From: Candidatus Marinacidobacterales bacterium
Lineage (GTDB): Bacteria > Acidobacteriota > Vicinamibacteria > Marinacidobacterales > SMYC01
Assembly: GCA_965237955.1 (NCBI GenBank)
Contig: OZ250169.1
Coordinates: 5,120,001 to 5,184,000, forward strand
DNA: 64,000 nucleotides
Direction of reading: 5' to 3'
Positions within the stretch are counted from its first letter, which is position 1. Each line of letters starts with the position of its first letter. The notes below the pieces were generated by a model. That model did no database searches. It was not told the DNA's origin and saw nothing but the letters and a program-made list of their open reading frames with translations. A program made the position numbers and the translations under genes. Shown here piece after piece: positions 1-64,000 of this stretch.

Positions 1-12
1 GTCTCCGCGGCG

Positions 13-1608
13 ATGGCCCTCAAAGTGACCAAGATGGGCTATGCCGGCTGGACCGGCGTGGCGCCTCTGATTCTCTATAGCGCCGAGGAAGATCGGGTCA
101 TCACCCGTGTCGGTGCTGGGACTACGCCGGCAAAGGCGACGCTCGCGCATTTTCGCGAGCACGGCAAAACACCCATCAATACCGCACTGATTCCCGCGGA
201 TGTCGACGTCTGGCTCGCAACGCTCGGCGAATACGGGACGTTCAGCTTCGAAGAGACGTCGGCCACGGCGCTCGAGGTCGCGGAAGGTGGTTATCATCTT
301 TATAAGCACCAGAAAGGGCTTCTCGATAGCCAACAGGAACAAATCCTTCGCTTCCCGTACAACGTTTCGTTCTGGTTCCCGAACGGGGTTGGTGAGCAAG
401 AGCTCGGCGACCGCATGGTGAATGCGGGCCTGGGGAAGCTCATCCGCTACATGCGCGATGCCGAGAAGAAAGCGCTCGCGGGAGGGGCGTCCCGCTCGGA
501 GGCGATTTGGGCCGCACGCGACGCTTTCTATAAGGGTGAGCCGGCACGCGCTGCTGCGAAGCTCTACGCGGGGTTCGACGACGGTCTGGTGACGTACGAA
601 GACCTTGCTACCTACGAGAGCAAGTGGATGGAACCGCTTCACACGAGCTACCGCGGATACGACGTGTACGTGTGCGACGGCTGGTCTCAGGGGCCGCGGT
701 TCATCTTGTTCTTGAACATGCTCGAGAACTTCGATGTCGAAGCGCTCGACTACAACACCGCGGACTACATCCACGTGTTGTCGCAAATCATCGAGCTCGG
801 AATGGCCGATAGTCACAAGTACATCGGTGATCCGGACGTCGTGGAAACACCCGAGGCGCTCTACACGAAAGCATATGCGAAAAAGCGTGTCGAGCTCATT
901 GATCGGGATAAAGCGTTCGAGGACATGCCGCCCTGGGGGGATCCCGCCAAGATGGAGAGCGTGGCAACGGATGCGCCCGACGCGCTTGCTCGAACGGGCG
1001 AGGTGATCGAGGAACTACCGCTCGGGGATACGACGTCGCTCAACGTGATGGATGGCGAGGGGAATCTTTTCTCGATGACAGAGAGCGACGGCCATATGGG
1101 GAGCCCGATGATCCCGGGCTGGGGCTTCGGCTTGGGCACCCGTATGCGGCAGTTGAACTTGGACCCGAGCCTTGCAAACGTCATGGCACCGAAGAAGAGA
1201 CCGCGAAACACTAACACCCCGGTACTGGTCATGAAGGACGGCAAACCGTTCATGGGTCTTTCGACTCCGGGTGGCGACCAGCAAATCCAGGCGATGATGC
1301 AGGTGCTTCTCAACGTTATCGTGTGGGGGATGTCGCCTGAGCACGCTGTCGATCAGCCGCGATTCGGAAGCTACAACTTTTCCGGCACCGGCGAAGAGGT
1401 CAATCGAAACCCCGGCGTCCTCAAGCTCGAGGATCGAATCCCGCAGCACACGTTCGAGGCTCTGCGGGCCAAAGGGCACCACGTCGAGCCATGGGGACTC
1501 TGGAACTGGCAAACGGGGGCACTTACCGTGACCTACCGTGATCCCGAGACCGACCTCATGATCGCCGCCGGCGACGTCCGGCGCGAGACGCTCTCTCTCG
1601 CGTACTGA
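13..1608 (+). CDS. ggt: Gamma-glutamyltransferase family protein (5' end probably outside the window)
   Basis: N-terminal nucleophile site GDTTSLNVMD; APKKRPRNTN and STPGGDQQ motifs; AVDQPRF. Confidence 0.88.
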   Translation: MALKVTKMGYAGWTGVAPLILYSAEEDRVITRVGAGTTPAKATLAHFREHGKTPINTALIPADVDVWLATLGEYGTFSFEETSATALEVAEGGYHLYKHQKGLLDSQQEQILRFPYNVSFWFPNGVGEQELGDRMVNAGLGKLIRYMRDAEKKALAGGASRSEAIWAARDAFYKGEPARAAAKLYAGFDDGLVTYEDLATYESKWMEPLHTSYRGYDVYVCDGWSQGPRFILFLNMLENFDVEALDYNTADYIHVLSQIIELGMADSHKYIGDPDVVETPEALYTKAYAKKRVELIDRDKAFEDMPPWGDPAKMESVATDAPDALARTGEVIEELPLGDTTSLNVMDGEGNLFSMTESDGHMGSPMIPGWGFGLGTRMRQLNLDPSLANVMAPKKRPRNTNTPVLVMKDGKPFMGLSTPGGDQQIQAMMQVLLNVIVWGMSPEHAVDQPRFGSYNFSGTGEEVNRNPGVLKLEDRIPQHTFEALRAKGHHVEPWGLWNWQTGALTVTYRDPETDLMIAAGDVRRETLSLAY

Positions 1609-1692
1609 TGAACTCTGATGCTAGTTGCCCTCTAGGGCACGCTCCAAGTCGGTCACTTCAACTACGAGCGCCACTTGAAAAAGGTATGACGA

Positions 1693-2073
1693 TCAACTCG
1701 AAGCTTTGTGGGAGCTTTCTATCAATAACAGTCCAGACTCGATGCGCTCTCGGATCGGTTCGGGAAGGCTCAAGAAGTCTCCCACCGACGTGAGGTCGAA
1801 GCCGTCTTTGATTTTGCCTTTGACTTGAACGTAGGCGCCTTTTCTCGGCACACCCTTCGTGGACAGAATCCACAACCGACCGGTCGTATCTTCCAGACGA
1901 TAGAAACCGTTTCCGGCGACCGAGTAGCTTTCGACGACTTCACCTTTGAGGGTGATGCTTCGATCCGCGTAGCGAGACGGATCGGCCAGGACGTCGTTGA
2001 CGGTTTTTTGCGCGCAGCTGGTGACGGCGAACCCGAGCGCGAGTGCGGCAGCTAGAGCGAGTTGCTTCGACAT
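1693..2073 (-). CDS. Hypothetical lipoprotein, OB-fold-like
   Basis: Signal with lipobox (AVTSC); pattern ITLKGEV...YRLEDTTGRLWI...VQVKGKI. Confidence 0.65.
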   Translation of the reverse strand: MSKQLALAAALALGFAVTSCAQKTVNDVLADPSRYADRSITLKGEVVESYSVAGNGFYRLEDTTGRLWILSTKGVPRKGAYVQVKGKIKDGFDLTSVGDFLSLPEPIRERIESGLLLIESSHKASS

Positions 2074-2227
2074 AGGTCTGACTCCTCTCACTTAGAATCA
2101 AAGCAGTCGCCGTGCCAAAACGTCGAAACATCGATAACTGGGGTAACTGGACTAAGTAGAGACGGTTACATTGCGCGGGCGCGGTACCCGTAGCGGTGGC
2201 ATTGTCCTCGAAAGAGGACGTTACCGC

Positions 2228-2608
2228 TTACTTTTTTCGAGTGCGCGGGTTGGGAGTGAGTTGCTCGTTCACTCTACGCGCGAGCAAATCTCGTACGATT
2301 TGAAAAGGCGCGGAACCGACTTTGCTCTCGACATCTCGCTTGGTTGCCTGCCACAGCGTATCGTTTCTCGCTAGATCGAGAAACTCGTGACCGGCCCACG
2401 TGATCCGCTCAGGCCACCACTGCCCGGGAACGAGTTCGTCCGCTACGATGAGACCGGCGTCGTGCATCAACTGCACGTGGTATTGGATGGATTCCGGATC
2501 GTAGCCGTTGTCGGCGATGTTGGCGAAGCCCGGACGCCGCGACGAATCTTCGCCCTCGGCTTCGATGTCCAGGAGTATTTGCCGGATTAGATCCAGGTCC
2601 CTTTTCAA
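2228..2608 (-). CDS. DUF2513 domain protein
   Basis: KRDLDLIRQILL...YHVQLMHDAGLI...ITWAGHEFLD signature. Confidence 0.8.
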   Translation of the reverse strand: MKRDLDLIRQILLDIEAEGEDSSRRPGFANIADNGYDPESIQYHVQLMHDAGLIVADELVPGQWWPERITWAGHEFLDLARNDTLWQATKRDVESKVGSAPFQIVRDLLARRVNEQLTPNPRTRKK

Positions 2609-2614
2609 TATTGT

Positions 2615-4345
2615 CTAGTCGCTTCCCTGGCCGTGGAACACTTTGCCTCCTATTATCGTGTAGACGATCTTCGCATCGAGGATCTCGTCGGCAGGGATCG
2701 TCATGATGTCCTTCGAGAAAACGGTGATGTCGGCGTACTTGCCCGGTGTTATGGAGCCTTTGACGTCTTCTTCGAACGCGGCATAGGCGTTGCTCAACGT
2801 GTACGATTCGAGCGCTTCCTCGCGCGTCATCGCCTGCTCGGGGAAGAACACGCTTCCGTCGTTGGCGATGCGGGTGACCGCGGCATGAAAGCTCCCGAGC
2901 GGGTCCGCGTCTTCCACGGGAACGTCGGTTCCATTGGTCACGACTGCGCCCGAATCGAGAAGAGCTCTCCACATGTACGCTCCGGTTTCGGCGCGCTCGG
3001 CGCCGAGTCGCTTGAAGACCCACGGCGCATCGGACGTGCAGTGGTTGCTTTGCATCGCCGCGATCACGCCGAGCTCGGTGAAGCGAGGGATGTCGTCGGG
3101 ATGAATGTGCTGTGCGTGCTCGATGCGCCAGCGGAGGTCGGTACCACCGTTGTCCGCGGCCTCGAACGCTTTCTCGTAGATGTCCAGGACTTCGCGATTG
3201 GCGCGGTCACCGATCGCGTGGGTGTTCACCTGGTAGCCGTGCTTCACCGCGATCTCCGTCGTGCCGGTAATGTCTTCGACGGTCTCGAGTACGAGACCGA
3301 CGGAGTCGTGATCTTCGTAGGGCTCGAGAAGCCACGCACCGTGGGAGCCGAGCGCGCCGTCAATCTGGCGCTTGATCGATCGCACGGTGAGATGGCCGTC
3401 GTATGCGTTCGTCATCTTGTACTCGGGGAGTTTTTGGTCCATGGTCTCGTTCGACTCGCGCCGCACCATGACGTACAAGCGCACCGGAAGACGTCCCGCC
3501 TCGGCCATCTCCCGATAGAAGTCGATGGTTTGGAAGTTGGCACCGGCGTCGTGGAAGCTGGTGATGCCTTTGCCGAGAAGATCAGCGCTCGCGAGCTCGA
3601 CGCGCAGATCGTCATCGGCGCGGCGCTCTTCCTGCGCTCGGTTGTCCAAATACTCTTGGACGAGGTTGCTCACCAAACGCTGTGCGGTTTCCCGGAGCGC
3701 ACCCGTGGACTCGCCGTCAGCGCTTCTCACGATGGTGCCGCCGGGCGGATCCGGAGTGTTCCGATCGATGCCGGCGAGCTCCATGGCGGCCGCGTTCGCG
3801 AAAGCCGCGTGTCCACTAGCATGCCCGAGGAAGACAGGGTTGTTCGGAGAGACCTCGCTCAAACCGGCGTGGTCGGGCATGCCGTCGATAGCGCGCGGGG
3901 GCAGAGCGTCCCACTTTTCCTGGTGCCAACCGCGACCCCGGATCCATGTCCCCGGCTCGGCGTTTTCGGCCGCGTCGCCGACCATGGCGACGATTTCGTT
4001 CCAATTGTCGACCTTGGTCAGGTCGAGGATCATCTTGGCGTTGCCGAGGCTCATGAAGTGGCCGTGGCCTTCGATGAACCCCGGCACCGCGAGCTGCCCT
4101 TTGAGATCGATCACTTCGGTGGCGTCCGCGATGTGGCCCGCGATGTCTGTACTGGTCCCAACGGCGAGAACCAGACCGTCCTTGATGGCGACCGCTTCAG
4201 CTTCGGGAAGCGCTTCGTCGACGGTGACGACTCTTCCGTTCGTCAAAACCATGTCGGCGGGCTCTTTCGTGTCCTCCCGAGCACACCCGGATGCCAAAGC
4301 GAAGGCAAGAAGTCCCAAGATGTTTCGTGTCATTCTCAATGTCAA
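2615..4345 (-). CDS. Amidohydrolase 3 (YtcJ-like) lipoprotein
   Basis: PGFIEGHGH, DGALGSHGAW, HAIGDRA, RIEHAQ, GTDVPVE, GSITPGKYAD; lipobox ASGC. Confidence 0.9.
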   Translation of the reverse strand: MTLRMTRNILGLLAFALASGCAREDTKEPADMVLTNGRVVTVDEALPEAEAVAIKDGLVLAVGTSTDIAGHIADATEVIDLKGQLAVPGFIEGHGHFMSLGNAKMILDLTKVDNWNEIVAMVGDAAENAEPGTWIRGRGWHQEKWDALPPRAIDGMPDHAGLSEVSPNNPVFLGHASGHAAFANAAAMELAGIDRNTPDPPGGTIVRSADGESTGALRETAQRLVSNLVQEYLDNRAQEERRADDDLRVELASADLLGKGITSFHDAGANFQTIDFYREMAEAGRLPVRLYVMVRRESNETMDQKLPEYKMTNAYDGHLTVRSIKRQIDGALGSHGAWLLEPYEDHDSVGLVLETVEDITGTTEIAVKHGYQVNTHAIGDRANREVLDIYEKAFEAADNGGTDLRWRIEHAQHIHPDDIPRFTELGVIAAMQSNHCTSDAPWVFKRLGAERAETGAYMWRALLDSGAVVTNGTDVPVEDADPLGSFHAAVTRIANDGSVFFPEQAMTREEALESYTLSNAYAAFEEDVKGSITPGKYADITVFSKDIMTIPADEILDAKIVYTIIGGKVFHGQGSD

Positions 4346-4376
4346 TCTCCTGAAAACGCGGTAGCGCGCGGGGAGC

Positions 4377-5540
4377 TTACAACCGAGACGGGCTCTTGGG
4401 CAAGAGGAGCACGAACGGCAGACGGAGCATCGCGAAGCCGGCGCACCAGTAGTACGCGGCGCGGAGCCCTATCGAATCGCCGAGGGCGCCAACGACGAGA
4501 AGAATCATCCCGCGCGCGGCGAAACTGATCATGAAGTACGTGCCGTTCGCGGCCGCTGGGTTGTCCCCGGCGTTTTCGAGAACCATGGCCATGATGACGG
4601 GAGCGCTAGACAACATGGTGATACCGAGGAGCGCGAGCACGGCGAGCTGCGCGAGGCCCTCCGTTTGGAGAAAGAGCAGCATCAAAGGAGGCGAGGCCAC
4701 CAGGTTGATGGCGAGCACGCGGCGGCGACCCACGTAGTCACTGAGTGTTCCCGACGTCAGCGCACCGGCGGCACCGGCGAGCTCGAGAAGCGACAGAGAA
4801 ATGTTCGCACGCCAGAGACTCTGCCCTTCGCCGTACAGAAAGGTCGGAAGAAACGTCGTCAGGGCGCCGGCCATGAATGCTCGCGCGACGAGGATCCCGG
4901 TAACACCGATTAGCACCCGACGCATTTTCGACAAGACGCGGAACAGATGAAGCGGCGGATTTCTTGGGCGCTCGATGTCGACTTGTCCGAGCTTCCACCA
5001 CGAAAGCGCCGACGAGGCAAGGGCGATGGGGATCATCCGCCACATGCCTTCGAGCCCGTACCAAGACACGACCTGCACCGCGACGAGAGGACCGACGGTA
5101 CGTGCTAGCTCGCCCGCCACCATGAAAAAGCTCATGCCGCGCCCGACGTTCCCGCCCGAGACCTGATGGATCAGAACCGGCGCGGACACATGGAGAGTCG
5201 AGACGCTGAGTCCCGCGGTCAGCAGAATGACCGCGAGGACGCCGTACGAGGGTGCGAGTCCCATCAAGCACATGAGCGTGCCCGATCCTCCCGGCCCGAT
5301 GGCAACGAACAGCCGGTGGAGCTGCGAGCGGTCGACGAACGATCCTAGGAACGGATTGAAGAACGACGGGACTTGCGTCAGGACAACGAGCGTACTCGCT
5401 TGAAACAGGGTGAGGCCGAGCTTGTCGATAATGAGTGGGAGGAGCGGCGCCAAGAAAGCGGTAAAGACGTCGTGAATGAAGTGAGCGCTCGCGAGGAGAA
5501 GAACGAGTCCCGTTGCGAAGGTGCCCGCGCGCTTGCTCAC
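4377..5540 (-). CDS. MFS transporter (Fsr-like)
   Basis: Many TM segments; HFIHDVF..LAPLLP start; motif A GTLSDYVGRR; GTG start overlaps the upstream stop. Confidence 0.85.
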   Translation of the reverse strand: MSKRAGTFATGLVLLLASAHFIHDVFTAFLAPLLPLIIDKLGLTLFQASTLVVLTQVPSFFNPFLGSFVDRSQLHRLFVAIGPGGSGTLMCLMGLAPSYGVLAVILLTAGLSVSTLHVSAPVLIHQVSGGNVGRGMSFFMVAGELARTVGPLVAVQVVSWYGLEGMWRMIPIALASSALSWWKLGQVDIERPRNPPLHLFRVLSKMRRVLIGVTGILVARAFMAGALTTFLPTFLYGEGQSLWRANISLSLLELAGAAGALTSGTLSDYVGRRRVLAINLVASPPLMLLFLQTEGLAQLAVLALLGITMLSSAPVIMAMVLENAGDNPAAANGTYFMISFAARGMILLVVGALGDSIGLRAAYYWCAGFAMLRLPFVLLLPKSPSRL

Positions 5541-6529
5541 GCGGTGAGGACGAGTTCTTGTGACAACTCGAGAAGCTCCCGTTTTTTGTCGATGCCGTAG
5601 CTGAGCGGCAGCTGAGCGACACCGATGAGCCGGCGCATGATCTCGACGCCGGCGCACTGGCGGGAGAGAGCCTGTGTGCTCGCGTCGGCTCCATAGCTCG
5701 AGAGCACGCGATCGATGAGCTCCTCGGGCTGGTTGGCGAGGTAGAGGTGGCCGAGCATGACGCCTACGTCGAACGCCGCCGTCCCCATGAAACAAAACTC
5801 GGGGTCGATGATGCGCACGCCGTCGGCGGTACGTAGCCAGCTCCCGGGAAAATAGTCACCATGAACGAGGATTTCGCCGTCGCTCAAATACAGCTCTCCC
5901 AACTCGGTGATGCGCTCGACGTATGTGGAATCCCTCTTCAAGAGCTCCGACGCGGCTTGCAGGCCGTCCGTGGAGGCCTCGAGATCGATACCATTGTCGG
6001 GCTGGAGAGGGAGCTGAAAGATGTGCTCGTGGTTGAGGACGCGCATCTCGCGGTGGTTGAAAATCTTCGGTAGCTCCTTCCACCGCACGTGGAGCGCGAC
6101 GAGATAGGACACGAGCGCGTCGAGATCGGCCTGGGACAAGCGGTCTCCGGAGTAGAGCGACGTGAAGTCGCGGGCCTCACCGAGATCCTCGAGCACGAGG
6201 ACCTGCGCGTCGGGATCGCTCGCTAAAAGCTTTGGCATCGCGTCCCGAAGTGTGGTTCTCGTCGTGGCCGCTTCGTAGAACGCGGTTTCGACCAGCGCAC
6301 GCGAGTCCGGTGCGGGGATCTGCGGGTACTTCTCGACCCAGGGACGGGCTTGCTTGAGGATAAACGAGCGAGTATCGGTCTTGAGCCGGAGCGTGAGGTT
6401 CATGTTGCCCTCGCCCGCTTTCTCCGCGGAGACAAGCGACTCATCGGCGGAGATGAACCCTCGACCCTTCGCGTAGCGCTCGAGGCTCGAGATGTCGGAC
6501 GGATCGAGGAAATGGTCCTGACTCATCAA
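5537..6529 (-). CDS. Phosphotransferase, methylthioribose-kinase-like
   Basis: GEGNMN, ILKQARPW, LVHGDYFPGS and IIDPEF motifs of the MtnK/APH fold. Confidence 0.8.
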   Translation of the reverse strand: MMSQDHFLDPSDISSLERYAKGRGFISADESLVSAEKAGEGNMNLTLRLKTDTRSFILKQARPWVEKYPQIPAPDSRALVETAFYEAATTRTTLRDAMPKLLASDPDAQVLVLEDLGEARDFTSLYSGDRLSQADLDALVSYLVALHVRWKELPKIFNHREMRVLNHEHIFQLPLQPDNGIDLEASTDGLQAASELLKRDSTYVERITELGELYLSDGEILVHGDYFPGSWLRTADGVRIIDPEFCFMGTAAFDVGVMLGHLYLANQPEELIDRVLSSYGADASTQALSRQCAGVEIMRRLIGVAQLPLSYGIDKKRELLELSQELVLTA

Positions 6530-6556
6530 GCCGCGCTTCCCTTACAATGGGCGGCT

Positions 6557-6940
6557 GTGCAGTATGCGGAGCACTTGGGCTTTTGGTCGATCCTGCCTGT
6601 TCTTCTTGCCATCGCGTGCGCGGTGGTGACGCGCAAAGTGATTCTAGCGCTTTTTCTCGGTGTCTATATAGGCGTGCTGACACTCGAGCGCGGCAATCCG
6701 ATCACCGCCGCCACGAGCTTGATCCGCGACTACCTCGTGGTGCAGCTCACCGACTCTTACAACGCCGGCGTCCTCGTGCTGCTCGCGTTCATCGGAGGCT
6801 TCGTCGCTCTGATGGGACGCTCGGGTGGCGCGGCCGTGTTCGCGCGCCGGGCATCGCATCTAGTCTCGAACGGTGCCGCTGTGCTCGCGGTGACATCGGT
6901 GGTGTGGCTCGGTCGGCAAGAATGGGATAAGTTGAGCTAG
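6557..6940 (+). pseudogene. Truncated NhaC-family antiporter/amino-acid transporter
   Basis: N-terminus WSILPVLLAI...RKVILALFLG...MGRSGG typical of NhaC family, but only ~127 aa. Confidence 0.65.
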
Positions 6941-7072
6941 TCCCCTGGATCTTTGATTACTATACAAAGTTAGGCTTTTCGCCAGCCCATAATATTCATA
7001 AGATTCATGCACTTAGAATGGTTTCGGCAAGCTCTGCTTTATCTAGTTTGTTCTGATACAGGGGACTAGGCA

Positions 7073-9403
7073 TTGATGATCACTCTCCTGCGCCTTTTGG
7101 CACTCTCCGCGCTATGCGTGCTCGTGGCGATTCCTGTCTGGGCCGCTTACGATGTTGACGACGACGACGAGACCGGCGGTGTCGTCATTTACGGACCGCC
7201 GGCTCCGGTGGCGCCCGCGGTGGTCGCGCGCGACGAGGCCGGTCGGGTGACCGTCCGAGCGACCCGCATCTCCGAAGCCATCGTTATCGACGGGAAGCTC
7301 GACGATGAGGTCTACGCACGCGTCGGTCCCATGAGCGGTTTCATCCAGCAAGAGCCTAACGAAGGCGCGCCCGCTACCGAGAAAACCGAGTCGTGGGTGT
7401 TCTTCGACGACAACAATGTCTACATCACTGCCCGCTGCTGGGATAGCCATCCCGAACGCATGATCATCAACGAGATGCGCCGGGACAACAGCAATATCCG
7501 CGAAAACGCGAGCTTCACCGTCGTGCTGGATACCTTCTACGATCGGAGGAACGGGTTCTTCTTCCAGACGAACCCGCTGGGAGCGCTGCGCGACCAGGCG
7601 GTCGGTGACGAGGGGCAGTCGAACAACAATGATTGGAACACGGTGTGGGATGTCGGCGCTTCGGTTTTCGAGCAGGGCTGGATCGCCGAGATCGTGATTC
7701 CGTTCAAATCGTTGCGCTACAAGAAAGGTCGAGACCAGATCTGGAGCATCAACTTGAGGCGTACGGTGCAGTGGAAGAACGAGGAATCGTTTCTTTCTCC
7801 CGTGGCCGCATCGCATCGCTACCGGGGGATCTATCGATTCTCCGAGGCTGCGACCCTCGTCGGTATCCAGGCGCCGGTGTCGTCGCGGAATCTCGAGCTC
7901 AAGCCATACGGCATCACGTCGGCGATCACGGACAACAATGCCGAGCCCCGCGTGTCGAACGACGTCAACGCCGATGTCGGATTCGACTTGAAGTACGGTT
8001 TGACGAAGAGCCTGATCGCCGATTTTACCTACAACACCGACTTCGCCCAGATCGAGGTAGATCAGCAGCAGGTCAATTTGACCCGGTTCAGCTTGTTCTT
8101 TCCCGAGAAGCGTGACTTTTTTCTGGAAGGTCAGAACATCTTCGCGTTCGCGGGCGTGCGGCTCCGCGGCGGTGGGTCCTTTCGTCCGGGACGCACTGGT
8201 CGGAACTTGACGCCGATCATGTTCTTCAGCCGCCGTATTGGCCTCACCGCGGATGGCGTCGATCCCATCATAATAGGTGGTCGCGTGACCGGACGAGCGG
8301 GCGCTTACCGGATTGGTGCGCTCAACATCCAGACCGAGGGCATCGAAGGCGCGGTGGACCCGAGCAACTTTTCCGTGCTGCGGGTGCGGCGAGACCTGTT
8401 CGGCAGGAGCGACATCGGCGCGATCGCGACCTACCGCAACACGTCGGTGTCGGAGCTCGGTGTCTCGAACGGTGTGTTCGGAATCGACGGCAATTTTGCT
8501 TTCTTCACCAACCTCCGGTTGAACGCCTACTACACGGTGAGCCAGACAGACCTCGAAGAAGAGAGTTTGCCTGGCGACCAGACGAGCTACATGGGGCGGC
8601 TCGACTACGGCGGTGACCGATACGGATTACAGCTCGAGCATCTCAAAGTCGGTGAGTCGTTCAGCCCGGAGCTCGGTTTCATGCCGCGCGAGGCGTTTAC
8701 TCGTAGCTTCGGTCAAGTGCGGTTCAGCCCGCGGGCACCGTCGATCGACGCGGTGAGACGCTTTATCTTCCAGGCGGAGGTCGACTACATCACCAACGAG
8801 CCCTTCGGGTTCGTGGAGACGCGTCGTCTCCAAGCTCAGGCTGGGATCGAGTTCAACGCGGGTGACGAGACGACGGTGGAGTACAACAGGATATACGAGT
8901 TCCTACCCGAGGATTTCGAGATCTCCGACGGTATCATCCTGCCCGCCGGAAGCGCCTATACCTACCAGGACGTGAACTTCATCTACCGTTTCGGACCACA
9001 ACGACGGGTTCCCGCCTTCGCGACCTTCCGGGCCGGCAGTTTCTTTAGCGGTTACCGGCAGGAATTGAGCTATAACGGCCGCATCGAGGTCACGTCGAAA
9101 TTTTCGATCGAGCCTCGCATCGCGCTGAATTGGGTCGATCTTCCGGAGGGAGACTTCACGTCGAATCTTGTGAGCTTGCGTGTCACCTATTCGATGTCGC
9201 CGCGGATGTTCGTGAGCGGTTTGTTCCAGTACAACTCGAGCAGTAGCGCTCTCAGCTCGAACGTTCGCTTCCGCTGGGAGTACGAGCCGGGAAGCGACCT
9301 CTTTGTCGTCTACAGCGACGGCCGCGAGGCCGGGCTCGGTGGTTTTCCGCTCTTGCTCAACCGCACCTTTGCGGTGAAGATGACGAAACTATTCCGATTC
9401 TGA
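7073..9403 (+). CDS. CBM9-like / DUF5916 outer-membrane protein
   Basis: Signal peptide, IDGKLDD, WIAEIVIPFKSLRY, NTDFAQIEVD..VNLTRFSLFFPEKRDFFLEG; C-terminal Phe. Confidence 0.85.
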   Translation: MMITLLRLLALSALCVLVAIPVWAAYDVDDDDETGGVVIYGPPAPVAPAVVARDEAGRVTVRATRISEAIVIDGKLDDEVYARVGPMSGFIQQEPNEGAPATEKTESWVFFDDNNVYITARCWDSHPERMIINEMRRDNSNIRENASFTVVLDTFYDRRNGFFFQTNPLGALRDQAVGDEGQSNNNDWNTVWDVGASVFEQGWIAEIVIPFKSLRYKKGRDQIWSINLRRTVQWKNEESFLSPVAASHRYRGIYRFSEAATLVGIQAPVSSRNLELKPYGITSAITDNNAEPRVSNDVNADVGFDLKYGLTKSLIADFTYNTDFAQIEVDQQQVNLTRFSLFFPEKRDFFLEGQNIFAFAGVRLRGGGSFRPGRTGRNLTPIMFFSRRIGLTADGVDPIIIGGRVTGRAGAYRIGALNIQTEGIEGAVDPSNFSVLRVRRDLFGRSDIGAIATYRNTSVSELGVSNGVFGIDGNFAFFTNLRLNAYYTVSQTDLEEESLPGDQTSYMGRLDYGGDRYGLQLEHLKVGESFSPELGFMPREAFTRSFGQVRFSPRAPSIDAVRRFIFQAEVDYITNEPFGFVETRRLQAQAGIEFNAGDETTVEYNRIYEFLPEDFEISDGIILPAGSAYTYQDVNFIYRFGPQRRVPAFATFRAGSFFSGYRQELSYNGRIEVTSKFSIEPRIALNWVDLPEGDFTSNLVSLRVTYSMSPRMFVSGLFQYNSSSSALSSNVRFRWEYEPGSDLFVVYSDGREAGLGGFPLLLNRTFAVKMTKLFRF

Positions 9404-9623
9404 CAGCATGCGCTCGATGCGCTCTTCCGGATAGCTCAAGAGCCTTCCCATCTCGCGCGCGATGTCTTTGCGCTCCTCGCCTTCGTAACGCTAGAGGAGA
9501 AACCCATGACACCCCGGCCACGTTGACTGCGAATTTCGTCTTGGGTCGGCGCGATGTGGGTTGGACTCCGGAGCTCAGCGGGGCGGCTCCAGCGGCGGCC
9601 AGAAAGTGTCTTCGGCTCCTCAC
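9385..9623 (-). pseudogene. Fused gene remnants: Tat-signal N-terminus (sugar-isomerase TIM-barrel-like) plus an unrelated C-terminal stub
   Basis: SRRHFLAAAGA...KFAVNV, then in another frame EERKDIAREMGRLLSYPEERIERML. Confidence 0.35.
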
Positions 9624-9757
9624 GAGGCCGGCAGGGTTTCAGATTTTGGGGGTCGTGTCAATATGTTGTGGCTGAGTCGGTTAGCGCGCCGAAAAAAGCG
9701 GCGCGGAAGACACCACTGTGCTACTATGTCCTGGTTACTAACCGGTCGGTAAATACC

Positions 9758-11469
9758 ATGACGAGGCGTAGAACAGGGGCCCAGATCATTTGGGACGCCC
9801 TCGAACAGCTTGGGGTCGAGCACGTGTTCGGCTACCCGGGCGGGGCGATCCTTCCCACGTACGATGCGCTCCTCGACTCGTGTATCCAGCACATTCTGGT
9901 CCGCCACGAGCAAGGCGCGGCCCACATGGCTGACGGGTACGCCCGCGCCTCCGGCGACGTCGGGGTTGCGATGGCGACCTCTGGACCGGGCGCCACCAAC
10001 CTCGTCACCGGCATCGCCACAGCGATGCTCGACTCGTCGCCCCTGGTGTGCATCACCGGGCAAGTCCCGAGCAAGGTCATCGGTACGGACGCGTTCCAAG
10101 AGACCGACATCACCGGAGTGACGCTCCCGATCACTAAACACAACTTTCTCGTGACGCGAGCGGAGGCCATCGCTCCGACGATGCGGAAGGCGTTTCACAT
10201 CGCGAGTGAAGGGCGCCCCGGTCCGGTCCTCGTCGATATCACCAAAGACGCGCAGCAAGCTGAGATCGACTACGAGTGGGACGACACACCCATCGAGCTT
10301 TCGAACCGGTCGCGAGTCGGCCAATTGAATCCGGACGATGTTGCGCGAGCAGCCGAGATCTTGTCGACGGCGAAACGTCCGCTCATTCTGTGTGGACATG
10401 GCGTGATAATGTCCGGGGCAGGGCAGCGAGTGCGCGAGCTCGTCGACAAGACGCACATCCCAGTGGCGATGACGCTTCTCGGTCTCGGCGGGTTTCCGGC
10501 GTCGCACCCCATGAACCTGGGCATGATGGGCATGCACGGTGAGGCGTGGGTCAATCAAGCGATCCAAAATGCCGATGTCTTGCTCGCGCTCGGCATGCGC
10601 TTCGACGACCGCGTGATCGGCGATCCCAAGAAGTATGCGACCGGCGCTCGCAAAATCCATCTCGACATCGATCCGTCGGAAATCAACAAAGTCGTTCAAG
10701 TCGACGTGGCGCTAGTAGGCGATCTGTCGAGCTCGCTCGATGCGCTCATGCCCAAGCTCGATTGTGAAGCTCTTTCGACCTGGCACGGCTTCATCAACGA
10801 TCTCAAGGGTGACACCGCCGTTCGTGACATTCAGGAGCTCCCGGGCAGCGGACATCTCTACGCCGCGCATGTCATCAACGACCTGTGGCGGTTGACCGAA
10901 GGCAAAGCTCTCGTCGTGACCGACGTCGGTCAGCACCAGATGTGGGAGGCGCAGTACTACAAGCACGACTATCCGAGAAAGCTCATCACGTCGGGAGGAC
11001 TCGGAACGATGGGTTTTGCGCTCCCCGCAGCGATGGGGGCCAAAGTGGCTCGACCCGAAGAAGAGGTATGGGTCATCGTAGGCGACGGGGGATTCCAGAT
11101 GACCGCCGCCGAGCTCTCGACGTGCAAGCAGGAAAACTTGAAGGTCAACGTGGCCATCGTCAACAACGGCTTTCTCGGCATGGTGCGGCAGTGGCAAGAG
11201 TTCTTCTACGATAAACGTTACGCCGAAACGCCGATGGTCAACCCGGACTTCGTCAAGCTCGCCGAAGCGCATGGCTTGCGAGGCGTTCGTGTGGATAAGC
11301 GCTCCGAGATCGAAGACGCGGTGCGCACCGCGCGTGCCGACGAGGGTACGGTCGTCATCGACTTCCGCGTCGAGAAAGAAGACACGGTGTATCCGATGGT
11401 ACCTCCCGGGAGCACCATCGAGGCGATGATCCGCCGTCCTGCCCCTGAGCTGGCCAAGAGCGAAGAGTC

Positions 11470-11473
<4 letters not shown>
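9758..11473 (+). CDS. ilvB: Acetolactate synthase large subunit
   Basis: FGYPGGA, RHEQGA, TSGPGATN, TDVGQHQMW, SGGLGTMG, GDGGFQM. Confidence 0.96.
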
Positions 11474-13055
<1,582 letters not shown>

Positions 13056-13064
13056 TCCTTTTTC

Positions 13065-13097
13065 AACGCAAAGGCGCAAAGACGCGGAGGCGCGAAG
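13065..13097 (+). repeat. Octamer repeat element (acgcaaag-gcgcaaag-acgcggag-gcgcgaag)
   Basis: Four degenerate 8-mers between convergent genes; same unit at 59467-59550. Confidence 0.7.
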
Positions 13098-13109
13098 GAT
13101 TTTTTTCTC

Positions 13110-14030
13110 TTATCGATTCAGCAGACGGCGCATCAAATCCGGTACGAACTCTTCGGACGCCGTGTGGCAATACTTCACACGCTTCGGTGAAATCAGTTCG
13201 CTGGACACGATCAAGTAAGGTTTTTCTTCTCCCGCTTTGATGTCGTCGGGGAGTGTCTGTAATTCTATCGGGAGATCCTCGCACCTTATCCATTCTGGCG
13301 AAGTGAGATAGGCCACCGCTAGTGTGTCGAACGGAAAGATCAAGCGGATTTCAAAGTGCTCGTCGTACCAATCGACGTAGTCACGGAGCGGCTCTAGAAA
13401 AAAGTCGGCGAGCTCCGGCTCGGTGGCGAACCGCTCGATGTCTTTCTCCGGAAGCGGTGTCCTCGAAGAAATCTCGAAGGGGGCGAGGACGATAGGTGCT
13501 CCTGAATCGAGGAGGACGTGCATCCCTTCCGAGTCGTACTCGAAGTTCATGTCCATCAGAGGCTGCCCGCCTTTGCCGAGCGCGAACGTTTGACCCGGAC
13601 GGCGTCCGGCGACCGCGATGATCTCGTCGACTTGGGCGGCAAGTTCGGGGTGGTTCTTTAGTACGGTCGCGACATTGGTCACCGGACCCAGGGCAAGAAT
13701 CGTAAGCCTCTCCTCGCGGAGCACGGCCGCAAGCGCCCGGGTCGCGTCGTTCTCCTGTCCGAGTTCGGCACTGCTCGCGGCACCCCGGTAGACGCGTAGG
13801 CCTTCGGGGCCGAAGCGCGCGACGATCTCGCTAGCGTTCGGGTAGCCGACTTCGACAGCGGAGTTTCCGAAGACGACGCTCACGCCGCGAAGCTCGAGCT
13901 CGCTCGAATGGAACGCTTGAAGGAGAGCGAGGCCGTCGTCGGGCTCGTTGCCGCCGCGGAGGACTGCCGGATCGACATCCATCCATACGAGTTTCGCCGC
14001 GAGCGCGACGAGAAATAGCGTGTTAGTCAT
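13110..14030 (-). CDS. Inosine/uridine-preferring nucleoside hydrolase family
   Basis: DVDP...DDGLAL, VVFGN, LALGPVTNVA, DMNFEYD, FPFDTLAV. Confidence 0.88.
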   Translation of the reverse strand: MTNTLFLVALAAKLVWMDVDPAVLRGGNEPDDGLALLQAFHSSELELRGVSVVFGNSAVEVGYPNASEIVARFGPEGLRVYRGAASSAELGQENDATRALAAVLREERLTILALGPVTNVATVLKNHPELAAQVDEIIAVAGRRPGQTFALGKGGQPLMDMNFEYDSEGMHVLLDSGAPIVLAPFEISSRTPLPEKDIERFATEPELADFFLEPLRDYVDWYDEHFEIRLIFPFDTLAVAYLTSPEWIRCEDLPIELQTLPDDIKAGEEKPYLIVSSELISPKRVKYCHTASEEFVPDLMRRLLNR

Positions 14031-14241
14031 CGCTTCCCTCCGCGAGGCGCACCAGCGTCCCGATTTTGCCGGCGTCCGTCACTGAACGTGTGTACTCGGG
14101 CGGACGTAGCAACCCTCCCAAGTATACCCGTGGGTTTCTGAACTGCATGTCGCGGTCGACGTCGGTGAAGCCGGTGACGTGAAGCTCCTTCGCGACGGTT
14201 TCCTTTGCGATCTTCTCGACGTTCGTCTCGTGAATGGGCAC
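14023..14241 (-). CDS. Small hypothetical protein or gene remnant
   Basis: 72-aa ORF packed co-directionally between pfkB and the hydrolase; no motif recognised. Confidence 0.35.
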   Translation of the reverse strand: MPIHETNVEKIAKETVAKELHVTGFTDVDRDMQFRNPRVYLGGLLRPPEYTRSVTDAGKIGTLVRLAEGSDD

Positions 14242-14251
14242 GGGACGTGGC

Positions 14252-15054
14252 CTAGAATGACCCGATGTGCTGGATCGTCGTGGCGGCGGCTGCTGCGCCT
14301 CGGCTTAGGCTCGTCGCGATGTCTTTGGAGACGCAGTACTCGCAGAGAAACGCGGCGGCGAACGTGTCTCCGGCGCCAGTAGTGTCGACGATTTTGTCGA
14401 CCGGTGCGGCGGGGCAGGTGAGCCTTCCTTCCTTCGAAAGTGCTTGGCTTCCGTCCGGGCCGAGGGTCACGACGAAGAGCTTTCCAGCCTGCTCGGCCAG
14501 CGATTGAAGTTTGTCGATGAGCGCCGCATGCGTGATCGACAAGCCGAAAAACGCAATGTCGAAGTGGTCGAGGTATTTTTCGACGTTGGTGGTGACCGGA
14601 TCTTCGGCGATGTCGGCGAAGTCGACGGCACGAAGCCCGCGAGAGGGCGCTTTCATCACCGACTCGAAGAACCCATCGATTTGTCGATAGTGGGGCGCCA
14701 TCAGCAAGTCCGCTTCCGAGATGAGCGTGCGCTCCCTTTCGCCCACGCGATAGTCACCAAGGACGCCTTGCTCGTATTTCACGAAGATTCTTTCACCCGA
14801 GGCTTCGAGGTCGATGTGCTGGATCGAAGTCCGGCCGGGCATGCCGACGAGAAACGCTTCGATGGGTAACTCGTCGAGCGCTCTCGTGACGACGTTAGCC
14901 TCGTCATCGGTGCCGAGCGCACTGACAACGATGATGCGGTCGACGGGAGGAAACAGCCGCCGCGCATGGACGGCGAAGTTGAGGTGATGCCCCCGGGACG
15001 ATCTTGATCGGCGTAGCTGTCGACGCCGCAATCACCGACACAAACGACGTTCAT
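14252..15054 (-). CDS. PfkB-family carbohydrate kinase (fructoselysine-kinase-like), frameshifted near 14987
   Basis: MNVVCVGDCGVD..PGG in one frame, NFAVH...VTLGPDGS...DTTGAGDTF in the next. Confidence 0.85.
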
Positions 15055-15297
15055 CCAGGATCTTCCTCACTTTGGCGCTGTCGACGTGGTCGCCGGTCTT
15101 CAAGCTCGTGCCCACGATCGCCCCGTCCGATGCGTCGAGAAGAGCACACCGCCGACGGGACCGGACTCGGGGGCGCGCAGGTCGGTCAGTGCTTTCTCGA
15201 CGACGGCGTCGATTCCCGGGCTGTTTTCGTAGCCGGGAAGCGGCGGCAGGTGGATCACGCCGATTATCGGCTTGTCCTACTTTGCAGGCCCAAACAT
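15032..15297 (-). pseudogene. BtpA/SgcQ family remnant with internal deletion
   Basis: N-terminal KPIIGVIHLPPLPGY joined almost directly to C-terminal DGAIVGTSLK; in-frame TAG at codon 7. Confidence 0.75.
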
Positions 15298-15325
15298 CGT
15301 AGAATGCTACTCCAGAAGGCAAGAG

Positions 15326-15730
15326 ATGGACATGAAGTCACAAACCGTATGGCTCTTACTCATTGCTTTTCTAGGCATCGCGACGATCTCCGCTGCCGCG
15401 GAGGACCGATTTCGCGGAGACGATCGCGTCAGCATCGACGGTGACGCCATCGGCATGTTCGCCCGTCATGAACGCCACGAAGTCGAAGCCAAGCCGTTCG
15501 CACGCCGCATTCTCGACGTGCCCGTCCTGATGTATCGCACCGAGGACGGAACCGCGGTGGCGATGGACGACCGCTGTCCTCATCGTCGCGCCCCGCTATC
15601 GATGGGGCGGCTCGAGGGCGACGAAATCGAGTGCGCGTACCACGGGATGCGCTTCAACCTACGTGTCGATCAGGGGCCGATCGCGGCGCGGCGGCTGATC
15701 GAAAAGCCTCTCGCCGAGCAACAAGCTCAG
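15326..15730 (+). pseudogene. Chimeric remnant: signal peptide + Rieske oxygenase (VanA-like) N-domain + C-terminal tail
   Basis: CPHR..CAYHG Rieske motif followed at once by the terminal DQGPIAARRLIEK; catalytic domain missing. Confidence 0.65.
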
Positions 15731-15734
15731 TCTC

Positions 15735-16070
15735 GCGTTCCGACGTGTACGAGCCGTTCGTGCAAATGGTCGAACGCGTCACCCGGGGAGAGTCGCCGCT
15801 TTCCCGTGGCGAGCGTGAGCTCATCGGCGCCCACGTTTCTTCGCTGAACAGCTGTCCGATGTGCGTCGACATCTCGGCCACGGCGGCGAAGGCCTACGGG
15901 GTCGACTTGGGCGACGTCAACGCCATGGATAATGCCAAACTCGAGCCCATCCTTGCGCTCGTGGGCAAGCTGACGACAACACAGCCGAAGATTGTCGCTT
16001 CCGACGTTCAAGCGGTTTACGACGCGGGGTGGAACGAAGCGGCGTTGCACGATGCCATACCAGTCGCGAT
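15735..16070 (+). pseudogene. AhpD/carboxymuconolactone decarboxylase (peroxidase-related) fragment
   Basis: RGESPLSRGERELIGAHVSSLNSCPMC...VYDAGWNEAALHDAI; both termini missing. Confidence 0.65.
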
Positions 16071-16100
16071 TCCAGGAGCGGTTATCACAAGAGGAAGAAG

Positions 16101-16913
16101 ATGCTGAGGAATGAAGGTGAGCGTTTGACGCGCGTCGTGGTGTCGACTCCGCGCAAGGAATACTTTGCTGTCTCGGATACGGAAGCCCACAACATGAACG
16201 AGGCCGCCGATCCCGAAACCACGATTCGCCAGCACAACGCACTTCAAAAGGCGATGACGGATGCCGGCGCCGAAGTGATTGACGCTCCCGAGCTCGAAGG
16301 CCATCCCAACTCGGTGTTCACTCGCGACGCGTCGCTCGCGACGCCTCAGGGCTACATCAAGTTACGGATGGGTCTCGATACGCGCCGCGGTGAGGAGGAG
16401 TGGCTTGCGCGTGTGCTAGCGGACCACGACGAGCCGCGCGCCGGCGAGATCGAAGCGCCGGGCACCGTCGAAGGAGGCGACGTCACCCTCCACGGAAACG
16501 TCGCGCTCATAGGCCATTCGGCTCGCACCAACGAAATCGGCGTGCACCAGATCTCGGCGCTGTTGCAGGGCATGGGTTACGAAGTCCGCGTGACGAGCGT
16601 TCGAGGATACTTGCATCTCGGAGGCGCGGTGAGCGCGATCGCACCCGATCGGCTACTCGTCGTACGTGATGACTACCCCGGAGGCTTCTTCAAAGGGTTC
16701 GACGTCGTCGAAGTCGACAAGCGTGGACCGTTGACGGGGAACGTCATTTGCGTCGCGCCCAACGAGATCATCGGTAACGAAGCCGAGAATGTGGAAGCGA
16801 TGGATATCCTCGATGCGAACGGTGTCGAAGTTCACGGAGTCGACCTGTCCGAATTTCGGAAAGGTGCCGGCGGCCCCACGTGTCTCATCCTTCCGGTGGA
16901 ACGAAGCTCATGA
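16101..16913 (+). CDS. Amidinotransferase / dimethylarginine dimethylaminohydrolase family
   Basis: NSVFTRD, VEGGDV, LHL, GAGGPTCL (catalytic Cys). Confidence 0.88.
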   Translation: MLRNEGERLTRVVVSTPRKEYFAVSDTEAHNMNEAADPETTIRQHNALQKAMTDAGAEVIDAPELEGHPNSVFTRDASLATPQGYIKLRMGLDTRRGEEEWLARVLADHDEPRAGEIEAPGTVEGGDVTLHGNVALIGHSARTNEIGVHQISALLQGMGYEVRVTSVRGYLHLGGAVSAIAPDRLLVVRDDYPGGFFKGFDVVEVDKRGPLTGNVICVAPNEIIGNEAENVEAMDILDANGVEVHGVDLSEFRKGAGGPTCLILPVERSS

Positions 16914-17066
16914 AACGACTTCTTTTGCTGTTCATTCTCAGTGCGTGCGCTTGCCAGACGCGTTCCGCACGATTCTCGAAGGAGGAGGGAATTTCGCAGA
17001 GCAGGATGGGCTGAAGCGCTACCAGTTCGACGGGTTCGACATCATTATTAAAGAGGATATGCTCGA

Positions 17067-18299
17067 GTGAGTCATGTGGCGATGGTATTCGCGATTCTCA
17101 TCGGAGCCGGCCAAGGCGTGAAAGACGTGGCGGACGGCTACCGTGTAGCCGGGCTCGAAGACCGCCGTTTCAACCATGAAACGCTGTGGAAGGTGCTCGA
17201 GCAGCTGGTCGAGTCGCCGGCGATCGGCGTCGAGGCGATCGGGCGGTCGATCCAGGGGCGCGAGATCCGGGCGCTTCATTTTGGTCAAGGGAGCACGCGC
17301 GTGCTCCTGTGGTCGCAGATGCACGGCGACGAGTCGACGGCGACGATGGCCCTCGTGGATATCACGCGGTTTCTCGTCGAAGCGGAGGGCAATCCGTTGC
17401 GCGAGCGGCTCGGGCGAGAGCTCACCATCACCATGGTGCCGATGCTCAATCCCGACGGCGCCGAGCGGTTCACTCGCTGGAATGCGATCGGCGTCGACGT
17501 CAACCGCGATGCGCGGCAGCTAGCAACGCCCGAAGGACGTGCGCTGAAAACGCTCCGCGAACGCATCGAGCCTCAGTTCGGATTCAATCTCCACGACCAG
17601 GAGGCGCGAAAGCTGGCGGGTGAAAGTGGCGAGCAAGTCGCTATTGCGCTTCTGGCACCCGCGGCTGACGAGACACGATCCTATGGCGCGGTGCGAAGCC
17701 GCGCCCGGCTCGTGGCCGCGACCATCGTATCAGCGCTCGAAGGCGAGATCGGCGGACATATCGCGAAGTACGACGATGCGTTCGCCCCGCGCGCGTTCGG
17801 CGATCTCATGCAGTCATGGGGAACGAGCACGGTGCTGATCGAATCGGGAGCGATTCGCGGCGATGCTCAGAAGCAAGAGCTTCGCCGGTTGAACGTGATC
17901 GGGATCCTGGAAGCACTCGACGCGATCGCCACTGGGAGCTATCGCGACGCGAACGCCACGCTCTACGAGGGGTTGCCTGAGAACGAGCGCATCGAGCACG
18001 ACATCATCCTCCGCGGCGGCAAGGTCGTTCTCGGCGACAACCCGCCGTTCCACGTGGACGTCGGTCTTTGGTTCGAAGACCCCGTGGCGCGCGCGAGAGC
18101 GCATCTCGGCGATGTGGGCGATTTGGCCGACACCGGGGCACTCGAAGCGATCGATGTGTCGGGGCTGACTGTTCATATCGCTCACGTCGAGACCCTCGGC
18201 GAGGACCGTGACCGACTCGAACACGACGAACCGGTATTCATTGAAGTACGTCGCGACGACGGCACCGTCGTCCATCGGTTCGGCGCGAAGCCCGACTAA
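17067..18299 (+). CDS. M14 zinc carboxypeptidase family
   Basis: SQMHGDES, PMLNPDG, DVNRD, FNLHDQ, LIESG. Confidence 0.88.
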   Translation: MSHVAMVFAILIGAGQGVKDVADGYRVAGLEDRRFNHETLWKVLEQLVESPAIGVEAIGRSIQGREIRALHFGQGSTRVLLWSQMHGDESTATMALVDITRFLVEAEGNPLRERLGRELTITMVPMLNPDGAERFTRWNAIGVDVNRDARQLATPEGRALKTLRERIEPQFGFNLHDQEARKLAGESGEQVAIALLAPAADETRSYGAVRSRARLVAATIVSALEGEIGGHIAKYDDAFAPRAFGDLMQSWGTSTVLIESGAIRGDAQKQELRRLNVIGILEALDAIATGSYRDANATLYEGLPENERIEHDIILRGGKVVLGDNPPFHVDVGLWFEDPVARARAHLGDVGDLADTGALEAIDVSGLTVHIAHVETLGEDRDRLEHDEPVFIEVRRDDGTVVHRFGAKPD

Positions 18300-19249
18300 A
18301 GTGCGGAAGAGGCTGTTCACGCTTCATGTGTCGGCAACCGGTCGATGGCCGCCGAACCACGCTATCGGGCCTCTTCGGCCTCCCATACCGCGTCCGCACT
18401 GTCCGGCAGAGGGCTCTCTCCCAGGAAACCGTCGTTCCCCGGCCGCCGAGAGGTCGGCGACCAACTGTCCGCCACCCTCGTCGAAGTTCCAATAGCCGAC
18501 CAGACCGGGGGAGTTCGCATCTGCTCCGGAGCTCATAACGGCTCCGATCTGGGCGTCCGGCAGAACGAGGGCCCAGATAGCGGGTTCGTCTATGAGCCCT
18601 GGAAAAAACCAGGTGGGGGGTTCGCGGCCGCCGGGCGGCGGTCCGATCGTGCCGAAGGTGCACCCGATCGACAACACCTGAAAGTTATTCGACGAGGGCA
18701 CGCCTGTTCCATCGCAGCTTGCCCTCCGGTCTCCGTCGACGTAGATACTCAGGGTTCCCGACGCCTCACGCGTGACAGCGACGTGGTGCCAGACATCGTC
18801 TGCCACGAAGAGGTCGCCCCCGCTGCACGAGCCGAGCGGCGTGCAGCTATTCGACGGATAGCAGTAGTTGTTCTCTCTGGAGTCCTCCAGCATGACTTCG
18901 AGGGTCCCATCCGGCAGTACGTAGAGCTGCCAGCTCAGATTGAAGGAGTTGTCATCCTCGCCTCGCGCGATGATAGCCGCCCGCCTACTCGGCGGCGGGA
19001 GCTTGATCCAGGCGCCGAGGGTGAAGACCTCGGTGGGAAACGTGGGGCTGTACGGAACCGTGACCCGGTCGTCGTCGCCGTCGAACCTGAGCACGCTCGG
19101 CCGCCCGGGTCCTTCCGAAACGGTCTCGACAACTGCCGGCGTGGTCTCCACGACCTCCGGTCCGGTTGGCACGGCTTCTTCACCGTCGCCTCCGCACCCT
19201 CCGTACCCTACGTAAAAGACGAGCGCGATTATCAGAAGCTGACCGGAAA

Positions 19250-20634
19250 CTACTTTGCAGCAGCCTCGGGAGTGAGTGTAAAGCCGAGCTTTTCGGCTGC
19301 CTTTCGCAAGCCGTTGATGTGGTTTCGGCGAAAGCGCTCCTCGAAGGCAGATGCACCGATGTCTGTGTATTCGTGACCATATTTGAGCATGCGGAAGACG
19401 AGCTGAGCGAGCTTTCTTGCGGTGGCAAAGATCGCGGTTTTAGCGTCTTTACGTCGGGCGATGCGGCGATAGTAAGCACCAAGTGCGGTCTTCGAACGGT
19501 TGAGTGACAATGCAGCCATGCGTAAGGCACCGGCGATACGGTTGGAGCCGGTGCCATTGGGGCGTTTGTAGAGTAGCTTTCCACCCGAGATGGGGCGGCG
19601 CGGCGCAAGACGGAGCCACGAGACAAAGTGATTTTCACTGGGGAAGGCAGAGAGGTCGAACCCGACCTCGGTGAGTAGGATCGCGGCGGTATCGGGGCTG
19701 ATGCCGTCGATGCGGGTGAGATCGCATCCAGCAAAACGCCACAGTTCGGTTCGCTGTTCCTGCTCGCCGCGGCGCCGCATGGCGCTTTGCTTGTTCGGGT
19801 TCGGATGAGCGGGCACACTGTCGTGTCTGCGCTCGGTCGGCTGAAGCTCGATGACCACTTCACGGATAGACGCTGGTCGTAGAGTTCGATTTCGGCTTGT
19901 AGCACATCGTAAAGGCGCAGCGCCGATGCGAGATTGAAAAGATGCTCGTCACGCCAAGTGCCGGTGAGATGCTCTGCGATTTCGTCTACGCTTTTCTTGC
20001 ATCGATGATCTCGAAACTCGGCGAGCTTCATCGGGTCACGTTCGCCAGAAACGATGGCACGAACGATGAGCATTCCGGTCTTACCGGTAATGTCGGTCAC
20101 CGCACGGTGGACTTGCACGTTCATCTGGTCCAGAGCCTTCTGCATCCATTGGACGGCTTGGCCCCGATGCTCGATTAGTTCTTGACGCTGCCGGTGCATC
20201 GAGCGTAATCGGCAAATCGACTCCCCCGGGCGAAACGAGCCACGCAGAAGTCCGCAGCTGTGTAACGTCTGCAGCCATTGACAATCTTGCATATCGGTTT
20301 TGCGACCCGGAACGTTCTTCAGCTGCCGAGCGTTGACAAGAACGACCTCGATACCACGGGATTCGAGCAACTCATAAACCGGAATCCAATAGACGTGGGT
20401 GCTTTCCATCGCCACCGACTCCACACCTTGCTCGATAAGCCAATCCGCAAGCTCAACCAGCGCCGGCGTTGTCGTGGAAAACACCCGCACGTTCGGCCGA
20501 CCATCAGCTAGCTGCGGACCGCAGACCCAATGCTCTCGACTCCCGAGATCGATGCCCGCTACCATCGGTCGTATCGACGGCAGGGAATTCCGTGAGAGAC
20601 GCTTCGCCGCTTTGCTCTTCCTTCGTTTGTTCAT
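19250..20634 (-). CDS. IS110 transposase/recombinase, frameshifted near 19860
   Basis: DEDD RuvC-like motifs GIDLG, AMESTHVYW, RKTDMQD; C-terminal domain IDGIS..., PISGGK, ATARKLA. Confidence 0.93.
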
Positions 20635-20662
20635 TCGCTCACCTCAAGTGTATTTTGTGAGC

Positions 20663-20880
20663 GAAGGCTCCGGCCCGAGATGGCGATCGAATGGATTCTG
20701 ACCGTGGGGAGTGCTTTCGTTGGAAGCCTCGCCAATGATAGGGAGCCGGCTCGGACCCAAGCTGACCCTGGGGCATCATGCACCAATGACAGTACGGGGC
20801 TCGCTGCCGGAGCCTTCACCGACAACCTTTCTACCAGCTTTGGTAGTTTCCTACTTGATAGGCCCGGCCTCCGGCCGGGG
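20663..20880 (-). ncRNA. Candidate IS110 bridge RNA in the left non-coding end
   Basis: Perfect 12-bp stem 20663-20674/20806-20817, hairpins 20831-20846 and 20863-20879, internal copies of junction sequence; boundaries and expression inferred. Confidence 0.6.
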
Positions 20881-21108
20881 GCGTAGCTGACCAGAGACTA
20901 GGGGAATACGCCTTTGCATGGGATGCGCGCCTCTTCTTTCAGTCGTCGTTTGGCCGAAACCAGCGCGGAAGCTTCAGCCCGAGTTCATTAGACATCGTAA
21001 ACAGCTCGGACTCCCGAAGTCGTCAAGTGTACGCAAAAGTTTTGTCAAGAATGTAAAAGGATGAGTGACGCTGGAGCGGCGCACCAAGAGGGCGTCGTCT
21101 CCACGTCG

Positions 21109-21777
21109 TCAAGCGACGACGGCGCCCGACCTCTCCCCCTGTTGGGGGAGAGGTTTCTTGCGGTGGAGCACGGCGGCAAGGCCTAGAAACACCAGCGCTA
21201 AGCTCGGTGGCTCGGGAATTGTCACGACCTCCACGCGGCCCGGGGTCGGGGTTGCGGCGCGAAAATCGGTGGCGTTGTCGTTGGTGTCGGTGCTTAGCGG
21301 GTCTCGCGACAAGCTGAAGCCGGGCTCGATGTCGGGTGCGGGGCGGCCTTCGCCCGCGTTGCCTTCGCCGGCGTCGCCGTACTGGAGGGCGTCTATGATT
21401 TCAGGGACTTCACCGAGGGTGTTCCTCAGCTGGATGGCGTCGGGGCCGTTTTGCCAGTCGACGTTTCCGATGAGGTTGCGCTCGGCTGCTAGCTCGATGC
21501 TCGCGGATGCCGTGGCGATGACGAAGATACCGTCGAGTGGTATCGACGAGCCGGTGAGGTCGATCGTGCGGTACGGCGTCCCCGTCGATCCGTTCACACC
21601 GACGAGGGACCATCCATCGAGACTGATGCCCGGTGGTCCCACGAGCTCGGTAAACGCGAAGGGAGCATCGGGACCCGGAGCATCGTAGAGAACCTCCTGG
21701 ATGACGATGGGCGTAGGCCACGCCGCGTGGGGAATCGTAACGAGTACTACCAAAGCGACGGTACGTAAGAGAATCAT
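21109..21777 (-). CDS. Lamin-tail-domain PEP-CTERM protein
   Basis: Signal; IVIQEVLYD..FTEL; QNGPDAIQL; TPG; C-terminal IPEP-hydrophobic-HRKK. Confidence 0.85.
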   Translation of the reverse strand: MILLRTVALVVLVTIPHAAWPTPIVIQEVLYDAPGPDAPFAFTELVGPPGISLDGWSLVGVNGSTGTPYRTIDLTGSSIPLDGIFVIATASASIELAAERNLIGNVDWQNGPDAIQLRNTLGEVPEIIDALQYGDAGEGNAGEGRPAPDIEPGFSLSRDPLSTDTNDNATDFRAATPTPGRVEVVTIPEPPSLALVFLGLAAVLHRKKPLPQQGERSGAVVA

Positions 21778-21850
21778 GGTTCGTCTCCTTTCTTGCTAAT
21801 GAAGAAAAGAGACGAGAAAAAGGGCGCTCGACCTCCCTCGTGGCGTTTAT

Positions 21851-23596
21851 TTAATTGATTCTCAGCTCGATCTCACTTGCGGCCCGCCGCCCGAGGGACC
21901 GATCCTCGATGCGAATATCGATACGGTATGTCCCCGACCGTAGTACCGACATCGGAATGCGAAGAACGACCGGGGTGCCGCCGGGCTGCTCCGAGGCCAG
22001 CTCCAGTGGCCCGTCCTTGCCTCCGGCACCGACCTCGTTGTCACCGTCGTAGATCGTGTACGTCAAATACGCCCGCTGCGATGGACGTTCGCGCCCGGGA
22101 AAGACTTGGAACAGGACAAACGCATCGCTTCCGCGGGGTAGCGCGGGGGTGGGAAGGAGCGGAACATCACCTCCCACGTTACCGGCCCACTCGGGCGCCA
22201 CCACGGGCACGATGCTCGAAAGCCCGAAGCGCTCACCAAAACCGGCGGGAACGTGGATGGCGGTCGACGCTTGGTACAACTGCTCGCCGTCGGAGCTCAG
22301 TGTGATTTGCATCAAGTACGCGCCGGGCTCGAGCTCGACGTTTTCGACGAGGTAGTAGTGCGCCGTGCTGACGTTCTCTTCGAACGTGTGTAGCGTCTCG
22401 TCGTTTTGCGAAATCGTCACCGTCAACAGGCGGTCGTCGGCCGCCAACAGATCTCGCGGTAGCGCGATGCTCACGGGGACCCGAGCGGTGCCCGTTCCCG
22501 TCGGGAGAAAGTAGCTCGTCATCTCGACCGCGGCCGGAATTGCGAGCGAGGGCGCGGGTGTCGGCTCGGGCGCTTGCTCCTCCTCAGCTGAGTCAGCGAC
22601 GGTCGGCGTCGTCAGTGCGCGCGCGAAATACCCTTGCCGCGCAATGAGCTCGACATCCGGCTTAGAGGTGCGCACGTCGATGCGCCGGTAGGTGCCATCG
22701 GCTTCGGAGTTCGTGGGGACGTAGCTCATCAAGTAGTACCGTTGATTTTCTCGTCCAATCTGACGAAGCGGCGTCTCGAACGAGATGGCGTTGGGAAAGT
22801 AACGCCCCCCGGTCTCGGTGGCGAGCGGGGACAACCCGCCGGCTAGTGTGGGGCGGCTGTGAGCCCCACGCAGATCGATCGTGTACACGCTCGCGTTGGC
22901 CTGGTTCAACGACTCGACTGCATCCCGGAGCGCGAACGATTCGTTCGATCGCAGCGAGCCCGGTCCGGGGAACGTCAGAAGCTCGTTCGAGAGCAAAACG
23001 ATGACCTTGCGTCCGGGGATCTCGGCGAGGTCCTTCCCGAGCGCCTCGAGATCTCGGTAGAGAAAACCGGCGGCGCGGTCGGCACCCATCGGGTAGGGGA
23101 CCGCCATCGGGGTGAGCTTGCGAATGCTCTCGAGCGTTTCTTCTTTGCTCGCTTGGAGCTCCTGGGTGACTTTCGTCGAGAACCCGACGTTGATCACCAT
23201 CGCCTCGTCGCCGTCCGCCATCGACTCCACCACGAACTCGTTGAGCGCGCGTTTCGCCCGGACGAGCCATTCGAACGCCGCGCCCTGCCGGTTGAAAATG
23301 AAAATAAACCGCCGCGGGTAGGTGTTTAACGAGCTTCCTCCCGAGTTTGCTGGCGCGTCGGACGTCTTCGCCGCCACGTACGACGTCCAATCGGTGACGT
23401 CGAACGATTGGATGGTCTGGCGGACATCGTCTTCGTAGATTTCGAAGTCGTCCACTGTCAGATCGGACACCGGGTTTCCATCGGAGTAGAGCGCCAACGT
23501 ATCGACGAGGACGGAACTGACCCCGGTTCGAAACGTAGGCGTTTGCTCCTGGGCGACGGCCACGGCGGATAAGAGTAAGACGAGCAGCACTAGCAC
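21851..23596 (-). CDS. VWFA-related acidobacterial domain protein
   Basis: PTFRTGVSSVLVD, DLTVDDFEIYED, GRKVIVLLS, VYTIDLRG, LATETGG, YYLMSY..DGTYRRI..ARQGY. Confidence 0.85.
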   Translation of the reverse strand: MLVLLVLLLSAVAVAQEQTPTFRTGVSSVLVDTLALYSDGNPVSDLTVDDFEIYEDDVRQTIQSFDVTDWTSYVAAKTSDAPANSGGSSLNTYPRRFIFIFNRQGAAFEWLVRAKRALNEFVVESMADGDEAMVINVGFSTKVTQELQASKEETLESIRKLTPMAVPYPMGADRAAGFLYRDLEALGKDLAEIPGRKVIVLLSNELLTFPGPGSLRSNESFALRDAVESLNQANASVYTIDLRGAHSRPTLAGGLSPLATETGGRYFPNAISFETPLRQIGRENQRYYLMSYVPTNSEADGTYRRIDVRTSKPDVELIARQGYFARALTTPTVADSAEEEQAPEPTPAPSLAIPAAVEMTSYFLPTGTGTARVPVSIALPRDLLAADDRLLTVTISQNDETLHTFEENVSTAHYYLVENVELEPGAYLMQITLSSDGEQLYQASTAIHVPAGFGERFGLSSIVPVVAPEWAGNVGGDVPLLPTPALPRGSDAFVLFQVFPGRERPSQRAYLTYTIYDGDNEVGAGGKDGPLELASEQPGGTPVVLRIPMSVLRSGTYRIDIRIEDRSLGRRAASEIELRIN

Positions 23597-23711
23597 AAAA
23601 TCCTCCCAAGCGAGCGAGAAACCTCATTATAGAGAGGCGGCGGCGAAGCTTCCAAACGCGACGCGGTTATCTTCTATACTTGGGCGGACCAGACCGACAG
23701 GAGGATGTTGT

Positions 23712-24650
23712 GTGAGTGGATTCGGTGTGCCCAACGCCTACGGTGACCTGAAACGCGTGCTGATGCACCGGCCGGGACGAGAGCTCGATCTCGTGACGGA
23801 GCGGACGCTCGAAGAATTTCACTTCGAGCGACCCGTGAACCGGCAGCGATTTGCCGCTGAATACGACACCATGGCCGGACTTTTCCAGGCCCACGGGGTC
23901 GACACCCTCATGCTCACCGACGTGCTCAAGGACGACGCTGATGCGTTGTCCTACATCGCGCACCGCCCGAACATGACGTACACCCGGGATCTCGCGAGCG
24001 TGTTCTCGCGAGGTGCGGTGTTGATGTCGCCTCATCTCAAAGGCCGGTGGGGCGACCAGTTGATGCTCGGGCGCGCATTCGAACGGCTCGGTGTGCCCGT
24101 TCTGGGCACCATCGAGCCACCCGGGTTTCTCGAAGGTGGAGGGGTGACTTTCATCGGCGACGACACCGTCGTGGTGTCGCTTTGCGATCGGGCGAACGAG
24201 ACCGCCACGCACATGCTGCGGGAGCTCGTGCTGGGTAAGGACGTTAAATACTTTCTCGAAGTCCCACTTCCGTTCGGTCATATCCACATCGACGGCATCT
24301 TCATGATCCTCGACCGTAACCTCGCGCTGATCTATCCGGAATCGTTCCGCGTTTTCCCGTGCCGGCTCTACCAGGACGGGGAAAGCGAACCACGGCACAT
24401 CATGTTCGAAGAATTCTTGCGCGAGCGAGATGTGCGCACCATCGCGATCACGCGGGACGAGCGCCTCGACGGCCACCTGAACGTCGTGGTGACCAAGAAG
24501 TCCGAGACCGCCGTCGGGTTCGAGACGGCGACTCGGGTGACATCAGAGATGGCACGGCGCGGCTGGCACTTGGCGCCGTTCCCCGCGGACGAGCTCTTGC
24601 GCGGCAACGGCGGCGCGCACTGCATGACGTGTCCGATGGAGGTAGGATAG
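23712..24650 (+). CDS. Arginine deiminase / amidinotransferase family
   Basis: LKRVLMHRPG, NMTYTRD, LEGG, HIDG, GGAHCMTCP. Confidence 0.88.
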   Translation: MSGFGVPNAYGDLKRVLMHRPGRELDLVTERTLEEFHFERPVNRQRFAAEYDTMAGLFQAHGVDTLMLTDVLKDDADALSYIAHRPNMTYTRDLASVFSRGAVLMSPHLKGRWGDQLMLGRAFERLGVPVLGTIEPPGFLEGGGVTFIGDDTVVVSLCDRANETATHMLRELVLGKDVKYFLEVPLPFGHIHIDGIFMILDRNLALIYPESFRVFPCRLYQDGESEPRHIMFEEFLRERDVRTIAITRDERLDGHLNVVVTKKSETAVGFETATRVTSEMARRGWHLAPFPADELLRGNGGAHCMTCPMEVG

Positions 24651-24770
24651 GCACGAATGGGTTTATCCGCAGAAACTTTGAGCGAGACGAGTCAGTGACG
24701 CATCGCGAGGTAGAAGCGTTTCGGGAACAAGGCGCCGTGTGTCTGCGTCACTCTACCGTTGAAAAAGAAA

Positions 24771-25232
24771 CTAGCGGACGGCGATGAAGTCTATTTCTAC
24801 TGTTGCGCCGGCGGCTAGGCTCGTGACGGCGACCGTCGAGCGGGCCGGTGGGATTGTACCTTCGAAGTAGGTGGCGTAGACGGCGTTCATTGCTTGGAAG
24901 TCCTTGATGTCGGTCAGAAAGACCGTCGTCTTCACCACGTTTCCGAAATCGAGTCCGGTGTTCTTCAAAACCGCCGCGGCGTTTTTCATTACTTGATGCG
25001 TTTCCGCTTCGATGCCGCCCTCAACCATCTTGCCGCCGGCAATTCCGATTTGGCCGGCGAGATAGACGGTGTCGCCGACGTCGATGCCAGGTGAGTAAGG
25101 GCCTACTGGCTTGGACTCGCCGTAGACGGCCTTTTTTTCTGCGACCGGAGGCGCTGCCGACAAGCCTCCGACCACGAGTGCGCACCCGAACAAGAGACCT
25201 GCGCCTATCAAAATTTTGGATGTTGTGTTCAT
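24771..25232 (-). CDS. RidA/YjgF family protein with N-terminal signal-like extension
   Basis: GPYSP, YLAGQI, VVKTTVFL, MNAVY, PPARSTV, VEIDFIA. Confidence 0.88.
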   Translation of the reverse strand: MNTTSKILIGAGLLFGCALVVGGLSAAPPVAEKKAVYGESKPVGPYSPGIDVGDTVYLAGQIGIAGGKMVEGGIEAETHQVMKNAAAVLKNTGLDFGNVVKTTVFLTDIKDFQAMNAVYATYFEGTIPPARSTVAVTSLAAGATVEIDFIAVR

Positions 25233-25315
25233 GTCTTCCCCTTAGAGTTCGTGTGAATGAAGCGGCACGATATCACGCGCATTCGAGAAGGCAAGTGAGC
25301 TACACTTGCGCCCCT

Positions 25316-25453
25316 ATGTTGATGAGACCCGACCCCTCCGAGCTCGACGCGCTGTATCACGCGTCGTTCGAGCAAGTGCCGGAAGGGAACATTCTCGAAA
25401 TCATGGCGCGTGAGATCCATCACAAGCGCATCCTTCGCGAACGCTATCTCTGA
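25316..25453 (+). pseudogene. DinB-family remnant with internal deletion
   Basis: RPDPSE..Y..QVPEGNILEI (N-terminus) fused in frame to EIHHKRILRERYL (C-terminus); 45 aa. Confidence 0.6.
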
Positions 25454-25454
25454 C

Positions 25455-26780
25455 ATGGCATCGGATTCCGGCAACACCGTCAAGATCGGCGTGTGGACGG
25501 CGACCTTCATGGTCATCGCCAACATGATCGGGACCGGCGTGTTCACGAGTCTCGGTTTTCAAGTGTCCGACATTCCTTCGGCGTTTCCCATCGTTTTGCT
25601 GTGGGTTCTCGGCGGCGGCGCCGCTCTTTGCGGCGCGCTCGTTTACGGCGAGCTGGGAACGGCTCTACCGCGCTCGGGCGGTGAGTACCACTTACTATCG
25701 CGCATCATGCACCCCGTCCTCGGCTTTTTGTCCGGATGGGTGTCCGCCACGGTGGGCTTCGCCGCACCCACCGCGCTGGCCGCCATTGCGTTTTCGCGGT
25801 ATCTGTCGAACGCGTTTCCGGTGGTACACGTGGTCCACACCGCGGCAGCTCTCGTTGTCTTTTTCACCGTGCTCCATTGCGTCAGCGTCTGGTGGGGAAC
25901 TCGATTCACGAATTTCTTGACCGCGTTGAAGGTCGTCCTCCTGGTCGTGCTCATCGTCTCGGCCTATCGCGTGGCGGCGCCTGAGGACATCTCTCTGTTT
26001 CCACAGGCCGGCGATTGGGGACTGGTGGCCACGCCCGCGTTTGCGGTGTCACTCGTGTACGTCGCGTTCGCCTACACGGGATGGAACGCGGCCATCTACA
26101 TCGTCGGCGAAATGGAGAACCCGAGTCGAGACCTCCCGAGGGCCCTTTTCATCGGCACCGCTATTGTTCTCGTGCTCTACACGTTCGTGAACTATGGGTT
26201 CATGTACACGGTTCCGTTCGATGAGCTCGCCGGGCAAATCGAGGTCGGCTACCTTTCGGCCTCCAAGATCTTCGGCACGGCGGGTGGAAGTCTCATGGCG
26301 GTGGCGATCGCGCTCATCCTGACATCGACAGTCAGCGTGATGATCTACGTCGGCCCTCGGGTCGTTCAGGTCATGGGGGAGGATATTCCGATTCTAAAGC
26401 CGCTCGCGTACAAGAGCGCGCGCGGCATCCCGACCTACGCCGTCATCGTTCAATCGGCGATCACGCTCGGGTTCATCTATACGGCGACGTTTCAGCAGGT
26501 GCTCCTCTACGCCGGGTTCACTCTCACCCTTATTACAGCGCTCACGGTGACCGGCGTCTTTGTGCTCAGGCGGCGTGAGCCCGACATCGAGCGGCCGTAT
26601 CGTACCTGGGGCTACCCGTGGCCGCCGATTATCTTCCTGGTCCTGAGCGGATGGAGCCTGACGTTCATGCTCCTGAGCCGGCCCCAGGAGTCGCTCGCGG
26701 GGCTAGCCACGTTGATGCTGGGCCTCGTGATCTACGCCATCGACAAGGCCCGCACCCGCTGGCTGATACAGGAAAGCTGA
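25455..26780 (+). CDS. APC-family amino acid permease
   Basis: ANMIGTGVF, YGELG..LPRSGGEY, AYTGWN, RPYRTWGYP. Confidence 0.92.
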   Translation: MASDSGNTVKIGVWTATFMVIANMIGTGVFTSLGFQVSDIPSAFPIVLLWVLGGGAALCGALVYGELGTALPRSGGEYHLLSRIMHPVLGFLSGWVSATVGFAAPTALAAIAFSRYLSNAFPVVHVVHTAAALVVFFTVLHCVSVWWGTRFTNFLTALKVVLLVVLIVSAYRVAAPEDISLFPQAGDWGLVATPAFAVSLVYVAFAYTGWNAAIYIVGEMENPSRDLPRALFIGTAIVLVLYTFVNYGFMYTVPFDELAGQIEVGYLSASKIFGTAGGSLMAVAIALILTSTVSVMIYVGPRVVQVMGEDIPILKPLAYKSARGIPTYAVIVQSAITLGFIYTATFQQVLLYAGFTLTLITALTVTGVFVLRRREPDIERPYRTWGYPWPPIIFLVLSGWSLTFMLLSRPQESLAGLATLMLGLVIYAIDKARTRWLIQES

Positions 26781-26820
26781 AGACTCGTACGGCCTCCGGA
26801 CCTGGTCAATCATAAAGTTC

Positions 26821-27006
26821 CGGGCGACGAGCCCGTGAAGGCGCTCGTCATCTGGGCGCCGGGGGTGAAGCGGGTCGTGTTCTCCAGAACTGGGAGAAAC
26901 AGACGTGAGCCTGGCTAGACGCGATGAATAGGCTGATTGCGTAATAGCTAAACATCCTACGGGGCGGGAGGATCCGACGATTCGTACCAGGATTCAACGA
27001 TTTGGA
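26821..27006 (+). repeat. Diverged direct repeat copy 1 (cupin-like C-terminal remnant plus trailer)
   Basis: Aligns with 32921-33097, including identical tcgtgttctccagaactgggagaaacag and ggaggatccgacgattcgta. Confidence 0.9.
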
Positions 27007-27197
27007 TCGGCTTTGGTGCATGGCGAATCGAGCCATGCAACAAAGCCCCTTGGCGTCCGTTCTCGTTTTCGGACAGGACGGCCTGCTAGACGCCTCCTTC
27101 GCCGACGCCACCACCAGGAGGAGAGCCTCGACGCTGTGTTAAGATCGCCGCGCTGTCTCCCTGCCCCACGAGATACGATGAGATAAGAAGAGACAAG

Positions 27198-28211
27198 ATG
27201 CCTATTGACAACGACATCCGCCACGACTGGTCCGTGGACGAAGTGCAGACGATCTACGGGCAGCCCGTCCTGTCGCTGCTTTACCAAGCCGCCTCGCTCC
27301 ACCGACGGTTTCACGACCCCACCGAGGTCCAGGTCTGCACTCTTCTGTCGGTCAAAACGGGTGGTTGTCCGGAAGACTGCGCCTATTGCCCGCAGTCGAG
27401 CCGGTACGAGACCGGTGTGAAACCTCACGCGCTGCTTTCCATGGATGAAGTCCTCGACGCCGCCCAAAAAGCGAAGGCGTCCGGCTCGACCCGCTTTTGC
27501 ATGGGCGCCGCGTGGCGCGACGTGCGGGACAACGAGGACTTCGAAGCAATTCTGAAGATGGTCCACGCGGTTCGGGACCTCGAACTGGAGGTCTGCTGCA
27601 CCCTCGGGATGCTCAAACCGGAGCAAGCGCGCCGCCTCAAGGAGGCCGGATTGACCGCGTACAACCACAACTTGGACACCAGCGAATCTTTCTATGCGGA
27701 GATCATCAGCACGCGTAGCTATCAGGAAAGACTCGACACCCTAAAGGCGGTTCGCCACGCGGGCTTGACGGTTTGCTGCGGTGGCATCGTCGGCATGGGA
27801 GAAAGCGAGTCCGATCGCATCGAGATGCTACAGACCCTGGCGACCCTCGAGCCACACCCTGAGTCCGTGCCCGTCAACTTGCTGGTTGCGGTAGAAGGGA
27901 CGCCGCTTGCGAGCTCCAAGCCGGTACCGACCTGGGACATGATCCGGATGATCGCCACGGCGAGGATCCTCATGCCTTCGTCCATGGTGAGGCTTTCCGC
28001 GGGGCGCTTGAATATGTCCCCGGAAGCCCAGGCTCTCTGCTTTCTCGCCGGCGCGAACTCCATCTTCGCCGGTGAGAAGTTGCTGACGACGCCCAATCCG
28101 TCACGAAGTGAGGACGATTTTCTGTTCGATCAGCTTGGCTTGATGGCCAAGCCAGCCTTCGATCACGCTGTAGGTGCTTCTCCGCCTGGTGTAAGAGATG
28201 CCGGACGCTGA
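27198..28211 (+). CDS. bioB: Biotin synthase
   Basis: Radical SAM CPEDCAYC, RFCMGAAWR, YNHNLDTS, PESVPVN, VRLSAGR, GANSIF. Confidence 0.97.
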   Translation: MPIDNDIRHDWSVDEVQTIYGQPVLSLLYQAASLHRRFHDPTEVQVCTLLSVKTGGCPEDCAYCPQSSRYETGVKPHALLSMDEVLDAAQKAKASGSTRFCMGAAWRDVRDNEDFEAILKMVHAVRDLELEVCCTLGMLKPEQARRLKEAGLTAYNHNLDTSESFYAEIISTRSYQERLDTLKAVRHAGLTVCCGGIVGMGESESDRIEMLQTLATLEPHPESVPVNLLVAVEGTPLASSKPVPTWDMIRMIATARILMPSSMVRLSAGRLNMSPEAQALCFLAGANSIFAGEKLLTTPNPSRSEDDFLFDQLGLMAKPAFDHAVGASPPGVRDAGR

Positions 28212-29367
28212 TTTAGAAGCCTACCTGAGGACAGCGATCGAGGAGAGAAAAGCCGCCAACGCTCTGCGGGCTCTGACCTTGCCCGGCGACCGCATCGATT
28301 TCTGCTCGAACGACTACCTCGGTTTCGCGCGTTCTCCCCAACTTCGCAGCATGGTGCAGGAACGCCATGCCCGTCGCGAAAACGACTTCCTGGGTTCCAC
28401 CGGGTCGCGCCTGATCAGCGGAAACTCCGTGCTCTGCGAATCGTTGGAAGCACGGATTGCCGATTTTCACGGAGCCGAAGCGGGCCTGATCTTCAACTCC
28501 GGCTACGATGCCAACCTCGGCTTGATCTCCTGCGTTCCTCAACGCTCGGATACGGTCCTTTACGACGGGCTCGCGCACGCCTCGATCCGCGACGGCCTCC
28601 GTCTGACATTCGCTAAGTCCTACTCGTTTCGCCACAACGACCTGGATGACCTGAAGCAGAAGATCGGCCTAGGTCGAGGGCAAGTGTTCGTCGCCGTCGA
28701 GTCGATCTACTCGATGGATGGCGACGCCGCGCCCTTACCGGAAATGGCGGAGCTCTGCCGAGACCACAGTTGTCACTTGATCGTTGACGAGGCGCACGCG
28801 ACGGGGGTCTTCGGGCCCGGCGGGCGAGGCCGAACCGTCGAGCTCGGCCTCACCGACCAGGTCTTCGCCCGCGTCCACACGTTCGGAAAGGGATTGGGAA
28901 GCCATGGCGCCATCGTTCTCGGTTCCGATTCGCTTCGGACGTTCCTCATCAACTTTGCGCGCTCGTTCATCTACACGACTTTCTTGCCGCCCCACAGTCT
29001 CTTGGCCATTCAGTCCGCTTACGACGTGCTCGGTGAATCCCAGAGACTCGTCGAGAACCTGCACGACAATATCCAGCTCTTTCGTTCGGGGATACCGGCG
29101 GAGCTCGGCAAGTCGTTCATCGAAAGCGATAGCCCCATCCAGTGCTTGCTGATTTCGGGGAATGAGCGCGTCAGGCACGCCGCCCGCTACTTGGGGGGCG
29201 AAGGCTTCGACGTGCGGCCCATCCTGTCACCGACGGTGCCGCGGGGAAAAGAACGGTTGAGGATTTGCCTCCATGCCTTCAATACACCGAAGGACATTCA
29301 ACGTCTGACCGAGCTCCTGAGAACCTGCCTCCAGGATGCAGCGCGGCCGGCGGTGGCCGGGTCATGA
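28198..29367 (+). CDS. bioF: 8-amino-7-oxononanoate synthase
   Basis: SNDYLG, SGYDAN, HASIRDG, SMDGD, VDEAHA, TFGKGLG. Confidence 0.95.
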   Translation: MPDADLEAYLRTAIEERKAANALRALTLPGDRIDFCSNDYLGFARSPQLRSMVQERHARRENDFLGSTGSRLISGNSVLCESLEARIADFHGAEAGLIFNSGYDANLGLISCVPQRSDTVLYDGLAHASIRDGLRLTFAKSYSFRHNDLDDLKQKIGLGRGQVFVAVESIYSMDGDAAPLPEMAELCRDHSCHLIVDEAHATGVFGPGGRGRTVELGLTDQVFARVHTFGKGLGSHGAIVLGSDSLRTFLINFARSFIYTTFLPPHSLLAIQSAYDVLGESQRLVENLHDNIQLFRSGIPAELGKSFIESDSPIQCLLISGNERVRHAARYLGGEGFDVRPILSPTVPRGKERLRICLHAFNTPKDIQRLTELLRTCLQDAARPAVAGS

Positions 29368-30017
29368 GACCGATCTTCGTGACCGGAATCGGGACCGAGG
29401 TGGGCAAGACGGTCGTCTCGGCCATCTTCGTCGAAGCATTGTGTGCGGACTACTGGAAACCCGTTCAGGCCGGCGATTTGGAAGAGACCGACACCGATCG
29501 CGTGAGGAAGCTCGTCACCAACAAGCTCTCGCACTTTCATCCCGAGACCGTGCGCTTGCGGATACCCGCGTCCCCGCACGCCGCGGCCAAATTGGAGGGA
29601 CGGAAGATCGATCTCGATAGGTTCGAGCTTCCTTCAGCTACTCGAGGAAGGCCTCTCGTCATCGAAGGTGCCGGTGGGGTGCTCGTACCGATCAACGAAC
29701 GCCATTCGATGGTGGATCTCATCGCGAAGCTCCGCTGCGAGACCGTCGTGGTCTCTAGAAATTACCTGGGAAGCATCAACCACACGCTCTTGACCATCGA
29801 AGCACTGCGGCGGCGCGGAATCAAGATACTCGGTCTCGTTTTCAATGGCGCAGAAAACTCCGAGACCGAGTCCGTGATCCTGAGCAGGACCGGCGTCGCC
29901 CTCTTGGGATGCGTTCGATGGGAAGCGACGCTCACCCCGGAGCTCATTCGACGTTATGCAGACGAATTCGCGCCCGCATGGGCCCGCCACGGTCGGCAGC
30001 GGGCGGTCGGCACGTAG
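29364..30017 (+). CDS. bioD: Dethiobiotin synthase
   Basis: VTGIGTEVGKT, WKPVQAG, IEGAGG, LGSINHTLL. Confidence 0.95.
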   Translation: MRPIFVTGIGTEVGKTVVSAIFVEALCADYWKPVQAGDLEETDTDRVRKLVTNKLSHFHPETVRLRIPASPHAAAKLEGRKIDLDRFELPSATRGRPLVIEGAGGVLVPINERHSMVDLIAKLRCETVVVSRNYLGSINHTLLTIEALRRRGIKILGLVFNGAENSETESVILSRTGVALLGCVRWEATLTPELIRRYADEFAPAWARHGRQRAVGT

Positions 30018-30074
30018 CGCAACGGGCCATTTAGACATATCAGGCGCACTAAGCTTCTTTCACTTCTGAAAAAG

Positions 30075-31361
30075 ATGAATCTGGTCGAACGCGATCGCCG
30101 GGCGATCTGGCACCCTTACACCCAGATGAAAACCGCCGATCCACCGATTGCCATCACACGCGGCGAAGGCACCTTGCTGTTCGATGAGGACGGCCGCGCC
30201 TACATCGATGCCATCTCGTCATGGTGGGTCTGCCTGCACGGGCATTCCCATCCTCACATCGCCAAGAAAATTCAGGAGCAGCTGGCGCGCTTGGACCACG
30301 TCCTCTTCGCCGGATTCACTCACGCCCCCGCAGTAGCGCTGGCGGAACGGCTGCTTCAAAAAATGCCCAAGAACCACTCAAAGTTGTTCTTCTCGGACAA
30401 CGGATCCACGGCGGTCGAGGTGGGTCTCAAGATGGCGATTCAGTACTGGGTGAATCGCGGCATAGAGAAACGGCGCATCATTGCCCTCGAGAACGGCTAT
30501 CACGGAGATACGTTCGGAGCCATGTCGGCGAGCGGCAGAGGCGCCTTCGTCCAACCCTTCGCACCCTTTCTCTTCGAGGTGAGCCACCTTCCGGCACCCA
30601 CTCCGGGCCACGAAGAAGAAACGCTGGCCGCATTGAAGAACGTGCTGAGCAACGGAGACGTCGCTGCGTTCATCTTCGAGCCCTTGGTGCAAGGCGCTGG
30701 CGGAATGATCATGTATGCTCCGGATGTTCTGAAGGATCTCCTCACTCTATGCAGACAACACGACGTCGTTACCATTGCCGACGAAGTGATGACCGGGTTC
30801 GGACGGTGCGGCCGATTCCTGGCAGTCGACCACCAGGATGTACCTCCGGATATCGTTTGCCTGTCGAAAGGGCTTACCGGCGGTACGCTCCCGATGGGAG
30901 CTACGAGCTGCTCGGGTAACATTTACGAGGCGTTTCACTCGGAGGACAAGAGGCACACGTTTTTCCACGGGCACTCCTTCGCGGCGAATCCCGTCGGATG
31001 TGCAACCGCTCTCGCCAGTCTGGACCTTCTGGAGCGCGACGCGTGCTGGGAAGACATTCGACGCATCGAGGCGCGTCACAGGGAGCAGATCGAGGCATTC
31101 CGAGATCACCGTTTGGTGCGAGACGCGCGTCAGACTGGCACTATTCTGGCCGTGGAGATCGACTCTGGAAGCGAGACCTCCTATTTCAACGAGATTCGCG
31201 ACCAGCTCTATCGCTCCTTCCTCGAAAAGGGCGTCCTACTCCGCCCGCTCGGCAACGTGGTCTACGTACTGCCTCCGTACTGTATCTCCGACGAGCAGCT
31301 CGACACCGTCTACCACAGTATTGAAGATGCCCTCGAGGCTCTTGCCCAGCAGAGAATATGA
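30075..31361 (+). CDS. bioA: Adenosylmethionine-8-amino-7-oxononanoate aminotransferase
   Basis: IWHPYTQ, DAISSWW, GYHGDT, DEVMTGFGR, LSKGLTGG, LRPLGN. Confidence 0.96.
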   Translation: MNLVERDRRAIWHPYTQMKTADPPIAITRGEGTLLFDEDGRAYIDAISSWWVCLHGHSHPHIAKKIQEQLARLDHVLFAGFTHAPAVALAERLLQKMPKNHSKLFFSDNGSTAVEVGLKMAIQYWVNRGIEKRRIIALENGYHGDTFGAMSASGRGAFVQPFAPFLFEVSHLPAPTPGHEEETLAALKNVLSNGDVAAFIFEPLVQGAGGMIMYAPDVLKDLLTLCRQHDVVTIADEVMTGFGRCGRFLAVDHQDVPPDIVCLSKGLTGGTLPMGATSCSGNIYEAFHSEDKRHTFFHGHSFAANPVGCATALASLDLLERDACWEDIRRIEARHREQIEAFRDHRLVRDARQTGTILAVEIDSGSETSYFNEIRDQLYRSFLEKGVLLRPLGNVVYVLPPYCISDEQLDTVYHSIEDALEALAQQRI

Positions 31362-31365
31362 GGCC

Positions 31366-32571
31366 GTGGTGAATCCATCGATTGTCATCAGGGGGATGGG
31401 CTCGATTTCTCCTCTCGGTTGCTCGCTCGAGGAGGTTTGGCAGAGCTACCAGTCCCCGTCGAGCTGTATTGGTTTTCGAGATTTCGATGGTAGCGCCACG
31501 CGGGTCGCCGCGCTCAACGAGCGAGCCGAGTCCTGCCTCGAGGAGCTCGGGAAAGAAAAGGAGCCTTATCAGGAGCTCGACAAAACCGTCGCCATGGCGA
31601 TATTTGCCAGCCGCCAGGCCGTTGCTCAATCCGGCTGGAGCTCGGGGCTCGACATCGGCATCAACATCGGATCCTCCCGGGGAGCCACCTCGCTCTTCGA
31701 GAAGTTTCATGACTTTTTCTTAACCCATGCTAACCGCCGGGTTCCCTCACTCACCTCACCACTGACCACGCTCGGCAATCTCTCCTCGTGGGTCGCTCAA
31801 GATCTGCAGAGTAACGGCGTGACCATCAGTCACTCCGTGACCTGTAGCACGGCGCTCCAGGGTCTCGTCAACGCCATCGCCTGGCTGAAGTCGGGCATGG
31901 CGAACCGCTTCATCGTCGGCGGGACCGAGGCGCCGCTGACCGCTTTCACCGTGGCGCAGATGAAGGCGTTGCGTATCTACTCCGACCGAGTCGACGAAAA
32001 GTATCCCAGTCGGCCGCTCGCGAACGACGCCTCTCGGAACTCCATGGTTCTCGGCGAAGGCGCTGCCGTCTTTTGCGTGGATCGACGGGACGGCGCAAGT
32101 GAAGAGGATGCATCCCCGCCTCTCGCCGTCGTCGATAGCGTCGGCTATGCAATTGAGCGGCTTTCCCACCACGCGTCTCTATCGAAAGAGGGGGAGTGCA
32201 TCTACAACTCGATGAAGATGGCTCTGGACGCCTTGGAAAGCAAGAAGACGGTCGACGCGATCGTCTTGCACGACCCCGGTACGTTGCAAGGCGGTCGGTC
32301 GGAGCTGAACGCAGTGCAAAAGCTCTTCGGAGAACGCATCCCCTATCTTTTCTCTAACAAGTGGAAGATTGGTCACACGTTGGGCGCTTCCGGTGCCCTG
32401 AATATGGAGCTCGCAATCCTGATGCTGCAGCACCAGAAGTGCTTGCCCTTTCCCTACCCCGTACTTCTCAACGGGGATCCGAGAGAGCTTCGGGCGATCA
32501 TGGTGAACGCGTCCGGTTTCGGGGGTAATGCGGCAAGCGTAATCGTGAGTCACCCCGAGTATTCACAGTGA
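31366..32571 (+). CDS. Beta-ketoacyl synthase (FabF/FabB-like) at the end of the bio operon
   Basis: GMGSISPLG, TCSTA (Cys), GEGAA, HDPGT, KIGHTLGASG, SGFGGN; starts 4 nt after the bioA stop. Confidence 0.88.
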   Translation: MVNPSIVIRGMGSISPLGCSLEEVWQSYQSPSSCIGFRDFDGSATRVAALNERAESCLEELGKEKEPYQELDKTVAMAIFASRQAVAQSGWSSGLDIGINIGSSRGATSLFEKFHDFFLTHANRRVPSLTSPLTTLGNLSSWVAQDLQSNGVTISHSVTCSTALQGLVNAIAWLKSGMANRFIVGGTEAPLTAFTVAQMKALRIYSDRVDEKYPSRPLANDASRNSMVLGEGAAVFCVDRRDGASEEDASPPLAVVDSVGYAIERLSHHASLSKEGECIYNSMKMALDALESKKTVDAIVLHDPGTLQGGRSELNAVQKLFGERIPYLFSNKWKIGHTLGASGALNMELAILMLQHQKCLPFPYPVLLNGDPRELRAIMVNASGFGGNAASVIVSHPEYSQ

Positions 32572-32920
32572 CTCCAGGAATTCCCCTCATCGTTATCAAT
32601 CCTGCCGCACGCTGAGTACCACGCCGTGCTCGAGGAGCTCGCGCCGACAGTTGGCGATCCAGCGCTCCACGGTCCCGTTCTGCGATGTGAGGTGCGAACA
32701 GGTTTCGCGACGGTGTCCGCGGTGACGATCACCAGGCGGCTCGTTAGAGCCGCTCGACGACGCACGCCGTCCGTGGCTGCGGGCTCGGAAACACGGATCG
32801 GCGACCGTCGGTAACGCTTCATCACATCTTTCCCGTAATCCTGCTCGGCCATGTAGATGTTGTGCGCTCTGCAATGCTGGGATTCGTTCGGCCGCCCGAC
32901 GAAGTCAATCATGTGGTGCC

Positions 32921-33097
32921 GGGGGACGCGCCCGTGAAGGCCCTCGTCATCTGCGCGCCCGGGTGTGAAGCGGCTCGTGTTCTCCAGAACTGGGAGAAAC
33001 AGCCGTGAGCCGGGCTAGACACGATGAATTGCGTGATAGCTAACATCCTGCGGGCCAGGAGGATCCGACGATTCGTATCGGGATTCAAACATTTGGA
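32921..33097 (+). repeat. Diverged direct repeat copy 2
   Basis: Homologous to 26821-27006. Confidence 0.9.
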
Positions 33098-33435
33098 GTG
33101 GCTATAAGCAGAGCAGTTTTTTCCTAAGGCATTAAATATCAATAGTTTGCGTGGTTCGTCCGTTTTTGGATAGCTCCGGCGGACGTTGGCCTGTTTGCTG
33201 TTAATTGCTGTCGAGGATTCGGGAAACAACCGATCGGTGATAGTCTGCCCGTCGGTTTGATCCGTAATGTATCTGGTGCACACTTTGACGGTTGCGAAGT
33301 TGGAGCCATACCAGCTAGGGCGTCTTCGTGCGCATCGGGTAGGGAGCCTGGCTCCTTTTCGTCTCCCGCGATGCTCGAACTCGCTGTTGGCGACGAGTAT
33401 CGCATCTCACCACTGGTTTCATTTCCCTTGCATGC

Positions 33436-36400
33436 ATGAGAGACTTTATCTACGTGCTCATTAGTCTGATGCTCCTCCTACCCGCCTTCGCGTCGGCTCA
33501 GACGTTTCAGGGTGGTGTTCGAGGGGCAGTGCGTGACAGTGACGGCGGGGTGTTGCCAGGCACCACGATGACGCTGATTAACACCCAGACCCAGTTGCCT
33601 CGTACCGCGGTGACGAACGAGCGCGGGGAGTATGTCTTCGCCGCCCTCACACCGGGCACGTACGACCTTGGCGTGGAGCTCCCCGGGTTTGCACCGTTCA
33701 CCCGAGAAGAACTCGAAATCGGTGTGGCGGACTTTCTCGTCGTGGACGTGACGCTCCAGGTCGGCGGCATCGCCGAGTCGGTCACGGTAACGGGTGAGAC
33801 ACCGCTCATCGAGACGGGGACGGCCTCACTCTCGTCCGCCATCGACAAGGCGCAGATGGAAGTGCTGCCGACGCCGGGTCGGAACGTCTTCATCATGGCG
33901 GTGACGACGCCGGGCGTGGTCCATGCCGGCGACCCCATCTTCGTTCGCATGCAGGACCAGACGAACGCCTCGCTTCTCTCGCTCGGCGGTGGGCCAATGC
34001 GCGGCAACAACTACACGCTCGACGGCGTGTCCATCACCGACATGAGGAACCGGGCCTCCATCAATCCCAGCTTCGAGTCCCTCGAGGAGATGAAGGTTCA
34101 AATCCAAACCTACGATTCCGAGATGGGGCGCACCAGCGGCGGCGTCTTCAACTCGATCCACAAGAGTGGCTCCAACCAGTGGGCGGGTAGTGTTCTCTAC
34201 CAGACCCGCCCCCAATTTGGACGCTCCTTGACGTTCTTCGAGGCGAGACAGGGGCAGGTCGCGGCCGAGTCACCCTACAAGCTGTGGGGCGGTTCTTTTG
34301 GCGGGGCCATCGTTCCCGACAAGACCTTCTTCTGGTGGGCCCACGAGGGATACTTGAACACCGATACGCGGACGCGCACCATTTTTCTTGCCACGCCAGC
34401 CATGGCCAATGGCGATTTCTCCGGGACCGGCATCACGCTTACCGATCCGCAGACGGGCCTACCCTTTCCCGGGAACGTCATTCCCCAGAATCGCCTCGAC
34501 CCCGTCGGTGTCGGTCTGGCCAACCTGCTGGCGGGTGTGTCCGAGGAGGCCGGAGCACAAAACCCCTCCGTGACGGCTCTCCTCCATAGCTGGGCCTGGC
34601 AGATGAGCGGCAACGTTAACCACTCTTTCAGCGACTCGTGGCAACTCAGCGGGACGTACATGTACTATCAGTCCGAAGAGCCGAGCAACACCTACTACCG
34701 GGAAGTCTTCGGCGCCTCCGAAGCTCCGGTCTACGACGACACGGCGATCTTGTTGAGGGATGTCAACATCTTCGCGATCAACAACACCTTCATTCCCACC
34801 GACGACTCGGTCTTGACGTTGCGCTTCGGCTATGCACGCTTCAACGACAGCCCCTTCAACCCCGAGTTCACGGCCCAGGACGCCATCGGCTTAGGCTTCA
34901 ACGCGGATCAGATGAATGCCATCGGCGACGGCATCCGGCAGTTCCCGTACGTCATCGTCGGGGGTTACGGGTCCGATCATACCCACGGAAGCTGGCCGAC
35001 CGCCGATCGCGTCTGGAAGTCCTCCGAAGCCAGCGGCGTTTACTCGAAGTTCGTCGGCTCCCACACGCTCAAGTTCGGATTCGGGTTCACGCAAAAGGAC
35101 GTGGATTTCGACCGCACCGCGGCGATGAACTTCACCTTCGACCAGAACAGGTCCAATGACAACCTCGCCGATATGCTGCTGGGTCTGCCCACCAGCGGCA
35201 GCGCCGAGGTGGGCAATCCGGCGAACCAGTTCATCAACTACTACGGCGGCTTCGTCCAGGACGACTGGCGGGTGAACGACAACCTCGTTCTCAACGTCGG
35301 GCTTCGCATCGAGCATGAGGACGGCCTCAAGGAGAGAGACAACCGGATGGTGGTCGGGTTCGAACGGGATGCGCCCTTCCCGATCCAGGTCGACGGCTTC
35401 CGCACGATCAGCGGAGGTCTGCTCTATGCGGGCGTTGACGGGGCTCCGGACTTTGCGACCGATCCCAAGAACGTCAAGTTGGGACCGCGCGTGGGGTTCG
35501 CCTACTCCGTCAACGAGTCAACGGTCATCCGCGGCGGCTACGGCGTCTTCTGGGCGCCGCACGCGTACAACAATCCAAGCATCAACCGTAGCGCACTCCT
35601 GGGGTTCAGCGCGTCCACCAGTGTTCTCCAGGGTCTGGTGAATAGCGGCGAAGCCACGCTGTCGAACCCCTTCCCCCAGGGCGTCAACCAGCCCGTGGGT
35701 AGCTCCAACGGACGTCTCCAGAACCTGGGCGGAACTCTCGACTTCATCGACCAGTTCCGTGAATCGCCCTACATCCAGCAGTGGTCCATCGGTTTCCAGC
35801 GTGATTTGGGATCGAACATTGCCCTGTCCATCGGCTACGCCGGGAGCAAGGGGACGAACCTCAGCATCGGTGGCACCGAAGACGAATGGACCAACCTCAA
35901 CCAGTTGGCCCCGGAGCACTTGGTCCTCGGCGATGCGCTGAACGATCTGGTCCCCAACCCCTTCTTTGGGACCCCGTTGGGAGTCGGCGTGGTCGCGGGA
36001 GAGACGGTTGCACAAGGTCAGCTCCTGCGCCCCTACCCGCAGTTCGACAAGGTTCGCGTGCACCAGCGGAGCACGGGTCGGTCTCGCTATGACTCGGTCC
36101 GCTTCGAGGTGGAGAAGCGCTTCCGCGGCAACTGGGGAGCTCGAATCAACTACTCCTTCACCAATCAGAGTGACAATGGAACGGACCGCATCAGGGCGCA
36201 TGACGGTGATGAGACGATCCGGCGCGTCTACCGGACGGGCTTCGAGGAGGACGACTTCGGGCGCTCCCGCCTCAACGTCCCGCACCAGGTCAACTTGAAC
36301 GGCCTCTACCGCTTTCCCAGCCCGGCCGGCGGCGCGGCCGAGGTCCTTGCGGGTGGCTGGTCGGTGTCGGTGTCGACCATCTTCCGGAGCGGCTTTCCCA

Positions 36401-36807
36401 TGGTCATCCGTCAGGGGGCCAACTGGGGGAGCGCGTTCGGCTACGAGTATCAGCGGCCCAACGTGACCGGTGATCCGAATACGTCGGGCAGCACCGAGGA
36501 TCGGGTGGACGGCTACTTCAACCCGGCCGCCTATGCCGAAACCGGTCTCTTCACCTTTGGGAGCGCGCCTCACACCGATAATGACGTTCGCACGCCTGGG
36601 TTGTACAACTGGGACGTCTCCTTCGAGAAGATGACGTCCCTCGGTGGTGGTGCCAACGTGAGCCTCCGCTTCGAGTTTGTCAACTTCTTCAACCAGCCCA
36701 ACTGGAGCGGACCGGTGAACAACATCGGAGCAGGGAATTTCGGCGTGATCACGGGACAGGGCGGCTTCCCGCGCGTGTTCATGTTCATGGTGAAGTTCTT
36801 GTTCTAG
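33436..36807 (+). CDS. TonB-dependent receptor (Oar-like, carboxypeptidase-regulatory N-domain)
   Basis: Signal; GAVRDSDGGVLPG; ESVTVTG; NNYTLDG; YDSEMGRTSGG; FVQDDWRV..LNVGLR; terminal KFLF. Confidence 0.93.
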   Translation: MRDFIYVLISLMLLLPAFASAQTFQGGVRGAVRDSDGGVLPGTTMTLINTQTQLPRTAVTNERGEYVFAALTPGTYDLGVELPGFAPFTREELEIGVADFLVVDVTLQVGGIAESVTVTGETPLIETGTASLSSAIDKAQMEVLPTPGRNVFIMAVTTPGVVHAGDPIFVRMQDQTNASLLSLGGGPMRGNNYTLDGVSITDMRNRASINPSFESLEEMKVQIQTYDSEMGRTSGGVFNSIHKSGSNQWAGSVLYQTRPQFGRSLTFFEARQGQVAAESPYKLWGGSFGGAIVPDKTFFWWAHEGYLNTDTRTRTIFLATPAMANGDFSGTGITLTDPQTGLPFPGNVIPQNRLDPVGVGLANLLAGVSEEAGAQNPSVTALLHSWAWQMSGNVNHSFSDSWQLSGTYMYYQSEEPSNTYYREVFGASEAPVYDDTAILLRDVNIFAINNTFIPTDDSVLTLRFGYARFNDSPFNPEFTAQDAIGLGFNADQMNAIGDGIRQFPYVIVGGYGSDHTHGSWPTADRVWKSSEASGVYSKFVGSHTLKFGFGFTQKDVDFDRTAAMNFTFDQNRSNDNLADMLLGLPTSGSAEVGNPANQFINYYGGFVQDDWRVNDNLVLNVGLRIEHEDGLKERDNRMVVGFERDAPFPIQVDGFRTISGGLLYAGVDGAPDFATDPKNVKLGPRVGFAYSVNESTVIRGGYGVFWAPHAYNNPSINRSALLGFSASTSVLQGLVNSGEATLSNPFPQGVNQPVGSSNGRLQNLGGTLDFIDQFRESPYIQQWSIGFQRDLGSNIALSIGYAGSKGTNLSIGGTEDEWTNLNQLAPEHLVLGDALNDLVPNPFFGTPLGVGVVAGETVAQGQLLRPYPQFDKVRVHQRSTGRSRYDSVRFEVEKRFRGNWGARINYSFTNQSDNGTDRIRAHDGDETIRRVYRTGFEEDDFGRSRLNVPHQVNLNGLYRFPSPAGGAAEVLAGGWSVSVSTIFRSGFPMVIRQGANWGSAFGYEYQRPNVTGDPNTSGSTEDRVDGYFNPAAYAETGLFTFGSAPHTDNDVRTPGLYNWDVSFEKMTSLGGGANVSLRFEFVNFFNQPNWSGPVNNIGAGNFGVITGQGGFPRVFMFMVKFLF

Positions 36808-36820
36808 AGTCTTTCGGAAC

Positions 36821-36982
36821 TAAGGGTCCGGGCAAGAATAAATGCCCATTCTTGGGCGTCGAGGCGCCCGTCTGGCAAGGCGCGAGAAGTGAATAATATC
36901 TAGATATATGACCGACGAGCAACGCAGCCAGACGGGATGGATCGGCGTCCAAGAATGGGTAGTTATTCTTGCCCGGGCCCTA
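36821..36982. repeat. ~160-bp imperfect palindrome (MITE/ERIC-like)
   Basis: ~40-bp inverted arms plus inner stem cccgtctggc/gccagacggg; TA at the ends. Confidence 0.85.
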
Positions 36983-36987
36983 AGCGA

Positions 36988-37017
36988 AGGGCGGGCCTTT
37001 CGGCCCGCCCTTTTTTT
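36988..37017 (+). terminator. Rho-independent terminator
   Basis: gggcgggcc-tttc-ggcccgccc followed by a T-run. Confidence 0.85.
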
Positions 37018-37028
37018 CCGATTGCCGC

Positions 37029-38517
37029 ATGGCGAAGAAGAAGCGCACAAAAGCTCGAGCTCCGGAACCGAGGCAGGAGAAGGAGCGCGCTTGTCGTCGA
37101 TTTCTGGGGCCTCTGGGGCTTCTGGCGCTCTTCGTCATCTTCGGTGTCTTCGTTGTCGGCACATCTCTCTATTTCCTCCGCTCTCGAGAGCTCCCCGAAG
37201 TCCCCGATCCTGATCGCTCGGTCATGGAGCCTCCGGTCGCGGCGAAGATCGCATCGCACCGGGAGGCGGTTTTCCAGGATCCAGGGTCCCACGAAGCTTG
37301 GGGGAGACTCGGCATGGTGTTCCAGGCTCATGGGCTCGAGGCCGAGGCCGCGGAAGCTTACGAGAGGGCCGCGACGCTCGAGGCTCGGGAATTTCGATGG
37401 CACTATCTTTGGGCGCACGCCTTGCGGCAGATCGATCGCGGCGCGGCCCTCGAAAGGGCCGCGCGTGCCGGCGAGATTCGTGAGGACTACGGGCCTCTCT
37501 ACGCGCTTCGCGGTGAGCTCCTGGAGGAAGACGGCGCTCTCGACGAGGCGTCTCGAATGTACCGGAAAGCGCTCACCTTCGACGAAAACATCGCCAAAGC
37601 CGAGTTCGGCCTGGGACGGATTGCCCGATCCCGCGGCGACGACCACTCGGCCCTCGAGCACCTGAAGCGAGCCTCGGAGCTGTCACCCCGCGTGGGATCG
37701 GTTCACGCGGCACTGGCGCAAGTCTATCGACGGCTGGGCGATCAAGAGGCGGCGGTTCGGGAGGCCAAGATCGCCTCCGAGCACAACGATCCCGTCGGCG
37801 TGGAGGACCCCGTCCACTTTCGTATGACGGGGGAGTCCGTCTCCACCACCGCTCAGCTCCGCCGGGCCCAGGCCGCGGACGAGGCGGGCGAGTTCGCGCG
37901 CTCCGAGCGCATCTATCGTGAGCTTGTCTGCTCGAGGCCGGAAGATGCCGACATGCACGCGCGTCTGGGCGACGCGCTGGCCCGTCAGAGCAAGCGGGAC
38001 CAGGCCAAGGAGGCGTACCGGAAGGCACTCGAGTTGAACGCCGATCAACCCGCGGCGCTCTACGGGCTCGGGAACATGCTCAATCTCGAGGGGAGCCATG
38101 ACGAGGCGTTGCGTCATTATCGAAAGGTGCTCGAGGTTCGGGGAGATCACGTCCCGACTCTCGTGAATCTCGGGAGTCTCCTCGCCTACCAAGGCAAGCC
38201 GGCCGAGGCAGAAAAGCTGTTTCGCCAAGCCCTCGAGGCCGAGCCCGCAAGTTTCGCCCTTCACCGGCAGCTCGGCCTCCTTCTCTCCAACCAGAAGAAG
38301 TTCGAGGAGGCGGTGGCGCACTTTCAGGCGGCGCTCGAGGTTCGGGCGGAGTTCGGCCGTCTCCATGTCGAGCTCGCCATCGCTCTCGCTGCCGGGGGGG
38401 GAGTTTCGAAAAGCCCGGGAGCACGTTAGGAGGGCCCAGGAGCTCGCTGAGACCGTCTCTCCCGATCTGATCGAAGCGCTTCAGAACCGCTCGCGGAACG
38501 GTTCTTCGCTACGGTAG
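37029..38517 (+). CDS. Membrane-anchored TPR protein (frameshift in G-run near 38395)
   Basis: N-terminal TM segment, multiple TPR helices (AWGRLG, AEFGLG, ALYGLGN, TLVNLG). Confidence 0.8.
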
Positions 38518-41150
38518 AGCTCGAGTCGCGTCCGAATCTCGTCCGCCAGTCCCCCCTCTCGAGTCGCAGCCAGCGCAACCGCTCTTTCGGCGGCGCGGAC
38601 GGCTCTGGGAAAATCGCCCGCGGAGGCGTAAGCGGCAGCCAGGGTGTCCAGAACGACGGGCTGCCGGTGCCCAGTGAGCTCCGCGGCGCGCTCGGCGAGC
38701 CGGACGGCCTCCTCGGGGTTCCGCTTCGCTTCATCGGGATGGGTGGCGACGATCCAGGCGATCTCGTTCATCGGCTCGGTCCACTCCGGCCTCTGGGCGA
38801 GGGCGGCTCGGAAGTGGGCGAGGGGCTCGTCGCCCTCGCCCCTCATGCGGAGGGCCAGGCCCAGATTGTTGTGCGCTTCCGCATGCCTGGGATCGGTCTC
38901 GAGACATTGTCGAAAGTGGACGATGGCCTCCTCGAGCTCGCCCTGCGATCCGGCCAGGCTGCCGAGATTGTTGTGCGCTGCGGCGAGGTGTGGATCGAGT
39001 GCCAACGCCCGGCGGTAGTGGCGTGCAGCTTCGTCCGACTTGCCCTGTTGCTTGAGCGTCACCCCGAGCTCGTTGTGCGCAGGCGCGAGGTCGGGATCGA
39101 TGCGCAAGGCCTCCTCGAGCTGTTTTTTGGCCTCGTTCGTCTTCCCGAGATCCCGGAGAGCGACGCCGAAACGGTACCGCACGGGGGCGCGCTCGGGATC
39201 GATCCGAAGCGCTTCGCGAAAGTGATCCAGGGCCGCCTCCGGCTTTCGCTGAGCCAAAAGGGCGTTCGCGAAGTAGAAGTGCGCTTCCGCCGAGCCACCG
39301 TCGAGAGCGAGAGCCCGACGGTAGTACGTCATCGCCTCGTCGAGCTTGCCCTCGGTTGCCAGCACCAGTCCGAGGTGGGCGGTGGCCTCGGCGCTGTCCG
39401 GCTCCGCGGCAACGGCCTCGCGCAGCAAGGCCGCGGCCTCATCGATCCGACCCTGCTCGGTGAGCGCGCGCGCCAGGCCGGCCTTGGCCTCCGTGAAGTC
39501 GGGCCGAAGCTCGATGGCTCTCCGAAGGTGGGGGATGGCCTCGTCCGTCGCGCCCAGCCTTCTCAGGGCACGCGCCAGCCCGAAATGGGCGCTCTCTTTC
39601 TCGGGTTCGAGCTCCACGGCACGTGCATAAGCGTCTCGGGCCTTGGCCGGTTCCTCCTGTCCCTGGGCGATCTCTGCGACCAGAAGGTGAGCCGGGACGT
39701 AGTAGGGATGCGTTGTTAGCATGCGCTCGGCGAGGGGCCGCGCCCGATCGTAGTCTCCTTCGTGCACGAGCTCCGTCGCCTGCTGATGATCCCCGTAGAA
39801 CTCGATCCAGTCCTTCGGATCGTCTTTGCCCTGCTCGAAGCGAAGCTCGATCGCGTTCGAGCCCCGGGCGAGATACCCCAGGGACTCCAGACGCCGTATC
39901 GAGGCGTCATCGAGCTCGAGGGTGTTCTCGTTCTCTTGTCGCCGGCTGTGGGATTCCAGAATCTCCGCCAGCCGCGTCTTCATCGCTTCGGCGAGCTCGG
40001 TCTCTTCCTGGACCAGATTTCGTTCTTCGTCGGGGTCGCTCTCGAGGTCATAGAGCTCGGGCCGCGTCGACTGGATGTACTTCCACTTGGAGGTCACGAG
40101 CCCGTAAAGCGAGCTCGTGTCGTAGAAGCGGGTCGGGGTGAGGCTCTGAGCGTAGAACTCTTTCGCCTTGCCGGACACGGGCTCTCCCGAGAGCAGGGGC
40201 GAGAGGTCGTCGCCTTGCGCCGCCGGGGGCGGATCCAGACCGAGAATGCCGGCCAGGGTAGGTACGATGTCGATGAGCCCGACCGTCTGGTCGACCTGCC
40301 TCGGCTCGGTGAGGCCCGGCGGCCTGATGATGAGCGGCACCTCGAGCGCGCTTTGATAGATGAAGTATCCGTGGTCGCGCTCGCCGTGCTCGCCGAGCAT
40401 CTCGCCGTGGTCGCTGGTGAGGACGATCCACGTCGAGTCGATGAGGCCGAGCTCTTCGAGCTTGTCCACGACCTGGCCGACACCGTGGTCGACGAAAGCG
40501 ATCTCACCGGCATAGAGATCGTCGGCGAAACGCGAAGCGAAGGGCTCGGGCGGATCGTAGTCGTGGTGCGGATCGTAGTAATGGAGGAACAGGAAAAAGT
40601 TTTCGTCTCGGTGGTCTTCGAGCCATTGCCGCGCCAATCGCGTCGTCTCATCACCTTTCCTCTCGCCCAAGAGGAGTATCTTGTGCTCCTCTTCGAAGCG
40701 GTCGTCATCGGTATCGAAGCCCTGGCTCAAGTTGAATTTCGAGTCCAGGACGAAGCTTGAGACGATGGCTCCCGTCGTGTAGCCCCTTTCTCCCAGCATC
40801 TCGGCCAGGGTCACGTTCGCGTCGTCGAGGCGATAACTGAGGTTATCGTGCATGCCGTGGACCGGAGGGATGGTTCCCGTCAACATCGAGCTGTGCGCGG
40901 GCAGAGTCGTGGGGACGGGGGAGATCACGTGTTTGAAGAGCACGCCCGCTCGCGCGATGGCATCGATGTTCGGCGTCGTCTCACGTGGGAAACCGTAGCT
41001 CGTCGCGTAGTCGGCCCTCAGCGTATCGATGCTGATGAGGAGAACGTTGGGGGTTGCCGAGCGGAAGGGGTCGCAGGACAAAAAGAGCGCCATCGCGAGC
41101 ACGGCCGCCGCCAGCAGAGGATTTCGTCGACTCTCGGATGTGTCGGGCAC
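38481..41150 (-). CDS. Sulfatase-like hydrolase with C-terminal TPR array (lipoprotein)
   Basis: NVLLISIDTLRAD, TPNID, TLPAHSSMLTG, LHYYDPH, TSDHGE, VPLII, LESLGY; many TPRs; lipobox LFLSC; start uncertain. Confidence 0.88.
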   Translation of the reverse strand: MPDTSESRRNPLLAAAVLAMALFLSCDPFRSATPNVLLISIDTLRADYATSYGFPRETTPNIDAIARAGVLFKHVISPVPTTLPAHSSMLTGTIPPVHGMHDNLSYRLDDANVTLAEMLGERGYTTGAIVSSFVLDSKFNLSQGFDTDDDRFEEEHKILLLGERKGDETTRLARQWLEDHRDENFFLFLHYYDPHHDYDPPEPFASRFADDLYAGEIAFVDHGVGQVVDKLEELGLIDSTWIVLTSDHGEMLGEHGERDHGYFIYQSALEVPLIIRPPGLTEPRQVDQTVGLIDIVPTLAGILGLDPPPAAQGDDLSPLLSGEPVSGKAKEFYAQSLTPTRFYDTSSLYGLVTSKWKYIQSTRPELYDLESDPDEERNLVQEETELAEAMKTRLAEILESHSRRQENENTLELDDASIRRLESLGYLARGSNAIELRFEQGKDDPKDWIEFYGDHQQATELVHEGDYDRARPLAERMLTTHPYYVPAHLLVAEIAQGQEEPAKARDAYARAVELEPEKESAHFGLARALRRLGATDEAIPHLRRAIELRPDFTEAKAGLARALTEQGRIDEAAALLREAVAAEPDSAEATAHLGLVLATEGKLDEAMTYYRRALALDGGSAEAHFYFANALLAQRKPEAALDHFREALRIDPERAPVRYRFGVALRDLGKTNEAKKQLEEALRIDPDLAPAHNELGVTLKQQGKSDEAARHYRRALALDPHLAAAHNNLGSLAGSQGELEEAIVHFRQCLETDPRHAEAHNNLGLALRMRGEGDEPLAHFRAALAQRPEWTEPMNEIAWIVATHPDEAKRNPEEAVRLAERAAELTGHRQPVVLDTLAAAYASAGDFPRAVRAAERAVALAATREGGLADEIRTRLELYRSEEPFRERF

Positions 41151-41250
41151 GGTTGATGATAGAGCTTGGTATCCGACCTGAGCAAGTTTCGTGGTCCCGC
41201 TAGCCGCCGCGTTGACAACTCTCATATCGCACAACAGAATCTACGAAAGC

Positions 41251-42915
41251 ATGAAACACCCGGCCCTGAGTGTAGTGTGGCTCGCGACCGCGGCGGCGGC
41301 GGCCGAGGGGCCGATTTTCACGGAAATCACACGGAAAGTCGGCATCGATTTCGTCCACGAGGCGGGCGCCGAAGGGAAGTACGTGCTTCCCGAGATCATG
41401 GGTGCGGGAGCGGCCTTTCTCGACGTCGAGGGCGACGGGGATCTGGACGTCTATCTCGTCCAGTCGGGCCCCCTTCCGGAATCGGGAGCGAGAGACCGAC
41501 CAGCGAATCGTCTCTTCCACCAGAACGATGATGGCTCTTTCACCGACATCACGGTGGACTCCGGGCTCGGAGATCGGGGTTATGGAACGGGAGTCGCGGT
41601 CGGGGATATCGACAACGACGGTCTCGTCGACGTCTACGGTGGGAAACTATGGGCCCGACGCTCTCTGCCGCAACGACGGTGGCGGCAAGTTCACCGAGGT
41701 GACGCGGCGGGCAGGCATCTCGGTTCCCACCTGGACGTCTTCCATGGTCTTTTGTGACTACGACGGGGACGGCTTCCTGGACCTCTATGTCACGAGCTAT
41801 GTGAGCCACGATGCTTCCAAGGCCTGCGTTCGCGGCGACGGCGCCCCCGACTACTGCAGCCCGCAGAGCTTTGCCTACGATCCGGATACCCTCTATCACA
41901 ACAACGGAGACGGGAGTTTCACCGACGTTTCGAAGAGCTCCGGTATCGGCCGTATCGACGCCCCCGGTCTCGGAGTCGTGTGCTCGGATCTCACCGGCGA
42001 TGGGCTTGTCGATTTCTACGTCGCCAACGACGGCGAGGCCAACCAGCTCTGGGAGAACCAGGGTGACGGGAAGTTCGCCGATGCGGCTATCCTGCTGGGC
42101 GCCGCTCTGAACGCCATGGGGCAGGCGGAAGCGAGCATGGGTGTAGCCCTCGGAGACGTGGACGGCGACGGCGATCTCGACCTCTTCATGACCCACCTGG
42201 AGAACCAGACCAACACCTTGTATCTGAACGACGGCCACTGAGGTTTCGAAGACGTGACCTCAGCTCGCGGTCTGGGCGCGCCCAGCGTCAAATTCACGGG
42301 TTTCGGAACGGCTTTCTTCGACTTCGACCACGACGGCGATCTCGACATCGTCGTCGTGAACGGTCGCGTGGCCTGGGCCGAATCGCTTCCCGGCGCGAGC
42401 GGCGACGAATACTGGGGTCCCTATGCGGAGCCGAATTTTCTGGTGGAGAACGACGGGCGGCGAAAATTCACGGACGCCAGTGAGCGTACAGGGGAGTTTG
42501 GACGGCTGGTCGAGGTGAGCCGCGGGCTCGCTCTCGGAGACGTCGACGGCGATGGTGATCTGGACCTGCTGATGACCCACACCGGCGGCCCGGCCCGACT
42601 CTTCCGAAATGACGCGGCGAAGGCGGGGAGCTGGCTTCTCGTTCGTACCGTTGAAGGCAAACGTGACGCCCACGGTGCCGTCGTTACCCTGCGTGCCGGC
42701 GGGAGAAGCATGACACGCGAACCGCCGACCCTGCTTACAGCTATCTCTCGAGCAACGATCCCCGCGCCCACTTCGCCGTCGTCGTCGCCGAGCGTTTCGA
42801 GGAGATTCTCGTGCGCTGGCCCGACGGCTCCGAGGAGAGCTTCTCAGGCGGTGCTTTGAACCGGATCCTGGTTGTCGAGAAGGGCACGGGAAAGAAGAGG
42901 CCTGGCTCGGAATGA
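41251..42915 (+). CDS. CRTAC1-family FG-GAP / ASPIC-UnbV protein, disrupted (frameshifts ~41640 and ~42720, in-frame TGA 42239-42241)
   Basis: Repeated DxDGDGDLD motifs; SRGLALGD; terminal SYLSSNDPRAHF..VRWPDG. Confidence 0.8.
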
Positions 42916-42919
42916 GAAA

Positions 42920-45080
42920 ATGAGGCGCACCGTCACGCTTGTGCTCGTCTTTCGAGCCGGGATCGCGCTCGCCTCGGAATCGAGCCACGAGAGGATGCTG
43001 TCGCTCCTGGCCGAGATCCGCGACCGTGCCCCGGAAGAGCATACGTACTTGAGCGATCGCGAGGCGCGGCGACTTGGGGCACGCCTGGCCGAAATGAAGC
43101 CGGGGGCGCTCGATCTCGTCCGCCTCGAGCTCCACCTGAAGCTCGGCGAGGAGGAGCAGCGCCTCGGGAACGAGACCGCCGCCATCGAGAGCTTGACCGC
43201 GGCCTATCGCCTGCTTCCACGGGTGAGGGAGGACGTGGCCAAAGAGTGGATCGTCAGGCTTCTCTTCCGTCTGGCAATGGCGCACCTCCGTTTGGGAGAG
43301 ACGCGGAACTGCGCCCTCACAACCTCTCCCGACGCCTGCATCCTTCCCATTCGAGGTGGCGGCATTCACGTGGACCCGGAGCCCTCGCGCGAAGCCATAC
43401 GATATTTCGCCGAGTGCCTCGAGGAGGCGCCTTTCGGATCGGACCCCTACCTCTCCGCGAGGTGGCTCATCAACATCGCCTACATGACGGTGGACGGCTA
43501 CCCGGACGACGTGCCACCCTCTTACCTCATCCCCGAAGAGCGCTTTGTGTCCGAGCTCGCCTTCCCGCGATTCGAGAACGTGGCTCTCGGCGCCGGCGTC
43601 GCCACGTTCAGCCTCGCAGGGGGTGCCATCGCCGAGGACTTCGATCTCGACGGCCATCTCGATCTCGTCGTCTCCACCGGCGATCCCGCGGGGCAGATGC
43701 GCCTGTTCATTAACGACGAGGAGGGCGGTTTCACCGGAGCGCACCCGTGAGGCCGGACTCGTTGGCTTGTTCGGCGGTTTGAACCTGGTTCAAGCCGACT
43801 ACGACAACGATGGAGACGTCGACGTGCTCGTGCTTCGGGGTGGGTGGATGGTGCGTGAGGGCAGGCATCCGAACTCGCTCCTCCGCAACAACGGTGACGG
43901 CAGCTTTACCGATATCACCTTCGACGTCGGGCTGGGTGAGGTGCACTTGCCCACGCAGACCGCCTCTTGGGGTGATTTCGACAACGACGGGGATCTCGAC
44001 CTCTACGTGGGTAACGAAACGACGCCCGAGCTTCGAGAGGCGCCGTGCCAGCTCTTTCGAAACGACGGAGGGTACTTTCGAGACGTGGCGGCGGCGGCAG
44101 GGGTTACGAACCGGCGGTTCACGAAGTCCGTCGTCTGGGGAGACTACGACGCCGACGGCTGGCTCGATCTCTACGTCTCCAACATCCACGGCGACAATCG
44201 GCTCTACCGCAACCGGGGCGACGGGCGTTTCACGGATGTGGCGCTGGATCTCGGCGTGGCGGACCCCCAAGTGAGCTTCCCCGCCTGGTTCTGGGATTTC
44301 GATAACGATGGCCATCTAGACCTCTACGTGACGTCCTATGACACGAGCATCGGGGATCTCGCGGGCGTCCACCTCGGCCTCGGCTTCTCGAAGGAGCTGG
44401 CCAAGCTCTACCGCGGTGATGGAGGAGGAGCCTTCGTCGATGTAGCCGAGAACCGCAACTTGACCATGCCGGCGGCCACCATGGGCTCCAACTTCGGCGA
44501 TCTGGACAATGACGGGTTCCTCGACTTCTACCTGGGTACGGGAGCGCCGCCCTACGAGGACCTCATGCCGAACGTGATGTATCTGAACCGGGAGGGCGAG
44601 CGCTTCTCCGACGTGAGCGCCGCGGGAGGCTTCTCTCACTTGCAGAAAGGCCACGGGGTCGTGTTCGCGGATCTCGACCACGACGGCGATCAGGACGTGT
44701 TCGAGCAGATGGGTGGCTTCTTCGCCGGGGACCGGTTCCACGACGCGCTCTACGAGAACCCGGGCTTCGGCAACCGCTGGCTCACGGTGGAGCTCTTCGG
44801 CGTCCAATCCAATCGCCTTGCGGTCGGCACGCGGCTCCGCGCTCGCATACGGGTAGGGGGAGGGAGCCTCGACGTGTACAAGCACGTCAACAGCGGTGGC
44901 ACCTTTGGCGCCAACTCCTTTCGTCAGACTCTGGGTCTCGGAGAGGCCGAGAGTCTTCTGGAGCTCGAGGTAGTCTGGGCGGGCTCCGGACGTCGTCAAA
45001 TCTTCACCGACATCCCGCTCGACAGCTTCGTCCAGATCCGCGAAGGCTGGTCCGAGCCCCGGCGCGTCTCGCTCCCTTAG
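42920..45080 (+). CDS. Second CRTAC1-family FG-GAP / ASPIC-UnbV protein (frameshift ~43740)
   Basis: ARWLINIAYMT; FG-GAP repeats; MGSNFGDLDNDG; HLQKGHGV; NSGGTFG..QTLGLG. Confidence 0.82.
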
Positions 45081-45179
45081 GGCCCTTAGCTTCGACCTGC
45101 GCTCGACCGGGCTTGCCTCCGGCGGTCGGGCACGGCTAACCTATTGGGGCAGAGAATGTTTTCATTGGAAGAAACGGCG

Positions 45180-47312
45180 ATGAGCGTTTCACGTTTCATG
45201 GGAGTCCCGCTGGTGCTCGCCCTCGCGACGAGTGCCGCCCTGGCCGCCGACGAGCGGGTGGAGCGGCTTCCCGAGGCGTACCGCGAGTGGCTCGAAGAGG
45301 AAGTCGTCTACATCATCACCAAGCGTGAGAAAAACGTCTTTCTCGACCTCACGACGATTCAGGAGCGGGATCGCTTCATCGAGTCCTTCTGGGACCGGCG
45401 CGATACCGACCCGGCGACGCTAGAGAACGAGTTCAAGGTCGAGCACTATCGGCGCCTGGACTACGCCAATACCGTCCTTGCCCGCGACGCCCCGCGGGCC
45501 GGCTGGAGGACGGATCGGGGTGAGTACTACATCATCCTGGGCAAGCCCCTCGAGATCCAGAGATACGACGGGGAGGCGGACGTGGTGGCGATCGAGATCT
45601 GGTTCTATATGGGGGATGCGAAGTACGGGCTACCCGGCCGATTCAACTTGATGTTCTTCAAGGAGAACGACATCGGCGAGTACACGCTTTATCATCCTCT
45701 GGGGGACGGCCCGGAGAGACTCCTGCGCGGAGGCTACGCGAACCAGCTCTTTCAGGTAAACCAGAATATCGCTATGGACATCCTCGAGGGCCTGTCTATC
45801 GATTTGGCGCGGGCCTCTCTGACCATCGACTTGACGGAGACGACGACGCAGTTTCTCAGCTACCGTAACTCCAGGGATCCCATTGAACTCAACGTTCGAC
45901 CTGCCATGAACGTAAACCGCACGCTCGCCGATATCATCGAATCGCCCATGCGGCGCGTCGACACCGAGTATCTGGATGGCTATCTCGAGTTCGGGGACCG
46001 GGTGTCGGCGGACTACAGCTTCAAGTACTTCGCCGTGGAGCACAGTGTGGCCGTCCTCTACGGGCCGAACCGAACGCCCTTCGTCCACTACGCCCTCGAG
46101 ATCGCTCCCGAGAAGTTCACCCTCGAGTCGGACCGCGACGAGACGAGGTATTACACGACCCTGGACGTCGACCTCCAGATTCGAGACGCGGAAGGTCGTC
46201 TGATGGCGACGGACCTCAACCAGCCGCTACTGCAGCTCAGTGCCAGCGATTTCCAGAAAGCCAATGGCTCTCCTTTCGGCTATCGGGACAACTACCCCGT
46301 TCTTCCCGGGGACTACAAAGTGAGCGTCGTCCTGAAGAATCGCGCGACCAAGGAGTACACGGCATTCGAGCGGGAGATCCACGTGCCCGCGGTCGAGCCC
46401 GGAAAGCCTTTCCTCGGAGAGATCGTTCTCGGCTACGGGAAGGGAATTGCCAGCACCCGTCCAGGTGGTCACTTGACCTATCAGCTCGGTGCCACGGAAG
46501 TCTATCCCGTCACGGAGGAGGCCTCCTTTCAAGTGTCCGCGAACGTGGAAGTGCTCGTTCAAGCCCTCGAGGTTCCGCCCGACTATAGCCTGCGCTACTC
46601 CATCCTCGGTCCCGAGGGAACGGTGAGCGAGGAGGAGCAACCCGTGGGAGATTCTGGGGACGCCGCGGCGAAAACGATGTCGCTTCTGGGTCTCGATGCC
46701 GGAAACTACGAGGTCCAAGTCGAGCTGGCGGATCAGGGAGGCTCGGTCGTGGCGACGCGCAAAGCCCCCTTTGTGGTGAGCCCTCGCACCGTCGTGCCCC
46801 GACCCGCTTTCGTCTATCGGCACAGCTTCAACGCCGGCGTTCCGGGCTTTCTGGACTTCACCCTGGGCAATCAGCTCATGGCCGCGGGCCGGACGGCCGA
46901 GGCCGAGGCAGCTCTCGAGCGGGCCGTCGCTTTCGACAATCCCGATCTCCCCATGGCCCGGTGGCGCCTCGCCAGCATGGTGCTCTTTTCGCGCGATGCG
47001 GATCGTGCGTTGGAGCTACTGCTGCCACTCGTAGACGCCCACCCCAACGAGTACGAGGTCGTCGAAGGCATCGGCTTTGCCTGGTACATCAAGCAGGACT
47101 ATGCCCAGGCGAAGGACTACCTCGAGCGCTCGGCGGGAATTCGAGCACCGGACACGAGCCTCTTGAATGCGGTCGGGGACTGCTACGAGCGCCTGGGTGA
47201 TAACGCCAAGGCCAGGGAGTACTACGAGCGCTCGCTCGAGCTCAACCCGCAGCAAGGGGGTGTGAAGGTACGGCTCGAAGGACTCGATAGCGCCGGTAGC
47301 GGGAGCCCTTAA
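45180..47312 (+). CDS. GWxTD domain protein with TPR
   Basis: WLEEEVVYII, FWDRRD, EHYRRLDYAN, GWRTDRG; C-terminal TPRs. Confidence 0.9.
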   Translation: MSVSRFMGVPLVLALATSAALAADERVERLPEAYREWLEEEVVYIITKREKNVFLDLTTIQERDRFIESFWDRRDTDPATLENEFKVEHYRRLDYANTVLARDAPRAGWRTDRGEYYIILGKPLEIQRYDGEADVVAIEIWFYMGDAKYGLPGRFNLMFFKENDIGEYTLYHPLGDGPERLLRGGYANQLFQVNQNIAMDILEGLSIDLARASLTIDLTETTTQFLSYRNSRDPIELNVRPAMNVNRTLADIIESPMRRVDTEYLDGYLEFGDRVSADYSFKYFAVEHSVAVLYGPNRTPFVHYALEIAPEKFTLESDRDETRYYTTLDVDLQIRDAEGRLMATDLNQPLLQLSASDFQKANGSPFGYRDNYPVLPGDYKVSVVLKNRATKEYTAFEREIHVPAVEPGKPFLGEIVLGYGKGIASTRPGGHLTYQLGATEVYPVTEEASFQVSANVEVLVQALEVPPDYSLRYSILGPEGTVSEEEQPVGDSGDAAAKTMSLLGLDAGNYEVQVELADQGGSVVATRKAPFVVSPRTVVPRPAFVYRHSFNAGVPGFLDFTLGNQLMAAGRTAEAEAALERAVAFDNPDLPMARWRLASMVLFSRDADRALELLLPLVDAHPNEYEVVEGIGFAWYIKQDYAQAKDYLERSAGIRAPDTSLLNAVGDCYERLGDNAKAREYYERSLELNPQQGGVKVRLEGLDSAGSGSP

Positions 47313-47383
47313 TCGAAGGTCAAGCGTTCGTTGGAGCTCAGACGGGACTGTTGCAAAGAGAACTACTGGGATCTCGTCGCGAG

Positions 47384-49051
47384 CTAGCGCGGAGGCGGCG
47401 AAACGAAAGCAGCCCCGCTCTCGTAGAGCGCGAGCCGCTCGCGCAAAAGCGCAACCAGCTCGTTGGCTCCAGCCGTTTCTGCAATCTCGATCGCTTTGAG
47501 TACGGCGTTTCGTGCCGTCTCCAAATCTCCGGAGGCAGCATAGGCGGCGCCGAGCGTATCGAGCATGATGGGGTTGTTGTAGCCGGTAGCGGCCGCTGCT
47601 CGCTCGGCGAGTCGCACCGCCTCCTTGGGCGCTCTCGAAGAGGGCTCGGGGTGCGTCGCGAGCACCCACGCGATGCCGTTGAGCACCATCGAATGATCCG
47701 GTGCCAGGCGATCCGCTTCACGAAAATGCTCGAGCGCTTCCGTCAATCGATTCAGTTGCCGCAGCGCCGAGCCCAGAGCGGCGTGGCCTTCGGCGAAACC
47801 AGCGCTGATGGCGAGAGCCCGTTCGTAGTGGGTCGTCGCTTGCTCATACGCGCCGCGCTCCGAAGCGACCTCGCCGAGATCGAAATGGGCCCGTTTCGCG
47901 TACCCACTGGAACGCGTCCTCGTGTCGCTCGAGCCCGAAGAAGATTTCCGCGAGCCCGAGTGCAAGGCGAGAGCGCTTTTCTTCGCCGAGCCTCGATCTC
48001 CCACCCGTTGCGGTAGAGAAGCTCGAGGTAGTTCAGGTCGTCACGTTGACGCGCGGAGCCGAGCGGCGGCCTGGCGCCTGGTACCCGAATCCAATGATCG
48101 GTGAACGTCATGCCATAGAAACCCTCCGACTCGTTCGTCATGTGGCAGCCGATGCAGTCTGATGCCGGTGTGACCTGCTCGTACTCGTGCGCGGAACCGG
48201 GCTCGGCGTGGCAACGCAAGCACGTTTCGCGGTATTGGACGTGATCGGCGGCAGCAGTGTTCCTATGCGGAGAGTGGCAGTCGGTGCATGTCAGTGTGCG
48301 ATCGCGCGGCGACGAGCGGAAGCATGCGCTCATCATCAAACCCGCCCCCGCGTGACGGGCGAGCTTCTTCGTGCGCCCGAGCACTTCGAGCGGCTCGAAG
48401 TCGATCGGTTGACGGTGGCACTGCGCGCAAAAACGTACCTGTGCGTGTCGGGTCAGTACCGTGGGGTTGAAGATCTTGGGTGTTCCCGGCGAGCCGTCTA
48501 CGGCAGCGTCGATATGCGTGCTTCCGGGGCCGTGGCATCGTTCGCATTGGATCCCGAATACGGACTGCGACGCGTCGAGCACGTCGTCTTGCCATGCGAT
48601 CGTGGTCGCGTGGCATGCGAGGCACTCCCGTGACTGTTCTACCGTCTTGAGGCTACCGAGGGGGTCGTCGATGTCGTCCGTGCCCGGTGTGCGGAACCAT
48701 GATCCGAGAATGACCGAGTAGGACAGCAGATGCTCGCGGATCGTGCGTCCGGGAGCGGCCCGGATCGGGGTGACGCCGTGGATTCCCGAGCCGAGGATGG
48801 CGGAAACGTCCTCGGGCCGTGGAATCACTTGGGAACCCGCGTCCGCCGGGATCGAGAAAAGCGGGTCGCGCGCTTTCGCACGACGCCCGGTGTGCGCCAT
48901 GTGGTGGGTCTTCTGTTGCTCAATGAGATCTTGGTGACATGCGCCGCAGCGTTCCGAGCCGACGTAAATCGGCGCGATAAGGAAGCGCGAGATTACCCAT
49001 CGCTTCGATGTCGACGCTTTGAGTGAGCACGAGCCATAGAAGCACCACCAT
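47384..49051 (-). CDS. Multiheme cytochrome c with C-terminal TPRs (several frameshifts)
   Basis: Signal-like MVVLLWLVL; seven CxxCH motifs (CGACH, CLACH, CERCH, CAQCH, CTDCH, CLRCH, CIGCH); TDHWI; TPR tail. Confidence 0.78.
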
Positions 49052-49108
49052 GACGAGTCAGGATAGCACTGTCGCCGTCGTGGTCATATAATCCCCGCGC
49101 ACTGGTAC

Positions 49109-49625
49109 ATGGAGCCATCGATGGAACGTAACTTTTGGGTAGGACTCGGCATCATCGCACTCGCGGTTGGCTGCGCGGCACCAGATCCCGAAAACGCCGC
49201 CGATCTCATCATCCACAACGGGCGTGTCTACACCTTTCACTGGGGCGAGCCCGCTCCGGACGGCACACCCGCTCCGGACGCGCCGCACTCCGAGAGCGGA
49301 TGGAGCCCGGACGCCGAGGCAGTCGCGGTCAAGGACGGCGCAATTCTTTTCGTCGGCTCGAGTGCCGACGTCGAGCAGTACCGGGGGAGCGAGACCGAAG
49401 TGATGGATGTCGGGGGTGCCACGGTATTGCCTGGTCTCATTGACTCCCACACGCATGTCGACGACCTCGGTAAGCTCGAGGTGCGGGTCAATTCTCATCG
49501 GTGTGGAGACCGAAGAGGAGGCCATCGACCCCCTCGTCGTGGGTGACGCTGAGCCCGGGCAACTGTTCGACGGGAATGTCGTCATGACCATCGTGGGCGG
49601 TAAACTCCTATACAAAGCGGAGTAG
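49109..49625 (+). pseudogene. YtcJ-like amidohydrolase with large internal deletion
   Basis: N-terminus to LPGLIDSHTH, then directly the C-terminal VVMTIVGGKLLY. Confidence 0.75.
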
Positions 49626-49628
49626 AGA

Positions 49629-50000
49629 ATGTCGAACACAAGAGTTCTTTTGTTGATGCTGGTGACTGCGTTGGTCTCCGCGGCCGCGACTCTGGTAGTA
49701 CAGGAGCAGCGTACGCGGCGCGAGCCCCAGTTCGAGAACGATCACGTCAAAGTGTGGAAGAGCATCATTCTTCCGAACCAGCCGTTACGTTTGCACCGTC
49801 ACGAGAACGGTCGTGCACTGATTGCACCCACCGATGGCGATCTAAAAGTCGTCAACGAAGCGGGGGAAACCGTCGATACCTACGAGTGGAAGGCCGGTAA
49901 GGCCTATTGGCTGGACAAAGATCCGCCCGAGGTTCTGCACGGCGATTTGAACGAAGGACCGGGCACGATCGAAGTGATCGTCGTCGAGCTCCAGAACTGA
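49629..50000 (+). CDS. Secreted cupin-like protein
   Basis: Signal; FENDHVKVW..LHRH..LHGDLN..IEVIVVEL. Confidence 0.7.
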   Translation: MSNTRVLLLMLVTALVSAAATLVVQEQRTRREPQFENDHVKVWKSIILPNQPLRLHRHENGRALIAPTDGDLKVVNEAGETVDTYEWKAGKAYWLDKDPPEVLHGDLNEGPGTIEVIVVELQN

Positions 50001-50097
50001 CGCTTTAGCGGCGCGTGTTGTCGGCCATAGATTCTAGAAGCCGCAGAAGGACACCCCCCTCACGCGATGGCGCGGGCAGCGTTGTCGCTTGCGGTGG

Positions 50098-51276
50098 TTA
50101 CGCAGCCTGTGCTTTGGCTGCGCTCAGGACCGTGTCGAAGACCTTGACCGCCCTCTGCATCTCGTCCATCGTGCCGATGGAGATGCGGCAGTGCGTCCAC
50201 AGCGGCGGGAACGGACGTCCCACGCGCACGCCTTCGGCGCGGCATGCCTTCTGGAAATCCTCGATCGGCATCTTGACGTCGACGAACATGAAGTTGGCCT
50301 GCGCGTCGGTGTCCTGGTAGCCGTGATCGTGGAACCACTTCCGCGTGAACGAGCGAGCTTCGCTGTTGCGCTTCTGCTCGTTGGGGATGAAGCTCGGATC
50401 TTTGGCGTCGCGCTCCAGCGCGGCGATGGCAGCCGCGTAGGTGAGGCTCGAGATCGCGTTGGCATGGTGGTACTTCGAGAGCTCCTTGATCGTGTCCTCG
50501 TGCGCGATGGCGTAGCCGACGCGGAGTCCAGCCATTCCGTAGGCTTTCGAGAACGTCCGCGCGACGATGAGGCGCGGCTCGTCGAGAGCTGCCTCGATCA
50601 TCGTCTTGTGGCCTGGAGTGGTCACATAGTCGATGTAGGCTTCGTCCACGAGGATGCGAAGGTCTTTGTTCATCTTGAGAACGCGCTTGATGAACTCGGG
50701 GCCTTCACTCGGGTTGACGAGCGACGCCACGGGGTTGTTCGGGTTGCAGTAAAAGAGCATCCCGGCACCCTTGCAGGCGTAGAACGTCTGGTCGAGATCC
50801 ATCGTGTACTCGCTAGTGAGCGGTACGGCCTTCGTCTTGTGGCCGACGAGAGCCGCATAGCCGAAGCACTCCTCATACGTCGGGAGCGAGCCCACGAGAG
50901 CGTGGCTGTTCGACGTATAGGTCTGCGTCGCGTCTACGAGGATCTGGGTCGAGCCAGCGCCGACGAGGACGTTCTCCGGCTTGACGTTCCACTTCACGGC
51001 GATGGCCTCGTTGAGCGGCGTCGCGAGGTCGAAGGGATAGCGTCCGGGCTTCTCGCCGTGCATGCCGAGGGCCGCCTCGATGCCGTTGAGCACCGGTTGT
51101 CCCGGTCCCATCGGGTTCTCGTTGGTGGCGAGGTTGATCACCTCGTCGACGGGGACTCCCGTCTCGGCAGCGAAAGCAAGGGACTCCTGCTTCCGCGTGC
51201 TGATGAGCGTCGCGGCATAGGCTCCTGCAGCACCGACGCCCAAAGTCTTCATGAAATTTCGTCGCGATTGCGACAT
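50098..51276 (-). CDS. Class I/II PLP aminotransferase (HisC-like) with Tat signal
   Basis: SRRNFMK; NENP; CNPNNP; DEAY; RTFSKAYGMAGLRVGY; RISIG. Confidence 0.9.
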   Translation of the reverse strand: MSQSRRNFMKTLGVGAAGAYAATLISTRKQESLAFAAETGVPVDEVINLATNENPMGPGQPVLNGIEAALGMHGEKPGRYPFDLATPLNEAIAVKWNVKPENVLVGAGSTQILVDATQTYTSNSHALVGSLPTYEECFGYAALVGHKTKAVPLTSEYTMDLDQTFYACKGAGMLFYCNPNNPVASLVNPSEGPEFIKRVLKMNKDLRILVDEAYIDYVTTPGHKTMIEAALDEPRLIVARTFSKAYGMAGLRVGYAIAHEDTIKELSKYHHANAISSLTYAAAIAALERDAKDPSFIPNEQKRNSEARSFTRKWFHDHGYQDTDAQANFMFVDVKMPIEDFQKACRAEGVRVGRPFPPLWTHCRISIGTMDEMQRAVKVFDTVLSAAKAQAA

Positions 51277-51328
51277 AGCAACCTCCTGAATCTGTTCTGA
51301 AAACTTGTCTCTAGACATTCGACTCGGT

Positions 51329-52522
51329 CTAGTCGTTGCTGCCCGAGCCGGCGTCGGTGGCCGAGATACCAAGCACTTCGCGGAACACTTCCGTGGCGCG
51401 TTTCATCTCGTCCATGGTGCCGAGCGAGATGCGAGCGTACTCCTTCTCGTATGGAGGGAAGTCGCGGCCCACGGTCACCTTGTGTTTCGCGCACCCTTCG
51501 CGAAAGGCCTTCGCGGTCATGTTGGTCTTCACGAAGATGAAGTTCGTCTGGCTATCGGTTGTCCAGTAGCCGTTGCTGCGGAAGAAGTCGAGCGTGTAGT
51601 CGCGAACGGCGGTGTTGCGCTCGACCTCTTTCTCCAGGTGAGCGGGATCGTCGAGAGTACCGGAGATCGCCGCGAGGCCGAGGATGTTGGTACCGAACGT
51701 GAGCATGTAGCCACGGATCTTCGCGGCCGTTTCCTTGGTCGCCAGCGCGTACCCTTGACGAAGCCCCGCCATGCCGTACGCCTTCGAGAACGTGCGTCCG
51801 AGGAGAACGTTTCTGTACTTCAGAGCGAGGTCGGCGCCGGTCTCGTACGCCGGATCGGTCACGTATTCGTTGTACGCCTCGTCCAGCAGAATGTACGTGA
51901 ACGGCGATTCCTTCACCACCCAGCGGACGAAATCGGTGATGGCGCGCTTGCTGTGCGCCGTGGCCGTGGGATTGTTCGGGTTACAGAGGAACACGAGGCC
52001 CGCACCGATGGCGGCTCCCGCCATCTTGTCGAGATCGAGGCCTAGATCGCCGGAGTTCGCGACCTTCTTGACTGGGAGGTCGAAGAGCTCGGCGGTCTCC
52101 ACCGGGGCTCCGTAGCTCAACTCGCCCGTCACCAGAGGACGATTCGGGCCGCAGAACGCGCGAACACAATTGCGCAGGACCTCTCCCGAGCCGGGGGCCA
52201 TGACGATGTTGTCCGCGGTCGCACCGTCGTACATCTTGGCGAGGCGCGCACGAATGTCGCGGTACTTGATCCGGCTGCTGATCGGATAGCGGTTCGACTG
52301 ATCGATGTTGTCCTTGATCGCCTGGATTGCGGACGATCCCGGTCCCAACGGATTCTCGTTGCTGCTGATGCGGATTTCGTCCACGTCGGCCGGCGGAATG
52401 AGCGCCACTTCTACAACGCCGAATTCCCCTTCCAAGGCCTCACGACCCCTGGCGGTGATCATCGCAGGGGAGGGGGCTCCTGGTCCTACAGTGCGCAAAA
52501 ACGCACGACGGGTAAACGTCAT
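51329..52522 (-). CDS. Class I/II PLP aminotransferase (HisC-like) with Tat-like motif
   Basis: TRRAFLR; SNENP; CNPNNPT; DEAY; RTFSKAYGMAGLRQGY. Confidence 0.9.
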   Translation of the reverse strand: MTFTRRAFLRTVGPGAPSPAMITARGREALEGEFGVVEVALIPPADVDEIRISSNENPLGPGSSAIQAIKDNIDQSNRYPISSRIKYRDIRARLAKMYDGATADNIVMAPGSGEVLRNCVRAFCGPNRPLVTGELSYGAPVETAELFDLPVKKVANSGDLGLDLDKMAGAAIGAGLVFLCNPNNPTATAHSKRAITDFVRWVVKESPFTYILLDEAYNEYVTDPAYETGADLALKYRNVLLGRTFSKAYGMAGLRQGYALATKETAAKIRGYMLTFGTNILGLAAISGTLDDPAHLEKEVERNTAVRDYTLDFFRSNGYWTTDSQTNFIFVKTNMTAKAFREGCAKHKVTVGRDFPPYEKEYARISLGTMDEMKRATEVFREVLGISATDAGSGSND

Positions 52523-52903
52523 GAGTTCCTCCTTAGTACTTGCTGAGTTGGTGGTGAAATGGTGGGAAACCCGGACCCGCTAAGTGGCAGACACTTAGTA
52601 TGGTGCGGGTGCATCCAGCTTCCTTACCTTCAGAGCCACACTAACTTACACTCCATGTGGGGGCAAAGCAAGCGAACAATGCCTGCTGACAAAGGGCGGG
52701 GCGAACGGGCAAAGTCCGCAGTTAGGGCTGCAAATGGCTGTCGGTAGGACGCTTGCGCTTACCGCCCTTGCCTCAGGTTCCGATCGGGCACGGGGCAGAA
52801 GCAAGGGCAGGGGAGTGAACGGGAAGGAGCGGGGACGGGCAGGGGCAGGGGCAGGGGACACCGAGTTGGAACTGGAGCTTCGGTGCGGCAAGATGGGTGA
52901 AGC

Positions 52904-53221
52904 ATGGAACTACTTCGAAACACCGAAGATTTCGAGCGTCTTCTTGTCGAGCCCCTCGCGATCATCTTCAAGCACAGCACCATGTGCGGGATCAGCGCTC
53001 GCGCGCACGACGAGACCGAACGATTTCTCGCCGAGAATCCCGAGCAGGCGGTCTACAAAGTCGAAGTCATCGAGTCGAGGCGGGTGTCCGACTACGTCGA
53101 GGAAAAAACCGGTGTCCGCCACGCATCCCCACAGCTTCTCGTGCTGAGGAGTGGCGAGGTCGTCTGGCACGTCTCCCATGCCGGCGTCACTGCGGAGGCC
53201 ATCGCGGCGTCTTTGGGTTAA
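52904..53221 (+). CDS. ytxJ: Monothiol thioredoxin-like protein, YtxJ/BrxC family
   Basis: IFKHSTMCGIS, GVRHASPQ, WHVSH. Confidence 0.88.
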   Translation: MELLRNTEDFERLLVEPLAIIFKHSTMCGISARAHDETERFLAENPEQAVYKVEVIESRRVSDYVEEKTGVRHASPQLLVLRSGEVVWHVSHAGVTAEAIAASLG

Positions 53222-53238
53222 GCTTCGGGATTAGGATC

Positions 53239-53727
53239 ATGGCTGCCCAAAAAGAGCGTCGCGAGGAGTTCGACGTCCTCGACGACTACCTCGCGAAAAA
53301 CGGCCTCAAACATTCGAAACAGCGCGAGACCATCCTCCAGCACTTCCTCGACACCAGCGGGCACATGACGGCGGACGATCTCTACCGCGTCATCCATCGA
53401 AAGCATCCCGGTGTCGGGCGCACCACGATCTACCGCGCCCTCAAGGTGTTCGTGGATGCCCAGCTCGCAGACGCGATCGAGCTCCGTGACGGCCTCACCC
53501 GCTTCGAGCACAAATTCCGCCATGCTCACCACGATCATATGATTTGCGTCGAATGCGGCACCATCTTGGAGTTCGTGAGTCAGGAGATCGAGCGTCTCCA
53601 AGACGAGATTGCCGAGGCGTACGGCTTCGTCATCGAGTCCCACCGCCATCAGATGTTCGGCCGCTGTCAGAAGTGTACCCGTAGCAGGAAGTCCGCCCGA
53701 CCGTTAAACCAAACCACCTCTCGTTAG
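53239..53727 (+). CDS. Fur-family transcriptional repressor
   Basis: QRETIL, HMTADDLY, TIYRAL, HHDHMICVECG, CQKC. Confidence 0.92.
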   Translation: MAAQKERREEFDVLDDYLAKNGLKHSKQRETILQHFLDTSGHMTADDLYRVIHRKHPGVGRTTIYRALKVFVDAQLADAIELRDGLTRFEHKFRHAHHDHMICVECGTILEFVSQEIERLQDEIAEAYGFVIESHRHQMFGRCQKCTRSRKSARPLNQTTSR

Positions 53728-53739
53728 GTCCAACTCCAT

Positions 53740-55306
53740 ATGAGATCGAAACTTTTGTGGCTTGCGGTGGCAGTCGTCCTCCCGGCTGTCGTTGTTTCCT
53801 CGGAGACCGGTCTGACGGAGCGGGATAGGGCTCGGCTTCTTCTCTCCCGCGCCACGTATGGCGCGCGGCCCGGAGATTTGGAAGCGCTCGTGGCGCAGGG
53901 CACCGAGAGCTGGCTCGACGAGCAGCTTCAGCCCGAGCGGATCAAGGATTCCGTCGTTGATGCCAAGCTCGCGCGCTTCGACAACCTCGAGCTCTCCACC
54001 TCCGAGCTGATGAAAAAGTACCCGCGGCCGACCCGCGAAGAGCGCCAGGCGATGCAAAAGGCGCGAGAGCAGGGATCCCGGATGCCTGGCATGCGAGGGG
54101 CCCCGCACGATTCTTCGCGACCTGTCGCACGCGAAGCTCGTTCGCGCCGTGCACTCGGAGCGCCAGCTTCACGAAGTCATGACCGACTTCTGGTTCAACC
54201 ACTTCAACGTCTACGCGCGTAAGAACCGCAATACCCTGCTCGCGCTACCGTCGTACGAGAGAGACGCGATCCGACCGCATGCGCTCGGAAGCTTCCATGA
54301 CCTACTCCTCGCCACCGCCGAGCATCCGGCGATGCTCTTTTACCTCGACAACTGGATCAACACGAAAGACGGTTTCAACCCTCGCGAGGCGCTCCAGGCC
54401 CAGATACGCGGGATGACGGGCGGGCGCCGTCGTGGACGTCCTGGACAGGGACGAGCTCGGCGAGACGAGGGCGAGTCGCGAACGTTCGGTATCAACGAGA
54501 ACTACGCTCGCGAGCTCATGGAGCTTCACACGCTCGGCGTCGACGGCGGATACGACCAGCAAGACGTCGTCCAAGTGGCGCGAGCGATGACGGGGTGGTC
54601 GGTCGTCGGTCCGCAGGCGGCGAAGATACGAGAGCGTATCGCCAGACGCGCCGGACGGAATCGAGTGCCTGCGGCACTTCGTTCGATTCCCGACGAAGGA
54701 AACTTCTTCTTCAACCAGATGGCGCACGACGAGAGTCCCAAGCCGGTGTTGGGGACGCGTATCGATGAGGGCGGCATCGACGACGGGCTACAGGTGATCC
54801 GGATCTTGAGCCGGCATCCGTCGACGGCGCGATTCGTTTCCACGAAACTCGCCAAGCGTTTCGTTTCGGATACGCCCTCGGACGCTCTCGTGAACGAGAT
54901 GAGCGACACGTTCTCGAGAACCGATGGAGACATTAGCGCCGTGCTGCGCACGATGTTCATGTCACCCCGTTTCGTCGAGGAGGGGAACGCCACTGACAAA
55001 GTCAAAGTCAAAACACCGCTCGAGCTCGTCGCGAGCGCGCTGCGTGCGATCGGTGGAGCCGTCGATGGACCTGCTCCGGCTCACTTCGTCGCCGAGCTCG
55101 GGATGCCGCTCTACTTGTGCCAACCGCCGACGGGCTACGACGAGGACGCGTCCGCATGGTTATCGGCTGGCAGTGTATTGACGCGCATTCGTTTCGCGGG
55201 TGCGCTCGCCTCCGGCAATATCCCTGGGGTACGCCTGCCCGAACCGCGCGAGGATCCGCCGGAGCTGGCGCTCCTGCTCGCAAGCCCCGATTTTCAACGC
55301 CAATGA
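53740..55306 (+). CDS. DUF1800 protein (frameshift in G-run ~54098)
   Basis: LLSRATYG; QLHEVMTDFWFNHFNV; AMLFYLDN; NENYARELMELHTLGV; HPSTARF; KTPLE. Confidence 0.88.
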
Positions 55307-55315
55307 GGATGAGTC

Positions 55316-56572
55316 ATGACTGAGAACGCTATCATCGAAACTATCGGCGAAACTATCGGGCGTCGCAAGTTCCTGCGGCTAGGAAGCTCGACACTCTTTC
55401 TGCTCGGTGGCACCCCGCTTGCGGCACTGGCTCGGCCCGAGCGCCGGCAGCCGGTTCTCGTGGTCGTGTTCCAGCGCGGTGCCGCCGATGCGCTGCACAT
55501 GCTCGTGCCGTACCGAGATCCAAAGTATCGTGAGCTTCGAGGTGCGCTTGCCCTCGAGGAGCCGGGTAGGGGGGAGAACCCGACCCTGGACCTGGGCGGT
55601 GGCTTTGCTTTCCATCCCGCTCTGTCTCCCCTCTACCCTCTCTACAAATCCGGACGCCTCGCCCCCATCATCAATGTCGGCTCGCCCGACGGGACGCGCT
55701 CGCACTTCGACGCACAAGACTACATGGAGTCCGGGACACCCGGATTGAAGTCGACGCGCGATGGCTGGCTCGCGCGTGCGGTCAAAGCACTCGCTCTCGA
55801 AAGTGCGAGCCCCTTCACCGCCGTGGCGCTGACGAGTCAGATGCCGCGCTCGCTCGCCGGCACCCACGACGCGATCGCGCTCGAGGATTTCGGCAAAATC
55901 GCGTTTCCTCGTCGAAGCGACCCACTCACCGAGCGTATCGAGCGTCTGTACCGCGAAGACTCGAGTGCTCTGTTCGGAGATGCTGGAGAGGATGCGTTCC
56001 GCGCGATGCGGCTCATGCGCGATCGTGATCCGCAGTCGCAACCGACGAGCGACGGGGTGCAATACCCGCGCGGTAGAAAATCGAACCCGCTCGCCGAGCT
56101 CGCCAAACTTATCAGGGCCGACCTCGGCGTGCGCGTGGCGTTCGTCGAGAGCGGCGGGTGGGACACGCACTTCGCGCAGGGTGCCGCCACCGGAGCGATG
56201 GCGAATTTGATGGGTGAGCTCGCCGGTAGTGTGGCCGCATTCGTCGAAGATGTTGGTGACGCTGCCGCGGTAACGCTGTTGCTGGTCACCGAGTTCGGGC
56301 GGACGGTGGCGCTCAACGGCGCGGGCGGAACCGATCATGGCCACGGAGGCGCGATGATGGTCGTCGGGCACGGCGTGCGAGGCGGCCGCGTCCATGGCGA
56401 ATGGCTCGGCCTCGAAAAGCGGAATCTCTACGAGGGAAGAGACTTGCCGGTGACGACGGACTTCCGCGACGTCTTCTCCGAAGTCGCGGGTGAGGCTTTG
56501 GGGCTTTTTCCGTCGGCTGCGCTATTCCCGGGCTATCGCCCGCAGTCAGTGGCCGCCATGAGCCGCGGATGA
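55316..56572 (+). CDS. DUF1501 protein with Tat motif
   Basis: GRRKFL; FQRGAAD; RSHFDAQ; GGWDTH; TEFGRT; GTDHG; DFRDV. Confidence 0.9.
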   Translation: MTENAIIETIGETIGRRKFLRLGSSTLFLLGGTPLAALARPERRQPVLVVVFQRGAADALHMLVPYRDPKYRELRGALALEEPGRGENPTLDLGGGFAFHPALSPLYPLYKSGRLAPIINVGSPDGTRSHFDAQDYMESGTPGLKSTRDGWLARAVKALALESASPFTAVALTSQMPRSLAGTHDAIALEDFGKIAFPRRSDPLTERIERLYREDSSALFGDAGEDAFRAMRLMRDRDPQSQPTSDGVQYPRGRKSNPLAELAKLIRADLGVRVAFVESGGWDTHFAQGAATGAMANLMGELAGSVAAFVEDVGDAAAVTLLLVTEFGRTVALNGAGGTDHGHGGAMMVVGHGVRGGRVHGEWLGLEKRNLYEGRDLPVTTDFRDVFSEVAGEALGLFPSAALFPGYRPQSVAAMSRG

Positions 56573-56935
56573 TTCGTCGAGTCGAGCGGCGAGCTCGGCG
56601 AAACGTTGCAGGTACGCGTCGAGCATATCTTCCGACCCTTTCTCGATGCGGGTGAACTCCAGCCCGACGCCGTTGATTCGAGGGGTTCTCGTATCCGGCG
56701 ATTTTGGATCGTTTCGCCACACCACGCGCGCTCGGGCGCGAAGCTCGCCCAGGTTCCAGGGGAGAGGCGCGCGGATCGAGAGTTCGGTGCCGATTTCAGG
56801 AGGAACGTCCGTCGCTAGAAACGCTCCGCTGGCGCTGATGTTCGTCAGATAGCCCTCCCCAATCTCGCCGTCGACATCGAGGCGGGCCTTGAGGACAAGT
56901 GGGCCGAATCGTGGGTTGGTCCGCTTCTCCGTCAT
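56546..56935 (-). CDS. PilZ domain protein
   Basis: KRTNPR (RxxxR), NISASG, ARVVW, GVGLEF. Confidence 0.85.
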   Translation of the reverse strand: MTEKRTNPRFGPLVLKARLDVDGEIGEGYLTNISASGAFLATDVPPEIGTELSIRAPLPWNLGELRARARVVWRNDPKSPDTRTPRINGVGLEFTRIEKGSEDMLDAYLQRFAELAARLDESSAAHGGH

Positions 56936-56938
56936 GGG

Positions 56939-58487
56939 TCAGTATCCCTCCCGCGTGATCTTCGTCAGCTCTTGAGTCAGCGGTCCTTGATTGTCCAGCG
57001 AGAACTGACTTTCGAACGAACGAAGCCTTCGGTGGAGTGACGCGTTTTCCATCGCCATTCCCGCTTGCGCGAGAAAAAGTGCGAGCCCGGACAATTTTCC
57101 GAGCGCCTTTCGGGAGTTGGGGTTGTCGCAGTACAGGATCGAGAGCACTTCGTGATTGTGGAGCAGCGGGAGGAGCATGTACTCGCGCGCTTTTCCGGGA
57201 TCGACCAACGGCGGCAGCGGATTTTTCTCGTGGTTGAGCGCGAGCGGCTCGCGCGAATAGACGACCTCGGCGAAGGATCGCACTTCCTGAAGCTCGAACG
57301 AGATGTCTTGAATTTCTTCGGTGACGTGCCTGGCAGGCCGTCCGAGGTGGAGTGCCGCGAGCCCGCGCGCTTTGGGGCCTTTGACGAGAAATAGAGCGAC
57401 CCGTTCGCAGTACTTCGATCCGACACGGAGGATCATGCGTGCTATTCCATTGGCCGGGCATGTCAGTTGATCGGTCATCGTCTTCAGGAAGTCGAACATC
57501 ACGGCGTGGTTCAGATCGGGCACGGTAGACAATTCCGCCTCCTGCTTCGCGTCTTCCATCAACGCTGCGAGCTCGCGACGTACGACGGTCGCGAACGAGC
57601 GCAAATCCGCGCCGTACTCATCCGCATCCGCATCCAGCTTCGTGAGCGCTGGCTTGAATGTGACTTTGCGAACACCTAGGGAGATCGCGCGCGCGCGCTT
57701 CGGACGAGAGGCTTTCGGTCATCAGAATGGTTGGCGTTTTACCTCTCGACTTCCGCACATGCTCGATCACCTCGATGCCGCCTTCGAACGTATCCCCCCC
57801 CGAGCTTGGCATGGCGACGTCGGTGACGAGAATCATCGGCCGCCTCGACTCCACGATTTTGTCCACGAGCGCGAGAGCGTCCTCGGCGCCCGCCGCGGTT
57901 TCCACGGTGCATCCTGCTCCTTCGAGCTCCTCGCGGACGACGTCGAGCACTTGCGGTTCGTCGTCCACGAGCAGGACGGTCACGTCGCTGTCCGCGAGCG
58001 ACGGTACCGCGATGTTAGTTGGCTCGACTTCTGGCGGCGCGACCGCACCGGAAGATTCGAGAAGTGACGAGCTGTCCTTCCTCTCGTTGTCGATCTCTCG
58101 CGCGAGCTCGAGCATGAGCTCTTGCGGATCGACGCCCTTCGTCAGCAAGAACTTTCTGACGTCCATTCCTTCGAAGTGAGTGGGGGGCTCGGTGCTGATG
58201 ACGAACTCGAAACGTCCTTCGCGCAGACCCACGAGCTCGCGCAACGCGATGCGGATTTCGTCCTCGAGCAGCAAGGCTCGCGACTGGTCGAGCGTCCGAC
58301 CGGCCATCGGGCTCAAGATCGGAGTCGTGGACGACGACAGCGCGCACAACACCAGACCGTCCCGAAACAACACCGCGCCCCGTGCGACGTTGCCTTCGAC
58401 CTTCAACGTCCCTGTCTTCTTGGCGAAGGCAACGATCTGAAGAATCTCCAGGAGGTTGAGATCCTCGAGGCGTCCGTTCAAAGCCAT
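56939..58487 (-). CDS. DUF4388 + receiver + GAF-like response regulator (frameshift in CG tract ~57690)
   Basis: LNGRLEDLNLLEILQ..KTG; LLVDDE, TDVAMP, FKP; LPLL...LYCDN. Confidence 0.82.
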
Positions 58488-58594
58488 GGGATTGCACGCC
58501 CGACGATCCTGTCGGGCTTGGATCCTTCCGTGAGGTGCTGTTAAGCGAAAGCTCAGGTTGTCAAGTGTTTACGGATCTATCGTAACCCTGGTTT

Positions 58595-59209
58595 TCACCA
58601 CAGGCAAGGGATCAGGCGAGAGCGCACTTCCACTTGATAGCGACGATAGGTTTCGGAGCCGGACAAAAGACGCTCCTCTGCGTGAATACGGAGCCCAACG
58701 AACGGCAATGCGGCAACGAGGACCAAGGCAGACCACACCGAAGCGTCGGACAGCGCGCACGCGAAGATCATGACGAGCTCGCCGGCGTACGCCGGATGGC
58801 GCACGAGTCGGTACGGGCCGTGGGAGACGATGCCACGCCGGGCGGGGAGCACGGAGAAGCTCTCGCCCATCGCCAGGAAGGTCCAAATGGCGAGCGCAGC
58901 CCCGACAAGAAACGCCACTTCGAGGAATACCGGCCAGGTTCCCAGAGGCGCGGCCAACCGCAACGCCACTCCGGCGAGCACCAGCGCGGGCAAACTCGAC
59001 ACCAGGGCTCGTGGTGAGCCGAGGCGCTCGAGCGGGGCGCGACGGAAGATCGCGTACGCGACCGTCAGGTGTAGTAGCGAGATCGCCCATCGCGTTGTCG
59101 TCGCCGGGGCGGTCGTCGCCATCAAGCCGAGCGCTGCCCACGAAGCGACAGACACCGCGAGCAAGGTGTCGAATACCCGCTCGAGTGTTGGTCCTTCTGC
59201 CGCAGGCAC
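58595..59209 (-). CDS. Isoprenylcysteine carboxyl methyltransferase-like membrane protein
   Basis: GESFSV..GPYRLVRHPAY..RIHAEE..Y..Y..RLIP. Confidence 0.85.
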   Translation of the reverse strand: MPAAEGPTLERVFDTLLAVSVASWAALGLMATTAPATTTRWAISLLHLTVAYAIFRRAPLERLGSPRALVSSLPALVLAGVALRLAAPLGTWPVFLEVAFLVGAALAIWTFLAMGESFSVLPARRGIVSHGPYRLVRHPAYAGELVMIFACALSDASVWSALVLVAALPFVGLRIHAEERLLSGSETYRRYQVEVRSRLIPCLW

Positions 59210-59240
59210 GGCAGTCGTTTGGGTAGCTATGGGGCCTGGC

Positions 59241-59345
59241 TCAGTAGATCCAGAAAGACCAGCCGAACATCCAGCTCAAGAAATTGACCAGGATGAGCAC
59301 GCCGATCCAAACCAACCAGCCACCAGCGCCGTCTTCATCGCTCAT
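59241..59345 (-). CDS. Small Trp-rich membrane protein (34 aa)
   Basis: MSDEDGAGGWLVWIGVLILVNFLSWMFGWSFWIY; aagagg RBS upstream; below the ORF-track length cutoff. Confidence 0.7.
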   Translation of the reverse strand: MSDEDGAGGWLVWIGVLILVNFLSWMFGWSFWIY

Positions 59346-59466
59346 GCGTTACCTCTTATTCAGTTGATTTAGGATTGATTGCTGGGCCGGATCGACCGTG
59401 TATTATGCTAGCAACTTTTCGGGTGTTTGACTAGCCGCTCCTCATCAACGGTGGCCGAAAAAGAAT

Positions 59467-59550
59467 AACGCAAAGTCGCGAAGGCGCAAAGTGAAGCGCC
59501 TTCGGCGCTGATTCTCTCTTTGCGTCCTTGCGCCTTGGCGCCTTTGCGTT
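59467..59550. repeat. Palindromic octamer element (3 direct + 4 inverted units around a 6-bp hairpin)
   Basis: aacgcaaag tcgcgaag gcgcaaag / agcgcc-ttc-ggcgct / ctttgcgt ccttgcgc cttggcgc ctttgcgtt. Confidence 0.8.
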
Positions 59551-59574
59551 AAAAAAAAAGGGGGTGAAAAAGCT

Positions 59575-61413
59575 TTATCGTGCCGTTTGCTTGATTGGGA
59601 GGCGAATTTCGAAGGTCGTGCCTTTGTCGAGCGTGCTTTCGACAGTGACCTCGCCGTGGTGTTTCGAGATCACAGCCTGCACATTCGCGAGGCCGACATG
59701 GAGGCGTATCCGCGAGCCCTTCTCGGCGAAGCCGACGTCGAAAAGCGTCGCCAATCCCTCCTCTGGAATGCCACGTCCGGTGTCGCTCGCGGTGATGCGA
59801 ACGTAGCCGTTTTCACGCGTAGTCTTCACCGTGATCGTACCCTCGTCTTCGATGGCTTCTCCCGCGTTCACGAGTAGGGTCATGAGCGCCTGGTTCAGCT
59901 CGGTGGGGTAGCTCTCAATCGCGGGGACATCGCCGAGCTCCCGGACGACGCGGATGCGTTCGCCCCACTGCGGCTCGAGCAGGGACAACGTGCTCTCGAT
60001 GCCCTCGCGAACGTCCGCGAGCTGGAAATCAGCCTGGTCGAGCCGGGTGAAGCTCTTCAAGCTTTCGACGATCTTGCTCAGACGCCGGCCTGCATCGGAT
60101 GCAGCTCGACGGCTCTCCTGCAGATTTTCGATCATCGTCTGCGCCGCCGCGTCCTTTTCGAGATCGGTGGCGAGCCGGCGGAGCCCTCGTTCGAGGACGT
60201 CGGTGGTGCTGAGGATCACGCCCGCCGGGGTATTGATCTCGTGCGCCACGCCCGCGACGAGTTTGCCGAGCGCCGCCATTTTCTCCGACTGGATCAGCCG
60301 CGCTTGCGCTTGCTTCAGTTGCTCGAGGGCCTCCGCTTCGAACTTGATCTGGAGGTTCTTGAGGCGGGTGGCGCTCTCCTCGCCGAGCACTTCCTCTTTG
60401 AGCTTTTGGAACGTGCGCTGGTGCTCGAGTGCCTTCTCGAAATCGCCGCGAGACGCGTGCGCTCGGGCGAGGCCTTCATGGGCGCGGTAGATCTTGGGCT
60501 TGGTCTTGGTTTGCTCTGCGAGCTCCAGAGCTCTCGCGAGCGTCGCTGTGGCTTCTTCGGTGTCGCCCCTCTTGATAAAGAGGGACCCGAGATCGAGCAG
60601 GCTCGTGATCTCGGCGGATTGGTTCCCGAGGGCCCGACGGATCTCGAGTCCTTGGGTCAAGTAGTCTTCCGCTTTGTCGAGCTCTCCCTTGGCGAGGTAG
60701 ACGGTTCCAATATCGTTGAGCGCGCGCGATTCGGCCAGCCCATGGCCGGTTTCACGGCCCAGCTCGAGGCTTTTGAAATGGTGCTCGAGTGCCTTATCCA
60801 ACATGTCAGGGCTGTCAGGCCCTCCCTGTCGCTGGTACACGGTACCGAGCCCGGTGAGCGCTCGACTCACACCCAGCCCATCGTCGTTGCCACGAAACAG
60901 CTCGAGGGCTCGCGTGTGACACTCGATGGATTTGTCCAAGTCGCCAATGCTCTCGTACACACCGCCGAGGGACGTGAGCCCCCAAGCTTACCGGTCGGTG
61001 TCTCCGAGGTCGCAGAAGAGCTGATTGGCGGCGTGCAGGTGCGAAACCGCTAGCTCGTAGTCGCCGAGACTCCAAAAGATGAGCCCGAGCCCCATACGCA
61101 CGTTTCCGACGCCCCGCGGTTCCTCGAGCTCTTCGAAGATCTCGAGAGACTCGAGCGCTTTGCTCATGGCGACGTCATAGCGAGCAACGAAATAGTCTCG
61201 ATAGGCGTCGTTCAAGAGCCCCCACGCGATCCCGTGCGGGTACGAGAGCTCGCGTGCGAGCGAGGTCGCTTCTTTAGCCAGCTCGGCGGTCCGGTGGACG
61301 TTGGTGAAACCAACTTCCCACGCAAGCGCATTGAGCGCGTCGACGCGCTCCCGGGTCGCGGCGGGACCAGCCAAATCGAGCGCGCGCTCGAGATCGGAGA
61401 GGGTGTTGGTCAC
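59575..61413 (-). CDS. TPR-containing sensor histidine kinase with in-frame TAA at 60988-60990
   Basis: TPRs; QSEKMAALG..AHEINTP; LLVNA; DTGRGI; GLA; GTTF; the two ORFs share a frame. Confidence 0.85.
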
Positions 61414-61456
61414 GATCTCACTCTAGCGCAAGAGGCGCGGTTATACTTCGTTCTCG

Positions 61457-62623
61457 ATGAAGCGCATCGCGTGGCTGTTAGCGACGATTTCGGCGTTCGG
61501 GCTTGCGCTGACACGGGTATCGACGCTTCCGCCCGCCGCGTTCGACATCGACGCAACCGTACGGCCCGTTGCGAGCCTTGAGGCTGTCCCTTTCTTCGAG
61601 ACGCGGTTCGCGTCCTCAGGTGCCACCCCTTCCGTTCATAGCGCGACCGCGGTAGAGCTCACCGGTGGACGGATTCGCGCGTTCTGGTACGGCGGGAGTC
61701 GCGAAGGCGCGACCGACGTCGCGATCTACACGTCCCTGTTCGACGACGAGCGCGGTCAATGGAGTCGCGAGGTCGTGGTGACTACGCGGGCGGAGACGCA
61801 AGCGGATGTTCGTCGCTACGTCAAAAAGCTCGGAAACCCCGTCGTGTCACGCGACCGCGACAAAAGGCTGTGGTTGTTCTACGTCAGTGTTTCCGTCGGC
61901 GGCTGGTCGGGAAGTGCGATCAACTTCCGGGTCTCCGAAGATGAAGGCGAGAGCTGGAGCGTGGCGAGACGGCTCGTCACGTCGCCGTTTCTCAACATCA
62001 GCACGCTCGTTCGCGGCCCGGCGGTGCTCTACGCGGATGGGACCCAAGGCGTTCCGGTGTATCACGAGTTGCTCGGGAAGTTCGGAGAATACATCCGCCT
62101 GGGTCGCGAAGGTCGCGTGCTCGACAAAGCGCGGATGTCCTCCGGGTACTCGTCTCTCCAACCCGTGGTCGTGCCTCTCGACACCGTGCGAGCGGTCGGA
62201 CTCATGCGTAAGAGCGGAAACAGTCCGGCGCGCGTTCTTTCCGTGGAGACGGGCGACGCTGGCTCGAGCTGGAGCGCGATGACCCCGACACCGCTCGCCA
62301 ATCCAGATGCTTCTATCGCGGCTCTCCGCACCTCCTCCGGTGAGTTACTGGTCGCGTTCAACGACAGCGAGCACGATCGCAGTAACTTGAGTCTCGCTTT
62401 ATCCGAGAACGACGGCGACAGCTGGGAAGTAGTCCACGTCTTCGAGCCTCCCGCGCCGGTGCCCGCGCCGGTGGATGTCCCGTCGCTTCGATTCGCATAC
62501 CCGTGGCTGCTCGAGTCCACCGACGACGAGCTCCACCTCTTGTATACATGGGACCGGGACCGCATCGCGCACGTGAGGTTCAACCGCGCATGGCTTCTTG
62601 GACAATCGGTAATCGGGCGGTGA
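61457..62623 (+). CDS. BNR/Asp-box (exo-alpha-sialidase-like) protein
   Basis: WYGGSREG; SEDEGESW, TGDAGSSW, SENDGDSW; NPDA; FAYP. Confidence 0.85.
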   Translation: MKRIAWLLATISAFGLALTRVSTLPPAAFDIDATVRPVASLEAVPFFETRFASSGATPSVHSATAVELTGGRIRAFWYGGSREGATDVAIYTSLFDDERGQWSREVVVTTRAETQADVRRYVKKLGNPVVSRDRDKRLWLFYVSVSVGGWSGSAINFRVSEDEGESWSVARRLVTSPFLNISTLVRGPAVLYADGTQGVPVYHELLGKFGEYIRLGREGRVLDKARMSSGYSSLQPVVVPLDTVRAVGLMRKSGNSPARVLSVETGDAGSSWSAMTPTPLANPDASIAALRTSSGELLVAFNDSEHDRSNLSLALSENDGDSWEVVHVFEPPAPVPAPVDVPSLRFAYPWLLESTDDELHLLYTWDRDRIAHVRFNRAWLLGQSVIGR

Positions 62624-63150
62624 TCGGTCTTTTTGGCGTGACTCTGTTGCTCGTGCGAGCCGGGTTTGCACTCGGCACGGGGCGGCGCGGCGTCTGGTTT
62701 GCGGCCGTTGCCCTCGGGCTCGCGCTGGCACCGCTTGGAGGGCTCACGCTCGCTGGCTACGTCCGCGGGGTCACCGGCGACTTGAGCGTGACGACGCTAG
62801 TCCTCTTGTCGGTGGGCTTTTTGGGCGGTGTCGAGCCGAAAGAGCGGCGTGCGCTTTCCGTGTTCGTTGTTCTCGGAGCCCTCTTCCTCTATCCCATGGC
62901 CCTCGGCTTGGGTTCGTTCGATCCTTACCGGTTGGGCTTCGTGCCTTCGGGGCTCCTCGCGGCTCTCTTCGTCGTCGCCGTGCTCGCCTGGCTCCGTCAG
63001 TTCCACGTTTTGCTTCTCTGTATCCTGGTCGCGGTCTCGAGCCACGCGCTCGAGCTCATGGAGTCTTGGAACCTTTGGGACTACCTCGTTGACCCGTGGC
63101 TCGTAGCGGCGTCGATTTACGATCTTCGCTCGCTTCGCCGAAACTCGTAA
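62620..63150 (+). CDS. Hypothetical membrane protein
   Basis: Hydrophobic; GDLSVTT, LYPMALG..FDPY, SWNLWDYLVDP; GTG overlaps the upstream stop. Confidence 0.75.
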   Translation: MIGLFGVTLLLVRAGFALGTGRRGVWFAAVALGLALAPLGGLTLAGYVRGVTGDLSVTTLVLLSVGFLGGVEPKERRALSVFVVLGALFLYPMALGLGSFDPYRLGFVPSGLLAALFVVAVLAWLRQFHVLLLCILVAVSSHALELMESWNLWDYLVDPWLVAASIYDLRSLRRNS

Positions 63151-63226
63151 ACGGATCGCGACAGGGCCCGAACGCAACATTCCTGTAACTGCTTGCGTTG
63201 TCGCGGCTTCGTCGAAGGCAAGCTAC

Positions 63227-63242
63227 TGGCACCTCGATTGCA
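63227..63242 (+). promoter_or_regulatory. Sigma-54 (-24/-12) promoter
   Basis: TGGCAC-ctcga-TTGCA matches TGGCAC-N5-TTGCW in the intergenic region before the Crp gene. Confidence 0.75.
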
Positions 63243-63258
63243 CTGAAATGAAGACGCG

Positions 63259-63978
63259 ATGCAAGCGAGCGCAACATTAGCTGACGAGACGGTCATGCTC
63301 ACGCTTTCGGGACAGATCCTCGCGGCGATGTCCGGGCTCGGCCATACACCGGTTCCGCTTCGAATTGGGCGAGGCGAGCTCATCTGTCTCCAAGACGGCC
63401 GCGGCCGAGGCGTGCACGTGCTGTCATGTGGCCGCATGAAAGTCTTGCGTTTTTCGGACGCGGGCCGAGTGATTCTTCTGGACCTCGTCGAGCCTGGGGA
63501 CGTGTTTGGCGAGCTTTCGTTTCTCTCCGAGGATTCTGGCGCGACGCACGTCGGGGGCGGACCGAGCTACGCGGAAGCTCTCGAGGAAGCCACCGTCTAT
63601 TCGATCCCGCGCATTACCTTCGAGCGTCTGCTACGGACGCATCCCGGATTGGCGCTCGGCATCGCCAGTCTTCTCGGCGATCGGTGCAACAAGCTCGAGC
63701 GTCGTTTGGAAGCTCATGTGTTCCATAAAGTCCCGACGCGGCTCGTCAATCAACTGCTCGAACTAGCCGAGAGCTATGGGGTCGAGCACGAAGGAGGCAC
63801 TCTGCTGTCCATCCCCCTCAGCCAACAAGACCTGGGAAACCTCATCGGGGCGAGTCGCGAGATCGTGAGCCTCACCCTGTCGGATCTGAAAAAGCGCGGT
63901 CTCGTCGGCTCCAAAGGCAGACGTCTCGTCGTGCACAAAGACAGGCTCCGCGAGGAGCTTGCTACAATCACTAGCTGA
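63259..63978 (+). CDS. Crp/Fnr family transcriptional regulator (start may be ATG 63295)
   Basis: PGDVFGEL; AEALE; HTH LSQQDLGNLIGASREIVS. Confidence 0.92.
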   Translation: MQASATLADETVMLTLSGQILAAMSGLGHTPVPLRIGRGELICLQDGRGRGVHVLSCGRMKVLRFSDAGRVILLDLVEPGDVFGELSFLSEDSGATHVGGGPSYAEALEEATVYSIPRITFERLLRTHPGLALGIASLLGDRCNKLERRLEAHVFHKVPTRLVNQLLELAESYGVEHEGGTLLSIPLSQQDLGNLIGASREIVSLTLSDLKKRGLVGSKGRRLVVHKDRLREELATITS

Positions 63979-64000
63979 ACAGCCGGGGCAAGCCCTGCTT

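Follow-up and report, generated by a model that had tools for sequence, protein, structure and literature searches.

Which DNA words does the RNA of this IS110 element read, and on which strand of the element's own ends? The question is raised by positions 20635–20892 of a 64,000-nucleotide stretch of a Candidatus Marinacidobacterales genome (hereafter the window), where the initial annotation placed a bridge RNA with two guide loops around a CT core. We compared the element with its copies in the same genome and with relatives elsewhere.

The element, its boundaries and its recombinase

The element occupies 19239..20888 on the minus strand, both copies of its 2-nt core included (1648 bp plus one core), with boundaries aligned in six near-identical full copies. 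It interrupts a LamG-domain gene of 315 aa within the part that encodes the N terminus. The 3' piece of this gene (18324..19240, minus strand) carries a LamG-like domain (PF13385), and the 5' piece (20889..20919, minus strand) continues into it in a frame open for 315 codons when the element is removed; by a reader's judgement, the product is lipoprotein-like at its N terminus. Contigs break off at 19239, and a contig of run X4 holds the uninterrupted allele, an empty site that skips 1648 bases. This contig and the restored host frame indicate a short core shared at the insertion, without further target duplication. A loose contig end in run X4 links the left end to the right end, which fits both a circle and genomic tandem copies.

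The two ends are unequal: the left end measures ~250 nt and carries the RNA region, and the right end is shorter than 15 nt. They share an asymmetric inverted repeat, whose right-end arm (19245..19253, plus strand) overlaps the transposase stop codon and is a perfect 9-bp complement of the left-end arm (20843..20851, plus strand), ~36–44 nt inside the element.

Besides the six full copies, which are at least 99.7% identical, the genome (G000) holds one split copy and a split 76–78% relative. GGTCAG followed by CTACG stands at all seven left junctions of the genomic copies, and the right flanks of the six full copies start with CTT, ATT, GTC, ATT, GAA and ACT. Because the right flanks vary, CT must be the start of the left end, and its presence in the right flank here is due to chance. 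On genomic copies and relatives, the crossover core is almost certainly the AG that precedes this CT on the sense strand (CT on the antisense strand), so that the site is flipped relative to the gene when compared with IS621. It lies at 20887..20888 at the left junction (CT on the plus strand, AG on the element's sense strand) and at 19239..19240 (plus strand) at the right junction, where the genomic copies and the contig breaks locate it; sense-strand AG ends the motif-defined left boundary in 32 of 34 clusters of relatives. The initial annotation had placed a CT core on the sense strand, two bases off. An IS621-like geometry with that core and guides over both sides draws on the GGTCAG-CT that does occur at both junctions of the window copy; we consider it extremely improbable, as CT follows GGTCAG in one of the six genomic right junctions, in 1 of 49 right flanks and in 2 of 34 left ends among clusters of relatives, and as ISPpu9 of Pseudomonas putida KT2440 recombines at AG (PMC12288879).

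The recombinase gene (19250..20634, minus strand; PF01548 and PF02371) is split into two frames in the window copy by two extra bases near 19868–19870. Four of the six copies have this frameshift, and the other two, one of which lies at ~4255.5–4256.9 kb of G000:C1, encode 460 aa, the length anticipated for a long recombinase; with intact copies in the same genome, the frameshift repair once called for is unnecessary. The frameshift is not an assembly error, as runs X2 and X4 yield contigs without an indel relative to the window at 19868–19870. The frameshifted copies, more numerous than the intact ones, have probably spread in trans. Programmed frameshifting was considered and ruled out, since the extra bases are missing from two copies and no slippery run was noticed.

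An N-terminal DEDD RuvC domain and a C-terminal Tnp domain with a catalytic serine place the protein in the IS110 family; D29, E77, D114 and D117 are invariant, and S349 nearly so, in 60 sequences. The intact copy yields a predicted fold with a pLDDT of 88.8, whose best structure matches are IS621 and ISCro4 (PDB 8wt6 and 9t56; Foldseek E 6e-13, TM 0.52/0.72). In the PDB search, full-length alignment matched the recombinase with IS621 and N-terminal alignment matched none. Relative to IS621, the alignment and the predicted fold show ~95 additional helical residues between the domains and an additional C-terminal helix. Intact frames with a median of ~460 aa occur in 90 of loci L001–L100, and the closest named relative (L001, Candidatus Marinacidobacterales) is 97% identical over the C-terminal half.

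A predicted two-loop RNA and its target

Covariation was assessed in a set of 144 elements. Genome loci contribute 20 and metagenomes 80, the best of 396 matches; 28 come from a search of 301 genomes of the phylum and a viral scan (three duplicates of G000 copies excluded; the scan gave one locus, unparsed), and 16 are G000 copies. Structural anchors parsed 122 elements; most of the other 22 have a truncated left end or belong to the most distant relatives. Clustering at 85% RNA identity gave 52 clusters, each represented by one member, and scores were compared with 5000 permutations. A second parse supplied the loop-2 5' guide of three elements, and that of two was left out. Search patterns for the loop-2 3' guide and the right end favoured an AG ending, which leaves those two positions without test value. 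The left arm was taken to be whichever GAAAC-like word best matched the right arm, which makes arm covariation (303 vs 268) partly circular.

The predicted RNA body spans 20655..20825 on the minus strand. Its outer stem (20806–20817/20663–20674), a perfect 12-bp pairing within a 20-nt inverted repeat of 85%, closes a three-way junction from which two arms with one internal loop each emerge, a multibranch fold unlike that of IS621, as had been suspected. The minus strand of 20635–20892 folds at -107.5 kcal/mol (z -2.6; 4 of 200 shuffles equally good), and an RNAalifold consensus of 36 sequences shows compensatory change in 17 of 40 pairs. CCAATGA, previously seen in both units (20732–20738 and 20783–20789), is a loop-to-stem scaffold. 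The reading of the left end as a structured two-loop RNA was sustained by the consensus and by covariation of its guides, and we regard the locus with very high confidence as a real bridge-RNA locus of the ISPpu9-like clade.

Within the window, no Rfam family reached its gathering score, and one chance match lay nearby. A scan of 20500–21100 for sigma-70 promoters and terminators gave no match; with no terminator called, the hairpin of the left end is not a recognisable terminator. An extended -10-like word at 20828–20836, just upstream of the outer stem, recurs in relatives by eye and could be an internal promoter, by analogy with ISPpu9; the consensus scan did not call it. No left-end RNA was seen in the contigs of the four RNA runs from one study, which hold 3' gene parts only, plus a 39-nt piece of a relative's left end; they weigh neither for nor against the RNA.

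Each loop has two guide strands. The initial annotation had noticed two words, AAGCTGACC at 20759–20767 (identical to 19236–19244) and CTGACCG at 20698–20704 (identical to 19239–19245), and took them for the two guides. Both identities exist, and the proposed test, covariation of loop words with flanks among homologues, was borne out across the 52 clusters: one word tracks the flank and the other the right end. They are, however, only the 3' guides of each loop, and the unit of AAGCTGACC, matched at the time to the right junction, reads the left flank instead. Its equality with the right junction is by chance, and since CT stands at one of six right junctions, the leading AAG of the 9-nt match is a property of this single insertion site.

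By covariation, loop 1 reads the target canonically, with a strict 7-nt guide (the core plus five bases) and a lax one of up to ~4 nt on the opposite side. The strict guide is the loop-1 3' guide GGGUCAG (20762..20768, minus strand; right-target in IS621 terms), which scores 233 against its left flank vs 150.6 ± 6.1 permuted in 37 clusters, each position matching in 28–35 of the 37. Its target half in the window (20887..20893, plus strand) matches at six of seven positions. The loop-1 5' guide (20787..20795, minus strand; left-target), short and lax, pairs with the right flank beside the core (124 vs 90.8 ± 8.0 in 49 clusters, p 0.0004 overall), at positions 4–7 only, those nearest the core. 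A reading of a TAGTTTC-like motif upstream of targets by the loop-1 5' strand was dropped, as by eye it did not track in other families.

The dinucleotide CU that follows guide 1 (20760..20761, minus strand) agrees with the two bases that open the left end. Across 37 clusters it follows left-end positions +1 and +2 (38 vs 26.1 ± 3.4, p 0.0006), with 16 wobble-type mismatches vs 1, and does not track the right flank (p 0.70). By these comparisons it behaves as a handshake with the donor, like that of IS621.

Natural reprogramming is extensive: the 52 clusters contain 35 different target guides, and the 78% relative in the same genome has another target guide and a correspondingly different flank. 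The target guide GGGUCAG and the donor guide CGGUCAG are one base apart, which allows the element to target others of its kind and so make tandem arrays. Copies lie directly after a relative's right end at 4911k and 5054k of G000:C1 and in L040, L059, L065, L067, L103, L114, L123 and L130.

Several side observations concern targets. A weak preference for T (23/33) and C (22/33), 10 and 8 bases before the junction in 33 clusters, falls on the positions held by the arm in the donor and is probably a protein-read motif. A second family in G000, at 55% protein identity, has 10 copies with aligned left ends (G000:C1 541k, 632k, 1172k, 2285k, 2887k, 2893k, 3066k, 3174k, 3883k and 7941k), a target guide AACUAAG and a donor guide UUAGGAG; several of its copies have identical left and right flanks, as if the family targeted one end of a different repeat element. 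The family of L002, L019–L021, L024, L027 and L138 has near-perfect 14-bp palindromes as targets, with the guide word as their right half, and the L009–L017 family is inserted in short CAGTG-type tandem repeats of Terriglobia genomes.

Recognition of the donor

The loop-2 3' guide CGGUCAG (20698..20704, minus strand; right-donor) reads the donor half at the right end (19239..19245, plus strand), which it matches at seven of seven positions here and tracks across 47 clusters (312 vs 231.7 ± 8.8 permuted). The loop-2 5' guide (20736..20744, minus strand; left-donor) ends in a conserved CA, like C130-A131 of IS621, and does not match the canonical site beside the core (33 vs 31.5, p 0.36, n=36). 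No handshake signal was found for the donor loop (25 vs 23.2, p 0.33). The 5' guide matches instead a distal word at +23 to +31 of the left end (20856..20864, plus strand), whose sense sequence CCTATCA at 20856–20862 is identical to the guide. Same-strand agreement between guide and distal word scores 282 vs 210.2 ± 7.2 in 46 clusters, with a permutation maximum of 238; the loop-1 5' guide, used as a control against the same word, gave p 0.06. From this covariation, the loop-2 5' guide very likely reads the distal word on its own strand. The 12-bp donor proposed earlier for a recombination assay would therefore omit most of what the covariation indicates.

The register of this match is set by the arm. 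At 5 nt from the arm the mean match peaks at 5.7 of 7, and elsewhere in the sense strand it reaches at most 2.5. Measured from the core there is no peak (at most 2.4), since the hairpin that separates the core from the word varies in length and the core-to-word distance ranges over 20–28 nt in 33 of 34. In the window it is a 7-bp GC hairpin (20863..20879; -8.7 kcal/mol as DNA). In 34 of 46 clusters it is predicted to begin after 6–8 unpaired bases and to end at the word; its z-scores, with a median of -1.4 and values below -1 in 33 of 46, are modest, and in 12 of 46 the predicted fold lies elsewhere.

The word could resemble the guide as a mere by-product, for example of local duplication or gene conversion, with the donor recognised by the 3' guide and by protein contacts to the arms alone. 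The right end is indeed highly conserved, half-match activity exists, and tests on independent pairs in the tree are underpowered (2–4 pairs each, too few for significance; position 3 changed in both directions). Set against this, the likeness holds from 100% to ~47% protein identity, through many different words and in a fixed register, and shared ancestry alone should not bring a guide nearer to its own word than to that of another element. On a protein tree of 46 rows, ~33 of 49 guide changes coincide with a change in the distal word; the figure is 20 of 49 for a control column that changes more than twice as often. Mismatches of the G-to-A and U-to-C type, which would wobble on the CT strand, outnumber the opposite type by 20 to 3 with spacers of 4–6, and by 21 to 11 with the spacer fixed at 5 (p 0.11). 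We therefore find a by-product improbable.

The same mismatches bear on the strand of the RNA. In ISPpu9 the equivalent region yields a ~180-nt antisense RNA, the abundant Asr9 (PMC8450116), and the guide here might likewise be an antisense transcript of the left-end region. This is very improbable: the tolerated mismatches fit a sense RNA both at the handshake and at the distal word, conserved stems have their G–U pairs on the sense strand, and the loop ends map to those of IS621 in sense.

Fifteen plasmid loci were held out. Four of them parsed, with scores of 5, 5, 4 and 5 of 7 (19 vs 12.4, p 0.04); by eye, the fit is good enough in L135, L145 and L147 and poor in L134, L136 and L140. An AA core, together with a longer donor loop, is present in ten of the 15, and the match of guide and distal word is ambiguous in this subgroup. 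The AA-core subgroup (L104, L134–L136, L140–L143, L145, L148 and L149) has ~8 extra bases in the donor loop and a target guide of six A's, and inserts where a host frame ends in a run of A's, which we take to resemble an IS3 frameshift site.

How can both donor guides match the same strand? Since they do, it is the CT strand that both would pair with, at sites ~25 nt apart in the circle junction. We propose, with a probability of roughly 0.6, that what is recognised as donor is a single DNA strand in a fold-back, and that this folded donor is probably the excised strand alone. IS621 and CazIS110-1 excise mainly one strand (10.64898/2026.08.31.748434, 10.1101/2025.10.25.684509), and the recombinase here may similarly produce, by copying out, a circle of the CT strand alone. 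Such a circle lacks the strand that a canonical left guide needs, and the fold-back would supply that strand in cis. At the circle junction, pairing of the two 9-bp arms would close one side and the GC hairpin the other. Between them, in IS621 register, would lie a mismatched bubble of ~14 nt, in which the distal word would replace the missing bottom strand. The donor, opened in advance, would be joined to a double-stranded target by one-strand transfer and then fixed by replication; for the four frameshifted copies, movement in trans is likely. The same substrate would arise if a supercoiled double-stranded circle extruded a cruciform.

Modelled junctions are consistent with the fold. Folded as a 68-nt piece without shuffles, the window junction pairs the 9-bp arm at -15.1 kcal/mol (P 0.99), and over 44 modelled junctions arm pairing has a median P of 0.92, exceeding 0.5 in 34. 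The modelled fold sets the word opposite the core in the register of IS621 (5 nt, 2, then 7); position 8 is complementary in 41 of 46 and position 14 in 31 of 44, and positions 2–7 are mostly not. Engineered mismatches at positions 2–5 have been used in structural work on IS621 to promote guide pairing (PMC13626964). As to the strand, hairpin energy slightly favours CT (-6.4 vs -6.1), and arm mismatches, with nine G.T on the AG strand vs two on the CT strand, favour folding of the other strand. A ~20-fold preference of CazIS110-1 for a double-stranded donor at one junction speaks against a fold-back.

The main rival keeps the donor in duplex DNA. The distal word and the arm would form a separate inverted half-site, where the ribonucleoprotein would dock to assemble the excision complex or to repress the promoter of this region; read on the sense strand, it consists of a canonical left-donor match, a pseudo-core and the arm, and the hairpin would serve something else. 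A half-site of this kind predicts identical covariation, again in a register of 5 nt from the arm, and recognition of half-matches is documented for IS621. ISPpu9 adds to its case. Its circles are transposase-dependent, its promoter is internal, with no promoter at the junction, and deletion of the A or the B box abolishes circles; mutation of the A-box inverted repeat leaves them normal by PCR (PMC12288879). The hairpin is thus dispensable for excision there, and the authors suggest that the palindrome may act in integration. A half-site leaves unexplained, however, why a variable hairpin starts 6–8 nt past the core and ends at the word, and why the canonical left-donor match beside the core is missing; moreover, the variation in core-to-word distance amounts to most of a turn of the helix. 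As an account of the covariation the half-site does as well as the fold-back, as one of the hairpin it does not, and we judge it unlikely. Returning to the fold-back, we lean towards extending it to the whole long-recombinase ISPpu9-like clade, which is widespread: the donor would be a self-folded single strand with both donor guides reading that strand, the hairpin and the asymmetric repeat would pre-melt the site, and only the excised circle would be the full substrate.

Relation to known systems

The strandedness of IS110 circles, single or double, is disputed in the field, as is the way in which a guide for one strand could be satisfied when only the other is present. The ISPpu9-like clade offers an answer encoded in sequence, and one that would explain the puzzling A box of ISPpu9. 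Folded single strands are the recombination substrates of integron attC sites and IS200/IS605 ends, as we propose here; those systems use tyrosine or HUH enzymes and protein- or DNA-directed recognition, without a separate guide RNA. If the proposal is true, the element inserts single-stranded cargo into double-stranded targets in one direction and under RNA guidance, and a single-stranded-donor recombinase with built-in directionality would differ from IS621 and ISCro4 as a tool. Its target specificity is short, seven strict nucleotides plus a few lax ones. Screens that rebuild donors from short core windows (25 nt in 10.64898/2026.10.21.760802) would largely miss the loop-2 5' guide and could mis-score the clade; the divergent bridge-RNA models that supplement that paper may include it. 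A search of the non-subscription literature found no paper on a fold-back donor for IS110.

ISPpu9 and MITEPpu9 resemble the window element in their AG crossover, A and B boxes, long 5' non-coding end, tandem modules and circles. The A box of ISPpu9 (43 nt with an inverted repeat, beside a 16-nt B box; PMC12288879) has the same order as here: AG, 6 nt, the hairpin, the word, 5 nt and an AAAC arm. We assign the element to the ISPpu9-like clade on its AG crossover, a left box of ~43 nt with a hairpin, a 16-nt right box and a long recombinase. The ISPpu9 cluster row in the supplement of PMC11208160 shows the same RuvC-domain motifs, judged by eye and unaligned. ISPpu9 targets REP repeats, which carry the palindrome on their right side as well, whereas the targets of the window element are dispersed. 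In the sections of PMC12288879 and PMC8450116 covered, the guides of ISPpu9 are unmapped and no fold-back is proposed.

Other relatives are more distant. ISPpu10, of a different protein clade, also adds a DNA stem-loop to RNA pairing and has a strict right and a permissive left guide, but its stem-loop lies in the target as an added gate, whereas here it lies in the donor and repositions the guide's site (10.64898/2026.03.19.712850). ISCARN28, ISAzs32 and ISHne5, for which diverse RNA models are published, were set aside as members of other protein clades. The IS1111 group shares sub-terminal inverted repeats, of 11–13 bp near both ends and with the RNA downstream of the gene; the window element has repeats of 7–9 bp at unequal distances from the core, 5 nt at one end and ~35–45 nt at the other, and its RNA lies upstream, which places it outside that group.

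With IS621 and ISCro4 (IS622), the element shares the RuvC and Tnp fold, two loops with the target loop first, a CT core and a 14-nt register (PMC11208160, PMC11208158). In IS621, too, the 3' guides end in AG plus two bases and the 5' donor guide in CA; its 3' guides pair across the CT core into the bases that follow and are succeeded by the handshake bases (PMC11208158), so the top strand of IS621 corresponds to the antisense strand of the window element. The two systems differ in their RNA, whose arms are here joined in the three-way junction under the outer stem, and in the distribution of specificity, which here is a strict 7 nt for the right-target guide and lax for the left, and in IS621 is 9 nt left and 4 right. 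They differ above all in the donor: the left-target guide pairs with the opposite strand beside the core, as in the geometry of IS621, and the left-donor guide does not, reading instead, on a site flipped relative to the gene, the distal same-strand word.
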